Positions 1 through 64,000 of a stretch of 64,000 nucleotides of DNA are shown here, one piece after another. The notes beneath the pieces are model-generated. The model worked only from the letters and a program-made list of their open reading frames with translations, was not told the DNA's origin and did no database searches. Location: contig CAZFLM010000008.1 in assembly GCA_964519955.1 (NCBI GenBank), positions 4,732 through 68,731 on the forward strand. The letters are read 5' to 3'. Within the stretch, counting starts at the first letter, position 1. Each line of letters begins with the position of its first letter. Made by a program: the position numbers and the translations under genes. Source of the DNA: an uncultured Chthonomonadaceae bacterium. GTDB taxonomy: Bacteria; Armatimonadota; Chthonomonadetes; Chthonomonadales; CAJBBX01.

Positions 1-22
1 CCCCACGTGCGGCACTCACATG

Positions 23-2047
23 CTATGCACCTTCTCGATTCGCCGCGGGGCGTCCGGCCTCCTCCCCCGAGACGGCCCCAAGTGCGAAGAGGTCGTGCAG
101 GAACGACATGATGAACGGACCCAGAATGAAGGTGGCCGCGATCACCCCGGAGTCGTTGAAGAGGAACGCGACGACCGCCACGATGCCGGCAGCGCGGAAC
201 CCGTGGCGGCGGTCTTGCCACTCCGCCCACGGGTCGCGCCCCTTCTCCTTCAGCCGCTCGTTCACGATCCAGAGCGCGGCGACCGTCAGCAGAGCCGAGG
301 TCAACATGATCGGGTTCGCGGCGATGCGCAGGTTCATCGCCAGCTTCCGCGCGACGATGTCGGCCAGGTGCCACCAGCCAAGCGCCTCCGTCGACGCGAG
401 GGCGCCGCCCATGTGCGATGAGCCGGCGCCGGTCGCCCCGCGTTCGAGCAACGCCACAAGGAACGCCGCGGCGAAGCCGCCGGCTGTCCACAGCAGCGCG
501 TTTCGCCACTGGTACCGGCGCCCGCGCGAGACGGACACTGCCGCGCCCAGTGCCGCCGCCCCGACGATGATGCCTCCCGCCTTGGCGCCCAGCGCCGGGT
601 GCCCCAGCACCGCCCAGGCGCATGCCAGCATGCCGATCCGCTCCCACGCGTGCCAGGGCACCGAGCAGGCGGCGAACAGCGCGCAGCCGATCAGCACACC
701 CATGTACTCATTGCCGATGCCGTAGAACCGAATGCCCTGCAACTGGTAGCCCGAGAACATCGAGAACTGCACCAGGCCCAGGCGGAGCACGGCGTCCACG
801 AAGATGACGGCTGCCGTCGCGCCCAGCACGAGCGTGGGGCCGTCCGGCGCCCTCCGGCGCGTGGCCAGGCCCGCCGCCGCCCCGAGCGCCAGCATCAGGC
901 CGCCGATCGCGGCGCTCAGCACGGCCAGCGACTGGGCGCGCAGCGGAACGGCTAGCATCATGGCCAGCGGCATCGTGAGCAGCACCAGAGCCGCCCACCG
1001 GAAGCCCGCCGTCCGCCAGCCCCGCGCGCCGGCCAGCAGCCCGCCGAACACGACGATGGCGCAGATGACTCCGAGGCCAAGGAACACCGGCACGAGCGCC
1101 GCTTCGTTCGTCGCGACGATCCGGTCGAGCCGGGCTGCCTCGCTCAGCGGCGCGGCCGTCTCCTCGGACATCCAGGCGTGCCCGGGGGTGCCGGGAGCGG
1201 CCTCCACGCCGGCCCGCGCCAGCAGCGTCGGCGCCAGGTCGAGGTTGCTCACCAGCCCGGGCGTCCGCGTGGTGGCGGAGGTCAGCAGCCCGCGCTCCCA
1301 CGACGGCCCGGCGCACACGATGGCGGGCAGACGCCTGCGGCCGACGAACCAGTCCGGCGAGGGGAGGGGGCAGACGATGATGTCCGCATCCGCTGGCACG
1401 GACCCGAGCACCTCATTCGCGTCCTGCGGCGAAGGGCAGTCGACCAGCACGTCGGCGCCGGCGTCCGCCACGGCTGTCGCAAGGTCCGCCGCCACCGGTC
1501 CCAACCCGTTCGCGTGGACGAACAGCAGCCCGGCAGGCGCGGCGCCGGCGGCTCGCCCGCGCATCACTGCGAGCCAGCGGCCCTGGCGCGCCAGGAGCGC
1601 GCCCAGCAGCCGCTCATTGAGCCCTCGGCGCGTGAGCGGACCGATGCCCAGGTGAACGAGATGCGCGTCCTGCGGGACGTCGAGGCCGCTCCGCCGCGAG
1701 AACGCTACGACTGCCGGCACGCCCTCATCCGCGGACATGTCACCCGGGTGCATCACCTCGGCGTCGCCGGGCTCGGCCGGCACATGGTCGCCCACCGCGA
1801 GCGTGAGGAGCGTGGTCGCAGGGTCGCGGCGCGGGGCGGCCATGTTCATCAAGCCGATCGCGCCCCGTGCCGCAAGCTCATTCAGGCGGGGCAGCGCAGG
1901 GCTCGCGATGTCGTCGGTCGTGAGCCCGGGGCAGAGGATGAGGAACAGGCGCGGGCGCGGAAGCGGGTCTGCCGCGGCCAGGCGGGGCAGGCACAGAGCC
2001 GCGGCGGCGAGGACGAGAACGAAGATGGGGAGTCTGCGAGCTGCCAT
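23..2047 (-). CDS. Membrane protein: signal peptide, alkaline-phosphatase/sulfatase-like exported domain, polytopic C-terminal membrane domain
   Basis: 674-aa ORF. N-terminus MAARRLPIFVLVLAAAALCL is signal-like. TRTPGLVSNLDLAPTLLARAGV resembles the AP/sulfatase-superfamily motif. The C-terminal half has many hydrophobic helices. Family call is from memory only. Confidence 0.6.
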   Translation of the reverse strand: MAARRLPIFVLVLAAAALCLPRLAAADPLPRPRLFLILCPGLTTDDIASPALPRLNELAARGAIGLMNMAAPRRDPATTLLTLAVGDHVPAEPGDAEVMHPGDMSADEGVPAVVAFSRRSGLDVPQDAHLVHLGIGPLTRRGLNERLLGALLARQGRWLAVMRGRAAGAAPAGLLFVHANGLGPVAADLATAVADAGADVLVDCPSPQDANEVLGSVPADADIIVCPLPSPDWFVGRRRLPAIVCAGPSWERGLLTSATTRTPGLVSNLDLAPTLLARAGVEAAPGTPGHAWMSEETAAPLSEAARLDRIVATNEAALVPVFLGLGVICAIVVFGGLLAGARGWRTAGFRWAALVLLTMPLAMMLAVPLRAQSLAVLSAAIGGLMLALGAAAGLATRRRAPDGPTLVLGATAAVIFVDAVLRLGLVQFSMFSGYQLQGIRFYGIGNEYMGVLIGCALFAACSVPWHAWERIGMLACAWAVLGHPALGAKAGGIIVGAAALGAAVSVSRGRRYQWRNALLWTAGGFAAAFLVALLERGATGAGSSHMGGALASTEALGWWHLADIVARKLAMNLRIAANPIMLTSALLTVAALWIVNERLKEKGRDPWAEWQDRRHGFRAAGIVAVVAFLFNDSGVIAATFILGPFIMSFLHDLFALGAVSGEEAGRPAANREGA

Positions 2048-2061
2048 CTGGGCGCCCGGGC

Positions 2062-3729
2062 CTACTCGGCCAGGCCGAGCAACTCGCGCGCGGCGCGGCG
2101 TACGGCCTCGGTCGTCTCGGCGCCGGACAGCATGCGAGCCAGCTCCTCGATCCGCTCATCCTGGCTGAGCGGCGAGACCGATACGGTGGTGCGCTCGCCC
2201 GCGACCTGCTTCTCGATGTAGAGGTGCGTGTCGCCCCGCCCAGCGATCTGCGGCAGGTGCGTGATGCACAGCACCTGGGCGCCGCGCGCCAGAGCGCTCA
2301 GCTTGTCCGCGATGACGCCCGCCGTGCGCCCGCCCACGCCGGTGTCGATCTCGTCGAACACCATCGTCGGCAGCGGGTCGCGCCGGGCCATCGCGCTCTT
2401 GATGGCCAGCATCACGCGCGACAGCTCGCCGCCGGACGCGATCTTGGCCAGCGGGCGCAGCGGCTCGCCGGGGTTCGGCGAGATGAGGAACTCGACCCGG
2501 TCCGCGCCCCGCGCTGTTGGCTCGCAGGGCTCCAGTGACACCTCGAAGCGCGTGCGCGCCATGCCCAGGTCGGCCAGTTCGGCGAGCACGGCCTCCGCGA
2601 ACGCCTGACCCTTCCGTCGCCGCAGCTCGCTCAGCCGCCCCGCCCTGTCCGTGTACTCGGCCTCAACCCGCGCGATCTCGGCGTCCAGCTCTGCCCCGCG
2701 CTCCTCGCTGTGCGTCAGGGCGTTCAGCTTCTCGGTGGTCGCCTGGCCGTAGGCCACCACCTCGTCGAGAGTGTCGCCGTACTTCCGCTTGAGGCTCCGC
2801 AGCATCTCCAGCCGCTCCTCGACCTGCTCCAGCCGCTCGGGGTCCAGTTCCACCGAGTCCGCATAGCGCCGCAGATCGTGGGCGACCTCCTCCGCCTCGT
2901 AGCGCGCGGCGTTCAGGGCCTCCAGGATCGGGCGCACCCGGTCATCGAGGTCGGCGATGTCCTCCAGCGCGCGGGCCGCCTGCGCCAGCGAATCGACGGC
3001 GCCTCCGCCCTCGCCCGATAGCCCGTCGCTTGCCGCTGCGGCGGCCTCGCCGAGCCGCTGGGCGTTCGCTAGGCGCTTGGCGTCCGCCTCCAGCTCCTCG
3101 TCCTCACCGGGTCTGGGGGCTGCCTCGCCGATCTCGTTCACCTGGAAGGAGTAGAGGTCGACGAGGTGCGCACGCTCGCGGGCGTCCCGCGCGAGGTTGT
3201 CGCGCTCCTCCCGCAGGCGGCATGCTACCTCGTAGGTCTCGGCGACCTGCTCGCGGAGCGCCAGCACCTCCGGCCCGCCCCAGCCATCCAGGATGTCGAG
3301 GTGGCGCGGCACGGAGAGGAGCGACTGGTGGTCGTGCTGGCCGTGGAGGTCGACGAGGTCCTCGGCGAGCGCGCGGAGTTGGCCGATCGTAGCGGGGCGT
3401 CCGCCGATGCGAGCGGACGACTTGCCGCCGCCGGCGATCTCCCGCGTGATGAGCAGCTCGCCGTCGTCGCACTCGAAGCCGGCATCCGCCAGCGCGGCCG
3501 CGATGTGGTCGGCGCCTTCGAGATCGAAGACGCCGTCCACGATGGCGCGGTCCGCGCCGCCTCGCACGACCTCGGCGCCGACGCGCCCGCCGAGGATGGC
3601 CGTCAGCGCGTCGATGAGGATCGACTTGCCCGCGCCCGTCTCACCCGTCAACACGTTCAGTCCCGGGCCGAAGGACACATCGAGCCGGTCGATGATCGCG
3701 AAGTTGCGGATGGCAAGGGCACGCAGCAT
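2062..3729 (-). CDS. recN: DNA repair protein RecN
   Basis: MLRALAIRNFAIIDRLDVSFGPGLNVLTGETGAGKSILIDAL Walker A/SMC-like N-terminus, coiled-coil middle, and a C-terminal ASGGELSRVMLAIK signature with VFDEIDTGVGG Walker B. ATG at 3729 chosen; the upstream 75 codons of the track ORF look non-coding. Confidence 0.93.
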   Translation of the reverse strand: MLRALAIRNFAIIDRLDVSFGPGLNVLTGETGAGKSILIDALTAILGGRVGAEVVRGGADRAIVDGVFDLEGADHIAAALADAGFECDDGELLITREIAGGGKSSARIGGRPATIGQLRALAEDLVDLHGQHDHQSLLSVPRHLDILDGWGGPEVLALREQVAETYEVACRLREERDNLARDARERAHLVDLYSFQVNEIGEAAPRPGEDEELEADAKRLANAQRLGEAAAAASDGLSGEGGGAVDSLAQAARALEDIADLDDRVRPILEALNAARYEAEEVAHDLRRYADSVELDPERLEQVEERLEMLRSLKRKYGDTLDEVVAYGQATTEKLNALTHSEERGAELDAEIARVEAEYTDRAGRLSELRRRKGQAFAEAVLAELADLGMARTRFEVSLEPCEPTARGADRVEFLISPNPGEPLRPLAKIASGGELSRVMLAIKSAMARRDPLPTMVFDEIDTGVGGRTAGVIADKLSALARGAQVLCITHLPQIAGRGDTHLYIEKQVAGERTTVSVSPLSQDERIEELARMLSGAETTEAVRRAARELLGLAE

Positions 3730-3736
3730 GGCGGTG

Positions 3737-5659
3737 CTATGGCCAGAACGCGTAGGTCGGATTGCCCGAGGCGATGCCGTAGATAGTCCACAGACTGCCC
3801 AGGACGCACTCGCCGAGGATGATCCCCAGGAACAGCGGCAGAGCCTGCCGGTAGGCGCGCAGCCCGCCGTAGCGGAGGATGCAGAGCTTGATGATCCACG
3901 CGACCATGAGCGGCAGCCAGAGCAGGCCCAGCGACCACGAGCTGGATACGGCATAGCCGACGGGGTGGAACGGGAACCAGGCTACCCGCAGGCGCAGCAT
4001 GTTGAGCAGCAGCGTGACACCGAGGCCGACGCCGATCGCTACCTGCGTGTTGAACTGCTGCTGCTTCGGCGAGGGGGTGCTGACCCAGCCGGACATGCGG
4101 TTCCACGGCTCGCCGCCGAAGATCATCTGCACGTTCGGGGGAGCGACCTTCTCCGCCGCGCCCACCTGGTAGGTCTGGTGCAGGTCCGCCCAGAACGCGC
4201 AGAGGGCGCCGAACACGATGGCGAGCAGCATCGCGCCGAACAGCGGCCGGTACTTGCCGCCGATGCGCTCGGCCATCTTGAAGCCCTCGAGCTGGATCGG
4301 CATCGGGTGCGAGCGGTACGCCCGGTTGAAGCCGTAGAACATCGAGAACATCGCCAGGTCGGAGCGCGGGATCTGGTTGGAGTTGGTGATCGCCGGGATG
4401 ATCGAGTCCGGCCCGGCCATGTGCAGGTCGTGGGCAGGCGGGCCCAACTCCGCCCGCATGCGGGTGATGGCGATGGCCAGCGTGAAGTAGATCGCGAAGA
4501 ACGCGCCGATGTACGTCCAGCTCATCTTGCAGGCGTAGCAGAAGCCGAAGATGGCCGCGCACCCGACGACGATGCCGATGACCGCCAGCCGGTAGGGGAG
4601 GGCCTCACGCGCGTCGCCCAGGTCAGTCTTCCAGTTGAGCATGCCCTGGAAGATACGCACGAAGTGGCTGCGGCTCACGTAGAGCGCGAACAGCGCGAGG
4701 CCGCAGTAGGCCCCGAACGACTGCGCTTCCTTGTACGGGAAGCCCGGGATCTCCGAGTAGCCGAACATGGCCCCGAAGACCGATTCCGCACGCCACACCC
4801 AGGCGAAGAACCACACCGAGAAGAGCAGGTCGACCGGCAGCAGCATGCCCAGCGCCACGCCGAACGGGTAGATGGCGATCGGCGTCCACCCGATGGCGTT
4901 CCACGGCGGCTGCGTGACGTACGTGTTCAGGTCCTGCGCCCCGTCGAAGCGCTTGAGCGGCAGCAGCGGAAGCTGCGGGTACATGTACGCCAGCCCGTTC
5001 CACATGTGGAGACTGCCCGCAACCGCGATGCCCCACCAGAACAGCTTGTTCTTGAAGAGCTGTGTCTTCGGGCTCACCATCTCGAGCGGCAGCGCCACGA
5101 GCGGGTAGGACAGGCGCTCGTTCTCGGTCCACTGCCGGCGCAGCAGCGTGTTGATGCACAGCATCACCAGCACGAGGAGCGAGAGGAAGGCGGTCCAACT
5201 CAGGACCGGGGTCAGCCACACACGGATGTTGTGCCACGTGTAGAACGACCCGGTGCCGATGTAGAACCCCTCCAGAGCCGTCTTGTCCGACACGGAGAGC
5301 CAGGAGGGCACATAGGGGATGATGTTGGTGGCCCACGCGTTCTCGGGGCGCGCGAAGTAGTGCACGTGCGCCATGATGGGCAGCAGCACCTCGATCATGT
5401 CGTGCCCGGTGATCGCCGATGCCAGCGCAAGCATGATGTAGCACGTTATGAGTTCGCCCGGATCGAGGGCGAGCCGAGGCAGGACGCGCCGTACCAGCGT
5501 GTTCAGGCCGATCAGCACGACGAGCAGGAAGACGACGTTGTAGAACAGCGAGATCGTCGTCGGATGGCCCGCGTACCGGATCACCTCCATGCGGATGACC
5601 CAGTAGGCGTTCAGCGGCATCAACAGCAATGCGATCAGGACCGCGCGCCAGGTCACCAT
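3737..5659 (-). CDS. Large polytopic membrane protein of unknown function (possibly DUF6784/6785-like)
   Basis: 640 aa from the ATG at 5659 (MVTWRAVLIALLLMPLNAYW...). It has more than 12 hydrophobic segments and coding-like composition. The stop lies 8 nt upstream of the recN start. Confidence 0.7.
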   Translation of the reverse strand: MVTWRAVLIALLLMPLNAYWVIRMEVIRYAGHPTTISLFYNVVFLLVVLIGLNTLVRRVLPRLALDPGELITCYIMLALASAITGHDMIEVLLPIMAHVHYFARPENAWATNIIPYVPSWLSVSDKTALEGFYIGTGSFYTWHNIRVWLTPVLSWTAFLSLLVLVMLCINTLLRRQWTENERLSYPLVALPLEMVSPKTQLFKNKLFWWGIAVAGSLHMWNGLAYMYPQLPLLPLKRFDGAQDLNTYVTQPPWNAIGWTPIAIYPFGVALGMLLPVDLLFSVWFFAWVWRAESVFGAMFGYSEIPGFPYKEAQSFGAYCGLALFALYVSRSHFVRIFQGMLNWKTDLGDAREALPYRLAVIGIVVGCAAIFGFCYACKMSWTYIGAFFAIYFTLAIAITRMRAELGPPAHDLHMAGPDSIIPAITNSNQIPRSDLAMFSMFYGFNRAYRSHPMPIQLEGFKMAERIGGKYRPLFGAMLLAIVFGALCAFWADLHQTYQVGAAEKVAPPNVQMIFGGEPWNRMSGWVSTPSPKQQQFNTQVAIGVGLGVTLLLNMLRLRVAWFPFHPVGYAVSSSWSLGLLWLPLMVAWIIKLCILRYGGLRAYRQALPLFLGIILGECVLGSLWTIYGIASGNPTYAFWP

Positions 5660-5924
5660 GCGGGGATGCCGCTTGCCGGCGGAGGTCTCATCTGTCGGGG
5701 CGGTGTCGGGCCCGCGGCGGGGGTTAAGCAAGGGTATGCCTCGTTGCGTGTGTGTGGTAATGCCAATTTCGTCCTGGCAGTACCGGGTTCCTTCCGGACT
5801 AGCCCAGGATGTGCCCAAACCGGCGCCAACTCATCGGCCAAGCGCGGCATCAGGGCCAATCGGTCCGGTCCGTCCGCTACCGCCCGCGCCGCCGTGGACC
5901 GCCGCCGCCCTCGGCGGCAACCCG

Positions 5925-7046
5925 CTACCCGCCGAACACGTCCTGTACGGCCTCCAGGTACGCCGTGCCGTGCACGGTGTCCGGTAGGAGGTAGCTGCCC
6001 TCCGTCCACTCGTTCCAGGCGTTCAGCGTCACCATGGCGCACTCCGGGTGCCGGGCCGCGTACTCCTTGGCGCGAGCCAGCGCGCGACCGAATGCCTCCG
6101 GGGTGTTGCCGTCGAGGATCGAGGTGAACGGGTAGCCGCGCGCCTCATACGTATCCGAGACGATCGTGCGCGGGCTGGGATCCCATCCCATCGACACGTT
6201 GGGGTAGTACGGCGCCTCGAACCGGGCCGCGTACTCGTCCCATACCGCCGCGTTCCGTTCCAGGGCCCGCTCGTAGCTGCCGCGCGGGAAGCCGTCCGTG
6301 TTCGGGTCGTAGTGGTGTACCCAGGCGTACGAGCCGATGCTGTCGACCCCCAGCTCGCGCACCACGGATGCCGGGTCGTCCAGCTTCAGCTCGCTCGGCA
6401 GGACCGTGACGCCCCAGACGATGGCGTTCAGGTGGAGGCCCGGGTGCCCGGCCCTTCGCGCCATCTCGCGGAACTCGTCGAGCGCGGCGCGCGCCTGGGG
6501 CAGCCCTCCGAGCCCGGAGATGAACGTGCCCAGCTCGTAGATGGAGAAGAAGGGCGCGCCGCCGATCCGCAGGTAGTTCGGCTCCCGGAAGTACCGATCC
6601 ACGCAGGTGGCGGCGATGCGCCGGAACCCTTCCGCGCCGACTCGGCCCGGCGACAGCAAGTCCGGACGGTTGCGCCAACCGATCGGGTGGATGTCGATCC
6701 AGTCGTGGTTCGCCCACATCAGCGCGAACTTCAGCCGCTCGCGGTTGGCCGCCCGCAGGAAGCCCTCTTCGAGCGCGCGCTGAAGGTACGGGCCGTCTTC
6801 GTAGTGGTACCAGTCGAACAGGAAGCTCGTGACGCCGTGGTCCGCGGCCAGGTCGATCTGCCGCGCCGCCCACGCGGGGTCCGCCTCGTCGAAGGCGCCC
6901 CACTCCGGCACGATGGGCTGCGCGTGGCCCTCGAAGCGTGGGCGGGCGCTGCTGACCAACTCCCACTCCGTCCAGCCTGTTCCGTGCCAGCGCTCGTTGC
7001 GCGGATCGACGTGGTAGTTGGGGAAGTAGTAGGCCGCGATCTCCAT
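5925..7046 (-). CDS. WbsX-like glycosyl hydrolase/transferase family protein
   Basis: MEIAAYYFPNYHVDPRNERWHGTGWTEWELV resembles the Glyco_tran_WbsX N-terminal signature (YYFPQ-H..P.N..WWG.GFTEW). An AAGGA RBS lies upstream of the ATG at 7046. Confidence 0.65.
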   Translation of the reverse strand: MEIAAYYFPNYHVDPRNERWHGTGWTEWELVSSARPRFEGHAQPIVPEWGAFDEADPAWAARQIDLAADHGVTSFLFDWYHYEDGPYLQRALEEGFLRAANRERLKFALMWANHDWIDIHPIGWRNRPDLLSPGRVGAEGFRRIAATCVDRYFREPNYLRIGGAPFFSIYELGTFISGLGGLPQARAALDEFREMARRAGHPGLHLNAIVWGVTVLPSELKLDDPASVVRELGVDSIGSYAWVHHYDPNTDGFPRGSYERALERNAAVWDEYAARFEAPYYPNVSMGWDPSPRTIVSDTYEARGYPFTSILDGNTPEAFGRALARAKEYAARHPECAMVTLNAWNEWTEGSYLLPDTVHGTAYLEAVQDVFGG

Positions 7047-7174
7047 CGGTGGCGTCCTTTCGGAGGCGGGCGCACCCGCCATCACTCCACACTACCCGAT
7101 GGCGCGGCTCCCGCGTGCACAGGCCGCGCCGAATGTCGCGCCTCGCTGCTGTGCCCGGCGGCGGCGAGCCGTTC

Positions 7175-7203
7175 TTGACAAGCTACGGGCAGCTTCGTAT
7201 ACT
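7175..7203 (+). promoter_or_regulatory. Sigma70-type promoter candidate (TTGACA-17-TATACT)
   Basis: TTGACA at 7175-7180, a 17-nt spacer, and TATACT at 7198-7203, about 80 nt upstream of the ATG at 7283. Confidence 0.5.
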
Positions 7204-7282
7204 GGGGGCCGAATCTGGGCTCATAGGGGGCGCAGCGGGCTTCGCCACGAGCGGAGCGCCGCGGCGCCGGGAGGCGACGACG

Positions 7283-8008
7283 ATGGCGAACGACAAGGTC
7301 AAGCGCTCCGAGTTGCTCGAGGATGCCTACGATCTGGGCATGACGCTGGTGATCCGGGGCGTGATCCTGGCGATCGTCTCCGCCGTGTGCCTCTGGCTGT
7401 TCAGCCGCATAGGCCTGTTCCCGCTGATGGTGCTGGCCGGCCTTGGCATCGCCGGCGGCGTGGTGGTCATCGGCAACGGCGCCCTGAAGATGGTGCGCGC
7501 AGGCGAGACCGGCACGGTCACCGTGACCTGTCCATACTGCGACAAGCCGATGGAGTTCCTCAAGGAGCCCACCGAGGACTACGACTGCGACCACTGCGAC
7601 CGGCGGGTGTACTTCCAGAACGGCAAAGTCGCGCCGGTGCGCCCGGTCAAGTGCACGATGTGCCAGGCCGAGTACCGCGTCTCCGTCGTAGCCCGCACCT
7701 TCACGTGCGAGCGCTGCAACCGCACCCTGCGCCTCGCCGGCGACAAGGTGGAGATCGTGGGCGAGGCCAGCGACGATGTCCTCCGCAACTACGACGTCCT
7801 GATCACCGAGGTCGGGCGCAACGGGACGGAGGTGGCGCTGGCGCTGCAGTCCATCCTGGTGTGCAACCTCCCCGAGGCGCGCCGGCAGATGCAGACCCTG
7901 CCGCTCACCGTTCTGCGGAATGTATCGGAGCGCAAGGCGGAGGCGATGCGCCGCAAGCTGCGCGACCTGGGCGCCGTGGCCGTCACCCGCCCGACCCAAG
8001 AGGCCTAG
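7283..8008 (+). CDS. Membrane-anchored protein with two zinc-ribbon motifs and a ribosomal L7/L12 C-terminal-like domain
   Basis: GGGAGG RBS then ATG at 7283. Two hydrophobic helices. CPYCDKP...CDHCDRR and CTMCQAE...CERCNRT CxxC pairs. The C-terminal NYDVLITEVGRNGTEVALALQSILVCNLPEARRQMQTLPLTVLRNVSERKAEAMRRKLRDLGAVAV resembles the L7/L12 CTD fold pattern. Confidence 0.65.
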   Translation: MANDKVKRSELLEDAYDLGMTLVIRGVILAIVSAVCLWLFSRIGLFPLMVLAGLGIAGGVVVIGNGALKMVRAGETGTVTVTCPYCDKPMEFLKEPTEDYDCDHCDRRVYFQNGKVAPVRPVKCTMCQAEYRVSVVARTFTCERCNRTLRLAGDKVEIVGEASDDVLRNYDVLITEVGRNGTEVALALQSILVCNLPEARRQMQTLPLTVLRNVSERKAEAMRRKLRDLGAVAVTRPTQEA

Positions 8009-8031
8009 CCTGCATCATGCACGAGTGCAGT

Positions 8032-8057
8032 GGTGGGATGGGCCTCCGTGCCCGTCC
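8032..8057. repeat. 26-nt REP-like hairpin element (GGTGGGATGGGCCTCCGTGCCCGTCC)
   Basis: The exact reverse complement recurs at 63629-63654. The core GGGCCTCCGTGCCCG also occurs at 31898-31912. All copies lie just 3' of stop codons. Confidence 0.7.
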
Positions 8058-8103
8058 GGTGCGACTCATGAATAGGTCAGGCTAGGCGCAGGAGCTGAGC
8101 AGC

Positions 8104-8430
8104 GTGTCAGAACCGGTCCTGGCCTACACGACCTCGTGGTGCCCCGACTGCCGGCGCTCCAAGCGCGTGATGACGCGCCTCGGCGTGGCCTTCACCGAGA
8201 TCGACATCGAGGAGGAGGCCGGCGCCGAGGAGTGCATGCGCGCGGCGAACGGCGGCAGCGGCAAGGTGCCGACCATCGTCATCGGCGACTGCGTCCTCGT
8301 GGAGCCGACCGACGAGGCGCTGGAGGAGGCGCTCTCCGCCCGGCCACGGGCCGACGCGGCGCCTGGTGGGGCCGAGTTGGAGGCCGAGGGCGAGTGCTGC
8401 CCGCTCTTTGGGCCTCCTGGAGATCGCTAG
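8104..8430 (+). CDS. Glutaredoxin-like / mycoredoxin-NrdH-like thiol-disulfide oxidoreductase
   Basis: GTG start. YTTSWCPDCRRSKRVM carries a CPxC active site and GKVPTIVIG a cis-Pro loop motif. A C-terminal acidic/Cys tail follows. Confidence 0.75.
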   Translation: MSEPVLAYTTSWCPDCRRSKRVMTRLGVAFTEIDIEEEAGAEECMRAANGGSGKVPTIVIGDCVLVEPTDEALEEALSARPRADAAPGGAELEAEGECCPLFGPPGDR

Positions 8431-8466
8431 CCTATCGGCAGTCCACGAACGCTGAGACAAACGAAC

Positions 8467-8492
8467 GGGCCACCCCACGACTGGGGTGGCCC
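8467..8492. terminator. Bidirectional hairpin between convergent genes
   Basis: GGGCCACCCC-acgact-GGGGTGGCCC is a 10-bp perfect stem. Confidence 0.55.
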
Positions 8493-8517
8493 GCTTCACT
8501 TCGGCAGTGCCGGCAGC

Positions 8518-10539
8518 CTAGGCGTCCGGCTTGCGGAACATGTCGGCGAAGAACCAGCCGAAGAAGCACGCGAAGATCATGATGTGAGCGAATATGTGCG
8601 TGCCCCAGTCCGGCTGCGCACCTGCCAGCACGATCGGCGGCGTGAACACCATCGGCGACGAGAAGCACTGCACGAAGCTGAAGCCTCGGGCCAGGTCCAT
8701 CGGCAGCCGCAGGAAGATGTACGAGAGCCCGACCGCGATCATCGCCGGGTTGCCGCCGCCTCGCAGAACAGAGAGCACGATGTAGGCGGCCGTGCCAGCG
8801 TACGGACCCAGGATCAGGAACAGCGCGCCGGCGAGGCCAACATCGTCGTCCTCGTCGTACCGGAATCCAACAACACGCAGGAGCGGAAGCGCGAACCCCG
8901 CGCCGAGGTTGATGAGCGCCAGGAAGAGCAGGTACCACGACGGCATCGCGCCGACGAGGAAGTACCCCGCAATGGCGGCCACTGCCAGGCCCGCCGTGTA
9001 GATGAAGACCTGGCGGAACTGGTCGCGCTTCTCCTCGGCCTCCTCGACCTCGATGCTGACCGGCCCGACCTCGGCCTCGCCGGTGTCTGGGTCGTAGTGG
9101 GTCTGCGAGATCGGATCGAAGACCTTATCTGCGTAGTACTTCGACTTCTGCGCCTGGAACTGGCCGAGCTGCGGCGCGCCGGGGTGCCCCGGCTGGGGCT
9201 GTGGCGCTGCCGGCGGAGGCGCCACTGGCGGCGGGTTCACCGGCACACCAGGCGGCGGCGCCACGATGGGGCCGGGCTGCGCCTTGTCGCGCTTGTTCAC
9301 CGGCTGGCGCACCGACTTCTTCTGTCCCTGGTGCGTGATGGTGACCGTACCGGCCTTGCCCGGGTTCATGGGCGGCAGATTCCGCATGTCGCGCCGGCAC
9401 CAACTGCACCTGTCCGCGGTATCGGACTCCATTCCGCACCATCGACACATGTAGCGCCCCGGCGCACGCGGAAGCGTGGTCGTGATGCCGGGCACTGGCT
9501 GCTGCTGCTGGGCCGGCCGGGCAGGGGGCTCTTGCCGCAGGTTGACGCGTCCCTGCTGCGGAACGGCGATCGGCGGCATCGCGTCTTCGTCGTCGGTGGC
9601 CGCGATTGGCGGCAGGTCGATCTGCAGCGGCCCCGAGGGCGCCTGGTGGTCGTCATCGAACTCGCCCAGAGGCACCGCGGTCGGGCGCACGAGCGGCTGT
9701 GGCGTCTGAGCGGTCGGCGCGACGGGCTGCGCGACCGGCCTGGGTGGCGGCGCGGTGGGCGGCTGCACCTGTGGGATGGGCCTCGTCGGAGGCGGCGTGA
9801 ACGCGGGCGGCGGCGTTGCGGCGGGCGCCTGCGGTCTCGCCAGCGGCAGCGGCGTGCCGATCGGCTTCCTGATCGGGATGGCCTGCAGGTCCGGGCGATC
9901 GGGAACGGCAGGCGCACCACCCGTGCCGGGACGCAGCGGCGGCGGCGTGAAGGTGGGCGGTGTGGGCGCGGTCTCCGCAGGCTTGGCTACCGGCGGAGGC
10001 GTGAAGGCGGGCGGCGCAGGCCTGGGCGCCGGCTCGTCCTGCTTGGGGGCAGGCGGCGGCGCGAAGACCGGTGGCGCGGCGGGCCGCGGCGGCGCGTCGG
10101 ACGGCGGCGCCGAAGGCTGCGAGAAGACCGGCGGTTTGGCAGCCTTGGGGGGCGCATCGGACTGCGGAACGAAGATGGGCGAGACCGCGGGCTTCGGCGG
10201 CGCCTCGGCATCCGCTGCTCGCGACGAGGGCGGCGTGAACGCAGGCGGCGCTGGCCGAACTGGGGTTGCCTGAGCAGGCGGCACAGCTTGGCGAGGGGCA
10301 ACGGACTGCGGCGTAGCCGGGCGCGCCGGCCCCGTGAACGGGAACGGGCTCAGGTCGTCGTCGAGGTCGTCGTACGCAGGAACCGCGGCCCCAGGCACAG
10401 TGCCCGCCGGAGTTGCGCTCAACGGCGGTTCCGCGGTTCTGCCTTGGGCCGATGCGTCGGTTGCAGTTGCGAAGGGGCGGCTGCACCAGCTGCAAGCGTC
10501 GCTGGTCTCGCTCTCCAGGCCGCACCATTTACAGAACAT
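8518..10539 (-). CDS. Proline-rich membrane protein with two duplicated zinc-ribbon motifs
   Basis: GAGGAG RBS then ATG at 10539. MFCKWCGLESETSDACSWCSRPF is repeated as CRWCGMESDTADRCSWCRRDM about 340 aa later. About 300 aa of P-rich repeats (PAPPAFTPPP variants). The C-terminal ~170 aa hold 4-5 TM helices. Confidence 0.75.
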   Translation of the reverse strand: MFCKWCGLESETSDACSWCSRPFATATDASAQGRTAEPPLSATPAGTVPGAAVPAYDDLDDDLSPFPFTGPARPATPQSVAPRQAVPPAQATPVRPAPPAFTPPSSRAADAEAPPKPAVSPIFVPQSDAPPKAAKPPVFSQPSAPPSDAPPRPAAPPVFAPPPAPKQDEPAPRPAPPAFTPPPVAKPAETAPTPPTFTPPPLRPGTGGAPAVPDRPDLQAIPIRKPIGTPLPLARPQAPAATPPPAFTPPPTRPIPQVQPPTAPPPRPVAQPVAPTAQTPQPLVRPTAVPLGEFDDDHQAPSGPLQIDLPPIAATDDEDAMPPIAVPQQGRVNLRQEPPARPAQQQQPVPGITTTLPRAPGRYMCRWCGMESDTADRCSWCRRDMRNLPPMNPGKAGTVTITHQGQKKSVRQPVNKRDKAQPGPIVAPPPGVPVNPPPVAPPPAAPQPQPGHPGAPQLGQFQAQKSKYYADKVFDPISQTHYDPDTGEAEVGPVSIEVEEAEEKRDQFRQVFIYTAGLAVAAIAGYFLVGAMPSWYLLFLALINLGAGFALPLLRVVGFRYDEDDDVGLAGALFLILGPYAGTAAYIVLSVLRGGGNPAMIAVGLSYIFLRLPMDLARGFSFVQCFSSPMVFTPPIVLAGAQPDWGTHIFAHIMIFACFFGWFFADMFRKPDA

Positions 10540-11056
10540 TCAGCGTCTCCTCGACTTCGCTCCGCACCGCACCTCTCGAGGCGTCATGGAGAGCCGTTCC
10601 GAGCTCTTCACTACAGAGGAAGACACGCTCCTAATACTTCGCGAGATGATCTCGGAGGCCCGCATCACCCGCTAATTCCGGCCGCGGCGCTTCGCAGAAC
10701 GCAGCAACATGGGCTCCCCTATACCCCGGGGCCACGTCGCCAGCGTTCTGAGGGGGAGAACACTATACCGTCCACGTGCCCAACTCTCCTGCTCGTCATC
10801 TTCGGTGGCGCCACAACGCGCTGCCCGCTTGGCGCCGCCCGAGGCCCGAACCCAACAGTGGAATGGCCGCCGGCGCGCAGATAGAGCAGACCACGCGTGT
10901 ATTATAGCCGCTCAGCCGAGGTGAGTCAACGCATTCCTGCTCGGGTCGCGTCACACCCATCCGCCGCTCCGGGCGCTTCCGCCCCGCCTCGGTTCCATTA
11001 TCGGTCGTTTCGCTCCGCAAGGCTAGCGACGGCTCTGCCCTGCATGATTTGCCAGG

Positions 11057-11085
11057 TTGACCGGTCGCCCCGGTTGTGATACACT
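11057..11085 (+). promoter_or_regulatory. Sigma70-type promoter candidate with extended -10 (TTGACC-17-TGaTACACT)
   Basis: TTGACC at 11057-11062, a 17-nt spacer ending in TGA, and TACACT at 11080-11085. This implies a ~285-nt leader before the ATG at 11378. Confidence 0.45.
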
Positions 11086-11377
11086 ATCCCCTGCCTGTCG
11101 GGAACCGGTGCTCCCGCTGGCTGCAACTCGGCAACGTGAGCGCGGCAGCGGTGAAGCGCGAGGCGGCCCGGACATGCCCGGCTCCTCAGCTCTCTCCGGC
11201 AAGCGTGCGTATCCCCGCGCACGCTTCGGCGCAAGCCTCCCCTGCAACATGGCATCGGCGCGGGCGTTTGCCCGGGCCGCCGATGGGCTGTGCGCCCTCT
11301 GACACGTCCGCCGCAATCGGTATCCCAATGCAGGTACATGGCGACCGGCGCCTGGTAGCGCCGGGGGAGGGGACGCG

Positions 11378-13762
11378 ATGTGGAGGCCTTTGGCCGCACT
11401 TGTTGTAGCACTGGTGCTCTGTACTACATGCGGATGTGGCGGCGGCTCGCTGGGCGGCGGAGGTGGGACGAGCAGCACACGCGTCAAGCTCACCACGTCC
11501 ACGGTGAGCGCGGCCGTCTCGCTGCCCGATGGGTTCAGCCTGGCGCCGTCCTCGCTGCGGGCCGCGACGGCCGCCGGTTCGGCCACCATCGACTCAGCCG
11601 GCGCCTTCACCGCCACGGTGTACGGCGGCGGGCTGCAGTTGTGCACCATCCTCGGCCCGAGCGGCAAGCCGGTCCTGGCCGGCTGGGTGGGCAGCGGCCG
11701 CACGACGGTCGACGCCCGCAGCACAGCAGAGGTGCTGCTCTACTTCGGCGCGGGCGCCTTCGCCCATCGCGGCGACGTGGCACGCTGGAGCATCGACACC
11801 ATCGCGGGACGCTCGGAGGTGGACACCCTCGCCGCCGTCATCGTGACGGCGCTGGCCTCCGACGCCGAGGCCCTCGGCAAGGGCTCCGACACGATCACCG
11901 CCGCCGCCAACGCCGCAGTCGCGTCCATGCAGGCGTCGCGCGCCGCCAAGATCGCCGCACAGACCTCCTCGCGCGCCGCCTCCACCCGCTCCGCCCTCAT
12001 CGACCCCTCGGACACGCGCAGCGGCATCACGCCCGTCCAGGAGTCGATAGACTCGGTGAAGCTGATCAACGCTTACCGTCGACGCGCCTGGGCGTACTTC
12101 GACCGGGTGTCGTACGTGCCCGCGTCGGGGGGTGAGGCCGTCTCGTCGCCGGCGGCTGTCACCAACTTCCAGGTGGCGCCTGTCGCCGGGGCCGCCGGGC
12201 TCATCGGCACGTTCGTCGACATCATGTACGGCAACTATGCGTACTCGCAGATCGAAACGGACGCCGTGAGCCTTCCCCTGACGCCCACCGATGCGCAGAA
12301 GACGACTTACCGCCTCACCGTGGTCGGCCCGGGCGCGTCGGCAGGCGACGAGGCCAGTCTGACCGCAGAGCAGATCAAGGGGCGCAACTGGGTCATCGGC
12401 AAGTCGCTTGTCCTCGACTTCGCGGTGCCCCTCTTCATGAACTGCATCATGCCCCACAAGAGCAACGAGATCGACAACTATCTCGATCAGGTACAGGGTA
12501 GCGCGTTCCTCAGCGACTTCATCAACCTGCTCTCGACGACGTGCCCGAGCGTCTGGACGAAGGCCGAGTCGGGCGACATGGCCGGCGCCGCATGGGACGT
12601 GGTCAACGCGATCCTCACCAGCAATGCGCTCAAGCTCATCTTCCTCGACCTGGTCCGCTCCGGTTTCGAGAACATCGCCGACGCGAACCAGTTCTGGGAC
12701 TACGCCGAGAGCTTCATGAACGTGCTGGGCCTCGGCGACTTCATCCTGACGGCGTTCGACAGCGCGGTGCAGGTGACCCAGGCGGGCCTCAGTAACCGGG
12801 CGGACGTATGGACCATCACCGTGAACGGCTCGAAGGTGAAGCTGACGCCGGTCAAATCGTCCATCACGTCCGACGACACGGTCAGCCTCCACGCTGCCGT
12901 GCCGGACACCACGGGATCGGGCGATTCGACGGTCCTTGCGTACCACTGGAAGAACACCGGCACTGTCGGCGGGCTCAGCGACGGCCTGCACACCAGCAAC
13001 GAGTTCGACAGCAGCGTCGCGGATGTCACGTTCACTCCGACCGGCAGCGCGGGCACCGACACCGTGACCGTGGAGGCGTTCGTCAAGCAGGGCGGCACTA
13101 CGACCTCGCTCGGCACCGCGACCGCCACCGTGACGGTGCAGAGCAAGAGCAGCGGGCCGGTCCTCTACCCGAGGAAGGTGTCCATCCTGCCCAGCGGCAC
13201 CCAGACCTTCGAGGCCAGGCTCGACACCAGCTCCGTCGACGGCGAGGTGACGTACGTGTGGACCACGCCCGGCACCTATGGCATGCTGAGCGGCGGCGCG
13301 ACCACACTGCAGACGACAGCCAGCACGATGACCTATCAGGCGAAGGTGGGCGTCGAGGGGTCGGACTCGATCCGGGTAGAGGCGTTTGTCACCAAGAACG
13401 GCACGCGCACCTCGCTCGGCGCCGCAACCTCGCGCATCGCCGTCGAGAAGCGACGCACCGTCATCATGGGGCGCTGGGAGGTGCTCCTCTACCAGAACAA
13501 CGGAACGCCCTGGGTTGGCGTGTTCATCGTCATCCCGAAGGTCGATGGCGCCGAGCGCTACAATGTCCACTGCTACGGGTTCAACGACTTCGCCTGGTAC
13601 GGCACGTCGCTGGATCTCAGCAAGCCGTCCTCGTTCAGCGACGAGCGGGACTCCGAGTACTGGCAGGGCATCACCGGCGGCGGCGACACCGGCGCATACC
13701 CTTGGTACCAGGCGCGCTTCGCCGGGATGGTGGTCGAGGTGACTGTGACGTACGCCAACTGA
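11378..13762 (+). CDS. Large lipoprotein of unknown function with Ig-like repeats
   Basis: MWRPLAALVVALVLCTTCGCGGG has a signal peptide and lipobox-like Cys, with GGGGGAGGGG upstream. Repeated modules: VTFTPTGSAGTDTVTVEAFVKQGGTTTSLGTATATVTVQ versus MTYQAKVGVEGSDSIRVEAFVTKNGTRTSLGAATSRIAVE. Confidence 0.8.
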   Translation: MWRPLAALVVALVLCTTCGCGGGSLGGGGGTSSTRVKLTTSTVSAAVSLPDGFSLAPSSLRAATAAGSATIDSAGAFTATVYGGGLQLCTILGPSGKPVLAGWVGSGRTTVDARSTAEVLLYFGAGAFAHRGDVARWSIDTIAGRSEVDTLAAVIVTALASDAEALGKGSDTITAAANAAVASMQASRAAKIAAQTSSRAASTRSALIDPSDTRSGITPVQESIDSVKLINAYRRRAWAYFDRVSYVPASGGEAVSSPAAVTNFQVAPVAGAAGLIGTFVDIMYGNYAYSQIETDAVSLPLTPTDAQKTTYRLTVVGPGASAGDEASLTAEQIKGRNWVIGKSLVLDFAVPLFMNCIMPHKSNEIDNYLDQVQGSAFLSDFINLLSTTCPSVWTKAESGDMAGAAWDVVNAILTSNALKLIFLDLVRSGFENIADANQFWDYAESFMNVLGLGDFILTAFDSAVQVTQAGLSNRADVWTITVNGSKVKLTPVKSSITSDDTVSLHAAVPDTTGSGDSTVLAYHWKNTGTVGGLSDGLHTSNEFDSSVADVTFTPTGSAGTDTVTVEAFVKQGGTTTSLGTATATVTVQSKSSGPVLYPRKVSILPSGTQTFEARLDTSSVDGEVTYVWTTPGTYGMLSGGATTLQTTASTMTYQAKVGVEGSDSIRVEAFVTKNGTRTSLGAATSRIAVEKRRTVIMGRWEVLLYQNNGTPWVGVFIVIPKVDGAERYNVHCYGFNDFAWYGTSLDLSKPSSFSDERDSEYWQGITGGGDTGAYPWYQARFAGMVVEVTVTYAN

Positions 13763-13769
13763 GTCCGTC

Positions 13770-13801
13770 GCCCGGGGGCGTGGGAGACCGCGCCCCCGGG
13801 C
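13770..13801. terminator. Bidirectional hairpin between convergent genes
   Basis: GCCCGGGGGCG-(10 nt)-CGCCCCCGGGC is an 11-bp stem lying between the stops at 13762 (+) and 13804 (-). Confidence 0.55.
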
Positions 13802-13803
13802 AC

Positions 13804-14562
13804 CTAACTGTTCGGCCCTACCTCGCCGTCCGCCGCGCGCAGCAGGTTCGCCTCGCCATCCTCCGCGGGCCGCAGCAGCACCTCCGCGCCGGGCTCCGCA
13901 GGACGCAGCAGCGTTGCCCCCGCAGCCTCCGTCGCCATGCGCTCCTCGATGGCGGCGATGGCTTCCTCGGCGGCGCGGCGGATATCGTCGACCCAGCCCT
14001 CATCGTTCCCGGCGATGCCGGCGAGCGCAGGCAGGTCACTCCGGTCGCCGACATGCGCCAGTGCGGTGAGCGCGGCCATCACCAGCTCGGCGGGCGCGTC
14101 GTCCTGCCCGGCGGCCGACGGGAGGAGCCTCTGGATGGGCGTGGCGTTGCGCCGGCACAGCAGGGGAGCGTCCTCGGGGCGCACGCGCTGCAGGAGATCG
14201 GCCAGCAGCGGCGCGATCTCGGCGGTGTAGGGCCCCCAGCCGAAGCCGACGCCGCGCTGGTTCATCAGAAGGGGGATAGCCCGCACGTCGCCTGCCCGCG
14301 CGAGTGCGAGGATGGCCTCGCGGTAGGCCTGGCGGTGCGCCTTCAGGCGGCGGATGGCCGTGCGGCCGATGAACCACCCCGCCAAGGCGCCGAGGACAGC
14401 GAAGACGGCGGCCTTGAGCAGCGAGCGGCCGTCCAGAATCGGGGTGACACCCGCCACGATGGCCAGGGTGACGACCGTCGTGATGGCCGAAACCGAGCGC
14501 TGATAGGCAGTCTGCCCGCGCACCACGTCAGCTCTGAGTTGCTCCAGTACCTCCTCGCTCAC
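13804..14562 (-). CDS. LLRP-tail paralog 1: 2-TM, HEAT-like repeat protein with a triple LLRP C-terminal tail
   Basis: GTG at 14562 (VSEEVLEQL...) aligns with MSEEP of paralog 3 and has the same upstream GAGGTG. Two hydrophobic helices. ALTALAHVGDRSDLPALAGIAG is a HEAT-like repeat. Tail: ATLLRPAEPGAEVLLRPAEDGEANLLRAA. Confidence 0.8.
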   Translation of the reverse strand: MSEEVLEQLRADVVRGQTAYQRSVSAITTVVTLAIVAGVTPILDGRSLLKAAVFAVLGALAGWFIGRTAIRRLKAHRQAYREAILALARAGDVRAIPLLMNQRGVGFGWGPYTAEIAPLLADLLQRVRPEDAPLLCRRNATPIQRLLPSAAGQDDAPAELVMAALTALAHVGDRSDLPALAGIAGNDEGWVDDIRRAAEEAIAAIEERMATEAAGATLLRPAEPGAEVLLRPAEDGEANLLRAADGEVGPNS

Positions 14563-14627
14563 CCGCGCACCTCGTTCCGCTGTTGCTCTTCGCCCGAGGC
14601 CGCACGCAGCGCCGAGGCGCCGGCGGC
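14559..14627 (-). pseudogene. Relic of the C-terminus of a further LLRP-tail paralog (truncated by the mazEF cassette)
   Basis: Translates AAGASALRAASGEEQQRNEVRG*, matching the tail EAYLLRAAESEEEQRNEVRG* of the copy ending at 16867. Its TGA overlaps the GTG of paralog 1 (GTGA), as at the intact junctions. Confidence 0.6.
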
Positions 14628-14633
14628 TTACCA

Positions 14634-15020
14634 CTAGGATGGGTTGCCTTCACCGCCTGGGGCAGGCGGGCTGGTCAGACCTAGTGTGTGCGCCAACGCC
14701 TCGTCCACGGTGCTCATCGCCGGCCAGTCGCCGATCAACCTGTCGACCTCGCTGTCGAGGATGGTCGCGATGTTGTCGGTCATGATGACGGAGTCGGTGA
14801 GTAGCCCGCTCTGTTGTCCGGCCGATGAGCGCAGCGCCACCGTCACGCGGCTTCGGTGTCCTGCCCGCGCCATGTTGCTGGTGATCATGGCGACCACCGA
14901 TTGCGGAAGTCCCGTTCCCAGGTCGTCTGCGTGCACGACGAGTGCTGGCCGGCGCTTGGCGGTTCTCAGGTCGCTGTTCGGGAAGAGGACCAGGACGATC
15001 TCGCCCCGCCTACAGGGCAT
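14634..15020 (-). CDS. mazF: Type II toxin, MazF/PemK family endoribonuclease
   Basis: MPCRRGEIVLVLFPNSDLRTAKRRPALVV...VVAMITSN is the typical PemK signature. Its start overlaps the antitoxin stop by 11 nt. Confidence 0.85.
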   Translation of the reverse strand: MPCRRGEIVLVLFPNSDLRTAKRRPALVVHADDLGTGLPQSVVAMITSNMARAGHRSRVTVALRSSAGQQSGLLTDSVIMTDNIATILDSEVDRLIGDWPAMSTVDEALAHTLGLTSPPAPGGEGNPS

Positions 15021-15252
15021 CGTAGACGTCCATGTCCGGGCGGCTCCAGTCACCCGCGAATGCGCTCAGGCGGCCTCGCAGGTCTGCGGCCTGTTCCGGT
15101 CCGATCCCTCGCGCGGCGAGGTCGGTCTCTGCGGCGGAGTCGGCGGTGTCCAGGAGCTGAAGCAGGAACTCGGCGGGCCCGATGCCGCACCTCGTGGCAG
15201 CTCGCCGCAGGCGGGCCTCTTGCTGCGGTGACAGCTCCAGACGCAGTGTCAT
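15010..15252 (-). CDS. Cognate antitoxin (MazE-like position)
   Basis: 81 aa starting MTLRLELSPQQEARLRRAA. A perfect AGGAGG RBS lies 7 nt upstream of the ATG at 15252. It sits immediately upstream of, and overlaps, the toxin gene. Confidence 0.7.
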   Translation of the reverse strand: MTLRLELSPQQEARLRRAATRCGIGPAEFLLQLLDTADSAAETDLAARGIGPEQAADLRGRLSAFAGDWSRPDMDVYDAL

Positions 15253-15273
15253 TGTAGCTACCTCCTGTATTGC

Positions 15274-15302
15274 AGTATACGGCCCGCTCGTGCCCATGTC
15301 AA
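15274..15302 (-). promoter_or_regulatory. Consensus sigma70 promoter of the TA cassette (TTGACA-17-TATACT on the minus strand)
   Basis: On the minus strand: TTGACA (15302-15297), a 17-nt spacer, TATACT (15279-15274), then AGGAGG and the ATG at 15252. Confidence 0.6.
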
Positions 15303-15320
15303 CCGGGGCCTATATGGTGC

Positions 15321-16085
15321 TCACCCGCTCCGATCCGCATCTTCCGCCGCGCGCAGCAGGTTCGCCTCGCCGTCCTCGGCCGGGCGCAGCAGTACCTCCG
15401 CGCCTGGCTCGGCGGGGCGCAGCAGCGTGGCGCCCGCCGCCTCCTGCGCGAGGCGCTCCTCGATGGCGGCGATGGCGTCCTCGGCGGCAGCTCGCAGAAG
15501 TTGGACGGGCTGCGCGTTCGAGTCACAGGCGGCGAGTTGACGCAGCCGTGCCAGGTCCTGCCCGTCGCCTGTGCGCTCCAGCGCCGCGATGGCAGCGAGC
15601 GCCAGTTCCTTCGTCTCCTCCCGGATCGGCAGCGCATTGGGGCGGAATGGGAGAAGCGAGCTGATAGGCCGGCGGAACCGGAGCTGTGTGGACTGGGTTG
15701 GGTCGTCCGCAAGCTTCGTCAGCAGTCCTATCAGTCGCCTCCGCGCCTGGCTCGCGTTGTCGCCCATTGCGTCGATGTAGTATTCGATCAGCCGTGGCAG
15801 TGCCCTCACGTCGCCGAGATCGGCCGCCGAGAACAGGGCGGCGCGAAGGCGCCCGCTGCGCCGGGTCCCGTCCGCGATGCACAGTATCTGGACGCACATC
15901 GGTGGCGCCACATAGAGCATGGCCTGGAGCATGCCCCGCGCTACCGTGCTCGCCGGACAGCGAATGGCGACCGCAAACCCGATCGCGTACCCTGAGAGCG
16001 ATAGCACCCACAGCGCGATCCGGCGAGTCCGGGAAGCCCGCTTGGCTGTGTCTATCAGCGCGTCCGGGTTGCGAGTGGCGTTCAT
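15321..16085 (-). CDS. LLRP-tail paralog 2
   Basis: 254 aa. Two TM helices (IALWVLSLSGYAIGFAVAI; MLQAMLYVAPPMCVQILCIA). HEAT-like AIAALERTGDGQDLARLRQLAA. Tail ATLLRPAEPGAEVLLRPAEDGEANLLRAA. ATGA overlap with the upstream paralog. Confidence 0.8.
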   Translation of the reverse strand: MNATRNPDALIDTAKRASRTRRIALWVLSLSGYAIGFAVAIRCPASTVARGMLQAMLYVAPPMCVQILCIADGTRRSGRLRAALFSAADLGDVRALPRLIEYYIDAMGDNASQARRRLIGLLTKLADDPTQSTQLRFRRPISSLLPFRPNALPIREETKELALAAIAALERTGDGQDLARLRQLAACDSNAQPVQLLRAAAEDAIAAIEERLAQEAAGATLLRPAEPGAEVLLRPAEDGEANLLRAAEDADRSG

Positions 16086-16870
16086 GTGCGCGCCTCACGT
16101 CCCTGATCTTCCGACGCGCGCAGCAGGTTCGCCTCGCCGTCCTCGTCCGGACGCAGCAGCGTCTCCGCGCCAGGCTCAGCGGGTCGCAGCAGCGTGGATC
16201 TCGCGGCTTCCTGCGCCAGGCGGGCCTCGATAGCGGCGGCGGCTTCCGTGGCGGCGCGGCGGATCGGGATGCCCCAGTCCGCGGTCTGGCTCGGAACCGC
16301 CAGCGCCTCGATCCTGTAGAGGTCCCCGCGGCCGCCGATGTGCTTCAGGGCGCTGAGGGCGGCGAGCACGAACGCGGACCGGTCGGCGATGTCGGAAGGC
16401 GCGGTCTCCCCGATCGGGAGCCGCGAACTGATCCTGGCCGCCCACTCAGGGCCCTCCATGCGGGGCGAGCCCGGGCGCACGCGCGGCAGCAGAGCGGTGA
16501 GCAGCTCGTCGACGAGTTGCCGGTCCATGGCGGGGATCAGGCCGGTGCCCGATAGCAGGAGTGGGCGGATGCACCGCACCTCACCACCCCTCGCGGCTCG
16601 CTCGATGGCCTGTGCAAGCCGGCGCCGATGCGCCGCGGCGCCCCCTCGGTTCCGCAGGCGGTACCGTATGCCCCCCGCGAGCACCACCGCAGTCAGTACC
16701 GCCAATAACCGGGTGTCGGACAGGTGCAGCGCAGCGCAGGAGATGAACGCGAACAACGCGATGTTCCCGGTTGTGCTGGCGTCCTTCTGGCATGCGGCGC
16801 ATGCGCGCAGTTGGCGCTGCACCTCCTCCCACAGTGCGTCTCTCTCGGCTCGCGCCGGCTCCTCGCTCAT
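16082..16870 (-). CDS. LLRP-tail paralog 3
   Basis: ATG at 16870 (MSEEPARAERDALWEE...). The upstream 119 codons of the track ORF overlap paralog 4 out of frame. Tail STLLRPAEPGAETLLRPDEDGEANLLRAS. ATGA overlaps at both ends. Confidence 0.8.
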   Translation of the reverse strand: MSEEPARAERDALWEEVQRQLRACAACQKDASTTGNIALFAFISCAALHLSDTRLLAVLTAVVLAGGIRYRLRNRGGAAAHRRRLAQAIERAARGGEVRCIRPLLLSGTGLIPAMDRQLVDELLTALLPRVRPGSPRMEGPEWAARISSRLPIGETAPSDIADRSAFVLAALSALKHIGGRGDLYRIEALAVPSQTADWGIPIRRAATEAAAAIEARLAQEAARSTLLRPAEPGAETLLRPDEDGEANLLRASEDQGREART

Positions 16871-17367
16871 CCGCGCACCTCGTTCCGCTGTTCCTCCTCG
16901 GACTCCGCCGCGCGCAGCAGGTACGCCTCGCCGTCTTCCGCCGGGCGCAGCAGGACCTCCGCGCCGGGCTCCGCGGGCCGGAGCAGCGTGGCGCCCGCGG
17001 CCTCTTGCGCCAGGCGCTCCTCGATGGCGACGATCGCTTCCTCGGCAGCGCGGCGGACCGGGGTGCCCGCGCCCGCGTACTCCTCCTCCTCGGCGAGCAA
17101 GCGGATGCGCGGCAGGTCGCGTGCTCCGCCGACGTGCTTCAGGGCAGACAGGGCGGCGAGGACGAGGGGCTCGTCGGCAGCAGGAGGGCGGGATGCTGGC
17201 CCGCTCGGCAAGAGGCGGGCGATCCAACTCGTCCCGCGCGCATCCAGAGCGGTGCGATGCTCGGGACGCACCGTCGCGAGTAGGTCGATGAGCAGCGCTC
17301 GCCCCTCGGGAGCGTCGGCTCCAAGTCGAGACCCGAGCTGGTAAGCAAGGTGCGGGATCATCGACAC
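16867..17367 (-). CDS. LLRP-tail paralog 4, C-terminal (HEAT-like + tail) half of a split copy
   Basis: 166 aa with no TM segment. ALSALKHVGGARDLPRIRLLAE plus tail ATLLRPAEPGAEVLLRPAEDGEAYLLRAA. It starts 10 nt after the stop of the ORF 17377-17676, which supplies the missing 2-TM part. Confidence 0.7.
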   Translation of the reverse strand: MSMIPHLAYQLGSRLGADAPEGRALLIDLLATVRPEHRTALDARGTSWIARLLPSGPASRPPAADEPLVLAALSALKHVGGARDLPRIRLLAEEEEYAGAGTPVRRAAEEAIVAIEERLAQEAAGATLLRPAEPGAEVLLRPAEDGEAYLLRAAESEEEQRNEVRG

Positions 17368-17376
17368 ATAACCACG

Positions 17377-17676
17377 CTAAGCCGATTCGAACAGGGCGCG
17401 GCGGTGTGCGCGGCTCCGAGCGCGCTGCTCGTGCAAGGCGACCGGCAGACCGACCACGAGGGGTACTGCGATGGGCGAGACCGCAAGCCAGGGCTGGTGC
17501 GCGTAGGTTCGCAGGAGCGACATGACGATGATCGCTGCAATCGTGACGGCGAAAGCCGGCAGCAGCACCAGGTTCCTCAGCCTGTCGTTCCGCCGATCAA
17601 GGCGTTCCAACTCGGCCCAATGGGGCCATACCGCCTCGTCTGCCATCAGCTCGGCCCTTAGCTCTGCTTCGCCCAC
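17377..17676 (-). CDS. LLRP-tail paralog 4, N-terminal 2-TM half of a split copy
   Basis: GGAGG then GTG at 17676 (alternative ATG at 17646). Two TM helices, then RARSRAHRRALFESA*, comparable to AAAHRRRLAQAIERAA of paralog 3. The start position is uncertain. Confidence 0.55.
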   Translation of the reverse strand: MGEAELRAELMADEAVWPHWAELERLDRRNDRLRNLVLLPAFAVTIAAIIVMSLLRTYAHQPWLAVSPIAVPLVVGLPVALHEQRARSRAHRRALFESA

Positions 17677-17703
17677 GTTATCGCCACCTCCGCCCGCCCC
17701 AAT

Positions 17704-17728
17704 CCCCAAGTCCCAAGTCCCAAGTCCC
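17704..17728. repeat. Heptanucleotide tandem repeat (CCCAAGT)x3.4
   Basis: CCCAAGT at 17705, 17712 and 17719, plus a partial copy. Intergenic, between the stop at 17737 and the next start. Confidence 0.85.
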
Positions 17729-17736
17729 GCCGCCGG

Positions 17737-20706
17737 CTACTCCACCACCAGCAGCCAGCCCTTCGCCGGGTCCACCGGGATGGCCTCGTCGAGCCGGAAC
17801 GCGGCGGCAGGCTGGAAGCCCTCGACAGGCGGCGCGGCGATCTTGGCCTTCGACGGGTCCAGGCCGAGCGCCGTCCAGTCGATCGCCAGCTTCACGCTCA
17901 CCTTCGTCTTCGCCCAGCTCGCCAGCGAGATCAGCGTCTTGCCTTCGCGCACGTACGCGGTGGCGAGCACGTCGGCGTTGTTCGTCCGGACCGGGCAGTC
18001 CTTGGCCCAGTAGCCGAACATCTGCGCGCGCTGGATGCCGAACGAGTCCCACAGCGCCCAGATGTGCTTCGGGTCGGCCCCGCTGTAGTAGCGCGCCGTC
18101 ATGCCGTAGACCATGCCGCGCCACGGGTTGCCGTTGTCCTGCAGCATCTCGCCATAGAGGCCGAAGGGGATGCCCGAGACCTCCACGAGCCAGAAGTCCG
18201 GCGTCTCGTTGTAGTCGAAACCCTCGCCGAACCAGATGCTGTCGATGTACGGGAAGTGCTCCATGTATTGCCCGGCGCAGTTGTTGAGGCCGTACTCCGG
18301 GGCGTAGTTGTTGCCCGAGTGGAAGTCGATGAGGCTGCCGGGGCGCGTGCGGTCCATCACCTTGCGCACGCGCTTCATGATCTCGCGGTCGTAGCCGATG
18401 CCGTCCAGGTACAGCCCGTCGATCCGCACGTTCTGCATCAGCCAGCGCAGCCCCTCGAGGTAGGTGTTGTGCCAGCGCGAGAGGCCCACCGTGCCGATGG
18501 CCGCGTCCGTCTCGCCGCCGCCGAGCGGCGTGTGCCAGGCCGGGGCGTAGTTGGAGACGAGATGCTCCTGCAGCCACGAGTCCCCGCCGCCAGGCCCGTC
18601 GGTGAAGACCTCATAGCCCAGGCTGCGCAGCGCGAACAGCTCGGCCACACGGTTGCTCAGCTCGCGGATGGTGTAGTAGATCTTCACCTTCAGCCCGAAC
18701 GCGTGGGCCTCCTTGACGTACGCCGCCATCTTCGCCGTCTCGACGAACGGGTAGTTGATGTACGGGTTCAGCTCGTTGCCCTGGTGCACGTTGATGATGG
18801 AGGCGCCGCTCTCGGCCGCGGTCTTCGGCGGCACCATCTGGTGGTAGTATCGCCAGGCCCAGTGGTTCGGGTCGAGCGGCTTCACGGGCGTGATGAGCAG
18901 GCCGAACCGGTAGCGGACCGTCTGGCCCTTCGTCATGTGGCGCTGTCCGGAGAAGGCGCGAACCAGCACGCGGTCCGCCCCAGCGTCGGCAATGGAGCAC
19001 CCGCCGTGCCCCGAGTTGCCCCACGAGTCCGGGATGCCCGCCGCTCTCAGGTTGTAAAGGTCCCAGGTGTCCTGCTCGCCCTTCAGCTTGAGCTGGAGCC
19101 CGCCATCGGCCTCGCCGACCCAGACGTAGTTGTTCGCCCGCTCGATGTTCCACTGCCACTCCCACTTCGGCGGCCGGTAGCCTCCCTTGCGGCCCATGCC
19201 CATCAGGTAGGTCGCGGCCTCGCGGCGCATCGGCACCTCCAGGCGGATGTCCGTCAGGTCGGTGTCGGCCAGCGCCGTGACGGCGACCTCGACGGTAAGG
19301 TAGCCGTCGGCCTCCATCCTCGTGTGGCACTGAGCGGCCAGCGGCTTCGACGCCCACTCGGAGAGCAGCTCCACTACCGCGGGCGCCTTGCTGACCACCT
19401 TGTAGCCGCCCGCCTTCCACACCACCGGGCCGGCCTGCGTCTCGGCGGCCAGGGCCATCGGCGCGGCCAGGATCTCGCGGTCCCCGGCGCGGATGCCGGC
19501 GGGCAGCCCGCTCGGCCCGAACGTCACCACGCGGCCGAGGCATCGGATCGCCTTCTGCTTGGGGTCGACCACCAGCGGCGTATACGGCGCCACCACCTGC
19601 TCGTCCAGGCCAATGGTGGAATCGAGCCAGCCCAGACGCGCAAGCCGCGTGTTGTCGTCGACACCGGCGTCCGGCGCGATCTCGCTGCCCACCGTCAGCC
19701 GGATCGGAACGGAGCGCCGCGGGACGCCTTTGCCCGACACCACCGCCGTGATGCGGTACTCCCCGGGCTTCGCGGCGGCCGGCACGCGGATCAGGCACCA
19801 GAACGCCTGGACCTTTCCCTGCGGCACGTTCACCCACTTGGTGATGGCGCGCCCCAGCCAGTCGGTCCCGCCCAGGTTCAGGCACCGGATGTCCGTGGCC
19901 TGCAGCGTCGAGCCCTTGACGCCCGAGAGGCTGAACGCGACCCCGACGTCCTTCACCTCCGTCCGCGCCGCCCACAGCCCGATCTGGAACACGACGCACT
20001 CGCCGCGTGCGCCCTTCAGCTCCAGGGATGTCGGGTTCTCGCCGCGCACCCAGCGCAGTGGCAACTCGTCTGCCATGCGGATGGGGTGGGCGGTGTCCTC
20101 CGGGAAGAGCAGGTAGCGCTCCGATGCGTGCTTGGCCAGGTACTCCTGCACCTCCGCCGGGGTTGCGCAGACCTCCATCGGGTCGAACCGGTGGAACTCG
20201 CCCCGCGCCTGGATCGCCCGCACCTCCGCGTCCGGCAGGCTGTCCCACCGCTTGGCGTCGAACCGGCCCGGGGCGAGTCCGTTGCGCTCCGCCCACACCG
20301 GGTCCGGATGCGCCTCGCTCGCCGGCACGTAGGTCACGGTGGGGAAGTACGGCGAGCCGGCGGTGGTGGAGGGGAGGTAGTAGAACGCGTAGTCGCCGGG
20401 CACAGCCGTGGGCCGGAACGCGAAGCACCCCGCTTCGCGGTCGACGTGGTAGGGCACGACGTCGGCCGTCTCCTTGCCCGCAGTCAGATCGACCAGCACC
20501 ACCTGCACGCGCTCGGGATGCGCATCCCTGCGCCGCCACGGGATGCGCACCCGCGCCGCGTCGGTCTGCGTCGCCACGTGGACCAGCGCGCGGTGGTTGC
20601 CGTACTTGGCATCCCACTCGGCGACTGAGCGCGGCGGCTCCTGGGCTCGTGCGGTCACGGCCAGACCTGCCAGCGCGACGAGCGCGATGGTGCGATGCTG
20701 AGGCAT
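17737..20706 (-). CDS. Secreted putative glycoside hydrolase (TIM-barrel, GH123/DUF4091-like)
   Basis: GGAGGG then ATG at 20706. MPQHRTIALVALAGLAVTARAQ is a signal peptide. The C-terminal KIYYTIRELSN...IDGLYLDGIGYDREIMKRVRKV...IDFHSGNNY pattern recalls GHL/DUF4091 catalytic domains. Family call from memory. Confidence 0.55.
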   Translation of the reverse strand: MPQHRTIALVALAGLAVTARAQEPPRSVAEWDAKYGNHRALVHVATQTDAARVRIPWRRRDAHPERVQVVLVDLTAGKETADVVPYHVDREAGCFAFRPTAVPGDYAFYYLPSTTAGSPYFPTVTYVPASEAHPDPVWAERNGLAPGRFDAKRWDSLPDAEVRAIQARGEFHRFDPMEVCATPAEVQEYLAKHASERYLLFPEDTAHPIRMADELPLRWVRGENPTSLELKGARGECVVFQIGLWAARTEVKDVGVAFSLSGVKGSTLQATDIRCLNLGGTDWLGRAITKWVNVPQGKVQAFWCLIRVPAAAKPGEYRITAVVSGKGVPRRSVPIRLTVGSEIAPDAGVDDNTRLARLGWLDSTIGLDEQVVAPYTPLVVDPKQKAIRCLGRVVTFGPSGLPAGIRAGDREILAAPMALAAETQAGPVVWKAGGYKVVSKAPAVVELLSEWASKPLAAQCHTRMEADGYLTVEVAVTALADTDLTDIRLEVPMRREAATYLMGMGRKGGYRPPKWEWQWNIERANNYVWVGEADGGLQLKLKGEQDTWDLYNLRAAGIPDSWGNSGHGGCSIADAGADRVLVRAFSGQRHMTKGQTVRYRFGLLITPVKPLDPNHWAWRYYHQMVPPKTAAESGASIINVHQGNELNPYINYPFVETAKMAAYVKEAHAFGLKVKIYYTIRELSNRVAELFALRSLGYEVFTDGPGGGDSWLQEHLVSNYAPAWHTPLGGGETDAAIGTVGLSRWHNTYLEGLRWLMQNVRIDGLYLDGIGYDREIMKRVRKVMDRTRPGSLIDFHSGNNYAPEYGLNNCAGQYMEHFPYIDSIWFGEGFDYNETPDFWLVEVSGIPFGLYGEMLQDNGNPWRGMVYGMTARYYSGADPKHIWALWDSFGIQRAQMFGYWAKDCPVRTNNADVLATAYVREGKTLISLASWAKTKVSVKLAIDWTALGLDPSKAKIAAPPVEGFQPAAAFRLDEAIPVDPAKGWLLVVE

Positions 20707-20908
20707 GGGTGGGTCCCTCCGTGCCGGCGCGGCTGGGCGAGCGCGCGAGCGTGTGGCCAAGGCGTGTTCGTGGGCGCCGGGTTCATGCGGTGCAGTTCGT
20801 CGCGGCTGGCGGAGGCACCTGCCACGCGAAGCCGGCCGCGACCGTATGGTAGGCTGAGCACCGCTGACAAGCGGCCGATCACTCTCGCACCAGAGGAGCT
20901 ACCCGACG

Positions 20909-21379
20909 ATGCCCATCACGGAAGGCGCGCCGGCGCCATCGTTCACACTCCCCGCCGGCGACGGCAGCACGGTGAGCCTCGCAGACTACCGCGGCAAGAC
21001 CGTGGTGCTGTACTTCTACCCGAAGGACGATACGCCCGGATGCACGACGGAGGCCTGCTCGTTCCGCGACGCGACCGACGACCTGCGTGCGGCCGGCGCC
21101 GTGGTGCTGGGCGTCAGCCCCGACGCGCCGAAGTCGCACGCCCGCTTCGCCGAGAAGCACAGCCTGCCGTTCCCGCTGCTCGCCGACGAGGACCACTCGG
21201 TGGCCGAGCAGTACGGCGTCTGGGTGGAGAAGAACAACTACGGCAAGAAGTACATGGGCATCGAGCGCTCCACGTTCGTGATCGACGGCGAGCGCGTGGT
21301 GCGGAAGGTGTTCCGCAAGGTGAAGGTCGCCGGGCATGCGGAAGCCGTGTCGGAGGCGGTGAGGGGGCTGCAGGCATAG
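20909..21379 (+). CDS. bcp: Thiol peroxidase Bcp (peroxiredoxin)
   Basis: APSFTLPAGDGSTVSLADYRGKTVVLYFYPKDDTPGCTTEACSFRD is the canonical Bcp/PrxQ active site. Confidence 0.93.
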   Translation: MPITEGAPAPSFTLPAGDGSTVSLADYRGKTVVLYFYPKDDTPGCTTEACSFRDATDDLRAAGAVVLGVSPDAPKSHARFAEKHSLPFPLLADEDHSVAEQYGVWVEKNNYGKKYMGIERSTFVIDGERVVRKVFRKVKVAGHAEAVSEAVRGLQA

Positions 21380-21414
21380 GCGAGGCCCGGAGCGGCGCTG
21401 CTCCGGGCCTCGCC
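21379..21414. terminator. Bidirectional hairpin between convergent genes
   Basis: GGCGAGGCCCGGAGC-ggcgct-GCTCCGGGCCTCGCC is a 15-bp perfect stem. Confidence 0.6.
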
Positions 21415-21433
21415 TAGTCGCCCTACCTGAGGA

Positions 21434-23122
21434 CTACGGCGCCACGTAGCCGATCACGTTCACGCCGGTGGGGTTGAACGTCGGCACGACCGCGAACACG
21501 GTTCCGTTGACGCTGATGGTCCCTCCGTCGGCGTTCAGACCGACTGGGTCGCCGTACCACTGGCTGCTGTCGGCGCTGATGTTCCCGCCCGCGGACACCG
21601 AGATGGCGCCCGGGTTGGCCGACTGGAAGTAGCCGCCCGTGACCGTGATGTCGCCGCCGGCCTCCACAACGATGTCCCCGTTGGTCAGCCACGAGCACGC
21701 CGTCGCCGAGAGGTCCTCGAACGTGCTCACCGTCAGCGTATCGGCCATCGCGAAGCTGGTGTTCGCGCTGATGCCATTGGCGCCCTCGATGTTGGCGCTG
21801 CCGGTCACGCTGAGCCCCGCGCTGTCCATCGTCACGCTGCCCCAGCCCGCATCGACCAAGAGGCTTCCGCTGCTGGTCAGGTAGGCGCTGGTCAGATCGA
21901 TGGCATAGGAAGCATGGTGTCCGTGGTGCCCTGGGTGTCCGGGACCGCCCCAGTCGCCGCCCGGGCAACCCCAGTCACCGCCGGGCCAGCCCCAGTCGCC
22001 GCCACCGCCGCAGCCAGGGTTGCTGCCCCCGCCGCTGCCGCCGCCGGTCTCGCACAGCGTGCCGACGGCCGAGCGACTGGCTGAGAAGCATCCGCCGTGG
22101 TTGCCGCCGCAGCCACCGTGGTGACCGCAGTGGGCCGGCTCGCCGCAGGTGATGGCGAGGTCGGCATAGCTCACGATGGTCGCGCCCACCAGGTCGATCC
22201 CGAAGCTCGGGGCGCAGCCTGGATCGTCACCGTGCTGGCCGCCATCGCCGGGGCAACCCCAGTCACCGCCGGGCCAGCCCCAGTCACCGCCGCCGCCGCA
22301 GCCAGGGTTGCTGCCCCCGCCGCTGCCGCCGCCGGTCTCGCACGCCACGCCGACGCCCTTGCTCGCGACTGAGCAGCACCCATGATGGTCCCCGCCGCAG
22401 CCGCCGCCGTGGTGGTGACCCCAGTGCCAGGGCTGTCCGCTCGTGATGGTCACGTTGAGCCCGTAGATGACGACGCCCGGCATGGCGACACGATGACCAC
22501 CAATGACATCCACATCGTAGTCGGAGTACATCGATGGCGCAACGCCGGTGTCCGACGAGGCCGCACCGGTGATGTCGCCTCGGTCGCACTCGATCCAGAT
22601 GCCGTTCGATCCCGAGAGGACGGTGTTCTCGCCGAGCGTCAGCGACGTGCCGCCACGGATATCGATAGCGCCGGCGCTGATGGCGGCGCCGGTAGCGCTG
22701 AACGCGCCATCGGGCGCGATCTTGAGGAGGTCAGTCGCGGAGAGCACACCGCCGATCGCGATGTCCTCGCCCGCGACAAGTGCGAGGCCTGGCGCCTCGA
22801 CTGTGCCACCGATCGTGATGCTGCGGCCTGCGCGCAGAACCGCGGCCGCCGGGATCTGGCAGTAGACGCTCGGCGGCACAACGAGGCCGGCGGCGCGACG
22901 GCGAGCCCGATAGCCTGGCTCGCTCTGCTGGGTGTCGAAGAGACCGTCCGCGGCGAGCACCGGAAGGTCGACCTGAACGTCCTTGGACCCATATAGCCCG
23001 TCCCCGTCGACGTCGACGAAGGCGAAGCCCGGATCGGCGATGGGTGCGTCGGCCCGCGCCAGGACGGGCACGAGGCAAAGAGCAGCAAGTAGCGCGGCAA
23101 GTGCCGCACGGCGTAGTGTCAC
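21434..23122 (-). CDS. Secreted beta-helix-like protein carrying two His/Cys/Gly/Trp-rich modules
   Basis: GGGAGGA then GTG at 23122 (VTLRRAALAALLAALCLVPVLARA, a signal peptide). G/S/T/I/V-rich repeat stretches are typical of parallel beta-helices. Two ~96-aa modules contain CETGGGSGGGSNPGCGGGGDWGWPGGDWGCPG. Confidence 0.7.
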   Translation of the reverse strand: MTLRRAALAALLAALCLVPVLARADAPIADPGFAFVDVDGDGLYGSKDVQVDLPVLAADGLFDTQQSEPGYRARRRAAGLVVPPSVYCQIPAAAVLRAGRSITIGGTVEAPGLALVAGEDIAIGGVLSATDLLKIAPDGAFSATGAAISAGAIDIRGGTSLTLGENTVLSGSNGIWIECDRGDITGAASSDTGVAPSMYSDYDVDVIGGHRVAMPGVVIYGLNVTITSGQPWHWGHHHGGGCGGDHHGCCSVASKGVGVACETGGGSGGGSNPGCGGGGDWGWPGGDWGCPGDGGQHGDDPGCAPSFGIDLVGATIVSYADLAITCGEPAHCGHHGGCGGNHGGCFSASRSAVGTLCETGGGSGGGSNPGCGGGGDWGWPGGDWGCPGGDWGGPGHPGHHGHHASYAIDLTSAYLTSSGSLLVDAGWGSVTMDSAGLSVTGSANIEGANGISANTSFAMADTLTVSTFEDLSATACSWLTNGDIVVEAGGDITVTGGYFQSANPGAISVSAGGNISADSSQWYGDPVGLNADGGTISVNGTVFAVVPTFNPTGVNVIGYVAP

Positions 23123-23738
23123 AGGTTCCTCCCTGGGCGTCTCCCCGGACGCCCTGTCATGGACGGCAGCCAGGCCGGCTTCGCTGCGACGGCGATCGGC
23201 ACCGTCCGTTGGTCCTCCGTCTTGATTGACGTGCCGATAGTGGGGCGCTCGGGTCCGTGCCGTCGGAACATCGGTTCCGACGTCCTGCAGATGGGCGTTC
23301 CCGATCGGCAATGACCGCGACGCGCGGGGGGACGCGCTCTTACCTATTGTCGGCGTCAGCCGCCGCCAACCGCACCCGGTGGGAGTGCGGTGCTTTGACG
23401 GCCTCGCAGCCCAGCAGGCCTGGCGGATGTGCGGGGGCGCGGTCGGCTGCCGTGGCGCGCTCGGTGCCTCAGCCGCCCGAGCGGCGGGCAGGGGCTAACG
23501 CCGCAGGCAACCTGGACCAACAATGCATGCAGTACTACCAGTGTCGATCCGCGCGGCGCTCGGCCTCGACGGACTTCCTCGGTTCGTGCAGGTCTTTGGG
23601 CGTCCGAGCGCGGATATACCCGCAACACCGTCGGGACGCGCACGCCGACTGGCTTGCGTCGCTGCAGCGTCCCCATGGGTGCGTCGGCATCACGTGGAAT
23701 CCTGCCTCCTCGCCGGCGGTCCATCGAAAAGGGAGTAC

Positions 23739-25040
23739 ATGGGCATGCTAGGAACGTCGATCAGAACGACTGCGGCCACGATCGTCGGAGGCGGCGCGTT
23801 GGTCTTGATGGCGGCGGCCGCGTGGGCTCAGACGCCCGCCAAGCCGGCGCCTGGCCTCACGATCACCGGCGAAGCTCGGTTCCGCTACGAGAACCGGCAG
23901 AACGCCGCCTTCTCAGAGGCGCAGGACAACAATCCGAAGGACGAGTTGGCTCGGCTGCGCGTCGGCTTCAACTACCAGTTCGAGAGTGGCCCGCGCATCT
24001 ACGTCCAGCCCCAGTTCAACTGGCAGCACAACGCGTGCGTCGCCAAGCCGAAGGGCACGGACTGGGAGGGCGACGTCTTCAACGCCTACGTCGAGTTCGG
24101 CAACAAGGCAGCGAAGTGGCGCGTCGGGCGGCAGGAACTCACGTACGGCGAGGGACGCCTGCAGGCCGCCTCGAACTGGAACAACTCCGGACGGAGCTAC
24201 GACGCGGCGAAGGTGACCTACACCGATGCCACTACGAAGACGGACCTCTTCGTGGGCAAAGTCGGCCATGTAGGCCAGAAGTACCAGCACCCGCTGTTCG
24301 CCGGCGCCTACTCCACCATCACCCCCCGCAAGGACCTGAGCTACGACGCGTACCTGCTGTTCAAGTCGCTGGATGTGAACGCGACCACCCAACAGGAGAT
24401 CTACACGATCGGCAGCCGGCCGAAGTACAAGTGGCGCCAGGTGGACGCCTACGGAGAAGCGGCGTACCAGTTTGGCCAGTACGGTGACCGCACGGTGAGC
24501 GCCTACGCGTACATGGCGAATGTGGGCTACACCTTCAAGGGCTCGTCGGCACTCCGCGTGGCAGCCGAATACGACTTCGCCAGTGGCGGCAACCCGACGT
24601 CCGGTACCTATAACACGTTCGATCAGTTGTTCCTGACGAGTCACAACATCGTCGACAGCATGATCGGCATGTACGACGGCGTCGGCTGGCGCAACATGCG
24701 GGCCTGGCGTCTGAACGCCAACTTCAAGCCTGCGAAGAAGTGGACGATCGCGGTCGACGGATACCACTTCATGCTCGACAACGCCACGGACTACTGGTAC
24801 ACCAAGGGCGGCGGCACGATGACGGGCGCGGACGGTGCCGGCATTCGCGACGCCACCGGCGCATCGGGCCGAGACCTGGGCAAGGAACTCGACCTGAGCG
24901 TCTCCTACGAGGTGCGCAAGGGCTTCGTCGTCGGTGGGCAGGTATCTCGCTTCTTCCCGGGCCCGTTCGTCCGCAGCGCCAACAAGGGCTTCGCCGACAA
25001 CGGCACCTGGTTCTGCTTCCAGACGGAGTACAAGTGGTAG
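23739..25040 (+). CDS. Outer-membrane beta-barrel, alginate-export (AlgE-like) family
   Basis: AAAAGGGAG RBS. MGMLGTSIRTTAATIVGGGALVLMAAAAWA is a signal peptide. LTITGEARFRYENR is an N-terminal motif of this family. Alternating beta-strand pattern, and the protein ends ...FQTEYKW. Confidence 0.6.
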   Translation: MGMLGTSIRTTAATIVGGGALVLMAAAAWAQTPAKPAPGLTITGEARFRYENRQNAAFSEAQDNNPKDELARLRVGFNYQFESGPRIYVQPQFNWQHNACVAKPKGTDWEGDVFNAYVEFGNKAAKWRVGRQELTYGEGRLQAASNWNNSGRSYDAAKVTYTDATTKTDLFVGKVGHVGQKYQHPLFAGAYSTITPRKDLSYDAYLLFKSLDVNATTQQEIYTIGSRPKYKWRQVDAYGEAAYQFGQYGDRTVSAYAYMANVGYTFKGSSALRVAAEYDFASGGNPTSGTYNTFDQLFLTSHNIVDSMIGMYDGVGWRNMRAWRLNANFKPAKKWTIAVDGYHFMLDNATDYWYTKGGGTMTGADGAGIRDATGASGRDLGKELDLSVSYEVRKGFVVGGQVSRFFPGPFVRSANKGFADNGTWFCFQTEYKW

Positions 25041-25162
25041 CGAGTAGCGAGTAGCCAGAAGTCAGAAGTCAGAAGCCAGAAGCCAGAAGCCAGAAGGGGC
25101 TGCCCCTTCTGGCTTCTGGCGTTCAACTTTCGACTTTCAACGCTTCACCTTCGACCTCCGAC
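25041..25162. repeat. Composite heptanucleotide repeat region: (CGAGTAG)x2, (YCAGAAG)x6, an 18-bp hairpin, (nTTCRAC)x6
   Basis: 25041-25054 CGAGTAG x2. 25055-25096 YCAGAAG x6. Hairpin GCCAGAAGCCAGAAGGGG/CCCCTTCTGGCTTCTGGC at 25082-25120. 25121-25162 holds heptamers of the form nTTCRAC. Confidence 0.85.
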
Positions 25163-25183
25163 GTACCTCGCCCTTCCGCCCCT

Positions 25184-26059
25184 TCACGCCGCCGTGGGCG
25201 CCGCCGCTGGTTCGGGCGGCCGGTTGTCCTGGTGCAGTTGGTTGCGGCCGGCCCGCTTGGCCGAGTAGAGCGACCGGTCGGCGTCTCGCAGCATGTCCTC
25301 GATCGTCCCGGTCGGCTTCTCGTACGTCACCGCGCCGACGCTGAAGGTGACCGGCCAGCCGTGCCGCCGCATCTCGCCCAGCAGGCGCTCTCGCACGCGC
25401 TCGATGCCGCACCGGCTCGGCGCCTCGGCGGTCTCCGGAAGCACCAGGGCGAACTCGTCGCCGCCCAGCCGCGCCACGATGTCGGTCGACCGCGTCTCGG
25501 TCGCCAGCGTCTGCCCAATTGTGCGCAAGCACTGGTCGCCCACGCTGTGGCCGAGCGTGTCATTGAGGTCCTTGAAGTGGTCGCAGTCGATCACCGCGAC
25601 GGTGAAGGGACGTCCGTAGCGTGCGCACCGGGCCAACTCGCGCCGTGCGATCTCGTAGAAGCCCGCGACGTTGGCGATGCCAGTCAGGTGATCGATGCGC
25701 GCGGCAAGCGTCTCCGCGGCGAGCTTGTCGCGCAAAGAGACGAGCGTCGCGACGCAGAACCCGAAGAAGACGGTGGTCGCGGCGGCGTTCCACACCTCGA
25801 TGTGCAGGCGCTCTCCGGGCAGCCCTGCCGCGACGTCGGTCAGCAGATTGGCGGCGATGCAGGCGGAGGCAGTCAGCATACCGGGACCCACCCCCATGCG
25901 CCACGCGACGAGGCTGATGGGAAGCAGGTAGAAGGGGCCGAGTTGGGCTTCGTAGCCGGAGAGGAAGTCCGTGTAGCCAATGGCGACGACGATCAGCGCG
26001 GCGAAGAGGACAGCCGTGCTCCGGCGGCAGTTCGTGAGGGTGTCCAGTAAGTGAGCCAT
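25184..26059 (-). CDS. Membrane-anchored diguanylate cyclase (GGDEF)
   Basis: ATG at 26059 (MAHLLDTLT...). 3-4 TM helices. IDHLTGIANVAGFYE...VIDCDHFKDLNDTLGHSVGD...RSTDIVARLGGDEFALVL has both the GGDEF motif and an RxxD I-site. Confidence 0.9.
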   Translation of the reverse strand: MAHLLDTLTNCRRSTAVLFAALIVVAIGYTDFLSGYEAQLGPFYLLPISLVAWRMGVGPGMLTASACIAANLLTDVAAGLPGERLHIEVWNAAATTVFFGFCVATLVSLRDKLAAETLAARIDHLTGIANVAGFYEIARRELARCARYGRPFTVAVIDCDHFKDLNDTLGHSVGDQCLRTIGQTLATETRSTDIVARLGGDEFALVLPETAEAPSRCGIERVRERLLGEMRRHGWPVTFSVGAVTYEKPTGTIEDMLRDADRSLYSAKRAGRNQLHQDNRPPEPAAAPTAA

Positions 26060-26169
26060 CGCACCATCCAACCGGTACCATTGTCGGTTCGTTCGGTGCG
26101 TACCTGTACCACCCACTGCGCGTTCCAGTTGGTACGGTCCACGTCGGGGGCCAAACGCCCTGATAGCCT

Positions 26170-26973
26170 CTACGTGCCCGGGCGGTTGGATTGTGCCTGC
26201 TGCTCTTCGGCGGGCCGCAGCAGGTGCTCCGTTTCGGCGGCAGGTGCGCCGGCCGCCGGGCGAAGCAGCGTCTCGGCAACCGGTGCTGCGGCAGGGCGCA
26301 GCAGCACGTGGCGGGTGCCGGCCTCCTCGGCCAGTTCGGCGAGTTCGTCGCGCACCTCCGCCGCGGTTGAGGCCAGCTCCGGGTCGGTCCGCGAGCGCGC
26401 AAGCGCCTCGATCATCGGCAGGGCGCGGGTGTCTTGCGCGATGGCGATGGCGCGGAGGGTTGCGAGAACCAGCCGCCGGTGAGCGGCGCTGTCGCGGGGG
26501 CGTGCCCGCTCGATGACCTCGAGGAGCGCGGCGCGCGCGGACCGGCTCAGGAGGCCGACTTCGGTGGAGCTGAACTCCATGAACGCGCTTGCCAGCCGGC
26601 CATCGGCGGAGCGCAGCACATCGAGGTCGTACTCGCCCGGGCTCGCGGCGGAGGCCGCGTCGGCCCATGCCGTCTCAACCCGGATCGCCTCGCGTACCAG
26701 GCGCGAGGCGCGCCAGCCGCAGACCAACTGGCGGGCCGCGAGGGCAGCCATACCCGCCGCCCAACAGATCGCCATCGCCGTTTGCTCACCGCGAGCGAGG
26801 TGCCACCCCTGGCTGGCCGCGAGCGCACACACCATGCCGAGCACGCCCATGACGCAGGCGAACCCAACCAGCACATGGCCGCCGAGGAACGTGCGCCTCA
26901 GGCGGCGCAGAAGCGCGTCTATACGAGCCGCGCACTCATCGTCCTGCTTGTCCAGGTCCGCGCTGCCGCACAT
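26170..26973 (-). CDS. LLRP-tail paralog 5
   Basis: ATG at 26973. Two TM helices. HEAT-like TLRAIAIAQDTRALPMIEALAR. Tail HVLLRPAAAPVAETLLRPAAGAPAAETEHLLRPA. Confidence 0.75.
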   Translation of the reverse strand: MCGSADLDKQDDECAARIDALLRRLRRTFLGGHVLVGFACVMGVLGMVCALAASQGWHLARGEQTAMAICWAAGMAALAARQLVCGWRASRLVREAIRVETAWADAASAASPGEYDLDVLRSADGRLASAFMEFSSTEVGLLSRSARAALLEVIERARPRDSAAHRRLVLATLRAIAIAQDTRALPMIEALARSRTDPELASTAAEVRDELAELAEEAGTRHVLLRPAAAPVAETLLRPAAGAPAAETEHLLRPAEEQQAQSNRPGT

Positions 26974-27790
26974 GCTGTTCGGCCTCCACTCCCGATGGGT
27001 TTGACGGCCGCAGCAGGTGCTCCGTTTCGGCGGCAGGTGCGCCGGCCGCCGGGCGAAGCAGCGTCTCGGCAACCGGTGCTGCGGCAGGGCGCAGCAGCAC
27101 GTGGCGGGTGCCGTGCTGGTCGGCGAACTGGCCCATCACCCCTGCGATCCCCTGCGCTGCTTCGCGCACCTCAGGATGCTGCGCCGCCGCCCCGACGTGC
27201 TCGATGGCGGGTAGGCTGGCCAGGTTTCCCAGGTAGAACAGTGTCTCGACCACGGCGATCGCGAACTGCGGATCGTCGGCATCGGTGAGGCGCGAAGCCG
27301 CCCCCGTCAGCAATGGCCCAAGGTGGCCGGTCGCGCATGCCGGTGGCCCCGCAAGCTGATTGCGCGCGAACAGCCCGCGCAGGAGCCGGGCGACCGTCTG
27401 CTGTGCCGCACGCCGCTCGCGCTGCGCCTCCTCACCCAACTCGGCTGTCGGCCCGTGCGTGCAGAAGGGGCCGGCCGCCCGCTCGACTGCGCCCAGGCAC
27501 CGCATGACCCGCAGCCCCGCAGCCCAATCCGATAGGAGCGACCAGGTCGGCGCCACGATCAGGGCCGCCAGGCCGGCATACAGGACAGCCGCGGCCGGGC
27601 TGCGGCCGTGGACCAGGAGCTGCAGAACGAGAGCCAGACCCACCAGCCCCGCGCCTGTCCATCGGATCCGGTCCGCGAGCCTCTGTGCTCGCCGCGCCCG
27701 CGCTGCCGCCGCCAGAGCGCTGTGGGCCGAGCGCTCGACGCGAGCCAGGCCGTTGCTCTCCCCACATCCTGTCGGCTGCGCGCCGTGCAA
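26936..27790 (-). CDS. LLRP-tail paralog 6
   Basis: TTG at 27790 preceded by AAGGGGG. Two TM helices. VETLFYLGNLASLPAIEHVGAA. Tail HVLLRPAAAPVAETLLRPAAGAPAAETEHLLRPS. Overlaps the paralog 5 start by 38 nt. Confidence 0.7.
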   Translation of the reverse strand: MHGAQPTGCGESNGLARVERSAHSALAAAARARRAQRLADRIRWTGAGLVGLALVLQLLVHGRSPAAAVLYAGLAALIVAPTWSLLSDWAAGLRVMRCLGAVERAAGPFCTHGPTAELGEEAQRERRAAQQTVARLLRGLFARNQLAGPPACATGHLGPLLTGAASRLTDADDPQFAIAVVETLFYLGNLASLPAIEHVGAAAQHPEVREAAQGIAGVMGQFADQHGTRHVLLRPAAAPVAETLLRPAAGAPAAETEHLLRPSNPSGVEAEQHVRQRGPGQAGR

Positions 27791-27862
27791 GTCGGTTGGC
27801 CCCCTTTCGACGTGAGGAACGATCGCTGCAAGTGGTGCGATTGCATCCTCCGCTTTGCCCCC

Positions 27863-29035
27863 TCAGCCCTGCCGCAGGGGCAGCGCCAATCGGAACACCG
27901 TGCCGGCCTCCGGCGAGGTGCTGAAGCTCACCGACCCCTTCAGAACACGCTCGGCGAGCAGCTTCATGGCGAAGGTGCCGAACCCGCGGCCCGCGCCCGG
28001 CTTGGTGCTGAAGTGGCGCTGGAACACCCGCAGCGCGATGGCGTCCGGGATCGCGGCGGCGTTCCACACGGAGAAGGCTGTGCCGCCGTCCTCCTCGACC
28101 CACAGCCGGACCTCGCCGCCTGCCTCCGTCGCCTCGAACGCGTTCGTCAGCATGTTCGTGAGCACCCGGCGCAGCGCGGAACGGTCGGTATGGACCCGCG
28201 CGCCGGCCGGCGCCGCCGTCAGCGCCAGGCGCTTGCCCGCGGCCGAGGGGTGCTGGGCCACCAGTGCCTGCAGCTCGCCGATGATGCCGTCGATCGGTAT
28301 GCCCTCGATGGCCGGCCTGTACTCGACATCCGCGCTGCCCAGGATCGCCCGCTGCAGCGCGATCTCGTCGGCGAGGCGCCCCGACAGCATGCGCGCCCGC
28401 TCAAGCAGCGCTTCGCGCTCATCGTCCGTCGAGCCCGGCACCAGATCGGAGCAGCCCTGCAGCGCCGTCGCGACGTTGGCGATGTCGTGCAGGAAGATGC
28501 GCTCCAGGGCTGCCCGCCGCTCCGGCGCCGTCACGTCCTGCAGCAGCAGCACCGTGAGACGGCGGCCCTCCAGCTCGACCGGCGTCGCCAGCACCCTCAG
28601 GCAGATCTCCACCGGCTGGCCCTCTCGCGTGACGGTCGCGACGCACTGCCGCTCGCACGGGGCGCCTGCCTGCTGGCTGCTGACGATGGCGATGGCCGCT
28701 CCGCACGAGGCGCAGTGCCGCGACGTGCCGCAGCGCCCCGGCATATCGTCGGCGTGGGCGCAGCCGATGGCCTCGCCGGGCCGAAGCCCGAGGACGCCCT
28801 CCGGGTCCTCGACTCCGAGGTCGGCGAGGAACGCGCGGTTCACAGCAAGGATCTGGCGGTGCTCGTTCAGGACGGCGACGACGCCGGCCGCGGACGCGAG
28901 GATGCCGTCGACAACGGGGTTATCGACGAGTGTCTCAACCTGACGGCGCACCACGTCGGCTGTGGCGCGCTCGGGGCGGGCGAAGTAGGTGTCTATCGGT
29001 CGCTCCTTGTGTTCGTGCGCGTGCTGCTGGCGCAC
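27863..29035 (-). CDS. Cytoplasmic PAS-type sensor histidine kinase
   Basis: NEHRQILAVNRAFLADLG is PAS-like. FLHDIANVATAL is the H-box. RVLTNMLTNAFEAT is the N-box. HFSTKPGAGRGFGTFAMK is the G-box. Confidence 0.88.
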   Translation of the reverse strand: MRQQHAHEHKERPIDTYFARPERATADVVRRQVETLVDNPVVDGILASAAGVVAVLNEHRQILAVNRAFLADLGVEDPEGVLGLRPGEAIGCAHADDMPGRCGTSRHCASCGAAIAIVSSQQAGAPCERQCVATVTREGQPVEICLRVLATPVELEGRRLTVLLLQDVTAPERRAALERIFLHDIANVATALQGCSDLVPGSTDDEREALLERARMLSGRLADEIALQRAILGSADVEYRPAIEGIPIDGIIGELQALVAQHPSAAGKRLALTAAPAGARVHTDRSALRRVLTNMLTNAFEATEAGGEVRLWVEEDGGTAFSVWNAAAIPDAIALRVFQRHFSTKPGAGRGFGTFAMKLLAERVLKGSVSFSTSPEAGTVFRLALPLRQG

Positions 29036-29281
29036 GGCGTTGGCTGGCTGCCAGGCAGTGCGCTGCTGCCGGGCGAGCCGTTCTGCGCCGGCCCTCTACT
29101 TCGCCGCCGGGCGCGGTGGTCCCTCCGCCGTGGAGGGGCTGTTTCGGACCCCCTGGGTGCGGTGCGCAGGTTCCATGTTGCAAACAGCGGGCGGACGTGG
29201 AATAGGGGCATACAGAGGCGTTCCCCCCGGACGCACATGGACGCTACCACCTGCCGCTGCAAGGACGCTACATTGAAGGGG

Positions 29282-31828
29282 ATGCCAGTCACAGCGCGCG
29301 CCTACGTGCTGCTGGTCTGTGCCGCCGGGGCTGCGTCAGCCCTCGGCGCCGTGATGCTGCAGGTGCCGAGGAGCGCCTACCACACGTGGGACCTGCCGGT
29401 CTTCGTGCTGCTGGCCGCCATCGCCGGCGGCAAGAAGATCGAGCTGGTTCGCCCGCGCGGATCGCACGATGGCGCCTCCATGTCGCTCGGGTACGCGGTC
29501 ACAGTTGCCGCCATGCTGCGCTTCGGGCCGGCCGCCGGCCTGCTGGTGGGCAGCATCACAGCGTTGTCCAGTTGCGTCTATCCGAAGCCCTATCCCGCCC
29601 ACCAGTTGGTCTTCAACGTCGCGCTTACCGCCGTCGAGTCGTGGCTCGCCGGCCTGGCCTACCTGCAGCTCAACGGATGGAGCCTGGCTCTGCGCCCCTA
29701 CGAGTCGGCCGGTCCCATCGTCGCCTCCTGCCTGGTCAGCTACCTGGTCAACACCGGCGGCGTGTCGATCGTCATCGCTCTGTGCTCCGGCGAGCGGATC
29801 GGGACGCTCTGGCGCACTACCTTCCTGTGGACCGCGCCGAGTTACTTCGCCGGCGCTAGCATCAGCGCCCTGGGCCTGTTCCTGTTCGGCGAGCGCACGG
29901 GCGTCATCCTGCTCTTCGGCGCGCCGGTCGCCTTCCTCACCTACTACTCGTACGCGGTGTACACCGCCCGCGCCGAGGAGCACCGTAAGCACATCGAGGA
30001 GCTGCAGGTCAGCCAGGCCCAGCTCGCCGATCTCTACCTGGCCACCATCAAGAGCCTGGCGCTTGCCATCGACGCCAAGGATAAGTACACGCACCAGCAC
30101 ATCGTGCGCGTTCAGCGGTACGCGGTTGCCGTGGCGGTCCATCTGGGCCTCAGCGAGAGCGACATCGAGGGCGTCAAGACCGGCGCGCTGCTGCACGACA
30201 TCGGCAAGCTGGGAGTCGCCGAGTACGTGCTGCTGAAGCCGGGGCGGCTGGCCGAGGACGAGTTCAAGCACATCCAGCGCCACCCGGAGATCGGCGCTGC
30301 CATCCTGGACCCGGTGAGCTTCCCGTGGCCGGTGGTGCCGGCCGTCAAGCACCACCACGAGAAGTGGGATGGCACCGGCTACCCGGACGGGCTTCGCGGT
30401 GAGCAGATCCCGCTGCCGGCCCGCATCCTCGCCGTGGCGGATGTCTACGACGCGCTTACTTCGACCCGCTCGTACCGGACGGCCTGGCCGCACGAGAAGG
30501 CTGTCGATGTGATCCGCGACGGCTCGGGCAAACACTTCGACCCGACAGTCGCCGCCGCGTTCCTGGCGGTCATCGGCGGCGTGATCTCCCAGATGGCGGA
30601 GGAGGGGATCGGCCCGCTGGCGCCCCATCACGTCGAGCCGAACCTGGGCACGATGAAGGCTGACCTCGCCGCGCGAGACATCCAGCGCGCCGCCGCCGAC
30701 CTGTGGGCTCTATACGAGGTCGCGCAGACGCTGTCGTCGAGCCTTGCGCTCGCGGAGACCGTGGACATCCTCTCTCGCAAGCTGGAGGCGATGTTCCCGG
30801 GGTCGGCATGCGCGTTCCTCTTGATGGACAAGACCCGCAGGCAGCTCGACGTCCGGGCCGCCTCCGGCGTGAACCGCGAGTTCCTGACGGGGGCACATAC
30901 GCTCGGCCCGACAAGCCGGTCGATGCGCGCCGCCGTCGAGCGCGAGACCTACAACGGCGGCTTCGACCAGGACGACCTGCTGCTCACCTCCGTTCCGACT
31001 ACGGAATGGGTGCCCATCGAGTCGTCGCTGATCGTGCCAGTCGTCCATCGTGGCGAGGTGCTGGGCTCCGTCAACTTCTACCACCCGCAGGCCGGCGCGT
31101 TCGGCGCCCACGAGCAGCAACTGGCGGAGATGGTGGCCCAGCGGGCGGCCTGCGCGCTCTACAACAGCATCGCGTTCGAGCGCGCGCGCGGCCACGCCGA
31201 GACCGACCCGCTCACCGGGCTCTACAACATCCGCTATCTGACCGAGCAGGTCGACCGCCACTGCTCCCAGACGCGGCTGCGCTGCCCGGTATGTGGTCTG
31301 CTGGACGAGGACGGATGCGGCCACGACGCCCCGCGCACGGTGGGGCGCGAGGACGATCGCTTCGCGCTGCTGTGCCTCGACCTCGACAGCTTCAAGCCGA
31401 TCAATGACAACTTCGGCCATCAGCAGGGCGACGACGTGCTCCGGCGCGTGGCGAGGGTTCTCCGCGAAACGGTGCGCCACACCGACGTCGTGGCGCGCTA
31501 CGGCGGCGACGAGTTCCTCGTGATGCTGCGCTCCGCCACGCGCGAGGAAGCCGAGGCGATGGCGCACCGGCTGGCCCTCGCCATCGAGCAGCAGGACATG
31601 GGCGTCGACCATCCGGCCTACGGCGCCCTGTCCATCGGCGCGAGCGTGGGCTACGCCTGCTTCCCGGCCGACGGCACCGACTGCGCCACCCTCATCGCCT
31701 CGGCCGACGCGTGCATGTACCGGGTCAAGGCGGAGCGCAAGCTCGACGCCATGGCCACCCGCGGCCGCAAGCACTGGCCCGCCCACGCGCCCGGCACCCC
31801 GCCCTGGGAGCACAAGGAAGCCGCGTAG
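29282..31828 (+). CDS. Multidomain c-di-GMP protein: membrane domain, HD-GYP, GAF, GGDEF
   Basis: HQHIVRVQRYA...LLHDIGKLGV...HHEKWDGTGYPDGL is the HD-GYP signature. A GAF-like middle follows. LTGLYNIRYL...LDLDSFKPINDNFGHQQGD...RHTDVVARYGGDEFLVML has GGDEF with RxxD. Start at 29282 (AAGGGG RBS), alternative ATG at 29237. Confidence 0.88.
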   Translation: MPVTARAYVLLVCAAGAASALGAVMLQVPRSAYHTWDLPVFVLLAAIAGGKKIELVRPRGSHDGASMSLGYAVTVAAMLRFGPAAGLLVGSITALSSCVYPKPYPAHQLVFNVALTAVESWLAGLAYLQLNGWSLALRPYESAGPIVASCLVSYLVNTGGVSIVIALCSGERIGTLWRTTFLWTAPSYFAGASISALGLFLFGERTGVILLFGAPVAFLTYYSYAVYTARAEEHRKHIEELQVSQAQLADLYLATIKSLALAIDAKDKYTHQHIVRVQRYAVAVAVHLGLSESDIEGVKTGALLHDIGKLGVAEYVLLKPGRLAEDEFKHIQRHPEIGAAILDPVSFPWPVVPAVKHHHEKWDGTGYPDGLRGEQIPLPARILAVADVYDALTSTRSYRTAWPHEKAVDVIRDGSGKHFDPTVAAAFLAVIGGVISQMAEEGIGPLAPHHVEPNLGTMKADLAARDIQRAAADLWALYEVAQTLSSSLALAETVDILSRKLEAMFPGSACAFLLMDKTRRQLDVRAASGVNREFLTGAHTLGPTSRSMRAAVERETYNGGFDQDDLLLTSVPTTEWVPIESSLIVPVVHRGEVLGSVNFYHPQAGAFGAHEQQLAEMVAQRAACALYNSIAFERARGHAETDPLTGLYNIRYLTEQVDRHCSQTRLRCPVCGLLDEDGCGHDAPRTVGREDDRFALLCLDLDSFKPINDNFGHQQGDDVLRRVARVLRETVRHTDVVARYGGDEFLVMLRSATREEAEAMAHRLALAIEQQDMGVDHPAYGALSIGASVGYACFPADGTDCATLIASADACMYRVKAERKLDAMATRGRKHWPAHAPGTPPWEHKEAA

Positions 31829-31843
31829 CCGCCGCACGCATCC

Positions 31844-31914
31844 CTGGAGGGCGTGCGTCCGTGCCCGCCGGCGTCGTTCGCGCGCTACTGGAGGGCGGGC
31901 CTCCGTGCCCGCCG
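31844..31914. repeat. Two copies (44-nt period) of CTGGAGGGCGnnCnTCCGTGCCCGCCG, related to the REP-like element
   Basis: Copies at 31844-31870 and 31888-31914. They share the core TCCGTGCCCG with 8032-8057 and 63629-63654. Immediately 3' of the stop at 31828. Confidence 0.6.
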
Positions 31915-32000
31915 CGCCCTCCCCGCCACACAATCCCGCACTTCCAACAGTGACCGCCCGTTCGCTTGGCGCCGATCCTTGAGGTGCCGGATGGTTCCGC

Positions 32001-32090
32001 CCCCGATAAAGGCAAACCTGTCGCAAGGCAGGGGCGCAAAGCCGACGGGCCTCCCGCCGCACTGGGAGGAAGCCGGGCTGCCGAAAGGGC
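32001..32090 (+). promoter_or_regulatory. c-di-GMP-I (GEMM-I) riboswitch aptamer, copy 1
   Basis: AAAGGCAAACC-UGUC-GCAA-GGCA-GGGGCGCAAAGCC...GGGAGGAAGCCGGGCUGCCGAAAGG. Compare the V. cholerae Vc2 pattern GGCAAACC-stem-GAAA-stem-GGGACGCAAAGCC...AGCGGGGUUACCGAUGG. Confidence 0.75.
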
Positions 32091-32194
32091 GCAGCCGATG
32101 CAGGGATGCTCTCCTCATCGTCTCGCGGGGTCGGGACCCCAAGAGGGGTCGCACGTTCCGCCGCGTTGCGGCGTCGCGATCGAAGACCCTTCGC

Positions 32195-32306
32195 AATCGA
32201 CAAAGGCAAACCGGCCGAGAGGCCGGGACGCAAAGCCATGGACCCTAGCTCGCCGCGCCTGCCGCACTCCGGCGCCGCGGGACGGGCAGCCAGGTTGCCG
32301 AAAGCG
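32195..32306 (+). promoter_or_regulatory. c-di-GMP-I (GEMM-I) riboswitch aptamer, copy 2
   Basis: CAAAGGCAAACC-GGCC-GAGA-GGCC-GGGACGCAAAGCC...GGCAGCCAGGUUGCCGAAAGC. It ends ~25 nt before the GAGGGAGAG RBS and the ATG at 32331. Confidence 0.8.
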
Positions 32307-32330
32307 TACGATTACGAGGGAGAGTGCTCA

Positions 32331-34094
32331 ATGAGTATGAACGGTGGCCGTTTCGCCGCCGGTTGCGCGCGTGACATGCGTCGGGCCTGCCTGGCCGCGC
32401 TGGCGCTCGCGTCCTTACTCGCCTGGCCTGCTGCCTCACAGGCGAGCGATAGCGCCGCACGTGGCCCCGCCGCGTTCGGCAAATGCGATACGTTGCTCCG
32501 CGTCCAGATGGAGCGCAACTCCGCCAAGGGATGGACGTCCGCCGTCCTGTGGATCGACGGCCAGCTCACCGCGGAGCGCCGTGCCAAGTTCGGCGCGCTG
32601 CACGTCGATGTCTACCGCAACCTGCCCGTCATCTCGTCGGTGGCCGCCCGCATTCCGAACCGGAACCTGCGTGCGGTGGCCGACCTATCGTTTGTCAAGC
32701 GCCTGTCGTCCGACGCGACTGTCCTCAAGAACGACGAGTACACCGTGGAGGCCACCGGCGCAGACGTCGCCTTCTCCAAGAACCACCTGACTGGCAAGGG
32801 CATCACGGTCGCCGTGCTCGACAGCGGCCTCCGCGAGTCCTACGATCTGACCGAGTCGCTGTCGCGGCGCCGCGTGCTCGCCAGGGTCTCGTTCGTGCCA
32901 ACCGACCGCAGCCCGGACGACCAGTGCGGGCACGGCACGCACGTTGCCGGTATCATCGGCGGCAACGGCAAGTCGTCCACCGGCCCCTGGTTCACCCGCA
33001 CGTTCTACGGCGTTGCCCGCCGCGCCAGCCTCGTCAGCGTTCGCGTGCTGGACGAGTACGGTCAGGGCAACGTCAGTGCGGTTCTGGCCGGCATCCAGTG
33101 GTGCATCGACAACCGCTCCCGCTATGGAATCCGCGTGCTGAACCTGTCGCTCGGCCATCCGGTCGGCGAGAGCTTCACCACCGACCCGCTCTGCCGGGCC
33201 GCCGAGGCCGCCTGGAAGTCCGGCATCGTCGTGGTGTGTGCCGCGGGCAACATGGGGCGCTCGATGTATGAGCAGGACCCGGCCCTGGACAATGAGGGCT
33301 ATGGGACTGCCTACGGCTCCATCCAGTCGCCGGGCAACGACCCGTACGTCATCACCGTCGGCGCGATGAAGCGCATGGACGGGGTCCGGGCCAATGACCG
33401 GATCGCTACCTACTCCAGCCGCGGCCCGAGCCGTCTCGACTTCGTCGTGAAGCCGGACATCGTGGCCCCCGGCAACCGCGTCATCTCGCTGGACGTGGAC
33501 AACGGCTACCTGGAGCGGACTTGCGCGTCCACCAACATGGTGCCGAAGTCCTACTACATGGTCCGCGCCAGCAACGACGCGTCCGATAGCTACTTCTATC
33601 TCTCCGGCACGTCCATGGCCGCGCCGGTGGTGTCTGGGGCCGCCGCCCTGATGCTCGAGGCGGATCCCACGCTCTCGCCGGACACGGTCAAGGCGCGGCT
33701 GATGATCGCAGCCGACAAGTGGCTCGCGCCGAACGGACTGGCCGATGTTTGCACCTATGGTGCGGGCTATCTCAACATCCCGGCCGCCCTGGCCTGCAGG
33801 TACAGGGCCACCCAGGCTTCGCTCAGCCCGATGCTGGTGCGAGACGATGCCGGCAGCGTGTTCCTGTGCGCCTACGGCGACGTCACCGGGACGCGGGCCA
33901 TCTGGGGGGGAGGAAACACCTCAGTAGTCGACGCGACCCGGGCGATCTGGGGTCCCGCGACTGCCGAGAACACGCCGGCCTTGACGAACAGCTACCAGCT
34001 CTACGGGCTCAACGTGTGGTTCGATGGTTGGGTCTGGGGCGAGGGGTATACAGCCGCCGATCTGTCGATGACGACGATCATCGGGGAGGGGTAA
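32331..34094 (+). CDS. Secreted subtilisin-like serine protease (peptidase S8)
   Basis: Signal peptide ...ALASLLAWPAASQA. Catalytic triad motifs VAVLDSGL (Asp), HGTHVAGIIGG (His) and GTSMAAPVVSGAAALM (Ser). Confidence 0.92.
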   Translation: MSMNGGRFAAGCARDMRRACLAALALASLLAWPAASQASDSAARGPAAFGKCDTLLRVQMERNSAKGWTSAVLWIDGQLTAERRAKFGALHVDVYRNLPVISSVAARIPNRNLRAVADLSFVKRLSSDATVLKNDEYTVEATGADVAFSKNHLTGKGITVAVLDSGLRESYDLTESLSRRRVLARVSFVPTDRSPDDQCGHGTHVAGIIGGNGKSSTGPWFTRTFYGVARRASLVSVRVLDEYGQGNVSAVLAGIQWCIDNRSRYGIRVLNLSLGHPVGESFTTDPLCRAAEAAWKSGIVVVCAAGNMGRSMYEQDPALDNEGYGTAYGSIQSPGNDPYVITVGAMKRMDGVRANDRIATYSSRGPSRLDFVVKPDIVAPGNRVISLDVDNGYLERTCASTNMVPKSYYMVRASNDASDSYFYLSGTSMAAPVVSGAAALMLEADPTLSPDTVKARLMIAADKWLAPNGLADVCTYGAGYLNIPAALACRYRATQASLSPMLVRDDAGSVFLCAYGDVTGTRAIWGGGNTSVVDATRAIWGPATAENTPALTNSYQLYGLNVWFDGWVWGEGYTAADLSMTTIIGEG

Positions 34095-34247
34095 CTGTGA
34101 CCGTGATGACTCGTCTGCAAGGCGCCACTGGCGGCGCGACCTGGTCCAGGATCATCTGGGGCCAATCCTGGCTCTCGATGGGTGGGGCGGTGGGAAGGCA
34201 GCCCGGCACTCCAGGGGCTGCGGTGACCACGGCTCTGAGGTAACAGC

Positions 34248-34290
34248 GCCCGCGGGCCCGTCTGCCATTCCGGCAGGCGGGCCCGCGGGC
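34248..34290. terminator. Bidirectional long hairpin between convergent genes
   Basis: GCCCGCGGGCCCGTCTGCC-attcc-GGCAGGCGGGCCCGCGGGC is a 19-bp stem with one G-U pair. Confidence 0.6.
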
Positions 34291-34310
34291 TGTCTGGGCG
34301 CAAGACTGAC

Positions 34311-34730
34311 CTACGTGATGCGGCGGCCCGTCGTACTGCAGATGAGGTCGCCGTGCTTCACGCCTCGCGCAGCGATCAGCTCGTCCGCCACGTGCCGGAC
34401 CTCGGGCGCCGCGCCCCGCACGATCACCACCTCCAGGCAGTTCTGCTCGTCGAGGTGGATGTGCGTGGTGCAGATGACTGCGTGGTGGTGGCTGTGCTGC
34501 ATCGCGTTCAGCGCCTGGCCGAGCCCGTGCTCGTCGTGCTCATACACGATCGTCACGGTGCCCACGACCTCCGCGTTCGGATCTTCCCACTCGCCGCGTA
34601 CCGCCTCGCGCCGCACCAGGTCGCGAATCGCCTCGGAGCGGTACTCGTATCCGCGCTCCTTCACCAGGGCGTCGAGCTTGTCGAGCAACTCCTGCTCCAT
34701 CGAGACGCCGAAGCGCACCAGGTCGCTCAC
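34311..34730 (-). CDS. nikR: Nickel-responsive regulator NikR (RHH + ACT-like metal-binding domain)
   Basis: GGGGAGG then GTG at 34730. VSDLVRFGVSMEQELLDKLDALV...YRSEAIRDLVR is a ribbon-helix-helix. HHHAVICTTHIHLDEQNCLEVVIVRG carries the His/Cys metal site. Confidence 0.85.
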   Translation of the reverse strand: MSDLVRFGVSMEQELLDKLDALVKERGYEYRSEAIRDLVRREAVRGEWEDPNAEVVGTVTIVYEHDEHGLGQALNAMQHSHHHAVICTTHIHLDEQNCLEVVIVRGAAPEVRHVADELIAARGVKHGDLICSTTGRRIT

Positions 34731-34781
34731 CGATAGGCCTCCCCTCGCCGAAACCGTGCCGCGCACCTTCGGCCGGCGGCG

Positions 34782-35540
34782 CTATTGTACTCGATCGGCT
34801 GCTGCCGCGCGAAGATCGGCGAGCACCAGGCTGAGGGGCTGCTCCAGCCCGTGCGCATCGAGCAGGGCGCCGTCGCGCAGCACCTCGCCAGCCGGCCCCT
34901 CCGCCACCAGCCTGCCGCCATCGAGTACCGCGACGCGTGAGCACAGCTCGGCGGCCATCTCCAGGTCGTGCGTGGCGACGATCAGCGTCTGAGGGAGGCC
35001 GGAGAGCAGGCCGACGAGTGCGCGGCGCGAGCGGGGATCCAGCCCGGCGGTGGGCTCGTCGAGCGCCAGCACCTCGGCATCCATCGCCAGCACGGTCGCG
35101 ATCGCCGCGCGCTTCCGCTGGCCCATGCTGAGGCGGTGAGGGCTGTCCGGCGCGCGCTCGTCCATGCCGACCTGCGCGAGGGCCTGCATCGCGCGTTCGC
35201 GAGCTTCTGTCCACGAGTAGCCCAGGTTGCGCGGGCCGAACGCGACGTCCTCCAGGAGGGTGGGCAGGAAGAGCTGGTCGTCCGGGTCCTGGAACACCAG
35301 GCCGACCTTGCGGCGGATGTCGCGCAGCGTCGCCGGGCCGACTGCTGCGCCGCCGATCTCGACGCGCCCCGCTCCGCGCAGCAGGCCGTTGAGGTGCAGC
35401 AGCAGCGTCGACTTGCCCGCGCCGTTCGGCCCGACCAGCGCCAGCCGCTCGCCGGAGCCGATCGTGAGCGACACGCCGTCGAGTGCGCGCCTGCCCGTCG
35501 GGTAGTCGTAGGTGAGCCCCGCGAGGGTGACGGACGTCAT
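34782..35540 (-). CDS. ECF/cobalt-nickel type ABC transporter ATPase (CbiO/EcfA-like)
   Basis: LVGPNGAGKSTLLLHLNGLL is the Walker A. VGLVFQDPDDQLF. LSMGQRKRAAIATVLA is the signature motif. LALDEPTAGLD is the Walker B. Confidence 0.88.
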   Translation of the reverse strand: MTSVTLAGLTYDYPTGRRALDGVSLTIGSGERLALVGPNGAGKSTLLLHLNGLLRGAGRVEIGGAAVGPATLRDIRRKVGLVFQDPDDQLFLPTLLEDVAFGPRNLGYSWTEARERAMQALAQVGMDERAPDSPHRLSMGQRKRAAIATVLAMDAEVLALDEPTAGLDPRSRRALVGLLSGLPQTLIVATHDLEMAAELCSRVAVLDGGRLVAEGPAGEVLRDGALLDAHGLEQPLSLVLADLRAAAADRVQ

Positions 35541-36232
35541 CGGTGTGCGGCTCCGAGCGCGACGAGCGCCACAGACACCGCGCTCGCGAGCAGCGCATCG
35601 CGCCTGCGCAGTGGCGGGAGCGGAGCGGCGGGGAAGTGCCCGTCGAAGCCGCGCGCCAGCATCGCGTCGGCGACGCGCTCGGAGCGGTCCACGGCGCGCT
35701 CAAGCAGGCAGGCGGAGAGCTTCCCGAGCGCCACGGCCTGCGCCCAGGGCTGCCTGCCGAGCGCTCTGCACCGGAATGCCCGCCCCATCCGCCCGCCCTC
35801 GTCCGCGAACACGCTCAGGTACCGGGCTACCAGCAGCAGCATCTGCGTCGCGAGCGAGGGCACGCGAAACCATGCCAACGCCGCGACGATCTGTGTGTAG
35901 GGCGTGGATGCCGACAAGGCGACGCAGATGCCCGTCGAGAGCGCGATCCGCACGCAGAAGGTCGCGGCCTGCGCTGCCGGTGCGCCGAGCGCCACGCCAA
36001 CTGCACCGAACACGGCGCACCACGCCGTGGGCACGGCCGCACGCCGCAGTGTCCGCGCCGGGACCCGCGCCAGCCACAGCGCGGCGGCCAGCAGCGCGGC
36101 CTCCGCGGCGAACCGCGGCCAGTCCGCCACGGGGGTGGCCGCGACGCAGACCACAGCCGCGGCAGCGACGAGTAGCCTGGTGCGTGGTTCGGTCTGGGGC
36201 GACATCGATCGGTCCGGCCTACTCTGCGGCAT
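35537..36232 (-). CDS. ECF transporter T component (CbiQ/EcfT-like)
   Basis: Polytopic, with a C-terminal ...ERAVDRSERVADAMLARGF motif typical of CbiQ/EcfT. ATGA-type overlap with the ATPase gene. The start is uncertain (ATG at 36232 or 36205). Confidence 0.75.
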   Translation of the reverse strand: MPQSRPDRSMSPQTEPRTRLLVAAAAVVCVAATPVADWPRFAAEAALLAAALWLARVPARTLRRAAVPTAWCAVFGAVGVALGAPAAQAATFCVRIALSTGICVALSASTPYTQIVAALAWFRVPSLATQMLLLVARYLSVFADEGGRMGRAFRCRALGRQPWAQAVALGKLSACLLERAVDRSERVADAMLARGFDGHFPAAPLPPLRRRDALLASAVSVALVALGAAHR

Positions 36233-36755
36233 CGTGGCCCGCGCGGCGGCGAGAGCGGATGGCAGTTGCGGCTGCCGGAGCGATCGCCAACTGGAGCAGG
36301 ACGCCCGGAAGGCCGGACGCGATCGATGCGAGGCCGGACGCCTGAGAGGGGAGCCCCAGGACGGCGCCCAGCCAAGAGTAGATCCCCCACGTAACGGCGC
36401 AGCGGCCAGCGATGGCGGCCGGCGCCGCCGCCCATGCCGGCACGCGCCACGACGTGAGGAGCGAGGCGATGGCCGCGAGGGCCGCCAACTCGGCCGTCAT
36501 CATGACCGCGTAGGGGAAGGGCGGCATGCCGGTGAGCAGCATCGATGCCCAGGGCGTGACGATGGCTGCGGTGAGGGCCACGCGCGGGCGGAGCAGCAGC
36601 GCGGCGATCAGCACCGGGAGGTGCATGGGCAGGAACACCTTGCCGAGCCCCACCGCGTGGAAGAGCATCGGTACCACGATGCCCGCCGCGCAGAGGCACG
36701 CGCCGAGGGCCAGTTCGCGCGCGGCCCGGTCGGCGCTACCCACCTGTGCCCTCAT
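36219..36755 (-). CDS. ECF transporter S (substrate-capture) component, not CbiM/NikM type
   Basis: 178 aa with 5-6 TM helices. VFLPMHLPVLIAALLLRP resembles the PF12822-type S-component motif. It lacks the N-terminal MHIxEG motif of CbiM/NikM. Confidence 0.6.
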   Translation of the reverse strand: MRAQVGSADRAARELALGACLCAAGIVVPMLFHAVGLGKVFLPMHLPVLIAALLLRPRVALTAAIVTPWASMLLTGMPPFPYAVMMTAELAALAAIASLLTSWRVPAWAAAPAAIAGRCAVTWGIYSWLGAVLGLPSQASGLASIASGLPGVLLQLAIAPAAATAIRSRRRAGHDAAE

Positions 36756-37218
36756 CGCCGGCCTTCACGAGTTCCCACGTGGCGAGCGATCGCAGGCAGG
36801 CTGCCAGCGTCTCGCGCGAAGCTCCGTCCTCGCCCTGCTCCCGGTACCAGGCGGCGAAGCGGTCTGCCGTGTCGCCCAGCACCTCGAAGCGGAACACGTC
36901 GCCGGTATCGGTGTTGGTCACGGCGCCGCTGACGCCATCGGCCGGGCGCGCTTCGATGTTGCGCTTGCCATAGGTGGCGCCGGTCGACCACTGAAACCCG
37001 TCCAGGATGCACGACGGCGGCGGCTTGACGGGGCAGTCCACCTCGACGCGAATGCCGAAGTGCTTGCGCGCGCCGAGCATCTGCATCGCCAGTTCGCCCA
37101 AGCGCACTCCGAGGACCAGCCACGGTCCAATGTGGCCATGGAGCGCCCGCATCGTCTCCCAGTCCGGGCGTGGGGCGGCCTGCTCGCCAGTCGTCGTCTC
37201 GTTCGTCTGGGCCATCAT
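36736..37218 (-). CDS. FmdE/FwdE-domain protein
   Basis: GAGGAG then ATG at 37218. LHGHIGPWLVLGVRLG matches the FmdE-family HGHxxPxxxxG motif. Overlaps the S-component start by 20 nt. Confidence 0.6.
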   Translation of the reverse strand: MMAQTNETTTGEQAAPRPDWETMRALHGHIGPWLVLGVRLGELAMQMLGARKHFGIRVEVDCPVKPPPSCILDGFQWSTGATYGKRNIEARPADGVSGAVTNTDTGDVFRFEVLGDTADRFAAWYREQGEDGASRETLAACLRSLATWELVKAGDEGTGG

Positions 37219-37247
37219 GTGTCTCCTCGTGTAGGCGGGGCGGTGAG

Positions 37248-37946
37248 CTACTGCTGCTGTCGCGGATCGAAGCGGCCGTCGTAGACCGCGCTTGCCGCGT
37301 CCTGGAACCAGAGCTGCGTCCATCGGCCCCACTTCGCATGCCCGTCGAGGTACACGCAGTTCATCCCGCCCTGGTGGCGCTGCGAGGCGAGCCAAAGGGG
37401 CAGTCCCTCCGAATCGAAGAACGTGCCCATGTAGTTGCAGAACGACGGCCTCAGCGGATCGGCGGTGTTCCAGCAGTACGGCGGGAAGTGGTCCGGCCCG
37501 CGGTTGGCGGCGTTCTCCGCCAGGTAGATCACGGAGGCCGGCGCGCCTGTCTGAGCGAGGCTGGTGTACGGCGTCGGCGCGTTCGGCGTGAACCAGGCGT
37601 TCACCGCATAGGACGAGAGCCGGCCCGACGTCCACGTGGTGCTGGTGTCGTCCGGGCAGCGCAGGAGTGCCTGGCTCTTGATGTAGGGCTGGAGCGTCGA
37701 GGTCCAGGTGTTCGCCAGCGACGGATAGCTGACGAGCGGCAGCATCTCGTCGTAGTCGGTGACGTACTGGGCCATCGCCAAGCCGATCTGGCGGTTGTTG
37801 GAGAGGCAGGCGACCGCGCGGGCCTTGCCTCGGGCCTGGGCGAACACCGGGAACAGGATGGCCGCGAGGATGGCGATAATGGCTATAACAACTAGGAGCT
37901 CGATGAGCGTGAATGCTGTGCCGCTTCGTCGGTGCTGACGGTTCAC
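37248..37946 (-). CDS. Prepilin-type N-terminal cleavage/methylation domain protein (DUF1559 / H-X9-DG-like pseudopilin)
   Basis: [31 protein letters not shown] is a class III signal. The C-terminal [16 protein letters not shown] is an H-X9-DG motif. AGGAG then GTG at 37946. Confidence 0.85.
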
Positions 37947-37974
37947 TGGACTCTCCTGGCGCGACCCGAGGTGA

Positions 37975-37999
37975 TAACACGAAGTGAGACTTCGTGTTA
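37975..37999. promoter_or_regulatory. Perfect 11-3-11 palindrome, candidate operator
   Basis: TAACACGAAGT-GAG-ACTTCGTGTTA lies in the divergent region between starts 37946 (-) and 38132 (+). It is AT-richer than its surroundings. Confidence 0.45.
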
Positions 38000-38131
38000 C
38001 GACTCAGCGTAGCACGCGTCGGGCGGCCTGGTCAATGGGGCAGCGTGGTTTGCGGACGAAGGACTTCGCCCTGGCCCGCTGAACATAGGCATCGGTGCCC
38101 GGGATGCGGGCCGGCAGCAGGGGAGCGCGAC

Positions 38132-39493
38132 ATGGCGGAGCAGCGGGGCGACGTGATGGTGGGCAGTGGCGAGGCGGCGGGCAGCGAGAAGCCGGCGTGG
38201 CTGCGCGAGCGGCTCGAGTGGTTCATGGACCAGCGCTTCGGCGTGTTCCTCCACTGGGGGCCGTACTGCCAGTGGGACTGCTGCGAGTCCTGGCCGCTCG
38301 TCCCCGAGGACACCTGGGCGCGCAATCCCAAATCGCGGTGCTGGAGCGAGCGTGGGATGGACCTGGAGCGCTTCCAGCGGGACTACTGGGCGCTCAACCG
38401 CACGTTCGACCCGGTGGACTTCGACCCGGACGCGTGGGCGGAGGTGGCTCAGGCGGCGGGCATGCGCTACGTCACGTTCACCACGAAGCACCACGACGGG
38501 TTCTGCATGTTCGACACGCGCACCACCGACTACCGCGTCACCGCGCCGGACTGCCCGTTCCACGCGCACCCGCGCGCCAACATCGCCCGCGAGGTGTTCG
38601 ATGCGTTCCGCCGCCAGGGGCTCGCGGTGAGCTGCTACTTCTCGAAGTCCGACTGGCACTCGCCGCACTACTGGTCGCCGCGCTGGCCGGCGCTCACCCG
38701 CAACCCGAACTACGACACCGCGGAGTACTCCGACATCTGGGAGGGCTTCGTGCACTTCGTCCACGCGCAGGTCGAGGAGCTGATGACGGGCTACGGCCCC
38801 ATCGACGTGCTGTGGCTCGACGGCGGCCAGGTGCGGGCGGACAACAAGCAGGACATCCGCATGGCCGAGATGGCCGCTATGGCCCGCAGCCACCAGCCCG
38901 GCCTCATCATGGCGGACCGCACCGTGGGCGGCGACTACGAGGACTTCATCACGCCGGAGCACACCATCCCCGATGCGCCGCTCGACACGCCGTGGGAGTC
39001 CTGCCTCACGCTCGGGACCTCGTGGAAGTACGTCGAGGGCGAGGTCTACCGCCCCGCGCGCGAGGTCATCCGCATGCTTGCCGAGATCGCGTCGAAGGGT
39101 GGCAACCTGCTGCTCGGCTTCGGTCCGGACCCGCTGGGCCGCTTCCCAGCCGGCGCGGTGGAGCGGCTGCGCGAGGTCGGAGCGTGGATGGACGTGAACG
39201 GCGAGGCGGTCTACGGCACGCGGCCCGTTGCGCCCTACGGCTCCGGCGACGTGCGCTTCACCAGCAAGGGCCGCACGACCTACGCCATCGTGCTCGACGC
39301 GCCGGAGCCCGACCGCCAGGCTCGCCGCCTGCGGATCGAGGGCCTGCGCCCGGCAGAAGGAGCGCCCGTGCACCTGCTGGGCGTCGACGAGCCGCTGGCG
39401 TGGCAGGCGGAGGGGCAGGGGTTGTCCGTGGCGCTGCCGGAGCGCGCCATCGCCGAGCCCATCGCCTGGGTGGTCCGCTTCGAGCGGGCATGA
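38132..39493 (+). CDS. Alpha-L-fucosidase (GH29)
   Basis: RFGVFLHWGPY...AGMRYVTFTTKHHDGFCMFDT...DVLWLDGG are typical GH29 motifs. The start is uncertain (ATG at 38132 or the downstream Met). Confidence 0.85.
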   Translation: MAEQRGDVMVGSGEAAGSEKPAWLRERLEWFMDQRFGVFLHWGPYCQWDCCESWPLVPEDTWARNPKSRCWSERGMDLERFQRDYWALNRTFDPVDFDPDAWAEVAQAAGMRYVTFTTKHHDGFCMFDTRTTDYRVTAPDCPFHAHPRANIAREVFDAFRRQGLAVSCYFSKSDWHSPHYWSPRWPALTRNPNYDTAEYSDIWEGFVHFVHAQVEELMTGYGPIDVLWLDGGQVRADNKQDIRMAEMAAMARSHQPGLIMADRTVGGDYEDFITPEHTIPDAPLDTPWESCLTLGTSWKYVEGEVYRPAREVIRMLAEIASKGGNLLLGFGPDPLGRFPAGAVERLREVGAWMDVNGEAVYGTRPVAPYGSGDVRFTSKGRTTYAIVLDAPEPDRQARRLRIEGLRPAEGAPVHLLGVDEPLAWQAEGQGLSVALPERAIAEPIAWVVRFERA

Positions 39494-39499
39494 CGCCAT

Positions 39500-39705
39500 C
39501 GCACGAACCCGTGGGGCGCGCCCTCCGCGGCGCGCCGGGTTCTGTGCCATGGTCCCCGCACCAACCCGTGGGGCGCGCCCTCCGCGGCGCGTCGGGCCCG
39601 CCCGCCATCGCTCCCGCACGAACCCGTGGGGCGCGCCCTCCGCGGCGCGCCGGGTCTGTGCCATTGTTCCCGCACGAACCCGTGGGGCGCGCCCTCCGCG
39701 GCGCG
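39500..39705. repeat. Four tandem ~57-bp repeats, each with a GC hairpin (core CGCACGAACCCGTGGGGCGCGCCCTCCGCGGCGCG)
   Basis: Cores at 39500, 39557, 39615 and 39671 (periods 57/58/56). The linkers alternate between two types. Each unit carries GGCGCGCC-CTCCGC-GGCGCGCC. The array fills the convergent intergenic gap 39494-39714. Confidence 0.85.
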
Positions 39706-39714
39706 TCGGGCCCC

Positions 39715-41076
<1,362 letters not shown>

Positions 41077-41252
41077 GGCGTTCCCCTCGCCGGTCGGGAT
41101 GGGACCATTATCGGTTGATCGTGAGCAGGACTGAGACTCCGCAGGAGAACATGGCGTCGGTAACGAATCCTGTGCTGTACAGGTGGGGGCTCTCGTTGCC
41201 CCGGTCGTCCAGGGCAGGTCGGCCGGACGCACGGCCGCCGGAGGGAGATAAC

Positions 41253-41486
41253 ATGCGTGCCGAACGTGTGCTGTACGCCGTTCTGGATGAGGACCTCGAG
41301 GACCTGTTGAAGTCGTTGGGGCAACTGGAACGCCTCCGGCGCGGAGAGGTGACCTGCGCGGTATGTAGCGCGCCCATGTCAGTTCGGAACCTCCACGCTA
41401 TAACGGTACTGCCCGATGGCGAACTCAGGTGGCTCTGTCACGACTCGGAGTGCGCGGTCGTCGGGCACGCCTGCCAGGAGAGCTAA
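41253..41486 (+). CDS. Small Cys4 zinc-ribbon-like protein (77 aa), unknown function
   Basis: GGAGGGAG RBS. EVTCAVCSAPM...WLCHDSECAVVGHAC has a CxxC...CxxxxC pattern. Its stop is separated by 1 nt from the next ATG. Lower GC than the flanks. Confidence 0.6.
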   Translation: MRAERVLYAVLDEDLEDLLKSLGQLERLRRGEVTCAVCSAPMSVRNLHAITVLPDGELRWLCHDSECAVVGHACQES

Positions 41487-41487
41487 G

Positions 41488-44073
41488 ATGCCCCAGCTAC
41501 CAGTCATCTACTACGTCGCCGGCATCCTGGGTGTGTCCATCATGGCGATGGCCCTCATCTTCCTCGGCATGCTGCTGCTTGCGGCCTACCCCAGCGCCAA
41601 GGTGCTAGTTGGTGACTTCTTCCGACTTTTCGGAGTGCTCGGAAAGTGGTTCCGGAGGAAGGCCGTCGAAGCTGAGGTGGAGGGTGTCGTCAACTCGTTC
41701 GCCCGGCACCTCAACTCGGATGTTCAGGCCGACATACTGCCGGACTGCCGCGTGCAGTGGGTAAGCCGAGAGAATCACGAGGCTGTCCTTCAGCCCGGAT
41801 GCACGCTGGTCCGCGTGAGCTTCACCGGACTTGACCGCGACCTGGACACCTACAACGCCGCGTGTCAGTACGTGAGGACCAGCCTTCTCCCGGACACCAA
41901 GCCGTTCCTGCGAGCAGCCACTTCTGGTGCCCTCGACTTGCTGATGGTCCGGATACTGCTTACGTACGGGAAGCGCGCCGCCCTAAGGGTGTTCAATCAA
42001 CGGGCTCGCGACCATGATGCAGCCACGTTGGACGCCTACGAGCGTCTCTCGGAGAGTGATCGCCGCGGTCTGTTCAGGCACATGCTGCTCAGCGAGCTGA
42101 GTGCCTACGGTGACCTTGTTGCCGACCACACGCCAGGACCAGCCCTTGAGGAGGAGACCGAGCGGTTCCTCTCCTGGTTCAATGATCTGGTGATGCGCGA
42201 ATGGCGGGAGAGGATCACGCTCCACTTCCGGAGTGAGCACTTCAACGTCGGGATCATTCTGGTGGCCGATGGTGAGGTCTATGGTAAGCACGGGATCAGG
42301 CCCTATGTCAGCAGAGCGCATCAGTACGCGACAAGCGGGTGTAGCAGCCTCTACCTGCTGGCCCGTGGCGGCAGGAAGAGCCACGTGGCTGACGAGGTGG
42401 TGCGGGACCTGTGCAGGAACGCTGGCTTCTCGGTGAGCAGGCGGTCCTCGGCGGTCGTTACTGGCACGCGGGACGACGAGGTAGTCGTCACGTGTATAGC
42501 GATTAGGGCCGATGCCACTGCGGTGCAGCTTGACGCATGGTGTCACTTGGCACAGGACCATGCGCGCGGCCAGCGGGCCCAGGCGCTGGTTGAGGCGGTC
42601 TGGCGAGACGGGGCGTGCGTAGATGTCTACGGCCTGAAGACCGAGATCCCCATCGACCAGCTGTCCGGCGTTGCGCTCCACGACGCCGCCCGCTTCATCG
42701 AGCGTGACTCTACCCTCCTCGTCGATGTTCTGGAGTGCGATCCAGCCAACGGCGTGCTGCGCCTCAGCAACGCAGGTACCGAGACTGACCCCAAGCAGCT
42801 GATCGACAAGCTCCATGGGTATGCCCAGGAGGAGCAGCTAGCGGTTGTGCTTCGCTACACGGGCTACGGAGCCTACGAGAGCGGCCTAGTCGTCTCACTG
42901 GTGCTTGAGGAGCGGCCGATCGAAGGCTTCGTGCCTCGCTCCGGCGCTACGTATAGCCGCTTCGCACCGCTCTCGACCAAGTACCCCGTTGGCACGTCGA
43001 TCCACGTGGTGTTGGAGCGCTATGATCCCGAACGGGGAACGTACAGATGCAGAGTTGCAGGCCTGAGCGACCCTTGGGAAGGTGTCGCACGCTACGCGGA
43101 GGGGCAGCGTGTGCACGCCGTGGCCCAGGAGATAACCGAGTACAGGGTGGTCTGTGAGCTCGTCGAGGGCCTGGAGGGAGTGATCCATGTCGACGAGCTC
43201 TCGTGGGACGGGCGCGAGCACAACGATGCCCGCATCCGCGAGGTCAGCGTGGGAGACACCATTGAGGCCGTCGTCGTCAACCACGATCACTCTCGGCGAC
43301 AGATCCAGCTCAGCGTGAAGAGGCTGGCGACCAGCCCTGTTGAGGCATATTGCGCTCGCAGCGCGGGTACCCGGGTGCTCGGGGAGGTGACGGCCGTGCT
43401 CGGGCGTCGTGCCGAAGTAGCGTTGCTGCCAGACCGCGTACGCGGGGTCTTGCCGATAGGCGAGGTGTCCTGGCACTATTGCTCGGGTGTCGATCGACTA
43501 CTTGAGGCAGGCCGACAGATCCAGGTCCTCGTACGGGAGTACGACGGCGACCACGACTGCGCCGTAGTCAGCATGAAGAGACTCGCTGATAATGCGTTTG
43601 AGGAGTTCTTGCGGCAGCATGAGGCCGGTTCGCAGGTGGTGGCTACAGTGGTTGGGCACTGGGAGGACCGCGTCCTGGCTGAGGTGCGGTTTGGCGATCG
43701 GGTGGTCCAGTCCTACATTCACCGTTCAGAAGTATCATCAGTTGTCTGGGTTGACGCTGAGACGATCGGTGCTGTGCTGCCTGTCGGCTCGGCCTGGCAC
43801 TGCGTCGTGAAGCCGCCCGATCGGCGGGCCGGAGTGGTAGAACTCAGCAGGCGTCGATACCTCGACATTAGCGTCGACAGAGCAGAATATGGGGCAGTGC
43901 ACTTGGTGCGTGCGCATCGCGGACGGCAGGGCAACTGGTGTGGCTACTCGGATACGATCGAAGGGGTGCTCGTCGAGACTGGCCGCAAGGGTGTCCTGGC
44001 GGGCTCGGAGTACGAGGTGGTCGTGGCTCGGCGCGGCGGCTCGGGCGGGCGACCCGAACTCGCCATAGCCTAG
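41488..44073 (+). CDS. Membrane-anchored protein: unknown ~330-aa N-terminal region + about six S1 (OB-fold) RNA-binding repeats
   Basis: AGGAG RBS. N-terminal hydrophobic VIYYVAGILGVSIMAMALIFLGMLLLAAY. S1-like units include GQRVHAVAQEITEYRVVCELVEGLEGVIHVDELSW...GDTIEAVVVNHDHSRRQIQLSVKRL and GTRVLGEVTAVLGRRAEVALLPD-VRGVLPIGEVSW...IQVLVREYDGDHDCAVVSMKRL. Confidence 0.75.
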   Translation: MPQLPVIYYVAGILGVSIMAMALIFLGMLLLAAYPSAKVLVGDFFRLFGVLGKWFRRKAVEAEVEGVVNSFARHLNSDVQADILPDCRVQWVSRENHEAVLQPGCTLVRVSFTGLDRDLDTYNAACQYVRTSLLPDTKPFLRAATSGALDLLMVRILLTYGKRAALRVFNQRARDHDAATLDAYERLSESDRRGLFRHMLLSELSAYGDLVADHTPGPALEEETERFLSWFNDLVMREWRERITLHFRSEHFNVGIILVADGEVYGKHGIRPYVSRAHQYATSGCSSLYLLARGGRKSHVADEVVRDLCRNAGFSVSRRSSAVVTGTRDDEVVVTCIAIRADATAVQLDAWCHLAQDHARGQRAQALVEAVWRDGACVDVYGLKTEIPIDQLSGVALHDAARFIERDSTLLVDVLECDPANGVLRLSNAGTETDPKQLIDKLHGYAQEEQLAVVLRYTGYGAYESGLVVSLVLEERPIEGFVPRSGATYSRFAPLSTKYPVGTSIHVVLERYDPERGTYRCRVAGLSDPWEGVARYAEGQRVHAVAQEITEYRVVCELVEGLEGVIHVDELSWDGREHNDARIREVSVGDTIEAVVVNHDHSRRQIQLSVKRLATSPVEAYCARSAGTRVLGEVTAVLGRRAEVALLPDRVRGVLPIGEVSWHYCSGVDRLLEAGRQIQVLVREYDGDHDCAVVSMKRLADNAFEEFLRQHEAGSQVVATVVGHWEDRVLAEVRFGDRVVQSYIHRSEVSSVVWVDAETIGAVLPVGSAWHCVVKPPDRRAGVVELSRRRYLDISVDRAEYGAVHLVRAHRGRQGNWCGYSDTIEGVLVETGRKGVLAGSEYEVVVARRGGSGGRPELAIA

Positions 44074-44132
44074 TGCGGTGCATCCTCAGGACTGCCGCCG
44101 CTGTCCACGTCTGGACCGCCCGGTCCCGCTCC

Positions 44133-44966
44133 TCAGTCAGCCAGCGCCAGCAGGTCCTTCAGCACACGCGGTACGGCGGCGGCCGCGTCTTCCTCTGCCT
44201 CGTACTCCAGGTGCAGGTAGCCGCGGTAGCCGGCCTCGCGCAGGATGCCCACGATGCGGGGCAGGTCGGCGGCCTCGCGCACGCCGGGGCGGTGCATCTC
44301 CGTCTTCACGTGGGTGGTCACCGTGTAGGGGGCGAGCCGCGCCAGGTCGGCGTACGGGTCGGGAGTGTGGAAGTTGCCCGTGTCCATGTTGACGCCGAAC
44401 CACTCGGAATCGACCTGGCGCACGATCTCAAGCATGCCCTCGGGCAGGGCCACCACGCCGCCGTGGTTCTCCAGCGCGAGCACCAGGCCGCGCTTGCCGG
44501 CCTCCGGGCACAGCTCCCGCAGGCAGTCCACGACCCAGCCGCGCGCGGTGCTCTCGTCCACACCCTCCGGCGCCGGCCCGGCGAACACGCGGATGTACCG
44601 TCCGCCCAGCTCCGGCGTCAGCTCGATCCACCTGCGGACCAGAGCCAACTGCTTCTCGCGGTCCGGCCCCGGCGGCAGCGCGAACGTGTTGCCCACTGCT
44701 GTGCCGGTGATGTCGAGCCCCAGCATCCAGGCGCGCCGGGCGAGGCGGTGCAGGGAGCCGGGCGTGATCGGCTCGGGGAAGTAGTACGAGGTCAACTCGA
44801 CGCCGTGGATGCCGATCTCGGCGGCACGATCGAGGAAGCCCTCCATCGCCATCGCCGGCGCCAGCTTGCCGGTCAGGTAGTCGCGGTACGAATAGGCGCA
44901 GCACCCCACGCGGAGGCACGACCCTCCCACACGCTGCGGCCTCGCCGGCTCAGACGACGGAGACAT
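44133..44966 (-). CDS. Sugar phosphate isomerase/epimerase (xylose-isomerase-like TIM barrel)
   Basis: [10 protein letters not shown]...[16 protein letters not shown]...LALENHGG...[10 protein letters not shown] is the typical AP_endonuc_2/TIM pattern. Confidence 0.75.
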
Positions 44967-45010
44967 GGCCACCTCCCTCGCATCTCAACGTAACGGGCGG
45001 GCACCCCGCC

Positions 45011-45038
45011 GTTCGACCTTCGACTTTCGACCTTCGAC
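45011..45038. repeat. Heptanucleotide tandem repeat (nTTCGAC)x4
   Basis: GTTCGAC CTTCGAC TTTCGAC CTTCGAC. Same motif family as 25121-25162. Intergenic. Confidence 0.85.
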
Positions 45039-45048
45039 CGCCGTTCGC

Positions 45049-46071
45049 CTATTCCCCACGTCCCACCACCGCCGAGATCCGCTCGCAGTGCTGCACGAGC
45101 CGCGAGAAGTTGCGCGGGTTCAGCGACTGCGCGCCGTCCTTGATCGCCTTGTCCGGCTGCTCGTGCACCTCGATCAGCAGGCCGTCCGCGCCGCAGGCCA
45201 CCGCAGCCTTCGCCATCGGCACCACCAGGTTCCAGTGCCCCGTGCCGTGGCTCGGGTCGACGATGACGGGCAGGTGCGAGAGCTGCTTCACGGCGGGCAC
45301 CGCGGAGAGGTCCAGCGTGTTGCGCGTGTGCGTCTCGAAGGTGCGGATGCCGCGCTCGCAGAGCATGACGTCGTGGTTCCCGCCGAGGTAGATGTACTCG
45401 GCCGCGTGCAGCCACTCCTCGATCTTGGCCCACATGCCGCGCTTCAGCATAACCGGCTTGCGCGCCATGCCCACCTCGCGCAGCAGGTCGTAGTTCTGCA
45501 TGTTGCGGGTGCCGATCTGCAGGATGTCGGCGTACTCGCACACCTTGTCGACGTTGCGTGGGTCCATCACCTCGGTGATCACCGGCATGCCGGTCGCCTT
45601 CGAGACGGCCTGCAGGATCTCCAACCCCTCGAGGCCGAGGCCCTGGAACGAGTAGGGGGAGGTGGTGGGCTTGAAGGCGCCGCCGCGCAGGATGTGGGCG
45701 CCTGCGGACTGGACCGAGCGGGCGACGGCGAGCGTCTTCTCGTAGTCCTCGATCGTGCACGGCCCGGCCATGTACACGACCTTGTCGCCGCCGATCACCA
45801 CGTCTCCCACCGTGATGCGAGTGGGCTCCGGCTGGAAGTCGCGGCTGACGAACTTGTAGGGGCGGATGATCGCGATGACGCGCTCGACGTAGTCCAGGCT
45901 CTCGAGCTGCTGCTGGTAGGCGAGCTTGTCCGCCTCCGGCACGCCGACCGCGCCGATGACGGTGCGCTCCGTGCCGTAGATCGGGTGGACCCCGTATCCC
46001 CAGTCCTGGATGCGCTGCTCGACGTCGTGTATCTGCTCCGCGGTGGCGCGTGGCGCCATCACGATGATCAT
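45049..46071 (-). CDS. aroF: 3-deoxy-7-phosphoheptulonate (DAHP) synthase, type I-beta with N-terminal regulatory domain
   Basis: MAGPCTIE...[20 protein letters not shown]...[13 protein letters not shown]...KRG...[10 protein letters not shown] are KDO8PS/DAHPS I-beta motifs. The N-terminal ~65-aa ferredoxin-like extension is as in Thermotoga-type enzymes. Confidence 0.9.
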
Positions 46072-46105
46072 GTCGCGTTTCCCCCTCTACCCGGACCGGC
46101 TTCTG

Positions 46106-47221
46106 CTACGATGCGGCCAGGACTTCCTTGAGCGCGCCGATGAAGCGGGCGTTCTCGTCCGGCGTGCCGATCGTGACGCGGATGAACTGCTCCGTGCCTG
46201 GGCTGTCGAACGCCCGAACGATGATCCCGCGCCGCATCAGCCCGTCGGCGACCGTCGAGGCACTCCGCCCCGTGTTGAACCACAGGAAGTTCGCCTCGGA
46301 CGGCGCATGCTCCAGGCCGAGTTCGTCGAACGCCGCCTGCAGTTGGCGCTTGCCCTGCGAGTTGACGCGTGCCGAGCGCTCCAGATGCGCCGTGTCCAGC
46401 AGCGCGGCGCACGCGGCGGCCTGGGCGATGAGGTTCACGTTGAACGGTTCGCGCACCTTCTCGATCAGACGCACGATCTCGGGGCGCGCAATGCCGTATC
46501 CGACGCGCAGCCCGGCGAGCCCGAAGATCTTGGAGAACGTGCGGAGCACGACCGCGTTCTGACCGTTCCGTACGTATTCGATGGTCTCGGGGTACTCCCG
46601 CGACTCGATGTAGCCGTGGTAGGCCTCGTCGAACACCACGACGCAGCGCTCCGGCACCTGGTCCATGAACCGGTCCGCCTCGGCCTGTGTCACGATGGTG
46701 CCCGTCGGGTTGTTCGGGTTGGCGATGAAGACCATGCGCGTGCGGTCCGTGAACAGGGCCGCCATCGCGTCCAGGTCCAGTGTGTGGTTGCGCACGGGGG
46801 CCTTGCGCAGCGGAGCATCGTGCATGATGGCCGCGGCGTCGTAGCGCGAGAACGTGGGGTCGCCTTCGATGACCTCGTCGCCCGGGGCCAGGAACGCGAC
46901 GCCCAGGAAGTGCAGCAGCTCGTCGCTCCCGTTGCCGAAGAACAGGTGGTCGGCCGGCACGTTGTGGTAGGCCGCGAGAGCCTGGCGCAGGTCGTGCGCG
47001 GACCCGTCCGGATAGAGGTGGACGGTCTCGGCGAAACGGTGGATCGCCTCGATGGCGCGCGGCGACGGGCCGAGCGGGTTCTCGTTCGAGGCGAGCTTGA
47101 TGACGTCGGTGAGTCCCAACTCGCGGCGGACCTCGTCGATGGGCTTGCCCGGCTTGTACGGCACGAGCGACTCGACGTTTGGTCCGACGACGGGCGCGGG
47201 AATGGCTGTGGAACGGCTCAA
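46106..47221 (-). CDS. hisC: Histidinol-phosphate/aromatic aminotransferase (class II PLP)
   Basis: IKLASNENPLGPSP...YPD...FGNGSDE...ANPNNPTG...FSKIFGLAGLRVGY (PLP Lys). A TTG at 47221 preceded by GGGGGTG is proposed, since there is no in-frame ATG near the conserved N-terminus. Confidence 0.85.
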   Translation of the reverse strand: MSRSTAIPAPVVGPNVESLVPYKPGKPIDEVRRELGLTDVIKLASNENPLGPSPRAIEAIHRFAETVHLYPDGSAHDLRQALAAYHNVPADHLFFGNGSDELLHFLGVAFLAPGDEVIEGDPTFSRYDAAAIMHDAPLRKAPVRNHTLDLDAMAALFTDRTRMVFIANPNNPTGTIVTQAEADRFMDQVPERCVVVFDEAYHGYIESREYPETIEYVRNGQNAVVLRTFSKIFGLAGLRVGYGIARPEIVRLIEKVREPFNVNLIAQAAACAALLDTAHLERSARVNSQGKRQLQAAFDELGLEHAPSEANFLWFNTGRSASTVADGLMRRGIIVRAFDSPGTEQFIRVTIGTPDENARFIGALKEVLAAS

Positions 47222-47510
47222 GAGGCACCCCCAGACGGTGGCTTGCAGTGTGGTCAGTGTACCACACCGGCCGTGAGCCCGCCCCTCGCGCGCGGGCGCG
47301 CCGGAGGACACGGGCCGCTCGGCGGCGAAATGGCGCGTGCGCTGGGTGGGCCGCGGCGTACCGGCCCGATGCTCCGGCAGCAGGACGAGGACGCCGGGCG
47401 CTCGCGTGACCAGACTGATGGTGGAAGGCGCCGGTCGTGATCGTCTTGCTGGGTCCACACTCGTCGGGCGGCGCGCCTGAGGGGGCGCCGCACTCCTGGA
47501 GCAATGCTCG

Positions 47511-47984
47511 ATGCCGCCGCCGCTCCTAGACGATCGCGCCGCAGCCGCTCCGCCCGACGGTCGAGCTGGCGGCGCTTCGCCGATCCTGCCCCCCTGGACT
47601 GCCGCCGCCGGCGCGCTGGTGCTGCTGCACTCGCTGGCCGCATCGCGCTGGCCGGGCGTCGGCATCCCGTGCCTCTCGCGAGTGCTGCTGCACCTGCCGT
47701 GTCCGGGCTGCGGCCTAACGCGGGCGATGGCGGCTGCGTGGCGTGGTGACCTATGGGCGTCGTTCACCTACCACCCGCTCGGCCTGCCGGTCATGATGCT
47801 GAGCGCGTTCCTGCTGCTCCATCGTGTCTGCCCTCCGCGGTGGCGGCTGCGCCGCGCGCTGGATCGTGGGGCCATCTTGCTGACGAGGCCGCAGTCCCTG
47901 TGTGCCGCGATCGGCCTGCTGTTGGGAACGTACGCCATGCGCGTAGTGATGTCTGTCCTCGGACACGGCGTGTTCCGGTGGTAA
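47511..47984 (+). CDS. DUF2752-like membrane protein
   Basis: The CLSRVLLHLPCPGCGLTRA motif followed by TM helices is typical of DUF2752. Confidence 0.6.
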   Translation: MPPPLLDDRAAAAPPDGRAGGASPILPPWTAAAGALVLLHSLAASRWPGVGIPCLSRVLLHLPCPGCGLTRAMAAAWRGDLWASFTYHPLGLPVMMLSAFLLLHRVCPPRWRLRRALDRGAILLTRPQSLCAAIGLLLGTYAMRVVMSVLGHGVFRW

Positions 47985-48160
47985 CGGGTAGTGGGACGCG
48001 CGACGGCGGGGGCGGAGCAGTGCTCGTGCGCGTATAGCTGGAGTGAGGGCCGGTGGTCGCCCGCCGGACCGGGCTGGCTCGCGCGTTCGGACACGCTCTC
48101 GCAGGTGCAGGACTCGCAGACCTGAGCACGGCGGGTGCGCCTGCTCATAATGAGAATGCA

Positions 48161-49318
48161 ATGAGAAGCGATCCGGATGTCGTCTACATCGGCTTCATCC
48201 TCGGACACGGGGGCGATGCGCTGCAGTTGCTCGACCTCGCGATCGGCGTGTCTGCCCGCGGCGGACGCGTCCGTATCGTCGTGCCCGATCTGCCAACCAC
48301 CGTCAAGTTCGGCGAACGCTGCCGCGCGCACAACCTGCAGGTGGTTCGCACCCCGCTGATCGATGTGGACATGCACCACTCGCGCCAGAGCCTGTTCTCG
48401 CTGCTGCGCGTGTTCCATGCGCATCGCGCTCCGATCGTGCACATCCACACGGGCGACGTGTGCCTGCCGCGCCTGGCCATCCTGGCGATGGACATCCTGC
48501 GGCTCCCGCGGGTCATCGTCACGTCGCACAGCCCGTACGACACGCTGGATCCCGCTGGACGCCGCGCCCGGTTCTGGGCCTCGGCGGCCCGTCGCCGCAT
48601 CCATGTGGTCGTCTCCCCTTCGGTCCACGGACGCGCGACGCAGTTGAGCTACGGCGTGCCCGAGGATCGCGCGGCCACGATCCACAACGGCGTCGACACT
48701 GGCCGCTACGGCTCCGGGAGCGCGGAGGCGGCCCGAGCAGCCCTCGGCGTGGGGCCCGAGGCGCGGCTGGTGGTGTTCACCTCGCGCATCGACGCCCAGA
48801 AGCGCCCGCTGGAGGCTGTCCAGGCGTTCGCGCGGATCGCGGGCGAGTTCCCGGACGCGCTGCTTGTGTTCGTCGGGAGCGGCGACCACGACGCAGCCGT
48901 ATTGGACGAGGCGCAGCGCCTCGGAGTCGATCGGCGCGTGCGGATGGTGGGCTACCAGAGCAACGTGCCGGACTGGCTCGCCGCGGCGTCGGTGTGGATC
49001 CTCCCGACGGAGAGCGAGAACTTCAGCCTTGCCGTGCTGGAAGCGTTCGCGGCCGGATGCCCCATCCTCAGCACGCTCTGCCCGGGCAACGACGAGATCC
49101 TGCGGAATGGCGAGAACTCGGTCGCGGTCCCGGTTGGCGACGTGGACGGCCTGACGGATGGCCTTCGACGGTTGCTGGGCGACGAAACGCTCCGCACCAG
49201 GTTGGGGGCAGCCGCGCGTGCCGAGTCGCGGAACTTTGCGGTCGATGTCGCTGTCGAGAAGTATATTGCGAAGTACCGGGAGATGGCCGAGGCGCCATGG
49301 ATGGGTGCCCGCCCGTAG
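48161..49318 (+). CDS. Glycosyltransferase family 4
   Basis: GHGGDALQLLDL at the N-terminus. ILPTESENFSLAVLEAFAAGCPIL is the E-x7-E motif region. Confidence 0.8.
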   Translation: MRSDPDVVYIGFILGHGGDALQLLDLAIGVSARGGRVRIVVPDLPTTVKFGERCRAHNLQVVRTPLIDVDMHHSRQSLFSLLRVFHAHRAPIVHIHTGDVCLPRLAILAMDILRLPRVIVTSHSPYDTLDPAGRRARFWASAARRRIHVVVSPSVHGRATQLSYGVPEDRAATIHNGVDTGRYGSGSAEAARAALGVGPEARLVVFTSRIDAQKRPLEAVQAFARIAGEFPDALLVFVGSGDHDAAVLDEAQRLGVDRRVRMVGYQSNVPDWLAAASVWILPTESENFSLAVLEAFAAGCPILSTLCPGNDEILRNGENSVAVPVGDVDGLTDGLRRLLGDETLRTRLGAAARAESRNFAVDVAVEKYIAKYREMAEAPWMGARP

Positions 49319-49844
49319 AGTAGCCGAGGCGGCGGCTGCACGGCAGACAACGGGGAGTGCTCCGCGGCCCGCGCTGTCGGAGCGTCGGCGCGCGATCCGT
49401 GTGTGACGCCTCGATTCGCCGCGGCGCCCGCTGGAACGCCAGTGGATTCCGCGTCGTAGCATTCCAGTATGCTGCCATGCTGCACCGGTGGTTGCCGATG
49501 CTGGCGATTCGGTGGATTGGCGGCTGCCGCACGTGGCGGCGGCCAAGCCACGAGGAGGAGCCCCGGCGATGCCGGTGGCGGCGAGCCTTGACGGTATGCG
49601 CGCTGGAGCCCGCGACGTGGACGCGGGACGGGACGCCGAGCTGCGCCGTCGGTGATCCGATTGCACCGGCGCGGCGGGCGGCTCGCGCTGAGCCAGCGAG
49701 GCATGCGGATTTGGTGGGTGCGGCAGTCCAACGGCTGCCTCTGCCGGGGCCCCGGCTGCTTGTCGACGGGAGTTCTGCAGCCGATAGGGGCCACCCGTCT
49801 GCTCGATCTGAGCGCGCCTTTCGGCCCCTGAGGAGGACTGACCT

Positions 49845-50879
49845 GTGACGGATTCCCCGAAGATCGGGATAATCGGATGGTATGGGCACGGCAACGACGG
49901 CGATGAGCGCATCCTGTACTGCCTGCGCCAGTGTCTAGCGGGCGCCCGGCTCGTGGTGCTCTCCGGCCTCCACGAGGTGGCTTCGCGGCGCGCCGAGCTC
50001 GAGGCGTGCGACTTCGTCCTCTTCGGCGGCGGCGGCCTCGTCCTCAGGCGGTTCGGGGTGTACGCGTCGGCCATTGCGGATCTGCGTGTCCGTTTCGGGT
50101 GCGTCGGCATTGGCGTCAGTGCCATACACCGGGATAACCGCCAGTTGGCGCAGGTCTTGCTGGCCAAGTCCGAGTTCGTCCTGGTGCGTGACGCTCGTAG
50201 CTGGGATCTGCTTGGGCGAGATCCCAAGATCGTGGTTGGGCCGGATCTGACCTTCCTGTGCCCGTTCCCAGTCGCCGAGCCACAAGCCAGCGACGACACC
50301 TGTGGTGTCAACCTGCGTCCCTGGCCGTTCTGGTTGCTTTCCTGTAACTCGCCTGCCGATCGGGCGATGGCGCGCCTGAACCGGCGCGCGAGGTGGCTGG
50401 CGCGCGCGTATCCGCTTCGCAGGTGGGAGCCGGAGCCACCGGTGCGCGTGCTTCGCGAGTTCTTTGAGCATCTTGTTCCGGTCGCGATGTATGCTGAGGC
50501 GGGCCAGCAGAGCGATGCCGAAGTGCTCGGCCAGTACGTGGGCGAACCGGATCACCGCGAGGCATCGGAACTGATCGGCCGGCAGCCGTATCTGTGCGGC
50601 ATGCGGCTGCACTCGCTCATCTTCGCGTGTCAGACCGGAACGCCGTTCGTGTCTCTGAGCTACCAACCGAAGAACGCGGTGTTCTGTTCGTCGATCGGTA
50701 TGGAGCGCTACTCCGTGCCGCTCGGCGATCTCAAGGCGCTGCGGCATGCCGTTCAGGATCTGCGGGCATCGCGCGATGCCGTCCGGCAGCGGCTCATCGA
50801 GGCGCGCGACAGGAACGTTGCTGAGATAACGCATATCATGGGCGACATCCGTGCGCGCGTGATGGGTGGGGAGGCCTAA
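49845..50879 (+). CDS. Polysaccharide pyruvyl transferase family protein
   Basis: KIGIIGWYGHGNDGDERIL...FVLFGGGGLV...MRLHSLIFACQTGTPFVSLSYQPK is a CsaB/WcaK-like pattern. GTG start after GAGGAGG. Confidence 0.75.
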   Translation: MTDSPKIGIIGWYGHGNDGDERILYCLRQCLAGARLVVLSGLHEVASRRAELEACDFVLFGGGGLVLRRFGVYASAIADLRVRFGCVGIGVSAIHRDNRQLAQVLLAKSEFVLVRDARSWDLLGRDPKIVVGPDLTFLCPFPVAEPQASDDTCGVNLRPWPFWLLSCNSPADRAMARLNRRARWLARAYPLRRWEPEPPVRVLREFFEHLVPVAMYAEAGQQSDAEVLGQYVGEPDHREASELIGRQPYLCGMRLHSLIFACQTGTPFVSLSYQPKNAVFCSSIGMERYSVPLGDLKALRHAVQDLRASRDAVRQRLIEARDRNVAEITHIMGDIRARVMGGEA

Positions 50880-50885
50880 CCGGAC

Positions 50886-51794
50886 ATGCTGGTGTCGATC
50901 GTGCTGCCGACGCACAATGGCTCCCGCTATCTCGCCGAGTCCGTCCGTAGCTGCGTTGGCCAGACGTTCACCGACTGGGAGTTGATCATCGTCGACGACT
51001 GCTCCGACGATGGCACGCCGCAGGTCATCGCAGAACTGGAAGCGGCCGACAGCCGCATTCGGTCGATTAGGAACGACCCCAACCGGCGGTTGCCGGCCTC
51101 TCTGAACATCGGTTTCGCTGCCGCGCGAGGCGATCTTCTGACCTGGACATCGGACGACAACCGGTACCGCCCAGATGCCCTGGCCCGGATGGTTGACCAC
51201 TTGTTGCAGCACCCCGATGTGGGACTGGTGTACGCCGACTGGGATATCATCGACGGCGAGGGAGTGAACCGAGGGCAGGGCTGGCTGGGCGATGTCGGCG
51301 AGATGGGCTACCGAAACGTGGTCGGCGCCTGCTTCCTCTATCGCCGGTGCGTGCTGGAGCAGGTCGGCAACTACGCGGAGGACCTCTACCTGGCGGAGGA
51401 CTACGACTACTGGCTCAGGATACTCTCCAAGTACCCGATCGCGAGAATCCGCCGCTGTCTTTACGACTACCGCGTGCACTCGTCGTCCCTCACGACCACT
51501 CAGTCGGAGGGCGTTCGGGCGGCGACGGCGGCTACTCTGAGGCGCCACATCGAGGCGCTTGCCAAGACCGCACCTCATGTCGCGGCGCAGGGCCACATGC
51601 ACCTCGCACGGGATGCGCGCGACGGAGGCGACGAGCACACGATGCGCGCCCACGCGATCTCGGCATTCCGGCTGGCGCCACTCGTGCCGCTGAACTGCCA
51701 CAGGGGCGTTCTGGCCGATCTCATGCTCGGATGCCGGGCTGCTGCGAGGCTGCGCAAGGCGGTGGGCTGCGCGCGGTCGGGCCGATCCGGATGA
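50886..51794 (+). CDS. Glycosyltransferase family 2
   Basis: VSIVLPTHNGSRYLAESVRSCVGQTFTDWELIIVDDCSDDGT...WTSDDN (DxD-type motif). Confidence 0.85.
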   Translation: MLVSIVLPTHNGSRYLAESVRSCVGQTFTDWELIIVDDCSDDGTPQVIAELEAADSRIRSIRNDPNRRLPASLNIGFAAARGDLLTWTSDDNRYRPDALARMVDHLLQHPDVGLVYADWDIIDGEGVNRGQGWLGDVGEMGYRNVVGACFLYRRCVLEQVGNYAEDLYLAEDYDYWLRILSKYPIARIRRCLYDYRVHSSSLTTTQSEGVRAATAATLRRHIEALAKTAPHVAAQGHMHLARDARDGGDEHTMRAHAISAFRLAPLVPLNCHRGVLADLMLGCRAAARLRKAVGCARSGRSG

Positions 51795-52005
51795 TGTACG
51801 GACGCCGTGGGGGCATACGCCTCCGCACCCGTCCGGTACCGATCACGCAGAGAGCAACCTGACGGCGGATCTTGCTCGTATGGGGGGCGACCCGGCGCGC
51901 CGAGGGGCACCGGTGCAGGCCGATACCCCTCCGGCCATCGAACGCAGGACCGGTCCAGATACGTACGAGCAAAGCAGACCGCCTCTTTATGGGAGGGACT
52001 GCCCC

Positions 52006-53388
52006 GTGCCGACCGAGACCAGAGACCAGACGAACCCGGGGCGAGCGGCGCCGCGCCTCCGGTGCGGACCGGACGCGGGGCGAGGAAGGCCGCACGTATG
52101 CTACCTCGCCTACTTCTTCCGTCCCGGGCAGATGGTGGCTTGCGTCCGCACGTGGAACACGGCCAGACAGCTCAGGTTGCTGGGCTGGAACGTCACGGTC
52201 ATCACCCTCGACCCGACGATGTACTGGAGCGCAGAGCCCGACGAGCCCGTTGCCGAGAACCTCGAAGCTCTCGGCATCCGGCGGGTGCGGACGCGTGACG
52301 CGGTGCCCGCGCTCGGGCCGACCTGCGTAAGGCAATCTACCACGCTTCGAGCCCGGATCGTTGCGAAGGCGCGCCGCGCCCTTGCGGAGGTTCGGCGCGA
52401 GTTGCCGTACTCCGGCTGGACCGAGCCCTGCCTCGAAGCCGACGCCGCCCTGCCTGCCGGGTCCGTCGACCTCGTGCTGGCGACCGGCTCGCCGTTCGCC
52501 TCGTTCCCCCTCGCCCAGCGGATAGCCGCACGGCATGGGTGCCCCTACGTTCTAGACTACCGGGATCTGTGGACCGGCGATCCGCACTACCCTGTTGCGC
52601 GCTGGCAGACGACGGTCGAGGCGTCTGTGCTTCCAGGCGCGAGCCTGATCACAACCGTCTCCGATCGCTGCGCCAAGGTGCTCGGCGAGCGTTTCGGCAT
52701 CGCCGACAAGGTGCAGGTGCTCACCAACGGGTTCGATCCGGACAACCTCAGCAACGTGACGCCGACAGACTTCGGCCATCCGGCGGTCGTGTACGCCGGC
52801 AGCCTCTACCCGCCGACGCGGTCCATCGAGCCCGTGATGGCGGCACTGGCCCGCATCGAGGCGATGCCTGCCGCCAATGGGTCGAGCCACAAGCTGCACT
52901 ACTACGGCATCCGGCCGGATCATGTGCTGTCGGCCGCCCGGAAGTGGCGGGTCGGCCATCGAGTCGAGTACCACGGCTCGGTGCCGCGGCCGGAAGCGCT
53001 CTCGGCCGAACGCGGCGCCGCCGCCACCGTGGTCATCACCGATGTGCGCGACACCGCGAGCGATGCTGTGCTGGGGATCGTGACGGGCAAGCTGTTTGGG
53101 GCCATTGGCATGGGCACGCCCGTGGCGCTCATCACTCCTCGCGGGTCGGACGCTCAAGGGGTGCTGGCCCGCGCCGGTGGCGGCCGCAGTTTCACCGGCA
53201 GCGACATCGATGGCATCGCTAGGTACCTGTGGGAGCGCTTCACTTCGCCGAGGCCGGTTCCCGGCGATGCCTCCGAGTTCTCCTGGGAGCACCTGGGACG
53301 GCGCCTCGATGGCCTGCTCCGATCCGCACTGACCTTGGCGGCGTTCCTGCCGGCCTTCGGTCTCAGCCTGGCCACGAGCGCTGCGTAG
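52006..53388 (+). CDS. Glycosyltransferase (GT4-like, GT-B fold)
   Basis: VCYLAYFFRPG...LATGSPFASFPLA...YRDLW...VYAGSLY is a pattern of GT-B enzymes. A GTG at 52006 after GGGAGGG is proposed; the start is uncertain. Confidence 0.6.
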   Translation: MPTETRDQTNPGRAAPRLRCGPDAGRGRPHVCYLAYFFRPGQMVACVRTWNTARQLRLLGWNVTVITLDPTMYWSAEPDEPVAENLEALGIRRVRTRDAVPALGPTCVRQSTTLRARIVAKARRALAEVRRELPYSGWTEPCLEADAALPAGSVDLVLATGSPFASFPLAQRIAARHGCPYVLDYRDLWTGDPHYPVARWQTTVEASVLPGASLITTVSDRCAKVLGERFGIADKVQVLTNGFDPDNLSNVTPTDFGHPAVVYAGSLYPPTRSIEPVMAALARIEAMPAANGSSHKLHYYGIRPDHVLSAARKWRVGHRVEYHGSVPRPEALSAERGAAATVVITDVRDTASDAVLGIVTGKLFGAIGMGTPVALITPRGSDAQGVLARAGGGRSFTGSDIDGIARYLWERFTSPRPVPGDASEFSWEHLGRRLDGLLRSALTLAAFLPAFGLSLATSAA

Positions 53389-53450
53389 CCGGCTGCACTC
53401 TCTCTGCCCGGCGCGGCGCTGCCGGAACCGGGGATAAGGAGGCGCGCCCG

Positions 53451-54509
53451 ATGCGCAAGGTGGTGACGGTCGTAGGGGCGAGGCCGCAGTTCGTCAAGGC
53501 GTCCGCTGTCTCGCGTGAGTTGCGGCCGCGGGCCACCGAGGTGCTGGTGCACACCGGCCAGCACTACGACGAGAGCATGTCGGGCGTCTTCTTCCGCGAG
53601 TTGGGCATCCCGGAGCCTGACGTGAACCTGGGCGTGGGATCCGGACCGCACGGCCGGCAGACTGGCGCCATGCTTGCAGGCGTGGAAGAGGTCCTGCTGC
53701 GGGAGAGCCCCGACTGGCTGCTGGTCTATGGCGACACCAACAGCACCCTCGCGGCGGCGCTGGCCGCGGCGAAGCTCCACATCCCCGTCGCGCACGTCGA
53801 AGCCGGCGTCCGCAGCTACAACCGGCTCATGCCCGAGGAGATAAACCGGGTACTGACCGATCAGATCGCCGATCTGCTGCTGTGTCCCAACGCCGGCGCG
53901 GTGGAGAACCTGAAGCGCGAGGGGGTCGTGGCCGGCGTCCACGAAGTGGGCGACGTGATGATGGACGTCCTGCTGCACTACCGCCCGGTGGCCTTGCAGC
54001 GGGCCGATGCCCTCGGCGCGTGGGGCGTCTCGCCGGGGGGCTATGCGCTCCTAACGCTCCACCGGGCCGAGAACGTGGACGATCCCCAGAGGCTGCGCGA
54101 CCTGCTGGCGGCGATCGGCCGGATGCGCATCTCGGTGGTGTTCCCCGCGCACCCTCGCACCGTGGGCCGTATCCGCGAGTTCGGGCTCGATGCCCTGCTC
54201 TCATCGGGCTACGTGGTCCTCGATCCCGTAGGGTATCTCGACGCGATCACGCTTGCGGCGAACGCGCGCATCGTGCTCACGGACTCGGGTGGGGTGCAGC
54301 GCGAGGCATGCTTCTTGGGCACGCCCTGCATCGTGCTGCGGGCCGAGACCGAGTGGCCGGAGTTGGTGGGGTCGGGCGCCAGCCGCCTGCTCGGCCCCTC
54401 CTTCGATGCCCTGCTGAGGGAACGATGGGAGGGGTGGGGGCCCAGCAGCGGGGGCGATGCGGCGGGCGCCGGGGCTTCGCGCCGCGTCGCGGAACTGCTG
54501 GTGGGCTGA
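53451..54509 (+). CDS. wecB: UDP-N-acetylglucosamine 2-epimerase (non-hydrolysing)
   Basis: AAGGAGG RBS. VVTVVGARPQFVKASAV...HTGQHYD...LLVYGDTNSTLAAALAAAKLHIPVAHVEAGVRS...PEEINR...LTDSGGVQRE. Confidence 0.92.
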   Translation: MRKVVTVVGARPQFVKASAVSRELRPRATEVLVHTGQHYDESMSGVFFRELGIPEPDVNLGVGSGPHGRQTGAMLAGVEEVLLRESPDWLLVYGDTNSTLAAALAAAKLHIPVAHVEAGVRSYNRLMPEEINRVLTDQIADLLLCPNAGAVENLKREGVVAGVHEVGDVMMDVLLHYRPVALQRADALGAWGVSPGGYALLTLHRAENVDDPQRLRDLLAAIGRMRISVVFPAHPRTVGRIREFGLDALLSSGYVVLDPVGYLDAITLAANARIVLTDSGGVQREACFLGTPCIVLRAETEWPELVGSGASRLLGPSFDALLRERWEGWGPSSGGDAAGAGASRRVAELLVG

Positions 54510-54568
54510 GTCGCGCATGCCGCGCGGGGGAGCCCTCCGGGTTCGGGCACAAGCCCCCCGGGGCGACG

Positions 54569-55695
54569 CTACCGTAGGTGCTGCGTCAGCAGGGCCACCG
54601 TGTTCTCCCTCAGGCGGTCGACGCTGAACTCCGTCCGAATTCGCTCCAGGTTGGCCGCGCCCACTTCGCGCCGCAGGTCCGGGTCCCGCGCTAGCCGCAG
54701 GATATGGTCGGCGAGCGCGTCCGCGTCGCCGGCCGGCGCCAGCAGGCGGTGGTTCGGCTCAGATACGGCCAGCCGGATGCCGGCGATATCGGTGCCCGCC
54801 ACGGCTAGGCCCAGCGCCATGCACTCCAGCACGCCGTTTGGGCATCCCTCGCTCACCGAGCTGAAGACGGACAGATCCGTCGCGCCGAGAAGCGGGCCGA
54901 TGTCGGCCATCGCTCCGGTCTGCAACACCGAGCCCGCGATGCCCAACTCCTGGGCGAGCTGCTCGATGCTCTCCGAGGTGCCGCCAGGCGCTCCAGCCAG
55001 CACCAGCCTGGCCGGCCGCCCCTCGGCCGCAAGCGCTCGCGCGACCTTCGCCCACGCTCGGACGAGGGTCGCGTGGTCCTTCTTGTTCGTCAGGTTGGCC
55101 ACCATGCAGGCAAGCACGCCCTCGGGGGGAACTCCGAGCCGCGTGCGCCAACTCGCGGACTCCTCGCTCCGGTCGGGCACCACGATGCCGTTGCGGATGA
55201 TGTGGACCTTCTCGCGGGCCGCGCCGAGACGCTCGACCAATAGGTCCCGTCCGCCCTCGTGTTCGCGACAAAGAGGGGCGTGAGGCGCACCGCGGCGCGG
55301 GCCAGCCGCCCGTTGCCGAGGTCGAGCCCCTCGTCGCGCTGGTTCCAGACGCACAGGCGCGCCCCGGTCAGCCTCCAGACGAGGCCGCATGAGACGTTCG
55401 GGTGGGCGATGTAGGGGAGAAGCAGATCCGGCTTCGCCTGGCGCAGCTCGCGCGCGAACCGGAGGTAGGTTGCCGGCCAGGCCGGTCCGCACGCTGTCGT
55501 TGGGGGGGCGACCTGCCGCCACGGCAGACCGGCCGCCTCGCAGTGCTCCGATACCGGGCCGGGACCGGCAAAGCACCAGACCTGCACGTCGGCGCCCTCG
55601 ACAACGCGCAGCTCGCGGGCCAGCCGAATCGCCTGGCGCTCTGAGCCGCCCAGGTAGGGGCTCTTCAGCACGACGATCGTGCGCAATCCGGCCAT
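54569..55695 (-). pseudogene. GT4 glycosyltransferase interrupted by a frameshift near 55258-55262 (or a sequencing error)
   Basis: The N-terminal domain (MAGLRTIVVLKSPYLGGSERQAIRLAREL...PLFVAN) is in the frame of ORF 55090-55932. The C-terminal domain (EGGRDLLVERLG...SVSEGCPNGVLECMALGLAV...) is in the frame of ORF 54569-55792. Confidence 0.7.
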
Positions 55696-55724
55696 CGGGC
55701 CGCCTGGTCGGTCGGATGCTCTGC

Positions 55725-56516
55725 TCAAGCTCGGACGGTTCCTTGCCCTTGGGATGCAGCCGGTCTGCGCTCCATGGCCCGGCGGCGCACATGCAGAACG
55801 CACGAGAGCGCGACGTCCACCGCGCTGCGCCGTCGACGGCCGTAGTTGGCCATCACGGAGGCGGCCGACACAACGCGCTTCTCGTACGCCGCAAGATCGG
55901 AATCGAACATCGCTTCGTCGGCCTCGCCCCACTGGCTATGGTGGTAGCACACCGTCCACACCCCGCGGGAGCGCGGCCGGAACTTCCACAACTGCTGCGG
56001 TATCCACAGCATGCCGTCACGGGCGCGGAACGGGTACAGCGAGAACCCGTCGCTGATCGCGCGGATGCCCCGTTCGAGCAGCAGCCGCACCGTGACGCGA
56101 TCGAAGGAGTGGGCGGGCGCCACCCACAAGTCCGGATGCACCCGCTCCCGGTCGAACACGGCCAACGCCCGGTCGAGCTTCTCGGCCTGCCTCGCTTCGG
56201 CGAGACCGGCGAACTCGCTGCGCGCATGTAGCCTCAGGATACCGGAATCCGTCGTCTCGTAGACGTGCTGATAGCCGTGGAGCCCGATCGTCCAGCCCAT
56301 CGCCTGCCACCGCCGAACGTGATCCCAGAAGCCGGGGTCGGGCGCATTGACCGCGAGCTTGGCGTCCTGGTTGTCCGGCACGACGGCAAGGATCGGCGCC
56401 AGGTTCAGCCCAACGAGCGCCTGCTCGATCCTGGCCCAGATCGCCCAGTCCATCGTCGGGCAGATATCGTCGAACCGCAGCAGGTACTGCGCGGCCCCGA
56501 TCTCGGTCGGCTGCAA
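55725..56516 (-). CDS. DUF2334 / polysaccharide deacetylase-like protein
   Basis: YLLRFDDICPTMDW...APILAVVPDN...GLHGYQH...APAHSF pattern. A TTG at 56516 after AAGGGG is proposed; the start is uncertain. Confidence 0.6.
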   Translation of the reverse strand: MQPTEIGAAQYLLRFDDICPTMDWAIWARIEQALVGLNLAPILAVVPDNQDAKLAVNAPDPGFWDHVRRWQAMGWTIGLHGYQHVYETTDSGILRLHARSEFAGLAEARQAEKLDRALAVFDRERVHPDLWVAPAHSFDRVTVRLLLERGIRAISDGFSLYPFRARDGMLWIPQQLWKFRPRSRGVWTVCYHHSQWGEADEAMFDSDLAAYEKRVVSAASVMANYGRRRRSAVDVALSCVLHVRRRAMERRPAASQGQGTVRA

Positions 56517-56569
56517 TGCGGCGCCCCTTGTCGCCAAACCGGCGGACCTCACGCGTTGCCTGTCCGTCG

Positions 56570-57580
56570 TCACCGGGCCAGCACGCTCCGGAATGTGCGC
56601 GCGAACCCCGCACCCATCTGCTCCCAGGATCGGCTGCCGCGCATCTCCTCGGCGTTCCGCTGACCTGCGCTGCGCACGGCGTCGAGGTGCGCGCCACACC
56701 AGTCCAGCGCGGCCGCGAAGGCCTCCGGCGATCTCTCCCGCAGGATCAAGCCGTTGTCGCCGTCGCGCACCAGTTCCGGTACGATGCCCACATCCGTGCA
56801 GACCGGGAAGCACCCAGCCGCCATCGCCTCCATCAGTGGGAGCAGCTGCCCCTCGTGCCGCGAGGCGACGAGGAAGACATCCAGGCCGTTGTAGAACGCG
56901 TTCATCCGTTCATGCCGCACGCCCCCGGGCGCGATCTGCAGGTTGCACTTGCCCTCGCAGGCCGGCCGCATGATATCGTTCAGACCCTTCACCGGATCGC
57001 GCGCACAGCCCGCCCAGCCGACAGCCATCGGCCCGCTGCGCCGCCGGATGCACCTGAATCGGTCCGAGTTGTAGCCGCGCGGCAGGTGGATCACGCCCGG
57101 ATGCCGGTCCTTGAGCGCCTCGGCGAGCCGCAGCGACGTGCAGGCCACCGTGCCGGCGTCCTGCAGATACCGCGAGGCCAACTCAGCCGGAGTGCAGGGC
57201 CCCCACAGCGGATCGTCCTCCCAACGGTGGCTGCTCACCTGTTTGATGACCCGCTCCGTCGGGAATCCGTAGCGCTGGAACTCGGACTCGCCCCAGAAGA
57301 ACAGGAAGACCAGGTCGTAGTTCCCAGCCAGGATCGTCGGGCGGTCACGGGTATAGCGTATCGCGAACCGGAACTCGCCGGACAGGCACCCGTCCATGTC
57401 CCTCGCGGCGAAGTCGAATGCCCAGCCAGGCTGATCGGCGAGGAGCAGCACGCGAGGCACAGCGCGTACGCCCCGCTCGGATGCCGCCCGAACACGTTCG
57501 GCTGCGTTGGCCATCAGCCGGCGTCGTAGGCGGTGCACCCTCACGATCAGCTTGGGTTTCGGTACGGGGAGTGGTGGCAT
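56570..57580 (-). CDS. Glycosyltransferase (GT-B, GT1/GT4-like C-terminal domain)
   Basis: VFLVASRHEGQLLPLMEAMAAGCFPVCTDVGIVPELV is an E-x7-E-like region. The start may be the internal Met at 57514. Confidence 0.65.
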   Translation of the reverse strand: MPPLPVPKPKLIVRVHRLRRRLMANAAERVRAASERGVRAVPRVLLLADQPGWAFDFAARDMDGCLSGEFRFAIRYTRDRPTILAGNYDLVFLFFWGESEFQRYGFPTERVIKQVSSHRWEDDPLWGPCTPAELASRYLQDAGTVACTSLRLAEALKDRHPGVIHLPRGYNSDRFRCIRRRSGPMAVGWAGCARDPVKGLNDIMRPACEGKCNLQIAPGGVRHERMNAFYNGLDVFLVASRHEGQLLPLMEAMAAGCFPVCTDVGIVPELVRDGDNGLILRERSPEAFAAALDWCGAHLDAVRSAGQRNAEEMRGSRSWEQMGAGFARTFRSVLAR

Positions 57581-57655
57581 GAACGGCGCCTCTGGCTGGA
57601 GTCTGGCCGTGGGGCTGTCTGCTCGACGCGAGGCCAGCGGGGCCAGCGGCTTGCC

Positions 57656-58348
57656 TCACTCGAACGTGACGCCCCAGGCCGAGTAGAAGACCGAGCGTAT
57701 GAACGGCTCGGCTGCGTTCGACGGCAGCATCCCGCTCAGCGGCGACTCGGCGAACTCTGCGAGGGTCCAGACCGGGCGAGGCCATGTGCGGCCCTTCGGC
57801 GGCGCACACGTCGTGCCGAGCTTGCGCGACGTATCGCCGTTCGGGTCCATCGAGAGGAGCAGCTCGAGGATCTGGTTCATGTCGGCCAGGCGCAGCCCGG
57901 CTTCTTCGGCCTGTCCTGCCGCCGCGGCAGCCCGGAACCGGCCGGAAGCCTGCAGGAGGCGCGACTCGAGCGCCTCGAGGGCCATGCGCACGCGGTCCTC
58001 GGGGGCCGACGCAGCCTGCGGCGGAGCGGCCGGCGCTGCGGGAGCTGCCTCGACCGGTGCCGACTGGGCCGGCGCGGGTGGAGTCGGCGGGGCGGGCGGC
58101 TTCGGTGTGGCGCGGCGCGGCGGGCGCTTGACTGCCGGCGGAGTGGCGGGGGCAGCCTGTTCTTCCGTGGCCGGCGCGGGCGGCGCGGCGTCGGTCGGGG
58201 TGGGGGCGGGCGCCTCGTCGGCCGGGCATGCGGCCGCCTCGGGCTCCGGCTCGATGGTCGACACCCCGTCGATCAGCGCGCCGAACTCGAAGGAGTCCGC
58301 CTCTCTGCGGAGGCGCTGCTGCAGCGATCGGAACCTATCCGCCCGCAC
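57656..58348 (-). CDS. Pro/Ala-rich protein with a conserved-looking C-terminal domain, downstream partner of ParA
   Basis: GGAGG then GTG at 58348, overlapping the ParA stop by 14 nt. About 90 aa of low-complexity P/A linker, then a ~110-aa C-terminal domain ending ...FYSAWGVTFE. Confidence 0.55.
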   Translation of the reverse strand: MRADRFRSLQQRLRREADSFEFGALIDGVSTIEPEPEAAACPADEAPAPTPTDAAPPAPATEEQAAPATPPAVKRPPRRATPKPPAPPTPPAPAQSAPVEAAPAAPAAPPQAASAPEDRVRMALEALESRLLQASGRFRAAAAAGQAEEAGLRLADMNQILELLLSMDPNGDTSRKLGTTCAPPKGRTWPRPVWTLAEFAESPLSGMLPSNAAEPFIRSVFYSAWGVTFE

Positions 58349-59111
58349 GCGCGATGACCTCCTCCGCGAGCGCGTCGTAGTTCTGCGCCCCGGACGCACG
58401 CCGGTCGAACAAGATAATCGGCATCCCCTCGACCTCGGACTCCGAGAGGCGCACGTTCTTGTGGATCACGGTCTCAAACACCTTGTCGCCGAACCGCTCC
58501 CGGATCTCCGCCGCGATGGTCTGGTGCAGCCTGGTGCCGCGCTCAACCATCGTCAGCAGCACGCCCAGCAGCTCCACCTTGAACCGGAGGCTGCGCGTCA
58601 GGCGCACGATCTGCTTGTTCAGCGTGTCCATACCGGCGAACGCGTAGAACTTCGGCTCGGTCGGGATCAGCAGGTGGCTGCTCGCTACGATGGCGTTCTC
58701 GGTCAGCGTGCCCAGCGACGGCGGGCAGTCGATGAGGATCCAATCGTACTTGTGGGCCGCGTCCAGCGACTCCAGAGCGTTGCGAAGCCGGTACGCCTTG
58801 TCGGCCATCGGCGTCAGCATCACCTCGGTGTTCGCCAGGTCGAGGTGGCCGGGCGCCAGGAAGAGCGGCAGGTCCGAGATCTGGACCAGGATCGTCGAGA
58901 GGGGACACTCGTCTGGGTCCAGCAGCACGTTGTGCAGCGCCGTCGGAAGGGTGTACCACTCCACGCCAAGGCCGAGCGTCAAGTTGGCCTGCGGGTCCAG
59001 GTCGATCAGGAGCGTGCGGTAGCCGCGCGAGGCGAGGCAGGCGCCGAGGTTGGCGGTGGTCGTGGTCTTGGCCACGCCGCCCTTCTGGTTCACGATGGCG
59101 ACGATGTTCAT
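58335..59111 (-). CDS. parA: ParA/Soj-family P-loop ATPase
   Basis: IVAIVNQKGGVAKTTTTANLGACLA is the deviant Walker A. LLIDLDPQANLT. WILIDCPPSLG. Confidence 0.9.
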   Translation of the reverse strand: MNIVAIVNQKGGVAKTTTTANLGACLASRGYRTLLIDLDPQANLTLGLGVEWYTLPTALHNVLLDPDECPLSTILVQISDLPLFLAPGHLDLANTEVMLTPMADKAYRLRNALESLDAAHKYDWILIDCPPSLGTLTENAIVASSHLLIPTEPKFYAFAGMDTLNKQIVRLTRSLRFKVELLGVLLTMVERGTRLHQTIAAEIRERFGDKVFETVIHKNVRLSESEVEGMPIILFDRRASGAQNYDALAEEVIARAGG

Positions 59112-59914
59112 CGGGCATCCGCCTGGGCGCCGTCCGCGCCGGTCTGAGCGAGTTGCAGTCGCGAGGCGTCCACGGTCAGAGTGCCGAGGGGGTTGTAGCA
59201 GGTCCGCGGCCGGAGCTGCACCTGGCGGCTCGCACCCATCGGGCGTCCGGAGACGACGAAGATGCCGTTGCGCAGGTCGTCGAGGAACGCCATGTACTCC
59301 TCCGACGCGTCCTGGTCCTCGTGAATGCGCAAGCGGGTCAGCTCGACGATGGTCCTCCAGAGCTGCGTGGAGGGGTCCACCGCCCGGTCGCCGCGGCGGA
59401 ACTGCACCAGATCGCCGATGCAGAAGGGGTTGCCCCACGGGTCGCCGACCGGGCACCACTCTGTCGTGTCGGCGTCGGTGACGGTGGGCATGCCGAAGGT
59501 CACACGATGCTCGCCGCGGCGCACGGGGTAGCAGAGGCCGCGCCCGTTGCCGTCGTCCGCGAACATGGCGATCGCGAGGACCTCGTTGTCGTCGGGGCAC
59601 ATCGTCGCTGGCGAGCGGAACACGAGGCGGTCGGCGGTCTGCGCGGCCTGCGAGATGACAGCGTAGGCGACAGCGCGCTTGTCGCGCACGAACCGGCGGG
59701 CTTCCTCGAACGCGGCCTGGATGCCGTCGTTCGAGTCCCACTCCAGCGCCACGGCATCGACGCCCGCGGTCGCCGTGAAGGCGAGCACCGTCGGGCGGAT
59801 GTTGCCGGCCTTGAGGAGGCTGCTGGTCGCGCCGATGTCGAGGAGGGCGAACTCCCCTTCGAAGTTGAACTCCTGGTCCGCCAAGCCGTCGCTCCCTTGC
59901 CGCGTACCGGGCAT
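59108..59914 (-). CDS. Hypothetical protein, translationally coupled to ParA
   Basis: 268 aa from the ATG at 59914. ATGA overlap with the parA start. No motif recognised. Confidence 0.55.
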   Translation of the reverse strand: MPGTRQGSDGLADQEFNFEGEFALLDIGATSSLLKAGNIRPTVLAFTATAGVDAVALEWDSNDGIQAAFEEARRFVRDKRAVAYAVISQAAQTADRLVFRSPATMCPDDNEVLAIAMFADDGNGRGLCYPVRRGEHRVTFGMPTVTDADTTEWCPVGDPWGNPFCIGDLVQFRRGDRAVDPSTQLWRTIVELTRLRIHEDQDASEEYMAFLDDLRNGIFVVSGRPMGASRQVQLRPRTCYNPLGTLTVDASRLQLAQTGADGAQADAR

Positions 59915-60066
59915 GGCCCCGGGGAGATGACCGCGCCGTTCGCGTCCCGGCGACGGCAATCCCCGCCGCCAATCGGCCCGCCGCGGAAGCTCATTGTAGA
60001 CACTCGACGGCCAGGATGTCAAGCTAGGAAAGCCGACCTTGCTCGCTATCGCGAGCCCGCCCAGCC

Positions 60067-60095
60067 TTGACAGGCGCGACCGGTGCGACTATCCT
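60067..60095 (+). promoter_or_regulatory. Sigma70-type promoter candidate (TTGACA-17-TATCCT)
   Basis: TTGACA at 60067-60072, a 17-nt spacer, and TATCCT at 60090-60095, about 70 nt upstream of the ATG at 60167. Confidence 0.45.
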
Positions 60096-60166
60096 GTGCG
60101 GGGCAGGTCCGCGCCGCCACCCGACAGCGTGTGCCACCCGATCCTGGCTCCCGACGGTCCACCCGA

Positions 60167-62335
60167 ATGCCACTCGAACCGCTCATCGCCCACCCGCTGC
60201 CGGCCGCGCCAGCCTTCACGGGCCGCGAGGCCGAGTTGAACGCCCTCCGCGAGTTCTGGGGGCGGCCCAACGGCGTCCTCTCCCTCGTCGGACTCGGCGG
60301 CGCGGGCAAGACGGCCCTGGCGCAGGAGTTCGTCGAGCGCATCCTTCCCCGCGATCCTCCGGACACCCTCGTCGTGTGGAGCTTCTACGACGAGCCGGAC
60401 GCGAACGCCTTCCTGCAGGCATCGTGGCGCTACCTGACCGGCGACGCGACTGGCGATGCCCGCGGCGCGGGGTGGTTCCACCTGCTGAAGGAGGCCCTGA
60501 GCGACGGGCGCCGGCACCTCTTCGTGCTGGATGGGCTCGAGCGCGTGCAGCACCAGCACACCGACGCCACCGGCATCTACGGCGAGATGGAGGACCCGCT
60601 GCTGCGCGGCTTCCTCTCCCGCATCGCCGCCGGCACCGGCCGCGCCAAGGCCATTATCACGACCCGCTTCCCCGTCGCCGACGTCGAGCGCTGGCGCGAC
60701 CGGGGCTACACTCTGATCGATGTCGACGCCCTCACCCGCGACTCCGCGCGCCGGCTCCTGCGCTCCCACGGCGTCCGCGGTGACGACGCGGTCCTCGACC
60801 GGCTGACCGACCTGTACGGCGGGCACGCGCTCACCCTCGACCTGCTGGGCGGCGCGCTGAGCCGGTTCTTCGGCGCGTCCTCGGTGCCCGTGCTGGAGCC
60901 GGCCGCCCCCGCCGAGGAGGGCATCAGCCCACAGGAAGCCCGCCTGGCCGCCGTCCTGCGCCTCTACGAGCGCCACCTGCCGAAGGCCGAGCTGGCCCTG
61001 CTCTGCAGGCTCTGCATCTTCCGCTTCGGCGTGGATGCAGAGGCCCTCTGGAGCATCTTCCTGGCGCCGGGACGTGAGGCCGTCGCGGGAGACATGGTGG
61101 GCCTGAGCGCGTCCGCACTCGAGGCGGGGCTCGCGAACCTCGTGGCGGCTCACCTGACGCTCCGCGACCAGCGAGGGCGATTCACCATCCACCCCGCTGT
61201 GCGCGACCACTTCTACCGCCTTTTCCGCGAGCCCGCCATCCTGCACGAAGCCGTGCGCGAGCACTACAGCTCGCTCACCAGCCGGCCCGGCATCGGCCTG
61301 CCCAGCGACAAGGCCACCCTCGACCTGCTCGAGGAGTTGATCTACCACGCCATCCACAGCGGCAACGTGGCGGAGGCGGTCGAGGTCTACCGGCACCGCC
61401 TGGGCGGGAACGACCACCTGAACGCGCACCTGGGCGAGTACGTGCGCACGCACCGCATTCTGCGCGCCTTCCGCGAGTGCCCGGATCCGAGCGCCATGTA
61501 CCACTGCCTGCGCGCGTTTGGCCGGTTCGCCGAGGCCTTGCAGTGGCGCCCGCGCAACAGCTACATCCGCCTCTTGAGCGGCGAGTTGGCGCCCCTGCGA
61601 GAGGACCGCGCCGACGCGACGCGGCGCTTCGCTCAGTTCCTGCAGGGCGAGCCTGTCGAGATCCCGGACCGCAGCCCGGATATGCCGATCACCGCGGCGT
61701 CGCTCCATCTGCTCAAGGGCGCGGTCGATGAGGCGCGGCGGGTGGCCGCCACCGAGAAGGAAGTCTCCCTCTATCAGGACGATCGCGTCCGCAACGACAT
61801 GGCCCTGGCGGAGGCGGCGCGGCGGGAAGGGCGCCTGGACCAGTGCCGGGAGCTGCTCACAGCCGCGTCGTCCTGGGTCCTGAACTCCGGTTCGCAGGAG
61901 CACCTGGCCTGCCTGCACCTGGCCCGCGCGCGCCTGGCCATCGACGAGGGCAGCGTCCGCGCGGCCAGGGCCGCCCTCGACGAGGGGCTCCACACGTCGG
62001 AGGAGTGCGGCTTCGGCCTGTTGACGGTCGATCTGCTCTGTGAGAAGGCTCGTCTGGCGATGCAGTGCGCCGAGTGGGTATCGGCCGAGGAGGCGGCCCG
62101 GCGGTCGATCGGCATCGCGGCTGAGGCAGTGTGCCGCTATGCGTGGGGCGAGGCGCAGGCGCGGCATCTGCTCGGCGAGGCGCTGGCAGGGCAGGGCAGG
62201 TACGCCGAGGCGGTGGAGGCTTACGCGGGCGCCCTGGCCATCCGCCGTCGCATCGGCGACCACGCCGCGATGGCGACGGAGCGCGCGATGAGAGCGGCGG
62301 CCGCACGGCTGCCGGACGCGCCCGCGGGCAACTGA
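60167..62335 (+). CDS. STAND-class NTPase (NB-ARC/AAA-like) with C-terminal TPR-like repeats
   Basis: FTGREAELNALREFW...LSLVGLGGAGKTALAQEF is the Walker A. HLFVLDGLE is the Walker B. The C-terminal ~350 aa are helical repeats (...YAEAVEAYAGALAIRRRIGD). Confidence 0.8.
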   Translation: MPLEPLIAHPLPAAPAFTGREAELNALREFWGRPNGVLSLVGLGGAGKTALAQEFVERILPRDPPDTLVVWSFYDEPDANAFLQASWRYLTGDATGDARGAGWFHLLKEALSDGRRHLFVLDGLERVQHQHTDATGIYGEMEDPLLRGFLSRIAAGTGRAKAIITTRFPVADVERWRDRGYTLIDVDALTRDSARRLLRSHGVRGDDAVLDRLTDLYGGHALTLDLLGGALSRFFGASSVPVLEPAAPAEEGISPQEARLAAVLRLYERHLPKAELALLCRLCIFRFGVDAEALWSIFLAPGREAVAGDMVGLSASALEAGLANLVAAHLTLRDQRGRFTIHPAVRDHFYRLFREPAILHEAVREHYSSLTSRPGIGLPSDKATLDLLEELIYHAIHSGNVAEAVEVYRHRLGGNDHLNAHLGEYVRTHRILRAFRECPDPSAMYHCLRAFGRFAEALQWRPRNSYIRLLSGELAPLREDRADATRRFAQFLQGEPVEIPDRSPDMPITAASLHLLKGAVDEARRVAATEKEVSLYQDDRVRNDMALAEAARREGRLDQCRELLTAASSWVLNSGSQEHLACLHLARARLAIDEGSVRAARAALDEGLHTSEECGFGLLTVDLLCEKARLAMQCAEWVSAEEAARRSIGIAAEAVCRYAWGEAQARHLLGEALAGQGRYAEAVEAYAGALAIRRRIGDHAAMATERAMRAAAARLPDAPAGN

Positions 62336-62583
62336 CGCGCGCCGTGCGCGGCCCGGTGCCGTGTGTAGCCAACCACGCCTAGGTTGCCGCGGTCGTCTGA
62401 GTCCGCGACGGCGGACTTCGTGCTGCTCTGAGGCGCGGATACATCAGTCGGCGGCCCCGGTTCGGGGTGACGACGCAGGGGCTCCATCATAGTGAGACGC
62501 GCACCCCATCGGCGATACGTGCAGGAGTTCCGGCGCGCGCGGAGAAGAACGGACCACGAGTTCACGACAGGTGGAGGGTGGCG

Positions 62584-63603
62584 ATGGACAAGATCGGTGT
62601 AGCAGTGTCGGGCGCCGGGTGGGTCTCCGGCGAGCACATCAAAGCCTATGTCAACAATCCGGCGGCTCGGTTCGTGGGCATGTACAGCCGGCGCCCCGAG
62701 TCCGCTAAGGCGCGTCTGGCCGAACTGGGCGTGGTCGGCGCGCGCGTCTACGATAGCTACGAGCAGCTCCTGGCGGACCCGAAGGTGCAGGCGGTCTCCA
62801 TCTGCTCGCCGCCGAACATTCATCCGCAGCAGACCATCGCGGCGGCTGAGGCCGGCAAGCATATCCTCATCGAGAAGTCGGTCGCCAACGACATCGACAG
62901 CCTGCGGGCGATGTGCGCCGCGGTCGAGAAGGCCGGCGTCAAGACGGTCGTCAGCTTCGTGCTGCGCTGGAACCCCGAGTTCGTTTGGATCCGCCGCATG
63001 CTGGAGGAGGGCGCCATCGGTCCCGTGTTCTACGCCGAGGTCGACTACTGGCACAACATCGGCCCGCAGTACGTGCAGTACGCGTGGAACGTCAAGAAGG
63101 AGATCGCGGGCGACGTGCTGCTCTCCGCGGGCTGCCACGCGGTCGACGCGATCCGCTGGTTCCTGGGCGATGAGGTCGTCGAGGTCTCCGCGGTCTCCAA
63201 CAAGCGAAACCCGGAGTACGAGTACGACACCAACCTCATCGGGCTGCTGAAGTTCGCCGGCGGCGCCATCGGCAAGGTGTCTGCGAGCTTCGACGTGCGG
63301 TCGCCCTACGCGTTCAACATCGACCTGCTGGGCGAGAAGGGCACCATCCGCGACAACCACATCTACGCCAAGGACTTCTTCGCCGGCCAGACCAACTGGA
63401 TCGAGGTGCCCACCATTCGCCCCGACAGCGGCGACGTGACGCACCACCCGTTCCTCGGCGAGATCGACCACTTCCTCGACTGCATCGCGACGGGCCGCGA
63501 GTCGCACATCAACCTCGCCGACGCGGCGCGCACGCACGAGGTCTGCTACGCCCTCGTCATGGCAGCCGCCGAGGGCCGCACCGTCAAGATCGCCGAGCTG
63601 TAG
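62584..63603 (+). CDS. Gfo/Idh/MocA-family NAD(P)-dependent oxidoreductase
   Basis: GGAGGG RBS. IGVAVSGAGWVSGEHIKAY is a Rossmann motif. AVSICSPPNIHPQQTIAAAEAGKHILIEKS contains the EKP-like motif. Confidence 0.85.
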   Translation: MDKIGVAVSGAGWVSGEHIKAYVNNPAARFVGMYSRRPESAKARLAELGVVGARVYDSYEQLLADPKVQAVSICSPPNIHPQQTIAAAEAGKHILIEKSVANDIDSLRAMCAAVEKAGVKTVVSFVLRWNPEFVWIRRMLEEGAIGPVFYAEVDYWHNIGPQYVQYAWNVKKEIAGDVLLSAGCHAVDAIRWFLGDEVVEVSAVSNKRNPEYEYDTNLIGLLKFAGGAIGKVSASFDVRSPYAFNIDLLGEKGTIRDNHIYAKDFFAGQTNWIEVPTIRPDSGDVTHHPFLGEIDHFLDCIATGRESHINLADAARTHEVCYALVMAAAEGRTVKIAEL

Positions 63604-63628
63604 ACGCGAGCCGGCCGCGGGGCTGTAC

Positions 63629-63654
63629 GGACGGGCACGGAGGCCCATCCCACC
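63629..63654. repeat. 26-nt REP-like hairpin element, inverted copy of 8032-8057
   Basis: GGACGGGCACGGAGGCCCATCCCACC is the exact reverse complement of the copy at 8032-8057. It lies 26 nt after the stop at 63603. Confidence 0.7.
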
Positions 63655-63714
63655 ACGACGGTCCTGCGCGGTTCGGGCTGGAATGACGCCCGTCACTACC
63701 CTAGAGGAAACACC

Positions 63715-64000
63715 ATGTTCACCTACGATCTGGCGAAGTTCATCGCCTTTCGGGACCTGGCCGCCTGCGAGCGCGTCCGGGCCATCAAGCGCGCCGACCT
63801 GACCAAGCACCCGAACCCCGACTTCCACGTGCGCATCAGCGACGACCCGGCGCAGTTCTACTTCGACTTCGCGCTGGACATCGTCAACCGCATCAAGCAG
63901 GCGCGCGACGAGGGCCGCACGTTCGTCGGCATCTTCCCCGTCGGCCCCATGCCGCAGTACCAGTTCGCCGCCAAGCTCATCAACGAGACGAACCTCTCGA
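63715..64000 (+). CDS. Partial CDS (5' end), possibly glucosamine-6-phosphate deaminase/6-phosphogluconolactonase-like
   Basis: GAGGAA RBS then ATG at 63715. Open to the window end (95 codons). ...GRTFVGIFPVGPMPQY resembles the NagB/Pgl-family N-terminal motif. Not in the ORF track because there is no stop in the window. Confidence 0.5.
   Translation, partial: MFTYDLAKFIAFRDLAACERVRAIKRADLTKHPNPDFHVRISDDPAQFYFDFALDIVNRIKQARDEGRTFVGIFPVGPMPQYQFAAKLINETNLS

Follow-up and report, generated by a model that had tools for sequence, protein, structure and literature searches.

A two-gene cassette from a Chthonomonadales genome, encoding a zinc-ribbon-like protein and a membrane-anchored protein with Alba-like and S1 domains, as a candidate phage-exclusion module

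What are two plus-strand genes, encoding proteins of 77 and 861 amino acids, doing between minus-strand metabolic genes in the genome of a member of the Chthonomonadales (Armatimonadota)? An original prediction, made from the letters of the sequence, had proposed a horizontally acquired accessory module and, as one possibility, an RNA-sensing defence or abortive-infection system. We analyzed the pair within a 64,000-nucleotide stretch of this genome (hereafter the window), together with its homologues in other genomes, metagenomes, phages and mobile elements.

The gene pair and its origin

Both open reading frames were present on the strand opposite to their neighbors, as first described, with a TAA-g-ATG junction that leaves a spacer of 1 nt, and gene 2 is translationally coupled to gene 1. 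A Shine-Dalgarno-like motif can be read about 5 nt 5' of both start codons (GGAGGGAG at 41240-41247 for gene 1, AGGAGAG at 41476-41482 for gene 2). The features of the locus are as follows (coordinates in the window, strand, description and basis):

41077..41252, no strand: divergent intergenic region between the lyase gene and the cassette (sequence read)
41253-41486, plus: gene 1, 77 aa, predicted cytosolic, Cys4 zinc-ribbon-like, conserved partner of gene 2
41488-44073, plus: gene 2, 861 aa, predicted membrane-anchored multi-domain RNA-binding protein
41497..41583, plus: transmembrane anchor of gene 2, residues 4-32 (AF2 helix; Kyte-Doolittle)
41584..42222, plus: helical region with a small three-stranded sheet, residues 33-245 (AF2)
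42223..42522, plus: Alba-like beta-alpha-beta-alpha-beta-beta domain, residues 246-345 (Foldseek against PDB)
42523..43848, plus: five tandem S1 (OB-fold) repeats, residues 346-787 (hhalign, TIGR00717)
43849..44070, plus: C-terminal segment of 74 residues, residues 788-861 (alignment of homologues)

The cassette is flanked on the minus strand by genes for a beta-eliminating lyase (start at 41076, inferred from the N-terminus MREIIEPFRIK) and for a xylose-isomerase-like TIM-barrel protein. Its promoter presumably lies within 41077..41252, and a sigma-70 consensus scan of this interval did not find one. No target-site duplication, inverted repeats or terminator were found flanking the cassette. 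A 12-nt exact repeat (41212/44259) falls within the neighboring gene and is probably due to chance. All neighbors of this copy are metabolic genes, and it is chromosomal, away from any mobile-element gene.

The lower GC content and deviant codon usage that had been noticed by eye were borne out by counting. GC content is 0.61-0.65 across the cassette as compared to 0.67-0.72 in the flanks, and GC3 is 0.76 in both cassette genes as compared to 0.92-0.97 in the four adjacent genes. Set against a mean of 0.88 (sd 0.046) for the 33 probable genes of the window, this value is about 2.6 sd lower, and it is the lowest of all. Codons ending in A or T reach 24.1% in the cassette against 7.9%, with CTA at 6.4 against 0.2 and ATA at 7.4 against 0.8 per 1000 codons.

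Eight Chthonomonadales relatives keep the arrangement hisC-DAHP synthase-sugar-phosphate isomerase, and synteny breaks exactly at the position of the cassette. The cassette was found at this site in none of 32 Chthonomonadales loci, a count that covers the syntenic site only. Given this absence, and with homologues forming rare singleton clusters scattered over unrelated phyla and one phage, the pair does not qualify as a housekeeping locus kept in synteny throughout the lineage. The best reading of the atypical composition, the absence from the syntenic site of relatives and the sporadic homologues is that the cassette is a horizontally acquired, mobile accessory module, in line with the original prediction. 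Ordinary composition, conserved synteny in the lineage and a housekeeping match of the N-terminal region of gene 2 had been named as speaking against this, and we found none of the three.

Domains and families of the two proteins

The membrane anchor that had been proposed for the N-terminus of gene 2 is supported: the AF2 model has a helix at residues 4-32, the 19-residue Kyte-Doolittle maximum is 2.68, and basic residues follow the helix (six K/R against one D/E, KWFRRK). The positive-inside rule, applied to this basic stretch, and the cytosolic nature of S1 and KH domains together predict an N-out/C-in topology. Of 126 family members, 116 carry a hydrophobic stretch at the N-terminus.

The ~330 residues beyond the anchor had been described as unassignable; they form a conserved module, the last part of which is an Alba-like domain. 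The AF2 model covering the N-terminal module has a pLDDT of 94.6 and a pTM of 0.89. Residues 33-245, with conserved positions W91, N170, G194 (D..GLF) and E203, returned no match with Foldseek against PDB nor in a profile search of PDB sequences. For the domain that follows, Foldseek matched Alba/Sso10b/Ssh10b structures (E 7e-4 to 2e-2, target TM-score 0.65-0.81), with Rpp20/25 and SpoVS among the lower-ranked matches, and residues 246-345 of the model are superimposable on the Alba fold. At the sequence level, the family profile matched T. brucei ALBA1 at E 0.063 and weak Pfam Alba matches were obtained for 2 of 87 members (best 9e-4), while the gene 2 protein had no match to PF01918 at the gathering threshold. 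The most conserved motifs of the family lie within this domain (a KVGVILVA-like strand, G..PY..RA and Y.L.RG). As a side observation, the KVGVILVA motif is too variable for degenerate DNA patterns.

Like the original reading, which had seen no nuclease or other effector motif, we recognized no effector or catalytic motif in the gene 2 protein. Conserved positions of the family look structural (W, G, Y, L, F, P), except for E65, N76, N170, E203 and R237. A HEPN reading was rejected because the Rx5H string of the N-domain is not conserved in the alignment. Pfam, PADLOC and PHROGs hold no model for the N-terminal 350 residues, and the region matches no housekeeping family.

The S1 array is real and consists of five repeats (346-437, 438-530, 531-615, 616-702 and 703-787, by profile-profile comparison with hhalign, probability 89-99%) rather than the six or so first counted: the last 74 residues are conserved in all ~850-aa homologues and could not be demonstrated to be S1 (hhalign probability 12%). 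The array matches Pfam S1 (9.7e-21), bS1 in PDB (6e-35) and TIGR00717 rpsA (5e-39), in the last case colinearly with model positions 86-514 of 516, and the score of the gene 2 protein against TIGR00717 is 134.2 bits, below the curated cut-off of 577.

In gene 1, the CxxC...Cx4C zinc-ribbon-like motif that had been pointed out (C35-x2-C38 ... C62-x4-C67) follows an N-terminal helical segment with the motif AVLDEDLEDLL, and its four cysteines are invariant in 14 homologues; the invariant residues are D12, L19, C35, C38, C62 and C67. The AF2 model (pLDDT 78) had no significant fold match in PDB, and the protein matched nothing in Pfam, PADLOC, PHROGs and NCBIfam.

To delimit the family of the gene 2 N-terminal module, residues 1-351 were searched with exhaustive phmmer, yielding 674 clusters at E<=1e-3. 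This was the only search that retrieved the family: a word-indexed homology search with the same residues gave no match, single-protein scans of genome, metagenome and viral contigs found no relative, and a profile search returned mostly S1 proteins and contributed little more. All 20 clusters that were checked hold 1-3 sequences each, from metagenomes or MAGs of unrelated lineages. The ~850-aa architecture found in the window accounts for about 45 of the 150 clusters listed out of the 674. Family members occur alone (~350 aa) or fused to S1, NusA-type KH or C2H2 modules; among 87 shorter members, the C-terminal fusions comprise S1 in 9, NusA-type KH in 9 and C2H2 in 1. All of these modules are, by their sequence, of nucleic-acid-binding types.

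Most family members have no S1 domain at all, and the S1 array, around which the original prediction had built its architecture, is an optional add-on. The conserved core is the small Cys4 protein together with the membrane-anchored N-domain. A gene 1 homologue was encoded directly upstream of the family member in all 11 loci examined (gap of -8 to +9 nt), including stand-alone forms of 344-350 aa and one KH fusion. The gene 1 protein was itself found on only three short Logan contigs, in the same context as in the window, and no third conserved gene was found among the neighbors of family members. Gene 1 and the N-terminal module of gene 2 define two undescribed protein families and, whatever the function of the pair, a new association of a transmembrane anchor, a helical domain and an Alba-like domain. 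JGI annotates homologues as 'ribosomal protein S1', a label that is wrong.

Genomic contexts and possible roles

The pair is distributed sporadically across phyla and mobile elements. One homologue (L081) lies within a type I restriction-modification (R-M) operon, with hsdR on one side and hsdM on the other, followed by DUF1016 and hsdS. L009/L010 and a BREX locus (BrxL, PglZ, BrxC) are ~4 kb apart, with fragments of transposases lying between them, and L078 has a PglX-like methyltransferase one gene away. The homologue in a prophage-like element (L082-L084) has a phage integrase on one side and a CI-type repressor two genes downstream; the interval between integrase and repressor is the usual site of lysogen-expressed exclusion genes in temperate phages. 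The temperate phage Marinitoga camini virus 1 (MCV1) carries the pair (L008) between its replication and packaging genes, L003 adjoins a serine recombinase in a relaxase/T4CP integrative element, and L080 is on a plasmid-like contig with ParE/MazE, RepA and ArdC. A Siphoviridae metagenomic protein was also retrieved as a full-length structural match (TM 0.83, E 2.6e-20).

As a raw tally, recognized defence genes stand alongside in only 3 of about 11 independent contexts, and four contexts (the window, L001, L005 and L077) are uninformative. A tblastn search detected a homologue in 1 of 50,697 phage genomes, MCV1 only, and in none of 72,556 plasmids. Neither cassette protein matched any of the 5,027 models of PADLOC-DB v2 at E<=1, and the 87 family members gave scattered single matches at chance level, none of them consistent.

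The phage, mobile-element and restriction or BREX contexts of the family elsewhere therefore make the pair a candidate for a new phage-exclusion system, and they lend circumstantial support to a role in defence or abortive infection. We consider it about an even bet that the two genes form a self-contained accessory module, acquired by horizontal transfer, that most likely serves in phage exclusion or abortive infection. RNA binding in vivo, a task for the small protein and an anti-phage phenotype are what we infer, along the following lines. The gene 2 protein would be tethered to the cytoplasmic face of the membrane by its single N-terminal helix, the remainder providing nucleic-acid-binding modules (a novel helical domain packed on the Alba-like one, followed by the five S1 repeats). 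Before infection, the zinc-ribbon partner may hold the large protein inert, or may serve as the sensor of the trigger. Upon infection, the large protein would capture RNA at the membrane, either phage transcripts or the leaders of cellular mRNAs, and this capture would block the gene-expression program of the phage or lead to a collapse of host translation or of the membrane.

A bolder version, which we think improbable, is that the pair founds a new class of phage exclusion, a non-enzymatic, membrane-tethered bS1 decoy that lacks domain 1, is built on an Alba-containing core and captures RNA once licensed by its partner. Its targets would be phage or host mRNA leaders, possibly also RNA-phage genomes or S1-dependent phage enzymes, and ribosomes would run short of templates. 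In that case, the S1, KH and zinc-finger modules of the different forms would serve as exchangeable arms for RNA capture, mounted on a common conserved core.

Two other roles for a mobile module have to be weighed against phage exclusion. The pair might be a toxin-antitoxin-like addiction module that stabilizes mobile elements and has no dedicated anti-phage role, the membrane-anchored RNA-binding protein being toxic when unopposed and the zinc-ribbon protein its labile antidote. A small upstream gene that overlaps or abuts a larger one is the layout of type II toxin-antitoxin operons, homologues sit on a plasmid-like contig, an integrative element and prophages, and toxin-antitoxin modules are also embedded in R-M loci. 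We nevertheless hold this to be rather unlikely: in fold and family, both proteins are unlike known toxins and antitoxins, a DNA-binding autoregulatory domain is not recognizable in the small one, and the chromosomal copy in the window lies away from any mobile-element gene. Addiction and abortive infection are, besides, not mutually exclusive roles.

Alternatively, the cassette may encode a post-transcriptional regulator or RNA chaperone serving the phages and mobile elements themselves, which might bring their transcripts to the membrane or protect them there, or might influence lysogeny, the Chthonomonadales copy being domesticated or left over. This would suit a protein whose recognizable modules are all of RNA-binding types (S1, KH, Alba-like) and that has no effector domain, as well as the finding that a genuine temperate phage, MCV1, has the pair between its replication and packaging modules. 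For a factor that benefits phages, however, it is hard to explain why homologues lie within a type I R-M operon or beside BREX, the stretch from integrase to repressor is the usual place for exclusion genes expressed in lysogens, and only that single genome among the 50,697 carries the pair, so that we judge this role unlikely. That gene 2 is a housekeeping bS1 paralogue or a membrane-bound scaffold for RNA processing or a degradosome, as the colinearity of its repeats with most of bS1 (TIGR00717 86-514) and the JGI names might suggest, is very improbable given 134 bits against a cut-off of 577, a transmembrane anchor and novel domain in place of bS1 domain 1, its absence from related Chthonomonadales at the syntenic site, its sporadic occurrence across phyla in small clusters, its atypical codon usage and the lack of S1 domains in most family members.

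If phage exclusion is the true role, a two-gene system no part of which is in PADLOC v2, Pfam or PHROGs would be added to the anti-phage repertoire, with RNA binding at the membrane as its only recognizable, predicted activity. The stand-alone, S1, KH and zinc-finger forms would then be natural variants for dissecting how RNA capture leads to exclusion.

Comparison with known systems

With type II toxin-antitoxin systems the cassette shares a tight operon of a small and a large gene (1-nt spacer in the window, -8 to +9 nt in homologues), and no family or fold match to a toxin fold or an antitoxin DNA-binding domain was found for either protein. Accessory genes of type I R-M and BREX loci and integrase-repressor morons (superinfection-exclusion or Abi genes) occupy exactly the positions in which homologues are found; they constitute a positional class and not a protein family, and the copy in the window lies between metabolic genes.

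The five S1 repeats are colinear with bS1 (rpsA; TIGR00717 86-514 of 516), whereas the ribosome-docking domain 1 of bS1 has no counterpart in gene 2, which has instead a membrane anchor and a novel module of 310 residues; bS1 is moreover a conserved housekeeping gene, while the gene 2 family is sporadic and horizontally transferred. The Alba/Sso10b superfamily (including Rpp20/Rpp25 and SpoVS) has the beta-alpha-beta-alpha-beta-beta topology of residues ~246-345. Unlike Alba, the domain in gene 2 is part of a larger membrane-anchored bacterial protein and is packed on a helical domain that matches no known structure.

The closest parallels in organization are lactococcal AbiP (grouped as AbiC/P) and PdpSau. 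AbiP is reported to have one N-terminal transmembrane helix and a cytosolic domain that binds RNA better than ssDNA; both parts are needed for the phenotype, and a phage tail protein is the trigger (PMC13064643, PMC12184496). PdpSau is a membrane-anchored staphylococcal prophage protein that causes abortive infection (PMC10127798). AbiP, PdpSau and, by prediction, gene 2 share a layout in which one transmembrane anchor at the N-terminus precedes a cytosolic part that binds nucleic acids; none of the three has a recognizable enzymatic effector, and all are carried by plasmids or prophages. In phage 53, PdpSau has an accessory position with the lysis genes on one side and the integrase on the other, and the homologue L082 similarly lies next to an integrase.

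AbiP and PdpSau each consist of one gene, whose product of ~230-280 aa has an OB-like domain, in contrast to the cassette core, which has two genes, a helical and an Alba-like domain, and optional S1, KH or zinc-finger modules. The parallel is an analogy only, because the family profile has no detectable homology to PdpSau (hhalign probability 0.1%) and no match to the Pfam Abi_C and PADLOC AbiC models was obtained; AbiP (UniProt A2RIX6) was compared to gene 2 by its published description. Should the defence role prove true, the mode of AbiP and PdpSau, which involves no nuclease, signaling enzyme or obvious pore former, would extend to an unrelated, modular family.

The gene pair, its flanks and base composition

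The cassette consists of two plus-strand genes separated by one base (junction TAA g ATG), each preceded by a Shine-Dalgarno-like motif and set between minus-strand metabolic genes, an arrangement of the original prediction that the ORFs and flank annotation bear out:

39715-41076, minus strand: beta-eliminating lyase
41253-41486, plus strand: gene 1, small Cys4 protein, 77 aa
41488-44073, plus strand: gene 2, large protein, 861 aa
44133-44972, minus strand: xylose-isomerase-like TIM-barrel protein
beyond the TIM-barrel gene, minus strand: DAHP synthase, then class I/II aminotransferase (hisC-like)

A start of gene 2 at the ATG at 41416 (885 aa) is unlikely, because a ribosome-binding site serves the 861-aa start, with which the N-termini of homologues also line up. 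Also in the flanks, 37248-37946 (minus strand) encodes a DUF1559 protein whose N-terminus has a prepilin-type methylation motif. The space between the convergent fucosidase and lyase genes (39481-39713) is taken up by a ~57-nt GC-rich repeat in four tandem copies (71-94% identity to the reference copy, palindromic GGCGCGCC/CCGCGG cores). The array could be a REP-like element or one of terminator type, and it accounts for a local GC peak of 0.77.

GC drops to 0.61-0.65 over the cassette, and GC3 is 0.76 in both genes versus 0.92-0.97 in the four adjacent genes, the lowest among the 33 probable genes of the window (mean 0.88, sd 0.046). Codons ending in A/T are three times commoner (24.1% versus 7.9%), with CTA, ATA, AGA/AGG, GTT and TGT strongly over-represented. 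The lower GC and different codon usage first noticed by eye are therefore real, as a moderate anomaly of about 2.6 sd. Elsewhere in the window, GC3 is 0.79-0.83 in two polysaccharide-synthesis genes at 49845-51794 (plus strand; polysaccharide pyruvyl transferase and family 2 glycosyltransferase), which together with an adjoining GT4 glycosyltransferase (48053-49318) look like a variable surface-polysaccharide locus. A tandem pair of c-di-GMP-I-GGC riboswitch aptamers (RF03167; 32002-32086 and 32196-32303, plus strand, 66 and 65 bits) lies upstream of, or overlaps the start of, a 662-aa ORF (32106-34094, plus strand).

Domain structure of the two proteins

The N-terminal 351 residues of the large protein, which had been left unassigned, indeed have no match in Pfam, NCBIfam, PADLOC or PHROGs, and a word-indexed search returned nothing from 5.8 billion proteins. 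Using an exhaustive phmmer search against 1.84 billion cluster representatives, we nevertheless found that this N-domain defines a family of 674 clusters at E<=1e-3 (335 at E<=1e-10, 42 at E<=1e-30). Among the best 150 clusters, about 45 are ~850-aa proteins that share the architecture of the large protein (26-43% identity across the N-domain in their alignment, A3), about two dozen are 440-800 aa, and most of those that are not ~850 aa consist of the N-domain only (340-380 aa). A Pfam scan of 87 shorter members detected fusions to S1 (9/87), NusA-type KH (9/87) and C2H2 zinc fingers (1/87), weak Alba matches in 2/87 and no other recurring domain, so that every fusion partner is a nucleic-acid-binding module.

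We built an AlphaFold2 model of the N-domain on a 126-sequence alignment (pLDDT 94.6, pTM 0.89), with the following predicted elements:

residues 4-32: long N-terminal helix, with more helices up to residue 78
residues 86-110: small sheet
residues 117-235: helical bundle
residues 253-341: beta-alpha-beta-alpha-beta-beta unit

In a Foldseek search against the PDB, only the last unit found matches, to Alba/Sso10b/Ssh10b (E 7e-4 to 2e-2, target TM-score 0.65-0.81) with Rpp20/25 and SpoVS ranked lower, while the helical part had no fold match. The family profile independently matched an ALBA-domain protein among PDB sequences (E 0.063). A basic cluster follows the strongly hydrophobic N-terminal helix, and 116 of the 126 family members have a comparable segment; the helix would most naturally be read as an N-out/C-in membrane anchor, since cytosolic S1 or KH domains lie downstream of the basic-flanked helix. 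No conserved catalytic motif was found in the N-domain family, whose near-invariant positions are W91, G194, E203, L245, G269, Y273 and Y289.

The predicted C-terminal S1 array is real, as judged by Pfam S1 (9.7e-21), solved bS1 structures (6e-35) and the rpsA model TIGR00717, which matches residues 346-787 (5e-39) in a single colinear stretch (model positions 86-514). Profile comparison between segments of the family alignment gave five mutually homologous repeats rather than about six (346-437, 438-530, 531-615, 616-702 and 703-787; probability 89-99%); S1 identity of the last 74 residues was not demonstrable in this comparison. The large protein is not ribosomal protein S1, because its 134 bits are far under the rpsA cut-off of 577; it has no equivalent of bS1 domain 1. 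The reading as a housekeeping bS1 paralogue can effectively be discarded. Three homologues nonetheless bear the JGI name "ribosomal protein S1".

A gene of 70-96 aa encoding a DEDL-type helix and four invariant cysteines lies directly upstream of the large-protein homologue in 11/11 readable neighbourhoods, at -8 to +9 nt, including those of stand-alone 344-350-aa forms and a KH fusion. The four cysteines of the CxxC...Cx4C motif reported in the small protein are conserved. In the AF2 model of this protein (pLDDT 78), short helices are followed by a small zinc-binding beta-hairpin unit and then a C-terminal helix; no PDB entry matched it significantly. Genes beyond the pair share no similarity across these neighbourhoods, so the unit comprises two genes, with a conserved core formed by the Cys4 protein and the predicted anchored helical/Alba domain and with the S1 array as an accessory arm. 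At locus L080 (2842-3465), the gene caller fused the small protein to an upstream frame, yielding a 207-aa product of which only the C-terminal ~83 residues, from MLNKRW, are homologous; automatic gene calls can therefore hide the partner gene.

Distribution and genomic contexts

The DAHP synthase beside the cassette has 66-79% identity to its counterparts in Chthonomonadales MAGs (Armatimonadota). The order hisC-DAHP synthase-isomerase is retained in 8 Chthonomonadales genomes, and their similarity to the window ends at the end of the isomerase gene. When we checked whether the pair is syntenic and universal in the lineage, the cassette and the lyase were missing at the syntenic site in 32/32 Chthonomonadales loci; these relatives are distant, and the absence holds for the site, not for the whole lineage. 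An identical small protein with the same neighbour was found in three sequencing runs (SRR10083292-4). Peptide-pattern scans, a method that detects close relatives only, gave none for the large protein across 185,579 species genomes and the JGI metagenomes. All 20 family clusters looked up hold 1-3 sequences. In curated collections the family is rare: tblastn retrieved it from 1/50,697 phage genomes and from no PLSDB plasmid.

Homologous pairs were located as follows, the contexts of L001, L005, L077 and the window itself being uninformative:

L081: within a type I restriction-modification operon (hsdR, small gene, large gene, hsdM, DUF1016 nuclease-family gene, hsdS)
L009/L010 (Clostridiales MAG): about 4 kb away from BrxL, PglZ and BrxC; the interval contains transposase fragments
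L078: after a PglX-like methyltransferase, with one intervening gene
L082-L084: straight after a tyrosine integrase, with a CI-type repressor two genes downstream and small phage-like genes around
L008 (temperate Marinitoga camini virus 1): UF08_10 and UF08_11, between helicase/SSB genes and terminase
L003: adjoining a serine recombinase; the element also carries a cytosine methylase, MobC, a relaxase and a coupling protein
L080: KH-fused member on a plasmid-like contig with ParE/MazE, RepA and ArdC

The DUF1016/YhcG (PD-(D/E)xK-type) gene of L081 (14089-15288) lies between hsdM and hsdS, so this operon holds two separate inserted accessory units. In BFVD, a 346-aa Siphoviridae metagenomic protein superimposes on the entire N-domain (TM 0.83, E 2.6e-20).

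On this evidence the cassette belongs with mobile accessory genes: its composition is foreign, synteny breaks at the site, the distribution is patchy across phyla, and the pair occurs in phage, integrative-element and plasmid-like DNA and recurs within or next to restriction/BREX loci as well as in a lysogeny module. Such loci, lysogeny modules and mobile DNA are typical places for exclusion and abortive-infection genes.

Possible function and comparison with known systems

Neither of the two protein families appears to have been described, nor does the combination of transmembrane anchor, helical domain and Alba-like domain: Pfam, NCBIfam, PADLOC v2 and PHROGs have no model, and full-text searches yielded no paper on the family. 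We infer that the anchored large protein would capture RNA at the membrane once licensed, and that the zinc-ribbon partner would control or sense. The pair could also possibly be a toxin-antitoxin-like maintenance module or an RNA regulator of benefit to the phage. The cassette is of interest in being directly testable and modular, while the evidence on its function is all contextual.

The closest functional precedents, by analogy, are lactococcal AbiP and staphylococcal PdpSau. In AbiP, a single transmembrane helix at the N-terminus is combined with a cytosolic domain that prefers RNA over ssDNA about ten-fold in binding; activity depends on both parts, and a major tail protein of a phage acts as the trigger (PMC13064643, PMC12184496). 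PdpSau, a membrane protein encoded by a prophage, aborts infection by Kayvirus (PMC10127798). Because PdpSau (phage 53 ORF016) has no similarity to the family profile (hhalign probability 0.1%) and no family member matches the AbiC models, the likeness is not one of family membership, but of architecture and likely mode of action, for AbiP by published description. We rate the cassette as a candidate relative, in type, of the membrane-anchored, nucleic-acid-binding exclusion proteins of mobile elements.
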